In this document: positions 1-6,394 of the stretch, one piece after another | Layout: each line of letters begins with the position of its first letter | Numbering within the stretch: the first letter of the stretch is position 1 | Virus record (IMG/VR): IMGVR_UViG_2690316099_000016 | From: a virus | Lineage: Duplodnaviria; Heunggongvirae; Uroviricota; Caudoviricetes | Length of the DNA: 6,394 nucleotides | Strand: one strand, 5' to 3' | Position numbers and translations under genes: made by a program | The notes under the pieces: generated by a model | What the model saw: the letters and a program-made list of their open reading frames with translations, nothing else | Told to the model about the DNA's origin: nothing | The model's database searches: none

Positions 1-37
1 CTATATGGCAACTAACATACGGGCCAGCCTCGCCAAA

Positions 38-568
38 CTAACCCGCTTTAGATTCTACCGGATTTGATTGCCTACTTGTCTCGGTTTTTTCCAAAATCTC
101 TCTGACGCAATCGTCTGGCATATCTACAATCATCAACGCAGCCAGGCGCTTCCTGCCTTCTAGTTGTAATAAATCCTGGTTTTCTTTATTCAGCAGTGTC
201 AGAACCGTCTCTACACCTTTGCGAGCAAGGAGATTGGTTAACTGTTCTCGTTCGTCTTTCGTAAGGAATGAAAGCATCTGTGTAAGCTGATCTCCCTTAT
301 CACCAGAACAACCAAAATCACCATAAATACCAATATCGTTTGGTAATTCACCCTTGCCCTCTTTAAGCCACTCAAGACTAACGCCTTCACTTTCAGAAAT
401 TCGTATAAGGATACTTTCTCTGGGGGCTGGTTGTGTTTGTCCTCCCTTGAAATAGCTGTTTAATGTGTTGATATTGATTCCCCACGCTCTGGCAGCTGCA
501 CTTCTTGAAGGGTAGCGCTTTGTAAGCATTCCAATACGTTCAATAACAGGTTCTTTTCCCTGCGACAT
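38..568 (-). CDS. Prophage repressor, CI-type HTH N-terminal domain (functional analogue of Mu repressor c); 176 aa
   Basis: Minus-strand ORF with ATG at complement of 566..568 and an AAGAGG Shine-Dalgarno 7 nt upstream (complement of 576..581); stop TAG at complement of 38..40. The ORF-track 336-aa version is an artefact of reading through the N run. N-terminal segment RSAAARAWGININTLNSYFKGG...GVSLEWLKEGKGE resembles the Phage_CI_repr helix-turn-helix family (compare coliphage 186 CI ...GANLQWLLTGEGE, recalled from memory). No peptidase S24 motif is visible. Divergent from ner, as for the Mu repressor. Confidence 0.75.
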   Translation of the reverse strand: MSQGKEPVIERIGMLTKRYPSRSAAARAWGININTLNSYFKGGQTQPAPRESILIRISESEGVSLEWLKEGKGELPNDIGIYGDFGCSGDKGDQLTQMLSFLTKDEREQLTNLLARKGVETVLTLLNKENQDLLQLEGRKRLAALMIVDMPDDCVREILEKTETSRQSNPVESKAG

Positions 569-587
569 AAAGATACCTCTTGGTGCT

Positions 588-1007
588 NNNNNNNNNNNNN
601 NNNNNNNNNNNNNNNNNNNNNNNNNNNNNNNNNNNNNNNNNNNNNNNNNNNNNNNNNNNNNNNNNNNNNNNNNNNNNNNNNNNNNNNNNNNNNNNNNNNN
701 NNNNNNNNNNNNNNNNNNNNNNNNNNNNNNNNNNNNNNNNNNNNNNNNNNNNNNNNNNNNNNNNNNNNNNNNNNNNNNNNNNNNNNNNNNNNNNNNNNNN
801 NNNNNNNNNNNNNNNNNNNNNNNNNNNNNNNNNNNNNNNNNNNNNNNNNNNNNNNNNNNNNNNNNNNNNNNNNNNNNNNNNNNNNNNNNNNNNNNNNNNN
901 NNNNNNNNNNNNNNNNNNNNNNNNNNNNNNNNNNNNNNNNNNNNNNNNNNNNNNNNNNNNNNNNNNNNNNNNNNNNNNNNNNNNNNNNNNNNNNNNNNNN
1001 NNNNNNN
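588..1007. other. N-masked run (420 nt); expected to contain the repressor/early operator-promoter region and the 5' part of ner
   Basis: Uninterrupted run of n characters seen directly; the content is inferred only from flanking genes. Confidence 1.
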
Positions 1008-1107
1008 ACCGTATCAGCAAATAATTGCTGATGCTCTTGGGGTATCACCTGAAGAAATCTGGCCCAGTCGATACCAGGTTAAGAGCTATATGAGAAAGGC
1101 GTCATGA
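862..1107 (+). CDS. ner: Ner-like DNA-binding protein (Ner/Nlp family); only 1008..1107 is readable, the start coordinate is an estimate inside the masked run
   Basis: Readable C-terminus PYQQIIADALGVSPEEIWPSRYQVKSYMRKAS matches the Mu Ner C-terminal signature (...GEQIIANALETKPEVIWPSRYQAGE, from memory) and the E. coli Nlp tail. Stop TGA at 1105..1107. Start estimated by placing IWPSRYQ at the same distance from the N-terminus as in 75-aa Mu Ner. Confidence 0.8.
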   Translation, partial: XXXXXXXXXXXXXXXXXXXXXXXXXXXXXXXXXXXXXXXXXXXXXXXXXPYQQIIADALGVSPEEIWPSRYQVKSYMRKAS

Positions 1108-1108
1108 T

Positions 1109-3250
1109 ATGTATGTCATTGCAAAAGAACTGATTGGCGCGCCCGGAATGCCTGCTACAACAAAAGGTATTCGCCAGGCATTACAACGTTACGTACAAGG
1201 GAAAAGCTGTTGTTCCCGTCGTCGCTCAGGCTCTAAAGCAACTGAATACAGCATCGACTGTTTACCTGAAGTGACGCAGCAGGCATTACGTGAACGCTAC
1301 GCCCTGCAACTGATGACGCAAAAAGCCGATGAATCACCGGCTCCGGTGGTGACAAAGGCCAGACGCTCACCTGCCGTGGTTGATGCGGTGGAGGCATATC
1401 GCGGATCACCCCAACTGATGGTCGAACGCCTCAATGCCCTGACTGAAAACCAACGTAAAGTGGCAGAGGCACGAATAGCGATCGTCAGCGAGGTGCTGAA
1501 AATCGCGCAACAACCCGGCTTTAGTTGCGCTAAGGCTATCCGGTTCCTCGTTAACAGCCTGGCACGATCACAACTGGACGAGCGCATTGTGGCAATGGTT
1601 GAGACGGCGAACGCCAAAAAGGGAAACAGCCGCGCGTTGAGTGAAATCACGCTGAAACGCTGGATTGCGGCCTTTAACAAGGCACAGAACGCCGCTGAAC
1701 GCCTGCTTTTACTGGCACCGGGTAAACGCCAGGAAATAAAAGCCGAAGATATTAACTGGCTGCCCGAATTTCTGGCGCAGTATCGCCAGTCAAACGGCCG
1801 ACCAATGACCGAGGCTTACGAGGATTTTGTTGCTGAATGGCAGCACCGGCACGCTGATGAGCCTTATATGCTCGATATCATGCCCTCTTATGACACCATT
1901 CGCCGCGCAATGAAGAAACTGCCGGAAGTGGTGAAACAAAAAGGCCGGGTAACTGGCAGTGAATACCGTCAGCTTGAGGGATTCACGCGCCGCGACTGGT
2001 CCAGAATGCCGGTGAATTATGTCTGGATTGGTGACGGTCACGGCATGAAGCTGAAATGCGCGCACCCGGTTCACGGGCGGCCATTCGCACCGGAAGTGAC
2101 CTTTGTTATCGACGGTGGCACGCGCTTTGTGGTGGGCTGGAGCCTTGACCTGGCTGAAAATGTTTTCGCCGTAGCCGGTGCCATACAGCACGGTATTCGC
2201 CATCATGGCAAACCGTTTCTGTATTACTCGGATAATGGCTCCGGGGAAACCGCCGACGTCCTGGATAAGGAGATTGTGGGGATACTGCCACGACTGGGGA
2301 TTAATCACCCGACAGGGATTGCCGGTAATCCGCAGGGACGGGGCATTATCGAACGGCTTAACCGCACATTACCGATGCGCATAGCCCGTAAATACCGCAC
2401 CTATTTCGGGAAAGGAGCAGATCGCGAGACGTTACGTAAAACCAACCGCGATTTACGCTCGGCATTCAGTGCCCTGCAACAGGGCAAACGGCTGAACGCC
2501 CGGCAGCAGTCAGCGATGCGTGATTTACCGTCCTGGTCTGAACTGATTGATGCCATTCGTGACGGTGTTGAGTGGTACAACAACCGGCCGCACGATGAAT
2601 TACCCATGAAGCCGAACGGTAAACATTACAGCCCGGCGGAGTTCAGAAAAAAACGCCTGGCGGAAGAGGACACGGAAATTGAATGGCTGTCCGATGTTGA
2701 ACTGCGGGATATGTTCCGGCCGATGGTGGAGCGCCCTGTAAGACGCTGTGAAATACGCTGGCTGAATAATATTTACTACGCGCCCGAGCTGCGTGACGAG
2801 CATGGCCGTAAGGTACTTATCAGCTATGACATTCATGATGCCGAACGAATTACCGTGCGCCGCCCGGATGGCAGCGTGATTTGCGAGGCGGTATGGGACG
2901 GCAATAAACGCGAAGCCTTCCCTGTCAGCGCGGAATACTACAAACAGCANNNNNNNNNNNNNNNNNNNNNNNNNNNNNNNNNNNNNNNNNNNNNNNNNNN
3001 NNNNNNNNNNNNNNNNNNNNNNNNNNNNNNNNNNNNNNNNNNNNNNNNNNNNNNNNNNNNNNNNNNNNNNNNNNNNNNNNNNNNNNNNNNNNNNNNNNNN
3101 NNNNNNNNNNNNNNNNNNNNNNNNNNNNNNNNNNNNNNNNNNNNNNNNNNNNNNNNNNNNNNNNNNNNNNNNNNNNNNNNNNNNNNNNNNNNNNNNNNNN
3201 NNNNNNNNNNNNNNNNNNNNNNNNNNNNNNNNNNNNNNNNNNNNNNNNNN
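1109..3250 (+). CDS. A: MuA-like DDE transposase (transposase A); 1109..2949 is readable (613 codons), the 3' end is an estimate inside the masked run
   Basis: ATG at 1109, 1 nt after the ner stop. N-terminus ELIGAPGMPATTKGI...RRSGSKATEYSIDCLPEVTQQAL aligns by eye with MuA domain I-alpha (ECANLPGLPKTSAGVI...GVKGGKAIEYNANSLPVEAKAAL). Putative catalytic triad: D309 in WIGDGHG (codon 2033..2035), D375 in YYSDNGSGE (codon 2231..2233), E415 in GRGIIERLNRTL (codon 2351..2353). The ORF-track continuation to 3682 is a frame artefact across N. Confidence 0.9.
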
Positions 3251-3629
3251 NNNNNNNNNNNNNNNNNNNNNNNNNNNNNNNNNNNNNNNNNNNNNNNNNN
3301 NNNNNNNNNNNNNNNNNNNNNNNNNNNNNNNNNNNNNNNNNNNNNNNNNNNNNNNNNNNNNNNNNNNNNNNNNNNNNNNNNNNNNNNNNNNNNNNNNNNN
3401 NNNNNNNNNNNNNNNNNNNNNNNNNNNNNNNNNNNNNNNNNNNNNNNNNNNNNNNNNNNNNNNNNNNNNNNNNNNNNNNNNNNNNNNNNNNNNNNNNNNN
3501 NNNNNNNNNNNNNNNNNNNNNNNNNNNNNNNNNNNNNNNNNNNNNNNNNNNNNNNNNNNNNNNNNNNNNNNNNNNNNNNNNNNNNNNNNNNNNNNNNNNN
3601 NNNNNNNNNNNNNNNNNNNNNNNNNNNNN
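2950..3629. other. N-masked run (680 nt) covering the 3' end of A and the 5' end of B
   Basis: Uninterrupted run of n characters seen directly. Confidence 1.
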
Positions 3630-4338
3630 GGAAACTCAGACAGTCCAGGAGCTGCGCGCACTGTTTCAGGCGGTTCGCCTGATGGGCTGTATTAACGTTA
3701 TTGTGGGCGTACCGGGTGTGGGTAAAACGGCCACTGCCCGTAATTACTGCCAGGAGCAACCAAACACCTGGATGATCACCCTGTCACCCGCGCACTCCAG
3801 CGTCACGGAGTGTCTGCTGGAGCTGGCCGATGCGCTGGGGATTGATTACACCCGCGCGAACAAAGGGGCATTATCCCGCGCCATCCGCCGTCGCCTGATG
3901 GGAACGCGTGGACTGGTGATTGTGGATGAGGCGGATCATCTTGGTATTGACGGTCTGGAGCAACTCCGGGCAATTCAGGACGCCACGGGGATCGGGATGG
4001 TGCTTATTGGTAACCCGCGCGGATTGTTTAAAGGTGGACGCCGCGCCTTTGATGATTTATCGCGCCTGTTCAGCCGTCTTGCCCGTACAAAACAACTTCG
4101 CAAGGCCAAAAAGGCGGATGTGCTGGCCATTGCCATGGCGTGGGGGATCAGTGGTGAGGCCGAGCTGGCCGTCATGCAGGCTATCGCTGAAAAGCCGGGA
4201 GCGTTACGCGTTCTGACACATACGCTTAACCAGGCGTGGCTCACCGCCAGCGGTGAAGGCGCGGCGCTGACAGAAAAACATATTAATGCGGCCTTTAAAG
4301 AGGTTTATACCAACCCTGAATTACTCTCACAGGTGTGA
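3412..4338 (+). CDS. B: MuB-like AAA+ ATPase, transposition target-DNA activator (protein B); 3630..4338 is readable, the start is an estimate inside the masked run
   Basis: Frame 1 is open from the masked boundary: ETQTVQELRALFQAVRLMGCINVIVGVPGVGKT... matches Mu B (ETQTVKQIWTSMRFASLTESIAVVCGNPGVGKT, from memory). Walker A GVPGVGKT at 3706..3729, Walker B LVIVDEADHL at 3913..3942, and a conserved C-terminal block KKADVLAIAMAWGI...AIAEKPGALRVL. Stop TGA at 4336..4338. The track start at 3682 is an internal Met. Confidence 0.9.
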   Translation, partial: XXXXXXXXXXXXXXXXXXXXXXXXXXXXXXXXXXXXXXXXXXXXXXXXXXXXXXXXXXXXXXXXXXXXXXXXXETQTVQELRALFQAVRLMGCINVIVGVPGVGKTATARNYCQEQPNTWMITLSPAHSSVTECLLELADALGIDYTRANKGALSRAIRRRLMGTRGLVIVDEADHLGIDGLEQLRAIQDATGIGMVLIGNPRGLFKGGRRAFDDLSRLFSRLARTKQLRKAKKADVLAIAMAWGISGEAELAVMQAIAEKPGALRVLTHTLNQAWLTASGEGAALTEKHINAAFKEVYTNPELLSQV

Positions 4339-4340
4339 TT

Positions 4341-4562
4341 ATGGCGGTATTTAATATTCCTGATATTTACGGACGCTTTTACCTGGTTAATTTCGATAAC
4401 GTGAAGGTGATTTCACTGGCCGAAAATAAAGAATGTGGCGATTTACTTTTTGAATTTAATGACCGCACACGAATGGTGATATCTGCCGGACTTGATCGCG
4501 AAGGTGCGACAGAAGTTTACAGCGGAATATGCCGTTCTGTTGGTGCGAAACAAGTCAGCTAA
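4341..4562 (+). CDS. Small hypothetical protein (73 aa) in the position occupied by kil in Mu; function not established
   Basis: ATG at 4341 with AGGTG at 4331..4335 (5-nt spacing), embedded in the last codons of B. Stop TAA at 4560..4562. No recognisable motif; Mu Kil sequence not recalled well enough to align. The track start (GTG 4335) is less likely. Confidence 0.6.
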   Translation: MAVFNIPDIYGRFYLVNFDNVKVISLAENKECGDLLFEFNDRTRMVISAGLDREGATEVYSGICRSVGAKQVS

Positions 4563-4574
4563 ATGAGGTGTTAT

Positions 4575-4829
4575 ATGAATATGCAATCCTGCGGTAACAA
4601 AATGAATTTATTCGACTCCCTGAACAGCGCGCGCCGTCTGACCGAACTTGCCGGTGCGGTACTGGAACGCAGTAAGCGCTATCCGCAACGTTTTGCACTG
4701 AAAACCACGCCGCCGGTAGGCAACGTGCAGGGAACCGGTGAAATTGAAATCACCATACAGACCAACGGCCTGCGCCGCCGTGTGAAGGCCACCCGCATCA
4801 GCGGCTGCACGGTTTACTGGGAGGTGTGA
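4575..4829 (+). CDS. Small hypothetical protein (84 aa), early accessory region
   Basis: ATG at 4575, preceded by GAGGTG at 4565..4570. Alternative in-frame starts are ATG 4563 (immediately after the upstream stop, no SD) and ATG 4581. Stop TGA at 4827..4829. No recognisable domain. Confidence 0.55.
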   Translation: MNMQSCGNKMNLFDSLNSARRLTELAGAVLERSKRYPQRFALKTTPPVGNVQGTGEIEITIQTNGLRRRVKATRISGCTVYWEV

Positions 4830-4830
4830 G

Positions 4831-5112
4831 GTGAAAAAAAATCTCATTGCATGGGCGTGGTCGAGTGGTCTTATTGAGTTTGGTTACGTCCTGCCGGAAG
4901 GTGCATTGCCGATAGTTGCCGGAAAGCCTGCCACGGTACGGCATGTGATTGAGGTTATGGCGCGTCATGGACGTGATGAACAGGAGCAGTTACTGGTTCC
5001 GGGGATACCGGAAGCGGTGACGGAGGAAGAAGCCTTTAATGCCATGATTCGGTTCTGCCGTGAGGTCAGACGCCGGGTCAGTTATCCAAACAGAACGAGG
5101 ACCAGAGGATGA
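4831..5112 (+). CDS. Small hypothetical protein (93 aa) with a basic C-terminal tail, early accessory region
   Basis: GTG start at 4831 with GGAGG at 4819..4823 (7-nt spacing), lying inside the last codons of the upstream ORF. Stop TGA at 5110..5112 overlaps the next ATG (ATGA). No recognisable domain. Confidence 0.55.
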   Translation: MKKNLIAWAWSSGLIEFGYVLPEGALPIVAGKPATVRHVIEVMARHGRDEQEQLLVPGIPEAVTEEEAFNAMIRFCREVRRRVSYPNRTRTRG

Positions 5113-5819
5113 GTAAAGTCGTACACATTATTTTCGAATATAAGGAGCACGTTATCCATAAAAACGCTGATGGAACAGTGCGCATNNNNNNNNNNNNNNN
5201 NNNNNNNNNNNNNNNNNNNNNNNNNNNNNNNNNNNNNNNNNNNNNNNNNNNNNNNNNNNNNNNNNNNNNNNNNNNNNNNNNNNNNNNNNNNNNNNNNNNN
5301 NNNNNNNNNNNNNNNNNNNNNNNNNNNNNNNNNNNNNNNNNNNNNNNNNNNNNNNNNNNNNNNNNNNNNNNNNNNNNNNNNNNNNNNNNNNNNNNNNNNN
5401 NNNNNNNNNNNNNNNNNNNNNNNNNNNNNNNNNNNNNNNNNNNNNNNNNNNNNNNNNNNNNNNNNNNNNNNNNNNNNNNNNNNNNNNNNNNNNNNNNNNN
5501 NNNNNNNNNNNNNNNNNNNNNNNNNNNNNNNNNNNNNNNNNNNNNNNNNNNNNNNNNNNNNNNNNNNNNNNNNNNNNNNNNNNNNNNNNNNNNNNNNNNN
5601 NNNNNNNNNNNNNNNNNNNNNNNNNNNNNNNNNNNNNNNNGTGATACGGAGAACAGACCGACAGGCCCATGTGATGTTTATGCGCAAATTCTTAAATATC
5701 ACAGCCCCACAATTATTCAGTTTCTGACAGATGAACTTCAGGGTTCCATGCAGGCTCTGGGGGTGAAAAGCAGCATTGAGCGCCGCTCCTTGCAGAACGC
5801 ACCAGATACATTGCAATAA
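5109..5819 (+). CDS. Hypothetical protein, about 236 aa if it is a single ORF; the middle 455 nt is masked, so it could be two genes
   Basis: ATG at 5109 overlaps the upstream stop; GAGG at 5097..5100. Readable N-terminus MSKVVHIIFEYKEHVIHKNADGTVR. Readable C-terminus DTENRPTGPCDVYAQILKYHSPTIIQFLTDELQGSMQALGVKSSIERRSLQNAPDTLQ ends at TAA 5817..5819, directly abutting the gam ribosome-binding site. The start frame and stop frame coincide across the N run (1 in 3 by chance), which weakly supports a single ORF. Confidence 0.4.
   Translation: MSKVVHIIFEYKEHVIHKNADGTVRXXXXXXXXXXXXXXXXXXXXXXXXXXXXXXXXXXXXXXXXXXXXXXXXXXXXXXXXXXXXXXXXXXXXXXXXXXXXXXXXXXXXXXXXXXXXXXXXXXXXXXXXXXXXXXXXXXXXXXXXXXXXXXXXXXXXXXXXXXXXXXXXXXXXXXXXXDTENRPTGPCDVYAQILKYHSPTIIQFLTDELQGSMQALGVKSSIERRSLQNAPDTLQ
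5186..5640. other. N-masked run (455 nt) inside the largest accessory ORF
   Basis: Uninterrupted run of n characters seen directly. Confidence 1.
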
Positions 5820-5830
5820 GGAAAAACAAA

Positions 5831-6361
5831 ATGGCAAAACGCGTTACAAAATTAAAGGCTGTAGCCGAGGCCGCACCGCAGACCCGCGAAGAAGTCAGCC
5901 GCGATATCCGCACCCTGGGCGATATTCAGCGAGAGGCGCTGCGCCTGGAAACGGCGATGAATGATGAAGTGGCAGAAATCACCGCCCGTTATACGCCGCA
6001 GATTGAAAATCTTAAAAAGCAAATCAAAGTGCTTTTTAAAGGGATTCAGGACTGGTGTAAAACCAACCGTGATGAGCTGACGAACGGCGGCAAAACCAAA
6101 ACTGCCAATCTGACCACCGGAACGGTGTCATGGCGGCTGGGAACGCCATCATGCAGCGTCAGCCGTGATGTGGAAGGTGTGATTGACACGCTGCGCCGTA
6201 TGGGGCTTGAGCGATTCATCCGCACGAAAGAGGAAGTGAACAAGGAAGCCGTCCTGGCGGAGCCGGATGCGGTGAAAGGCATTGCCGGTATAAAGGTGAA
6301 TAAAGGCGCTGAAAGTTTTTATGTCGAGCCTTTTGAACAGGATGCCGGACTGAATAAATAA
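5831..6361 (+). CDS. gam: Host-nuclease inhibitor protein Gam (Mu Gam / Ku-like DNA-end binding), 176 aa
   Basis: ATG at 5831 with AAGGA at 5818..5822. The protein MAKRVTKLKAVAEAAPQTREEVSRDIRTLGDIQREALRLETAMNDEVAEI...CKTNRDELTNGGKTKTANLTTGTVSWR...LERFIRTKEEVNKEAVLAEP...EPFEQDAG aligns closely by eye with Mu Gam (...IGDLQREASRLETEMNDAIAEI...ANRDELTNGGKVKTANLVTGDVSWR...LQRFIRTKQEINKEAILLEP...PFEQEAG, from memory). Stop TAA at 6359..6361. Confidence 0.9.
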   Translation: MAKRVTKLKAVAEAAPQTREEVSRDIRTLGDIQREALRLETAMNDEVAEITARYTPQIENLKKQIKVLFKGIQDWCKTNRDELTNGGKTKTANLTTGTVSWRLGTPSCSVSRDVEGVIDTLRRMGLERFIRTKEEVNKEAVLAEPDAVKGIAGIKVNKGAESFYVEPFEQDAGLNK

Positions 6362-6394
6362 CACCGCATTAATTATTTAAATATCACTTCATTT

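Follow-up and report, generated by a model that had tools for sequence, protein, structure and literature searches.

Early arm of a probable Sp18-type Mu-like transposable prophage in a 6,394-nucleotide viral sequence

Sp18-type prophages, phage Mu, and the analysed window

The prophage Sp18 of Escherichia coli O157:H7 Sakai has been published as a Mu-like element that is packaged, is not circularised, is not induced by mitomycin C and resides at variable sites (PMC2669165, PMC7430833, and PMC10132054). Sp18-type Mu-like prophages are a known family of E. coli and have been recorded before, both in STEC and in genomes of other E. coli strains. In phage Mu itself (AF083977), a leftward repressor gene is followed by ner, A, B, a kil-type and other small open reading frames (ORFs), and gam, and the left tip starts with 5'-TG. 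The target duplication is 5 bp in Mu and 6 bp in B3 (PMC8705779).

We analysed a stretch of 6,394 nucleotides from an IMG/VR record of a Caudoviricetes virus (IMGVR_UViG_2690316099_000016), here called the window. It very probably represents the left, early-gene arm of the genome of an Sp18-type Mu-like transposable phage, which most likely resides as a prophage in an E. coli chromosome; as such it is an ordinary member of the family. The readable share of the window (76%) holds a leftward repressor gene, the end of ner, the genes of a MuA-family DDE transposase and a MuB-type ATPase, small ORFs of which one is Kil-like, and gam (Table 1). The first-pass annotation had recognised the Mu early-region order in this arrangement, and Pfam and PHROG family searches confirmed it. 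Its broader reading of a Mu-like prophage early arm also stood, as A, B, Ner, and Gam fall into Mu families by homology search and near-identical prophages are annotated as Mu-like. The 37 nt that it counted to the left of the repressor stop codon (38-40) are exact. The roles of all window genes are assigned by homology and are to be read as predicted. Rfam, tRNA, and repeat scans across the window gave no match.

Table 1. Features of the window, with strand and supporting matches
Feature	Position	Strand	Evidence or content
Weak terminator-like hairpin (candidate)	19..46	-	Overlaps and lies just past the repressor stop; consensus scan of proxy L001 20046-20019 (window 46-19)
Repressor gene, 176 aa and stop	38..568	-	phrog_3037 "transcriptional repressor", E 7e-61
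N-masked stretch	588..1007	.	In relatives: divergent control region (~190 bp) and first 50 codons of ner; inferred from JKHS016 (L001 20588-20908)
ner (Cro-like early regulator), last 32 codons and stop	1009..1107	+	Pfam HTH_35, E 1.7e-8; phrog_769, E 1.4e-10
A (MuA-family DDE transposase), first 613 codons, continuing into mask	1109..2949	+	Mu-transpos_C, E 1.8e-17; HTH_Tnp_Mu_1, E 1.7e-6; phrog_310, E 1e-199; sub-threshold rve
N-masked stretch	2950..3629	.	In relatives: A C-terminus, 82-bp A-B spacer with hairpin, first 75 codons of B; inferred from JKHS016
B (MuB-type AAA+ target-DNA activator), last 235 codons and stop	3631..4338	+	Walker A GVPGVGKT; Phage-MuB_C, E 4.9e-25; AAA_22, E 2.6e-18; phrog_296, E 2.3e-80
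Small early ORF, 73 aa	4341..4562	+	phrog_3375, E 1e-46
Kil-like ORF, 84 aa	4575..4829	+	phrog_2679 "Kil protein for bacterial septation inhibition", E 8e-46
Small early ORF, 93 aa	4831..5112	+	phrog_1518, E 9e-43; "host nuclease inhibitor" label in PHROGs and in the Sakai annotation (ECs_4949)
Two mostly masked small ORFs	5109..5819	+	Readable: first 25 codons of one (phrog_4107 in proxy), last 58 codons of the other (phrog_2230)
N-masked stretch	5186..5640		Most of two small ORFs
gam (Ku-like dsDNA-end protection, host-nuclease inhibitor), 176 aa	5831..6361	+	Phage_Mu_Gam, E 7e-42; phrog_491, E 5e-69

Three runs of N take up 1555 of the 6394 bases (24%). They hide the control region with most of ner, the C-terminus of A with the A-B spacer and the N-terminus of B, and the greater part of two small ORFs; for ner, A, and B, intactness can be judged only over the readable codons of the window. 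The runs are longer than the sequence that they replace in the prophage of E. coli JKHS016 by 99, 124, and 140 nt in order, and the first is also about 100 nt too long when set against five other unmasked relatives that we checked. ORFs drawn across the masks are not meaningful because the lengths of the runs differ from the sequence replaced.

The JKHS016 prophage differs from the window by 2 SNPs in 4839 readable bases. Sp18 of Sakai is collinear with it, the four readable segments being 98.8, 96.5, 98.8, and 89.5% identical in order; these differences are allelic only, and the segment with the last small ORF and gam is the most diverged (89.5%). Gene order and tips are the same in Sp18, in Sp18-like STEC phages (GenBank LC727881 and LC727895), and in the window family, the repressor, A, and B genes of Sp18 have the same lengths, and a 4-bp duplication flanks both. 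Matches occur in 248 of the 5426 complete E. coli genomes (~4.6%), in up to four places per genome, for a total of roughly 300 copies. Species-representative genomes contain no exact copy of a 46-mer from the window start; six IMG/VR contigs contain it, but none of them exactly matches the first two readable segments.

Most family members are full length, and the intact copies measure 38.8-40.0 kb. These carry mor, lysis, terminase, portal, head, sheath, tube, and baseplate genes, followed by an invertase with inverted tail-fibre genes, com, and mom, in line with the expectation of the first-pass annotation that late, tail, and invertible-segment genes would be found toward the right end. A Mu-type late region, outside the window, was seen in both Sp18 and JKHS016. 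The JKHS016 copy has only 31,956 bp, with a rearranged and shortened late region that contains an inverted block and several pseudogenes, among them truncated portal, protease, tape-measure, and tail genes. With this copy as the nearest match, the source of the window is possibly, though somewhat doubtfully, a defective or rearranged remnant that kept the early arm and no longer makes particles. All readable window genes are intact, however, the source strain may differ from JKHS016, and full length is the rule in the family. This reading bears on the condition of a single copy and leaves the identity of the window untouched.

The practical value of the assignment lies in labelling, with the window coming from the early arm of an Sp18-type phage and not from Mu itself. 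As an annotation it has limited weight, the family being already catalogued.

Transposase, target-DNA ATPase, and downstream early genes

The putative transposase A is 696 aa long in the relatives. Its residues D309 and D375 align with D269 and D336 of MuA, and E415 lies within GNPQGRGIIERLN, a stretch that aligns with the D/E motif of retroviral integrases. A and MuA both belong to phrog_310. The match between the two is weak but significant (22-25% identity, E 1e-9), and when solved structures were searched directly with the A sequence, only retroviral integrase cores and not MuA were recovered. Directly downstream lies the gene of the MuB-type AAA+ ATPase, whose N-terminus is masked in the window; the full-length B of a proxy copy is 48% identical to Mu B (E 4e-96).

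Tn7-, Tn552-, and Tn5053-type transposons are also built around a DDE transposase with an AAA+ ATPase after it, but it is improbable in the extreme that the window derives from such a non-phage element with MuA/MuB-like proteins (TnsB/TnsC or TniA/TniB). The window has the Mu-specific domains Mu-transpos_C, HTH_Tnp_Mu_1, and Phage-MuB_C along with the ner, Kil-like, and gam genes, and the relatives run on into a complete myovirus late region, with Gam, Ner, and late genes in every full-length relative.

Small ORFs fill positions 4341-5819 between B and gam. The first (73 aa) has no Pfam or NCBIfam match and no homologue among Mu E5-E8. The Kil-like ORF matches Mu Kil weakly (33% over 39 aa, E 2e-4), and Mu Kil in turn cross-matches phrog_2679; by homology with Mu, its product may block cell division. 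The third ORF (93 aa), despite its nuclease-inhibitor label, has no Pfam match and lacks a Gam domain. We also considered the two mostly masked ORFs as tandem paralogues, as their N-termini looked alike, but BLASTP returned no alignment between them. Of the five small ORFs, four have no relation to those of Mu, and the Kil-like gene comes second after B, not first as in Mu. Gam is 57% identical to Mu Gam over its full length (E 8e-71) and probably caps linear DNA ends against host exonucleases, as its Mu homologue does.

The BLASTP comparison proposed in the first-pass annotation separates the early genes, B, Gam (57%), and Ner (43%) being clearly matched in Mu and A only weakly. Gene order is as in Mu, and gp11, gp12, and GemA are, like B, Gam, and Ner, clearly homologous to their Mu counterparts; the window would nevertheless very improbably be Mu proper or a close Muvirus relative. 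A megablast search with the whole window, run on 50,697 phage records, matched nothing but two inserts of the Sp18 type, carried by Stx phages, and two Yersinia phages; no genome of the Mu group (Mu, D108, or SfMu) was among the matches. A is divergent, the N-terminal domain of the repressor is of another class, and the tips and duplication length are unlike those of Mu (see below). Relatives of the Sp18 type share Mu-type late genes, an invertase, com, and mom with Mu; between the invertase and com they have additional genes totalling about 3.3 kb.

The two Yersinia phages, vB_YpM_5 and vB_YpM_6 (MT374853 and MT374854), are 81.9% identical to the window at the nucleotide level over positions 1638-2946, and their transposase gene is the closest among the listed phage records other than those of Stx phages with Sp18-type inserts; megablast aligned no other part of the window to them. 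Several other transposases are closer to the window A than MuA is, namely those of Pseudomonas phage VW-6B (47%), Klebsiella phage Kp4852-3 (42%), and the D3112 group (Casadabanvirus, 29-30%), in a comparison that covers A only. VW-6B, Kp4852-3, and the D3112-like Pseudomonas phages have different hosts from the Sp18-type family. Phages of the D3112 group are siphoviruses, in contrast to the Sp18-type relatives, which carry sheath and tube genes.

Repressor and divergent control region

The left part of the window has a divergent repressor/Ner switch, whose control region falls within a mask and could be read in the proxy only. The predicted repressor appears to be an Xre/CI-type helix-turn-helix (HTH) N-terminal domain fused to a C-terminal domain like that of the Mu repressor c. 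Blastp of the protein against Mu c gave no significant match, and single-sequence searches against PDB and Pfam gave nothing significant; a profile of nine family members was required, and this matched Xre/CI HTH structures (best E 3.3e-7). The C-terminal half matches phrog_7148, the Mu c family (E 1.5e-10), and Mu c cross-matches phrog_3037. Using hhalign, we placed residues 92-169 on residues 102-181 of Mu c (E 2.3e-5). The N-terminus of Mu c matches the transposase family phrog_310 and that of the window repressor does not. Only the C-terminal halves align; in its DNA-binding domain the repressor is not orthologous to Mu c.

Ner, at full length in a proxy copy, shares 43% identity with Mu Ner (E 1e-12). 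On the model of its Mu counterpart, the repressor would bind operators in the masked control region and keep the rightward early operon silent, and upon loss of repression Ner would tune both promoters.

A consensus scan of the region for promoters and terminators gave no more sites than shuffled sequence. An inverted repeat, CCAAAAATACCAAA/TTTGGTATTTTTGG, is a candidate repressor binding site.

Element ends and target duplication

The first-pass annotation had placed the left end of the element within a few hundred bp of the window, with a 5'-TG start and transposase-binding repeats. This held by proxy in 10 relatives at different insertion sites, where the left tip, 5'-TGTAACC..., was measured at 213 nt (214 nt in one of them) before the equivalent of window position 1; in Sp18 the distance is 213 nt. 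The same left tip was found in 15 copies with different left flanks. From the tip to the repressor stop there are 250 nt in the Sp18-type relatives and 338 nt in Mu. The right tip reads ...GCGCTATA, ending in TA, in all eight copies examined, compared with ...GCTTCA and a CA tip in Mu, and right ends adjoin many different genes. The window's own left end and the remainder of its phage are predicted by proxy from these relatives, and we expect TGTAACCAGGTGAATC about 213 nt to the left of position 1 and ...TCGCCGCGCTATA at the right end, some 32-40 kb away.

Near each tip are three TTTGATAC-type repeats, all outside the window, at about 13-26, 111-123, and 160-173 from the left tip and at 13-26, 35-48, and 70-83 from the right tip. 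They have the same inward orientation, recur in distant relatives, and are predicted to be A-binding sites. The arrangement appears to resemble that of the attL and attR repeats of Mu. By homology with Mu, A would bind these repeats at both ends, nick the 3' ends, and join them to target DNA, which the ATPase B would capture.

The 5-bp target-site duplication anticipated in the first-pass annotation was replaced by an exact 4-bp direct repeat in eight of eight junction pairs. An empty site at araG matches the one-copy composite at 196 of 196 positions, confirming 4 bp, and the 4-bp repeat is annotated in GenBank LC727881. A 5-bp duplication that includes the last phage base was rejected, as the fifth base mismatches in six of the eight pairs. 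Shifting the left boundary to obtain a 5- or 6-bp repeat fits by chance at araG only and fails at the other sites. No relevant account of a 4-bp duplication in transposable phages turned up in the literature, and no paper discussing the annotated repeat was found in the searchable library. As judged from sequence, the identical tips at many unrelated sites and the 4-bp duplication demonstrate that the Sp18-type element is mobile. As a guide to the boundaries of such elements, TGTAACC... can be expected 213 nt before the window start, ...GCGCTATA at the far end, and a duplication of 4 and not 5 bp.

In its 4-bp stagger, its TA tip, and its hybrid repressor the family departs from the textbook model of Mu in small but concrete ways, which could interest work on transpososome geometry or mini-Mu-type tools. 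The case for the Sp18-type clade as a mechanistically distinct Mu-like branch, with a divergent A, a 4-bp stagger, a TA 3' tip at one end, and a repressor in which an Xre/CI-type domain has taken the place of the MuA-like one, is in our view evenly balanced. If it is correct, a repressor with the exchanged domain would no longer compete with the transposase, in the manner of Mu, at a shared operator/enhancer. Some distant relatives are likewise predicted to have a TA tip.

Early genes and relation to prophage Sp18

Pfam and PHROGs searches identified the repressor, Ner, A, B, small ORFs, and Gam in the order claimed by the first-pass annotation (see table), with exactly the 37 nt it had noted to the left of the repressor stop codon. 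A quarter of the window is unreadable, as three N runs (588-1007, 2950-3629, and 5186-5640) total 1555 nt (24% of 6394 nt). Relative to the sequence they replace in E. coli JKHS016, the nearest relative and our unmasked proxy, these masks are longer by 99, 124, and 140 nt, respectively, and the first is about 100 nt too long when set against the five other unmasked relatives checked. Because mask length does not equal hidden length, frames cannot be carried across masks, and any ORF traced over a mask is an artefact. Besides the unknown-function and Kil-type families, PHROGs assigned two more families to the small ORFs. The 93-aa ORF has neither a Gam domain nor a Pfam match, and its label may be a legacy annotation. 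No Rfam families, tRNAs, or significant repeats were found in the window.

Features called in the window
Feature	Position	Strand	Basis
Repressor ORF, 176 aa	38-568 (stop codon 38-40)	-	phrog_3037, transcriptional repressor, E 7e-61
ner, last 32 codons readable	ends 1107	+	HTH_35, phrog_769
A	from 1109, open 613 codons to second mask	+	Mu-transpos_C E 1.8e-17; HTH_Tnp_Mu_1 E 1.7e-6; phrog_310 E 1e-199
B	out of mask at 3631, ends 4338	+	Walker A GVPGVGKT; Phage-MuB_C E 4.9e-25; AAA_22
Small ORF, family of unknown function	4341-4562	+	PHROGs
Small ORF, Kil-type	4575-4829	+	phrog_2679
Small ORF, 93 aa	4831-5112	+	phrog_1518, labelled 'host nuclease inhibitor' in PHROGs and the Sakai annotation (ECs_4949)
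Two further small ORFs, mostly masked	between 5109 and 5819	+	
gam, 176 aa	5831-6361	+	Phage_Mu_Gam E 7e-42

Using megablast, we found matches in 248 of 5426 complete E. coli genomes, at up to four places per genome; the best, in strain JKHS016, differs by two substitutions across 4839 readable bases. Among phage records, full-length megablast matches occur only in the 'inserted Bacteriophage Mu-like phage' regions of two Stx-converting phages. A 46-mer from the window start is absent from species-representative genomes; it occurs in six IMG/VR contigs, none of which matches the first two readable segments of the window exactly. Prophage Sp18 of E. coli O157:H7 Sakai is collinear with the window (four readable segments 98.8, 96.5, 98.8, and 89.5% identical). 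Sp18 has been described as a Mu-like prophage, predicted to be intact, that is packaged efficiently; it does not circularise, and mitomycin C does not induce it (PMC2669165). Sp18-like phages have been reported in STEC at variable chromosomal and prophage sites (PMC7430833, PMC10132054). Our results support the earlier interpretation of the window as the early arm of a Mu-like transposable prophage and specify the type as Sp18, not Mu proper; it is already described and not new.

Across segment 5641-6394, which covers gam and the final small ORF, identity to Sp18 falls to 89.5%, compared with 96.5-98.8% in the other three segments, suggesting a recombinational mosaic inside the early operon. 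The JKHS016 prophage copy is probably defective, judging from its sequence: the element is 31,956 bp long versus about 39 kb in intact copies, the late region (36711-42706 of L001, its left-side locus, and neighbouring genes) includes an inverted block, and truncations affect the portal, protease, tape-measure, DNA-circularisation, and tail genes.

Element ends and target-site duplication

The left end had been predicted to start with TG, at most a few hundred bp beyond the window, and the window's relatives, taken as proxies, agree. In JKHS016, a truncated JAB-domain gene of the CP4-44 element adjoins the prophage 250 nt past the repressor stop. The left tip 5'-TGTAACCAGGTGAATCATTTGATACC is common to 15 copies with different left flanks, located in or beside the JAB-domain gene, a Stx2c phage, mhpD, ypdB, rhsD, araG, an SDR gene, dcuC, the xylE-psiE gap, garP, sorM, and four IMG/VR flanks. 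In the 10 copies measured, the distance from this tip, where homology ends, to the equivalent of window position 1 is 213 nt (214 in one).

Counting from the left tip, TTTGATAC-type repeats occupy about 13-26, 160-173, and, in degenerate form, 111-123 of these terminal 213 nt, and three repeats of this type are present at the right end (13-26, 35-48, and 70-83). All are oriented inward, with the G of GATAC at position 21 from either tip. We infer that A binds these repeats. Their layout, with one at the tip and two further in on the left and three packed on the right, appears to resemble that of Mu attL and attR.

Late genes and invertible-segment genes, expected up to the right end, were both found in the intact relatives (38.8-40.0 kb). 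Past the early region these carry gemA- and mor-like genes and genes for lysis, terminase, portal, head, sheath, tube, tape measure, and baseplate. Next come oppositely oriented tail-fibre genes beside a DNA invertase, then extra genes, com, and mom. While com directly follows gin in Mu, about 3.3 kb separate the invertase from com in Sp18 (L025, the Sp18 locus, 34939-38091) and JKHS016 (L002, its right-side locus, 1751-4850). The extra genes, which include a 2-kb DUF6645 gene, may be cargo.

The right tip ...GGTATCAAAAAAATCGCCGCGCTATA was found in all eight copies examined and ends in TA, not CA, whereas the Mu right end is ...GCTTCA. All eight copies with both junctions read (L001 19788 / L002 6159 in JKHS016, L025 471 / 39225 in Sp18, and six others) are flanked by a direct repeat of exactly 4 bp (TAAG, CATC, GTAG, CACC, ATTA, AGTA, TCCC, and TAAA). 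The 5-bp duplication anticipated by the first-pass annotation was not borne out, and in six of the eight the repeat cannot be extended to a fifth base; the element is still clearly transposition-derived. In an empty-site test, the araG-flank composite with a single GTAG equals intact araG (196/196, no gap). The depositors of GenBank LC727881 also annotated a 4-bp duplication. The pattern known for transposable phages is a duplication of 5 bp in Mu and of 6 bp in B3 (PMC8705779), and our literature search for a 4-bp duplication in such phages found no paper discussing one.

Transposase and repressor compared with those of Mu

We compared the window proteins and full-length JKHS016 proxies with those of Mu (AF083977). 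The homology proposed for A, B, and Gam was clear for B (48% identity, E 4e-96) and Gam (57%, E 8e-71), whereas identity between A and MuA is only 22-25% (E 1e-9), with phrog_310 common to both. Ner is 43% identical, and genes downstream of the window are 47-67% identical to Mu gp11, gp12, and GemA. The catalytic residues D309 and D375 of A align with MuA D269 and D336, and E415 sits in GNPQGRGIIERLN, which matches MuA GWGQAKPVERAF and the retroviral integrase D/E motif.

Transposases nearer to A than MuA were detected by tblastn in Yersinia phages vB_YpM_5/6, Pseudomonas phage VW-6B (47%), Klebsiella phage Kp4852-3 (42%), and the D3112 group (29-30%). Relatives at 39-78% identity are present in Shigella, Sodalis, Klebsiella, Raoultella, Pluralibacter, Edwardsiella, Limnobaculum, Kluyvera, Pantoea, and Erwinia. 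The repressor-ner-A-B order is conserved in the majority of these relatives, which also contain two or three forward TTGATAC repeats past the repressor gene. When the left tips of these distant relatives are placed by the repeat register, 18 nt ahead of the first TTGATAC, the predicted tips begin with TA in Sodalis and Edwardsiella (loci L028, L034, and L039) versus TG in Klebsiella, Raoultella, and Limnobaculum (loci L030, L033, and L036). These predicted tips hint that the transposase clade tolerates T-A besides T-G. A second Mu-like type is present in E. coli and Shigella (L026 in Shigella flexneri SFBU1023 and L027 in E. coli ECMA0423), with identities of 76-78% for the transposase, 43% for the repressor, and 54% for Ner; at these two loci, forward TTGATAC repeats were not found within 2.5 kb upstream.

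The repressor showed no significant blastp match to Mu c and no Pfam match above threshold. PHROGs cross-matches show that the C-terminal halves of the two repressors are homologous: its residues 91-174 match phrog_7148 (Mu c family, E 1.5e-10), and Mu c residues 90-185 match phrog_3037. In a profile of nine family members, residues 92-169 align with residues 102-181 of Mu c (hhalign E 2.3e-5, probability 76%). The N-terminal part of the profile matches Xre/CI-type helix-turn-helix structures (best E 3.3e-7; phage 186 CI, SinR, and the 434 repressor are among the weaker matches), whereas the Mu c N-terminus matches the transposase family. The repressor is therefore best described as a hybrid in which a C-terminal domain like that of Mu c is joined to a DNA-binding domain of the Xre/CI type. 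In Mu, repressor c and MuA have a DNA-binding domain in common and are competitors at the operator/enhancer; for the window's repressor and A, this relationship cannot be taken as given. This hybrid repressor and the 4-bp duplication with the TA tip are the only mildly unexpected points, the remainder being already known.

As a member of the Mu group strictly defined, the family was rejected on the right tip (not CA), the duplication (not 5 bp), and the repressor N-domain (not homologous to the transposase N-terminus), and the Sp18 type has no nucleotide similarity to Mu. Nevertheless, it resembles Mu's working in outline.

Predicted regulation and transposition

Comparison of the copies shows an element that has fixed tips and occupies many unrelated sites, in some genomes several of them, with a 4-bp flanking duplication and a DDE transposase with an intact triad beside a MuB-type ATPase. 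By homology with Mu, the repressor would silence the rightward early operon and Ner would moderate both promoters, while A would bind the end repeats, nick the 3' ends, and transfer them to B-captured target DNA with a 4-bp stagger. The Kil-like protein would block division, and Gam would protect linear DNA ends.

A plausible candidate operator in the JKHS016 repressor-ner control region is a perfect 14-nt inverted repeat (CCAAAAATACCAAA/TTTGGTATTTTTGG; L001 20651-20688, in the first-mask region of the window). Just before the ner start is another inverted repeat, which is imperfect and 19 nt long. The A-B spacer, 82 bp in JKHS016 versus 38 bp in Mu, contains a hairpin with a 12-bp stem and A/T runs on both sides (L001 23108-23137, in the second-mask region), which may be an attenuator or terminator setting the A:B ratio.

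Follow-up and report, generated by a model that had tools for sequence, protein, structure and literature searches.

A chimeric immunity repressor with a Cro/CI-type head and a Mu-type C-terminal domain in an Sp18-type Muvirus prophage of Escherichia coli

In phage Mu, the DNA-binding domain of the repressor is paralogous to the enhancer-binding domain of the transposase. Both act on a shared operator/enhancer, and the repressor blocks transposition partly in this way. The Mu operator comprises O1, O2, and O3, and the C-terminal half of the Mu repressor (Rep) is a multimerisation and regulatory region. The combination of a CI-type repressor with a transposase carrying domain Iα is already known from phage D3112. 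Prophage Sp18 of E. coli is packaged and spontaneously induced, while mitomycin C does not induce it (PMC2669165).

Layout of the module and domains of the repressor

The window, i.e., the whole stretch of 6394 nt that was analysed, carries the immunity and early-control module of a Mu-like prophage of E. coli, an Sp18-type Muvirus. The repressor gene c occupies 38..568 of the minus strand, with 176 codons plus stop; its ATG is at 568 and its stop codon at 38-40. It is followed by the divergent c-ner control region with the 5' part of ner (569..1007), the 3' end of a ner-like gene (1008..1107, plus strand), and the visible part of the transposase gene A (1109..2949, plus strand; the remainder is masked). 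The coordinates given in a preliminary description (38-1107) were correct: c begins its stretch, ner ends at 1107, and A starts at 1109. A terminator scan revealed a terminator-like hairpin across the c stop codon (19..46, minus strand). Its RNA is predicted to fold with -22.9 kcal/mol (z -3.2), and its U-tract is weak; Rfam returned zero matches. Positions 588-1007 are masked and padded in the window. This stretch exceeds the true length: the closest genomes have about 321-322 bases at this place, and strain TOE17 has 311. The control region was read from the relatives L001, L017, and L018, with flanks 99.8-100% identical to the window.

As in Mu, c lies leftward of ner-A-B, as deduced from synteny with relatives. 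The visible 32 residues of ner matched HTH_35 with 34.8 bits (cut-off 25), the gene sits between c and A, and the full product read in L001 has 82 amino acids. The A product matched Mu-transpos_C (1.8e-17) and the transposase family phrog_310 (6.7e-21), and its equivalent in strain Sakai is annotated as "DNA transposition protein". The rve core reached 18 bits, which is under the threshold, with the C-terminal part of A being masked. Prophages of the Sp18 type are found in different host genes from strain to strain, indicating that the system transposes in nature.

The 176 aa repressor showed 97% identity to ECs_4943 of prophage Sp18 in E. coli O157 Sakai and matched phrog_3037 ("transcriptional repressor", 6.9e-61). 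The existing annotations are less specific: RefSeq labels the product only as "hypothetical protein", and the equivalent 176-codon gene of Sakai, within "prophage Sp18", is called "regulatory protein". These labels would also suit an accessory regulator, with the immunity repressor being encoded elsewhere. We regard this as highly improbable, since c is the sole ORF from the left end to ner, shares position and orientation with Mu c, and has a homologue in phage VW-6B annotated as "C repressor". Its C-terminal domain is, moreover, homologous to Mu Rep, and the gene is swapped as a unit with the operator of the early promoter Pe in heteroimmune cassettes (see below).

Profile and fold searches assigned a Cro/CI (XRE)-type HTH head to the N-terminal residues 8-70 (359..547, minus strand). 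The head is a five-helix bundle in the style of the lambda and P22 repressors, with the HTH formed by helices 2 and 3, as in the Cro/CI fold. The window repressor alone stayed under the Pfam cut-offs, with 13.0 and 13.5 bits versus 22 and 23 for PF07022 and PF01381 (HTH_3, E 0.079; Phage_CI_repr, E 0.14 at residues 53-75, which contain GVSLEWLKEGKGE). PF07022, which we take to be built around the CI protein of coliphage 186, was matched by 15 of 30 aligned homologues at E≤0.01 (best 6.9e-6), and the homologue from vB_YpM_5 cleared the thresholds of both models (27.4 bits). The PHROG repressor families phrog_4, phrog_2328, and phrog_8 matched residues 20-78. A Pfam search of the window repressor gave nothing for PF02316 at E≤1, two fold searches gave no winged-helix match to the head, and a profile search of solved structures gave nothing significant except a 29-residue HTH match. 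The N-terminus thus resembles Phage_CI_repr and not Mu Rep, as the preliminary description had proposed, and no profile placed it with Mu Rep or MuA Iα. Since the head is of the Cro/CI type and not a paralogue of Iα, repressor and transposase share no DNA-reading domain.

The head is connected by a variable and disordered linker (residues 73-92; 293..352, minus strand). The pLDDT was about 46 at residues 81-90 and below 50 at residues 83-89. The linker is the most variable stretch in the alignment of the repressor family, and five of the six amino acid differences between the window and the O157 copy fall within it.

The C-terminal helical domain (residues 93-167; 68..292, minus strand) shares homology with the corresponding half of Mu and D108 Rep. 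The PHROG family of Mu Rep, phrog_7148, matched the repressor only at residues 91-174 (1.5e-10), and reciprocally Mu Rep matched phrog_3037 (1.1e-4). BLASTP of the window repressor resulted in 1e-6 for D108 Rep and 3e-16 for the winged-helix repressor of strain F8492, with 44% identity in the C-domain. The hhalign score was 26.6, versus 10.8 ± 2.2 for 150 column-shuffled controls. The profile of the repressor family also pulled in proteins that are alike solely in the C-terminal half and have PF02316 heads. This homology makes the repressor a true, natural chimera, in which a disordered linker joins a Cro/CI-type HTH head to a Mu-type C-domain and tail. The earlier suggestion of a domain swap in the immunity module was thereby borne out, the F8492 sister having a winged-helix head on its related C-domain. 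A literature search, mostly outside subscription journals (the classic Mu and D3112 papers not being covered), returned no account of the chimera.

The C-terminal tail (residues 168-176; 41..67, minus strand) ends with K-A-G. Among 120 homologues, 61 end with -AG and 42 with KAG, while relatives of Mu Rep have KAV in 21 of 24 cases and KAG in one. The role of such a tail as a ClpX tag is known from Mu (PMC10584840). By analogy, the KAG tail, which is similar but not identical to the KAV of Mu, may serve as a ClpX tag as well. Peptidase_S24 was absent from the window repressor in the Pfam search and from the families matched by its relatives, while the c protein of D3112, the positive control, was detected with 6.1e-23. 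As the S24 domain is missing, induction would not be driven by RecA-dependent self-cleavage but probably by the Mu-like C-terminal region together with ClpXP.

The operator region and a related cluster within c

In the relatives, the c-ner spacer comprises 191 bp, at 7569-7759 in L001, and Pe reads TTGATT-17-CATTAT. Pe was assigned by eye on an alignment of nine lineages; the promoter scan missed it (8 of 12 positions, below the scan cut-off). An inverted repeat, ACCAAAAATACC-N7-GGTATTTTTGGT, spans the -35 element and the spacer of Pe and is a candidate for the operator, and direct repeats GATATCCGCACGAATATCCGCG are present downstream of the -10 element. The repeated half-sites that the preliminary description had proposed to look for in 588..1007 were thus found in the relatives. 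Three or four copies of the operator motif surround Pe, one lies near the start of c, and a distal cluster is about 330-340 bp off. The Pe-proximal motif is broadly kept across the aligned lineages. Half-sites in all HTH cassettes consist of A-tract and ACC motifs, and the A-tracts of the operators show indels. A single Iα could conceivably read these half-sites in all HTH cassettes, in which case operator and enhancer would still overlap.

No enhancer element was located. The Mu consensus CTTTTYNR occurs in six copies clustered at 891-1019 in Mu, but it was clustered neither in the Sp18-type phage nor in D108 and could therefore not be used for locating an enhancer in the Sp18-type phage.

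The distal cluster (312..348, no strand assigned) is located in the linker-coding DNA of c and was recognised by motif match. It consists of CCAAAATCACC and CCATAAATACC, 9 bp apart, and an inverted TTTGGTAATT, and, across 14.6 kb of L001, it matches the operator better than any other place outside it. When the nine lineages were combined in a within-locus rank test, the intragenic match to the operator was significant (Fisher p = 2e-4). Covariation between operator and intragenic site, self versus non-self, was weak (p 0.01-0.09) because the A-tract motif is common to all operators, and the rank test was used instead. Instead of being a binding site, the cluster may have arisen as a by-product of A-tract slippage or of a linker that has low complexity and evolves fast. 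Several lineages have linkers rich in K/Q/E/N/T with A-rich codons, the motif differs by single bases among Sp18 copies and is weak or absent in four of the nine lineages, and the indels in the operator A-tracts also fit slippage. The window linker PNDIGIYGDFGCSGDKG, however, is not K/Q-rich, and its DNA nevertheless contains two half-sites at the 9-bp spacing of the operator plus an inverted copy. The heteroimmune cassette of strain 113 has a different operator motif, and it is this motif that is copied in its own linker-coding DNA. Together with the combined p value, this makes the by-product explanation the less probable one, though it keeps some weight. The cluster points to a regulatory DNA site lying within the coding sequence of a protein linker.

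From these data we propose that the repressor binds the inverted repeat at Pe as an oligomer formed through its Mu-type C-domain. Bound over the -35 element and the spacer, it would switch off ner-A-B. The weaker copies by the start of c and within c would also be bound, and a DNA loop is possible. If binding shuts off ner-A-B in this way, immunity would be due mainly to silencing of Pe and not to a contest between a repressor paralogue and Iα over shared sites. Silencing of the early promoter would by itself stop transposition, with no need for occlusion of an enhancer.

Immunity cassettes and domain Iα of the transposase

Residues 1-75 of A (1109..1333, plus strand) correspond to domain Iα of MuA. 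PF02316 matched with 28.8 bits (cut-off 23.3), and the best solved structure was MuA Iα (1tns, E 0.016), followed by 1g4d, the DNA-binding domain of the Mu repressor. The segment also matched the N-terminal part (positions 10-70) of phrog_7148 with 1.5e-8. This agrees with the MuA-like N-terminus noted previously. The Iγ subdomain (PF09039) gave nothing at E≤1 in residues 1-613 of A, while the MuA control gave 4.1e-45; Iγ is probably too diverged for detection, which leaves the main claim unaffected.

Three cassettes occur on one backbone in E. coli. The present HTH type was counted in 121 genomes, a second HTH type in 95, and the winged-helix type in 14; for comparison, the 3' end of ner together with the A segment occurs in 248 genomes. 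In strain 113, identity of the DNA to the window type is 100% from just past the -10 element of Pe, across ner, and into A for about 190 codons. To the left the DNA diverges, and the repressors are only 45% identical. The two HTH cassettes therefore swap only c and operator: HTH repressors travel with their own operator alone, with the junction just past the -10 element, next to identical ner and Iα.

The winged-helix repressor, in contrast, travels with a matched Iα, as in Mu and D108. The repressor of E. coli O157:H7 F8492 (WP_000599593.1) has a PF02316 head (29 bits) with 42% identity to its own Iα (4e-14). Its cassette brings a different ner, and the exchanged block enters A. The F8492 transposase differs from that of the window in residues 1-56 only (1109..1276, plus strand); from residue 57, the two show about 97% identity. 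Between Mu and D108, A residues 1-75 are 46% identical and the remainder 100%. Iα can also be exchanged against its surroundings in other lineages. L008 and L009 have Iα in common (99%), but neither c nor ner. In L009 and L012, c and ner are shared, while the Iα domains are only 44% identical; in such cases, c-operator-ner modules with 80-95% identity stand beside these diverged domains. The L012-type cassette is rare among complete E. coli genomes.

These findings suggest that operator recognition is uncoupled from enhancer recognition by Iα in the HTH cassettes. The decoupled recognition that the preliminary description had proposed as a possibility is thereby supported indirectly: two HTH repressors with separate operators stand beside identical ner and Iα, and the winged-helix repressor brings a matched Iα. 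The two could still be coupled if Iα bound the A-tract repeats of the HTH repressor, by overlapping or convergent recognition, so that the operator would be the enhancer and be occluded as in Mu. The tandem copies are more than a single HTH dimer needs and recall O1/O2/O3, the clustered Mu sites are likewise T-tract motifs, and the conservation of the Pe-proximal motif among lineages is compatible with this as well. Coupling is nevertheless unlikely in view of two different operator sets adjoining an identical Iα, of diverged Iα domains adjoining similar c-operator-ner modules, and of the Mu consensus being unclustered in the Sp18-type phage.

We consider it still less likely that Iα is a relic, i.e., a domain with no site-specific role in a phage with no enhancer. 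Iα does assort independently of all leftward sequence in HTH-type prophages, and an enhancer-like site travelling with it was not found. But the domain is over the Pfam threshold for PF02316 in all lineages checked, is intact across hundreds of genomes, and behaves in evolution as a separate cassette whose breakpoints fall either on its borders or within it. Such breakpoints suggest selection with a partner.

We assign a probability of about 0.7 to the account of the whole module, comprising a chimeric repressor, silencing of Pe, exchangeable cassettes, and a maintained Iα. More tentatively, and with the odds rather against it, the link between immunity and transposition known from Mu may be broken in Sp18-type Muviruses. 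HTH repressor and operator would then form a free cassette exchangeable at the -10 element of Pe, Iα would be a separate cassette with its own or a generic target, and a second operator would lie in the linker DNA of c. If this is true, the winged-helix head of Mu may be derived, the ancestral repressor having had an HTH head on the C-domain and acquired its new head from the transposase.

Common pathogenic E. coli thus carry three natural versions on one backbone, a matched winged-helix pair and two HTH repressors with unchanged Iα. With these existing strains, the share of Mu immunity that is due to enhancer occlusion versus plain promoter repression becomes testable. The comparison also defines the C-domain of the Mu repressor as a portable module and provides a "hypothetical protein" that is widespread among STEC genomes with a function.

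Comparison with known systems

Sakai Sp18 and the Yersinia Muviruses vB_YpM_5, vB_YpM_6, and Tongde share the repressor family and the c-ner-A-B layout with the window, with no difference in kind. The gene was called "C-repressor" by its position, and the different head was not remarked upon (PMC10434027). The F8492-type cassette has the same prophage backbone and the related repressor C-domain, but differs by the PF02316 head, another ner, and an exchanged block that includes A codons 1-56.

D3112 of Pseudomonas likewise has a CI-type HTH repressor and a transposase with strong PF02316 (2.1e-44). Its c protein, however, is LexA/lambda-CI-like with Peptidase_S24 and has no Mu-Rep C-domain. As an HTH_3 and Peptidase_S24 repressor is already paired with a PF02316 transposase in this phage, the novelty implied earlier for the present locus was too strong. 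P22 c2, 434 repressor, and 186 CI (PF07022, HTH_3) have C-terminal domains unrelated to that of the Sp18-type repressor.

The c genes of Mu and D108 are alike in their leftward position upstream of ner-A-B, the homologous C-terminal half, the lack of S24, an operator over the early promoter, and a C-terminal tail of the type basic-Ala-small. They differ in the head, which is a winged helix paralogous to MuA Iα in Mu and D108 and a five-helix Cro/CI HTH in the Sp18 type.

Architecture of the repressor

The repressor gene c (window 38-568, leftward) encodes a protein of 176 aa. On its own, this protein scored below the Pfam thresholds for both HTH_3 (E 0.079) and Phage_CI_repr (E 0.14, residues 53-75, the stretch picked out in the preliminary description). 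The homologue family resolved it as an HTH protein, since PF07022 was matched by 15 of 30 aligned members and the homologue from Yersinia phage vB_YpM_5 was above threshold for PF07022 and HTH_3. Almost all of the 153 homologues at E<=1e-3 were from Enterobacterales. An AlphaFold model based on the family alignment placed five helices in residues 8-70 (pLDDT >90). PF02316, the enhancer-binding I-alpha domain of MuA-type transposases, gave no match to the repressor at E<=1, and the winged helix of the Mu repressor (1g4d, 1qpm) was absent from the results of both fold searches. The repressor head belongs to the Cro/CI fold.

Judged by sequence comparison, residues 93-167 are homologous to the C-terminal half of Mu-type repressors, and the protein is a chimera. 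BLASTP aligned the Mu repressor with the C-half at 29% identity over 80 residues (E 0.043) and the D108 repressor at E 1e-6; profile-profile comparison gave E 1.6e-4. The C-terminal halves by themselves scored 26.6, against 10.8 +/- 2.2 (maximum 17.9) for 150 column-shuffled controls. The clearest test was the comparison with PHROGs: the full-length repressor corresponds to phrog_3037 (6.9e-61), while phrog_7148, which the Mu repressor matches at 6.9e-73, also matches residues 91-174 (1.5e-10), and Mu repressor residues 90-185 reciprocally match phrog_3037. Searching 1.84 billion representative proteins with the family profile yielded 444 relatives, several of which match by the C-half alone (E 1.6e-13 to 1.6e-9) and carry PF02316 above threshold at their N-termini. 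The C-terminus of most proteins in both families is a basic-Ala/Val-small tail (KAG in the repressor, KAV in Mu). Literature cited in PMC10584840 places a ClpX determinant in the corresponding tail region of the Mu repressor, and by analogy the repressor tail may have this role. The domain swap suggested in the preliminary description, with a CI-type head in place of the Mu type, was thus borne out.

Some relatives of 250-330 aa (among them P0024 and P0063) have tandem duplicate HTH heads before a single C-domain, and others, e.g., P0093 and P0101, have a long additional C-terminal insertion. The c repressor of phage VW-6B (L006 3465-4010) shows 61% protein identity to that of the window and about 75% DNA identity across the HTH-coding part, with the same ner and operator arrangement as the E. 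coli prophage. For a phage reported from Pseudomonas fluorescens this resemblance is unexpectedly close.

Control region and putative operators

The window corresponds to the left portion of a Mu-like prophage of E. coli and carries, after c, the masked control region (588-1007), the ner 3' end (up to 1107), the transposase gene A (from 1109), B (up to 4338) and gam (5831-6361). The masked stretch had flanks 99.8-100% identical to those in several complete E. coli genomes. In strain Sakai the equivalent copy lies within the annotated 'prophage Sp18, Mu-like phage', with the repressor as ECs_4943, 'regulatory protein'. According to PMC2669165, Sp18 is intact, efficiently packaged and spontaneously induced, and mitomycin C does not induce it. 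Prophage insertions were found in sorM, bcsA, ypdA, ypdB, rhsD, comEC and other genes, and the system is therefore mobile in nature. Some genomes harbor two to four copies of the transposase segment, and two matches to it were on plasmids, one being NZ_CP012497.1 (136 kb).

The 420 N at 588-1007 stand for 321-322 real bases in near-identical genomes (311 in strain TOE17). This mask and those at 2950-3629 and 5186-5640 exceed the DNA they replace by about 100-140 bases, and the offset to the near-identical genome L001 moved from 7000 to 6901, 6777 and 6637 over the three masks. Any window distance that spans a mask is therefore not real, and the control region was taken from L001, L017 (TOE17) and L018. 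The left prophage end lies about 213 bp left of the window start (TGTAACCAGGTGAA...; L001 6788-6880), so that attL is absent from the window; this segment contains repeated AGGTGAA and ACAGGTGAT motifs resembling transposase end-binding sites. A hairpin with a 12-bp stem over the c stop codon (window 19-46, minus strand, -22.9 kcal/mol, z -3.2, weak U-tract) is a possible c terminator.

When the masked interval was read in relatives, as had been proposed, the c-ner spacer was 191 bp. The early promoter Pe, read from the alignment as TTGATT-17-CATTAT, was conserved across nine lineages. A perfect inverted repeat, ACCAAAAATACC-N7-GGTATTTTTGGT, covers its -35 and spacer, and an additional tandem copy lies 9 bp upstream. 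Just past the -10, direct repeats GATATCCGCACGAATATCCGCG (L001 7707-7745) are kept in all nine lineages, inside an imperfect palindrome TTACCCGTACAG...CGCGCGGGTAA; because of their position they are probably Ner sites. The control region is nearly invariant in the Sp18 clade save for the A-tract repeats. TOE17 lacks 11 bp of these upstream of the -35 compared to L001 and L018, and other Sp18 strains show 1-bp differences in the operator region. The polymorphism looks like slippage and alters the number of upstream half-site copies.

A second, operator-like cluster was present within c, in the DNA coding for the disordered linker of the repressor (window 312-348): CCAAAATCACC and CCATAAATACC spaced 9 bp, followed by inverted TTTGGTAATT. 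With the operator itself set aside, it was the top operator match in 14.6 kb of L001. Strain 113 has a different operator, GGTTCTTTTGTTTGTTC, and the identical motif recurs in its own linker DNA; the same correspondence was seen in phage Tongde, L009 and L011. Four other lineages did not show this correspondence, and the cluster could be a compositional by-product. Combined over lineages, the linker/operator match had p = 2e-4. We prefer to read 312-348 as a candidate distal operator looping to Pe via oligomeric repressor. Most likely, the HTH head would read the inverted repeat at Pe, with oligomerisation and probably also stability control provided by the Mu-type C-domain; with Pe silenced, no ner, A or B would be made.

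Immunity cassettes and the transposase N-terminus

The N-terminus of A is MuA-like, as the preliminary description had stated. It passed PF02316 with 28.8 bits (cut-off 23.3), MuA I-alpha (1tns) was its nearest solved structure, with the DNA-binding domain of the Mu repressor (1g4d) second, and it matched the N-terminal part of the PHROG Mu repressor family (1.5e-8). The I-gamma subdomain (PF09039) was not detected in A (window 1109-2949), and the end-binding part is far from MuA. Mu-transpos_C and I-alpha were clear, the rve core sub-threshold.

Among 5,426 complete E. coli genomes, 248 contained the ner 3' end and A segment, with three different cassettes on the left. Relative to the window/Sakai cassette (121 genomes, 176-aa repressor with HTH head), the strain 113 cassette (95 genomes) differs only in c and operator: its 194-aa repressor, also with an HTH head, is 45% identical, and DNA identity is 100% from just past the Pe -10 through ner and about 190 A codons. 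The F8492 (O157:H7) cassette (14 genomes) differs in c, ner and A residues 1-56, beyond which A is almost identical. Its repressor has a PF02316 winged-helix head (29 bits), 42% identical to its own I-alpha (4e-14), and a C-domain 44% identical to that of the window (3e-16). This pairing is like the pattern of Mu and D108, whose A proteins are 46% identical in residues 1-75 and 100% in the remainder. In these alignments a repressor whose head is an I-alpha paralogue moves together with I-alpha; a repressor with an HTH head is exchanged with its operator only.

More distant relatives agreed with this pattern. Tongde and L009 share I-alpha (99%) but not c or ner; between L009 and L012, DNA identity is 80-95% in c, operator and ner, and I-alpha is only 44% identical; L007 and L011 switch precisely at the I-alpha/I-beta border. 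A single base separates the ner stop from the A start (TGATATG, window 1105-1111). Recombination breakpoints in the Tongde/L009 and L009/L012 comparisons fell within the final 50-100 bp of ner, and the ner/A junction is therefore a module boundary.

The exchange of HTH-type c and operator beside unchanged ner and I-alpha gives indirect but consistent support to the earlier suggestion that operator and enhancer recognition may be decoupled. This part of the preliminary description stood only partly, as the operators have an A-tract motif common to the whole family, and one I-alpha might read all of them, with recognition still coupled. The GATATCCGCACGAATATCCGCG repeats, being the first DNA common to both HTH cassettes, are a candidate location of an enhancer moving with I-alpha. 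I-alpha itself may have a target other than the repressor's operator, a generic target or little function.

Comparison with known systems

The repressor family is present in PHROGs and in the isolated phages vB_YpM_5, vB_YpM_6, Tongde and VW-6B, and in isolated phages the gene was named 'C repressor' by position (PMC10434027). In the searchable literature we found no description of the chimeric architecture, of the three-cassette polymorphism with conditional I-alpha co-transfer, or of the candidate intragenic operator. A CI-type repressor next to an I-alpha-bearing transposase is not new: in D3112, c has HTH_3 and S24, and A matches PF02316 at 2.1e-44. Repressors of the lambda-CI/LexA type carry an S24 domain; the window repressor lacks it and is thus not of this type, which fits the insensitivity of Sp18 to mitomycin C. 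Since the winged helix is absent, it is also not a full Mu repressor, yet the C-domain and the genomic role are common to both.

Follow-up and report, generated by a model that had tools for sequence, protein, structure and literature searches.

The window analyzed, that is, the whole stretch of 6,394 nucleotides of viral DNA (IMG/VR record IMGVR_UViG_2690316099_000016), carries A, B, five small open reading frames (ORFs) and gam, in this order and all on the + strand, with a repressor gene and ner preceding A. The upstream boundary of the slot between B and gam is the 3′ part of B (3682..4338, + strand), the transposition ATPase, whose 5′ part is masked. Over 300 aa, B shares 48% identity with Mu B, and RefSeq lists it as a 310-aa AAA family ATPase. 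The downstream boundary is gam (5831..6361, + strand), encoding a Mu Gam-like DNA-end binding protein (PF07352, E 7e-42) that shares 57% identity with Mu Gam. The prophage probably belongs to the Sp18 type described in E. coli O157 Sakai. Mu-like prophages of this kind are common in E. coli.

Between the B stop at 4338 and the gam ATG at 5831, the gap is packed with same-strand ORFs, and five slot genes of 73, 84, 93, 90 and 97 aa were recognized, with spacers of at most 12 nt; the tight packing noted in the first-pass annotation is thus real. ORF1 (4341..4562, + strand, 73 aa) encodes an acidic (pI 4.9), soluble protein belonging to phrog_3375, a family listed with function unknown. It is followed after 12 nt by ORF2 (4575..4829, + strand, 84 aa), which encodes a basic protein (pI 10.3) distantly assigned to the Kil family, and, after 1 nt more, by ORF3 (4831..5112, + strand, 93 aa), a member of phrog_1518 with a GTG start. 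The ATG of ORF4 (5109) overlaps the ORF3 stop as ATGA. The visible 5′ end of this gene spans 25 codons (5109..5185, + strand; phrog_4107, pI 9.2), and the real gene, of 273 nt and 90 aa, ends within a mask of 455 N (5186..5640) that stands for 315 real nt. The 3′ end of ORF5 is visible after the mask (5641..5819, + strand; phrog_2230, pI 5.5); this gene has 294 nt and 97 aa in reality, and stops at 5819, 11 nt short of gam.

The slot ORFs carry RefSeq gene annotation, and the five exact proteins were all present in public collections, several of them on at least 1000 contigs. Their database names are hypothetical, with the exception of the label given to ORF3 and a single "Kil protein family" tag for ORF2. 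By eye, motifs resembling GGAGG/AGGTG can be read ahead of the start codons of ORF2 and ORF3. Neither a sigma-70-like promoter nor a + strand terminator was found in the real B-to-gam sequence, and no Rfam match was found for the slot. From the sequence of the window, four ORFs of 73, 84, 93 and about 236 aa had originally been proposed. The first three stand as RefSeq-annotated genes, while the fourth is in fact two genes, which gives five in total.

The separation of ORF4 and ORF5 was derived from the unmasked sequence of relatives. The window contains three runs of N (420, 680 and 455 N). In E. coli JKHS016, whose flanks are 99.8–100% identical to the window and 100% identical around the third mask, they correspond to 321, 556 and 315 nt. 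The three masks are padded by differing amounts and, therefore, mask length does not keep the reading frame. When 3–4 mismatches were permitted, the flanks of the third mask were matched in nine loci, three of which were checked at 100% identity, and the spacing was exactly 315 nt in all nine. These 315 nt comprise the last two-thirds of ORF4, a TAA stop, a 4-nt spacer and an ATG with the first 38 codons of ORF5, this new ATG being in another frame than ORF4. The products of the JKHS016 sequence are proteins of 90 aa (WP_000049397.1) and 97 aa (WP_000049308.1). RefSeq places two genes at this position in hundreds of genomes, no fused form was found among roughly 40 window-type loci, and no slot ORF of the ORF4/ORF5 family longer than 140 aa was present in the 83 loci compared. 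To judge from the identical flanks, the 236-aa ORF of the window is an artefact joining two adjacent genes, in which the start of ORF4 and the final part of ORF5 fall into one frame by chance, through the padding of the mask. That the last ORF encodes one large novel protein across the mask, as suggested in the masked window by an ATG (5109) and a stop (5817–5819) that share one frame, is hardly credible against the unequal padding of all three masks, the constant spacing in the flank-matched loci, the stop and restart in a different frame in JKHS016, and the two separate RefSeq genes.

The slot ORFs are real genes. The dN/dS values indicated purifying selection: they were between 0 and 0.45 across the slot genes where substitutions allowed the calculation, with 0.23–0.45 for ORF1, ORF4 and ORF5 and 0–0.14 for ORF2, ORF3 and gam. 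It is very improbable that some of these small ORFs are non-functional, either as conserved filler or as decaying prophage remnants. Such a reading would agree with slot proteins that have no domain or structural match and with the deletions or chimeras at loci L018, L028, L039 and L049, but ORF lengths and frames are kept across more than 200 genomes, and dN/dS is well under 1 even for alleles with dS of about 0.8–0.9. Also against it, the slot starts are tightly coupled to the preceding stops, with the motifs ahead of ORF2 and ORF3 mentioned above, and separate phage lineages have homologues in this slot.

Scans of all five slot proteins with Pfam, NCBIfam and PADLOC gave nothing credible, and no PADLOC family was detected for any of the five at E values up to 1. 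No sequence match in the PDB was found for ORF1, ORF3, ORF4 and ORF5 in single-sequence searches, or for the ORF3 and gp7 families in profile searches. Homology searches with ORF5 and ORF3 recovered close E. coli relatives only, so that structures had to be predicted from shallow alignments. AlphaFold2 yielded an unusable model for ORF3 (pLDDT 47.7) and a β-hairpin plus helix for the ORF5 type (pLDDT 65). Foldseek comparison of these weak models with the PDB and BFVD gave nothing at E ≤0.001. An anti-defence role, raised earlier for slots of this kind, gained no support from these scans, which do not speak against it either. The earlier statement that none of the slot ORFs shows an assignable motif was too negative, since ORF2 resembles Kil, ORF4 and ORF5 resemble gp7, and ORF3 falls in a wide phage family.

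ORF1 is a lineage-restricted ORFan. Only about five small relatives (45–57% identity) were found among 1.84 billion representative proteins, and its matches to proteins of 534–1724 aa were discarded as repeat or low-complexity artefacts. Its dN/dS against a divergent allele was 0.23, and it occupies the gp6 position in some Mu-type phages.

A kil-type gene, such as the first-pass annotation named for this region of Mu, is probably represented here by ORF2. This protein matched phrog_2679, annotated as "Kil" (E 6.6e-46), and also phrog_2743, the family of Mu Kil (E 9e-4); reciprocally, Mu Kil matched phrog_2679 (E 9e-5). In direct comparison, BLASTP gave 33% identity (E 1e-4) across 39 aa at the C-terminus, and hhalign gave E 1e-3 with a probability of only 21%. 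One NCBI record names ORF2 "Kil protein family." Like Mu Kil (gp5; phrog_2743), ORF2 is small, basic (pI ~10.2–10.3 in both) and located early in the operon after B, and the two proteins have in common the C-terminal motif (R/K)xVxxxRxxGCx(I/V)xW. By contrast, ORF2 is second and not first in its slot, is 10 aa longer, and is similar to Mu Kil only in the C-terminal half, the N-terminal half being unrelated. By its sequence, ORF2 is probably related, though distantly, to Mu Kil. Expression of Mu kil leads to spherical cells (PMC3961180, citing Waggoner 1989), a phenotype with which the "septation inhibition" wording of PHROG is at odds. ORF2 is predicted to be the host-killing factor of the phage that disrupts cell shape.

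ORF3 belongs to a family (phrog_1518) that is widespread in transposable phages, with 76 phage records in total. It is 43–50% identical, over 74–83 aa, to DMS3-12, JBD5_014 and BcepMigl gp54, and 26 positions are invariant in the family, including W10, SGLI, RH and LLVPGxPEA. Its nucleotide identity is at least 99% in 202 of 230 E. coli records. Seven plasmid records also contain ORF3, probably as prophage insertions, with no leading-region context. Like the members of the DMS3-12/JBD5_014/BcepMigl gp54 family, ORF3 is an early-region gene near gam. The family gene adjoins gam in Pseudomonas transposable phages; the DMS3-type homologue lies immediately downstream of gam, whereas ORF3 lies two genes upstream of it.

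In PHROGs, NCBI and UniRef, proteins of the ORF3 type are labelled "host nuclease inhibitor." This label is unfounded, because its source is a fusion by a 1-nt frameshift in the gam record of D3112 (NP_938220), where a one-base deletion relative to DMS3, in DNA that is 99.25% identical, makes gam continue in the reading frame of the gene that follows. It is only through this frameshift that D3112 joins a Gam domain to an ORF3-like part. A true role of ORF3 as a host-nuclease inhibitor or Gam partner, shielding the Mu DNA ends from RecBCD, is quite unlikely. Besides the name itself, the positions right downstream of gam in DMS3-type phages, at most two genes from gam in the window, and directly before gam in one enterobacterial locus (L084) would fit such a role. 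However, the name derives from the frameshifted record, the Gam domain (PF07352) is absent from ORF3 and from BcepMigl gp54 in Pfam searches, and ORF3 has no similarity to Gam. Moreover, the podophage BcepMigl has a family member with no gam nearby, and many window-type prophages keep gam and lack ORF3.

ORF5 is a clear member of phrog_2230 (E 4e-37), the family of the gp7′ proteins of Mu-type phages, with which it was aligned by hhalign at 99.9% probability (E 7e-32). The gp7′ proteins were in turn aligned with Mu gp7 (phrog_10252) at 91.8% (E 7e-7). ORF4, the more distant relative, was aligned with ORF5 at 80% (E 1.4e-5, 71 columns) and with ORF5 plus gp7′ at 82.5% (E 1e-5, 76 columns), these ORF4–ORF5 and gp7 profile links (80–92% probability) resting on shallow alignments, with the ORF4 link as the weakest. 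ORF4, ORF5, Mu gp7 and gp7′ are all of 85–97 aa, start with M(A/S)KV-hydrophobic-x-E and have in common a central GPxD...A..I....P.II segment; the alignments are collinear and almost free of gaps. The profile similarity runs over the full length, and slot and size are the same. ORF4 and ORF5 are probably tandem paralogues within the uncharacterised Mu gp7 (E6) family, two copies of opposite charge (ORF4 pI 9.2, ORF5 pI 5.5) standing where Mu has one. After Kil and Gam, no family occurs more constantly in the enterobacterial Mu-like slot than this superfamily, which has no Pfam entry or structure.

ORF5 exists in two forms. Its nucleotide identity across E. coli was at least 90% in 32 records versus 60–80% in 201, and the two allele classes are about 60% identical in protein (median 61%), compared with 97–100% for neighboring genes. 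Likewise, dS was 0.76–0.92 for ORF5 versus 0–0.11 for the genes flanking it in the same prophage. Two such ancient classes of alleles suggest that ORF5 meets a variable partner. Positive selection on ORF5 was rejected, as pairwise dN/dS was 0.3–0.4 and not above 1; therefore, the dimorphism could equally be explained by recombination with another phage lineage together with relaxed constraint. A more specific proposal is that basic ORF4 and acidic ORF5 form a specificity cassette, expressed early and binding, perhaps as a heterodimer, a host factor that varies, for instance a defence system, with balancing selection keeping both ORF5 classes in E. coli prophages. We regard this proposal as speculative and rather improbable.

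Another alternative is that ORF4 and ORF5 are directed to the phage itself, as accessory factors for replicative transposition or early-operon regulation, and not to the host or its defences. The family is constant in the enterobacterial Mu-like slot, always alongside transposition genes, and the Mu semi-essential early (SEE) region includes functions that boost replication, such as arm, both of which count for this alternative. Nevertheless, it appears unlikely: a partner of the conserved A and B, which are 98–100% identical between prophages, is not expected to occur as two allele classes of ~60% identity, locus L018 has no ORF4, and the Mu SE region is dispensable for integration (PMC3325207).

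The gene content of the B-to-gam slot was compared across related phages, and it is variable. The 83 loci displayed at least 17 slot arrangements built from about nine small-gene families, including two Kil types, and natural slot variants without ORF3 and/or ORF4 exist. Single-linkage clustering joined ORF1 with ORF3 and ORF2 with gp8; these groupings were rejected as not reflecting homology, since the links came from a natural chimera at L039, from a fusion at L028 and from ORF calls extended upstream.

In Mu, five tightly packed genes (kil/gp5, gp6, gp7, gp8, and gp9) likewise run from B to gam in the same orientation, and their products, of 74–139 aa, are similar in size to the 73–97 aa of the slot proteins. 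In both slots, a kil-like gene is close to B, and the central part includes one of the gp7 type. Of the five Mu families, however, only Kil and gp7 are common to the slot of the window, and distantly so; gp6, gp8, and gp9 are missing, with ORF1 and ORF3 in their stead. In the window-type prophage, a SANT/Myb gene resembling gp9 is present outside the slot, downstream of gam. A literature search on Mu gp6–gp9 or the DMS3-12 family returned nothing.

The slot corresponds to the start of the Mu SEE region: it lies downstream of A and B in the same orientation, abuts gam and consists of short, packed, lineage-variable genes. The SEE region has been described as a long, poorly conserved series of small genes without known function (PMC8705779, PMC3325207), and deletion of the Mu SE region makes infected cells viable again (PMC3325207). 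By position, homologies and these descriptions, the initial view of the slot as an accessory, uncharacterised part of the early operon of a Mu-like phage was correct. Taken as a whole, 4341–5819 is likely the promoter-proximal part of the SEE region of a Mu-like prophage, with five small genes, of which ORF2 would be Kil-like and ORF4 and ORF5 of the gp7 type. Given the tight packing and the lack of an internal promoter or terminator, we infer that five small cytoplasmic proteins would most likely be translated, upon infection or induction, from the long early transcript that also encodes A, B, and Gam. ORF1, ORF3, ORF4, and ORF5 are predicted to bind host proteins stoichiometrically and to improve lytic growth in this way, as small agents of host takeover.

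The main value of this analysis is a correction, since the large novel ORF is dropped and the runs of N in windows of this kind do not preserve the reading frame. Additionally, the name "host nuclease inhibitor" of ORF3-type proteins has no basis other than the frameshifted D3112 record. The grouping of Mu gp7 (E6), ORF4, and ORF5 in what is probably one superfamily makes them a sensible first target for dissecting the SEE region. Moreover, the sharp dimorphism of ORF5 in near-identical prophages is a pattern known from specificity or arms-race genes. If ORF4 and ORF5 did prove to be a specificity cassette, Mu gp7 (E6) would found a new anti-defence or host-targeting family.

The stretch at 4341-5819, between B and gam, was recognized as the start of the semi-essential early (SEE) region of a Mu-like prophage that is common in E. 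coli. The window, 6.4 kb in all, covers the left (early) end of this prophage. The repressor gene lies on the minus strand (38 to ~570), its homologue bearing no more than a hypothetical-protein annotation; then come ner, transposase A and ATPase B, the latter ending at 4338, and after the B-to-gam slot comes gam (5831-6361), whose product matched Pfam Phage_Mu_Gam at 7e-42. B and Gam were 48% and 57% identical to the phage Mu proteins, respectively. The same DNA was found in 232 of 5,426 complete E. coli genomes, including O157:H7, O121 and O103 strains, and was nearly always chromosomal. Since O157:H7 strains are among the carriers and Sp18 is the sole Mu-like prophage in O157 Sakai (PMC2669165), the phage is probably of the Sp18 type. 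In E. coli JKHS016 (NZ_CP147059.1) the left end of the prophage (598-1492 of the fetched locus L001; 919089-919983 of the genome) abuts a truncated JAB/RadC-like gene that belongs to a CP4-44-type island with the cbeA antitoxin and DUF987; such a junction fits insertion at random by transposition.

The first-pass annotation had placed four ORFs of 73, 84, 93 and about 236 aa in the slot, the last one partly masked. The coordinates of the first three were confirmed: ORF1 (4341-4562, 73 aa), ORF2 (4575-4829, 84 aa, after a 12-nt spacer) and ORF3 (4831-5112, 93 aa, with a GTG start after a 1-nt spacer). The fourth is instead two genes of 90 and 97 aa in unmasked relatives. The JKHS016 genome was 99.8-100% identical to all four visible segments of the window, where 420 N (588-1007), 680 N (2950-3629) and 455 N (5186-5640) stand for only 321, 556 and 315 nt of its sequence. 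As every mask overstates the length of the underlying DNA, reading frames and distances across them are meaningless. The third gap was exactly 315 nt in nine of nine fetched loci with matching flanks (3-4 mismatches tolerated). Its real sequence contains the end of the 90-aa gene, TAA, four bases and the ATG of the 97-aa gene in a different frame (RefSeq WP_000049397.1 and WP_000049308.1), so that two small genes were obtained in place of a single ORF, an outcome for which the annotation itself had allowed. The ~236-aa ORF was therefore rejected as a mask artefact; the single-frame appearance of 5109-5819 is a chance product of the padded mask joining two gene halves. Among 83 related loci, no ORF4/ORF5-family ORF exceeded 140 aa, longer calls being due only to upstream-extended start codons. 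The same effect accounts for an apparent 857-aa "A" ORF (1109-3682), in which a mask links A to B.

The slot totals five genes of 73, 84, 93, 90 and 97 aa; the start of ORF4 overlaps the ORF3 stop (ATGA) and ORF5 stops 11 nt before gam. All five exact proteins were already in public collections, several on at least 1,000 E. coli and Shigella sonnei contigs, and pairwise dN/dS was 0-0.45 wherever substitutions existed, even with dS of ~0.8-0.9. Therefore, all five are real genes, whose sequences were known beforehand. No sigma-70-like promoter or plus-strand terminator was detected between B and gam in the real sequence, which fits one putative early transcript, as in Mu, and no Rfam match was obtained there. 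The five proteins lack hydrophobic segments of membrane-span length and gave zero matches in Pfam, NCBIfam and PADLOC scans. No credible PDB match was found by sequence (ORF1, ORF3, ORF4 and ORF5) or by profile (ORF3 and the gp7 families). Apart from the ORF3 label and a single record that calls ORF2 "Kil protein family", their public names are hypothetical.

ORF5 belongs to the phage protein family phrog_2230 (4e-37) and ORF4 to phrog_4107. At the position of gp7 (the Mu E6 protein), Mu-type prophages carry one of two genes, that of Mu gp7 (phrog_10252) or that of the variant gp7' (phrog_2230). Profile-profile comparison matched ORF5 to gp7' (99.9%, E 7e-32, 87 columns), gp7 to gp7' (91.8%, E 7e-7, 75 columns) and to ORF5 plus gp7' (87.9%, E 3e-6, 75 columns), and ORF4 to ORF5 (80%, E 1.4e-5, 71 columns) and to ORF5 plus gp7' (82.5%, E 1e-5, 76 columns). 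All four types are 85-97 aa long, begin with M(A/S)KV-hydrophobic-x-E and align collinearly, with a common central GPxD...P.II segment. These scores and shared features argue for ORF4 and ORF5 being tandem paralogues in the gp7 superfamily, with moderate support for the ORF4 link. An ORF5-type structure model from a shallow alignment was of borderline quality (pLDDT 65); it showed a beta-hairpin at the N terminus and a helix at the C terminus, and matched nothing in PDB or BFVD.

The most interesting feature of the region, although it gives no function, is the dimorphism of ORF5. In 35 window-type IMG/VR loci, median amino acid identity to the window was 99% for B, 97% for ORF1, 100% for ORF2, 99% for ORF3, 91% for ORF4 and 97% for Gam, but 61% for ORF5. 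ORF4 showed a local hot spot at codons ~14-30. ORF5 (window 5641-5819 and L001 6087-6380) has two classes that share ~60% amino acid and ~71% nucleotide identity, against 97-100% in neighbouring genes. In complete E. coli genomes, ORF5 DNA was at least 90% identical to the window in 32 records and 60-80% identical in 201, so the window carries the minority class; for ORF3, 202 of 230 records reached 99% identity or more. Recent positive selection as the source of the classes was rejected: in one prophage with ORF1-ORF3 DNA 99.6-100% identical to the window, ORF5 nevertheless showed a dS of 0.92 and a dN/dS of 0.32. Such a dS amid near-identical neighbours indicates that the ORF5 alleles are old and have been swapped by recombination.

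No assignable motif had been reported in any of the four original ORFs, but ORF2 matched Kil families: phrog_2679 ("Kil") at 6.6e-46 and phrog_2743 (the Mu Kil family) at 9e-4, while Mu Kil matched phrog_2679 at 9e-5 in the reverse search. In BLASTP, ORF2 shared 33% identity with Mu Kil across its C-terminal 39 residues (E 1e-4), each of the two proteins is basic (pI ~10.2), and hhalign aligned the same C-terminal motif, with a probability of just 21%. Taken together, these matches make ORF2 a probable distant relative of Kil. The PHROG text for the Mu-type families 2679, 2743 and 6381, "Kil protein for bacterial septation inhibition", is loose, since Mu kil expression gives spherical, not filamentous, cells, an elongation defect, according to the statement in PMC3961180 that cites Waggoner 1989. 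The Kil proteins of Mu, lambda and Rac are mutually unrelated (PMC3961180). ORF1 is an ORFan: an exhaustive HMMER search against 1.84 billion representative proteins retrieved only ~5 small relatives (74-84 aa, 45-57% identity), matches to large proteins being dismissed as repeat artefacts. It takes the place of gp6 in a few Mu-type phages, and a second allele was seen at 75-81%.

A gene with 43-50% identity to ORF3 occurs in 76 phage records, mostly from Pseudomonas transposable phages (DMS3-12, JBD5_014 and the D3112 group), with members in Burkholderia phages BcepMigl and KL4 and in Stenotrophomonas phages; 26 positions are invariant. Many of these genes are named "host nuclease inhibitor", as in PHROG 1518 and NCBI/UniRef. 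The D3112 "gam" CDS (NC_005178.1; D3112p13, L107 2976-3776) encodes 266 aa, with a Gam domain followed by an ORF3-like tail. The DNA of this CDS is 99.25% identical to DMS3, from which it differs by a one-base deletion at column 465 that makes gam run on in the reading frame of its neighbour, whereas both genes are separate in DMS3, JBD5 and PA38/1329. The label thus appears to have propagated from the frameshifted D3112 record, the family itself being unrelated to Gam. ORF3 itself lacks a Gam domain and gave no Pfam or PDB match, and a role as a nuclease inhibitor is unlikely. Its structure model, from a shallow alignment, was unusable (pLDDT 48). The neighbourhood with gam is kept in distant transposable phages, a weak hint of a shared early role.

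Moreover, the slot varies across relatives, as the first-pass annotation had wondered, although the pool is small: when family HMMs were used to sort the slot ORFs in 83 B-to-gam loci, at least 17 arrangements emerged, made up of ~9 families (two Kil types, the gp7 superfamily, ORF1, gp6, ORF3, gp8 and gp9). The gp7 superfamily occurs in one or two copies in nearly every enterobacterial arrangement. Window-type variants have a Mu-gp8-like gene in place of ORF3 or have ORF3 deleted. The rearrangements include an in-frame ORF1/ORF3 chimera (L039 3171-3422), a 210-aa gp8-like/ORF2 fusion (L028 2712-3344), ORF5 directly behind ORF2 without ORF3 and ORF4 (L018 3355-3989) and truncated ORF4 and ORF5 (L049), which suggests that carriage of the prophage, at least, requires neither ORF3 nor ORF4. 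In Mu the slot likewise holds five genes (kil, gp6, gp7, gp8 and gp9). Mu has gp9 upstream of gam, whereas in this phage type a Mu gp9-like gene for a SANT/Myb-type DNA-binding protein lies downstream (L001 8618-9169), the same families thus being shuffled on both sides of gam. This variability agrees with descriptions of the SEE region as long and poorly conserved, with small genes of unknown function (PMC8705779), and with the restored viability of infected cells upon deletion of the Mu semi-essential region (PMC3325207).

The slot has no large novel ORF, and its interest is low to moderate. By homology, it contains one Kil-like gene, two probable gp7-like paralogues, one ORFan and one member of a family that is widespread but mislabelled. 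Gene anatomy and homologies are what is shown, and all functions are inferred; the most likely role is host takeover, in which an early transcript would supply small proteins that bind host targets. ORF2 would then act as the killing factor and ORF5 would face a variable partner.
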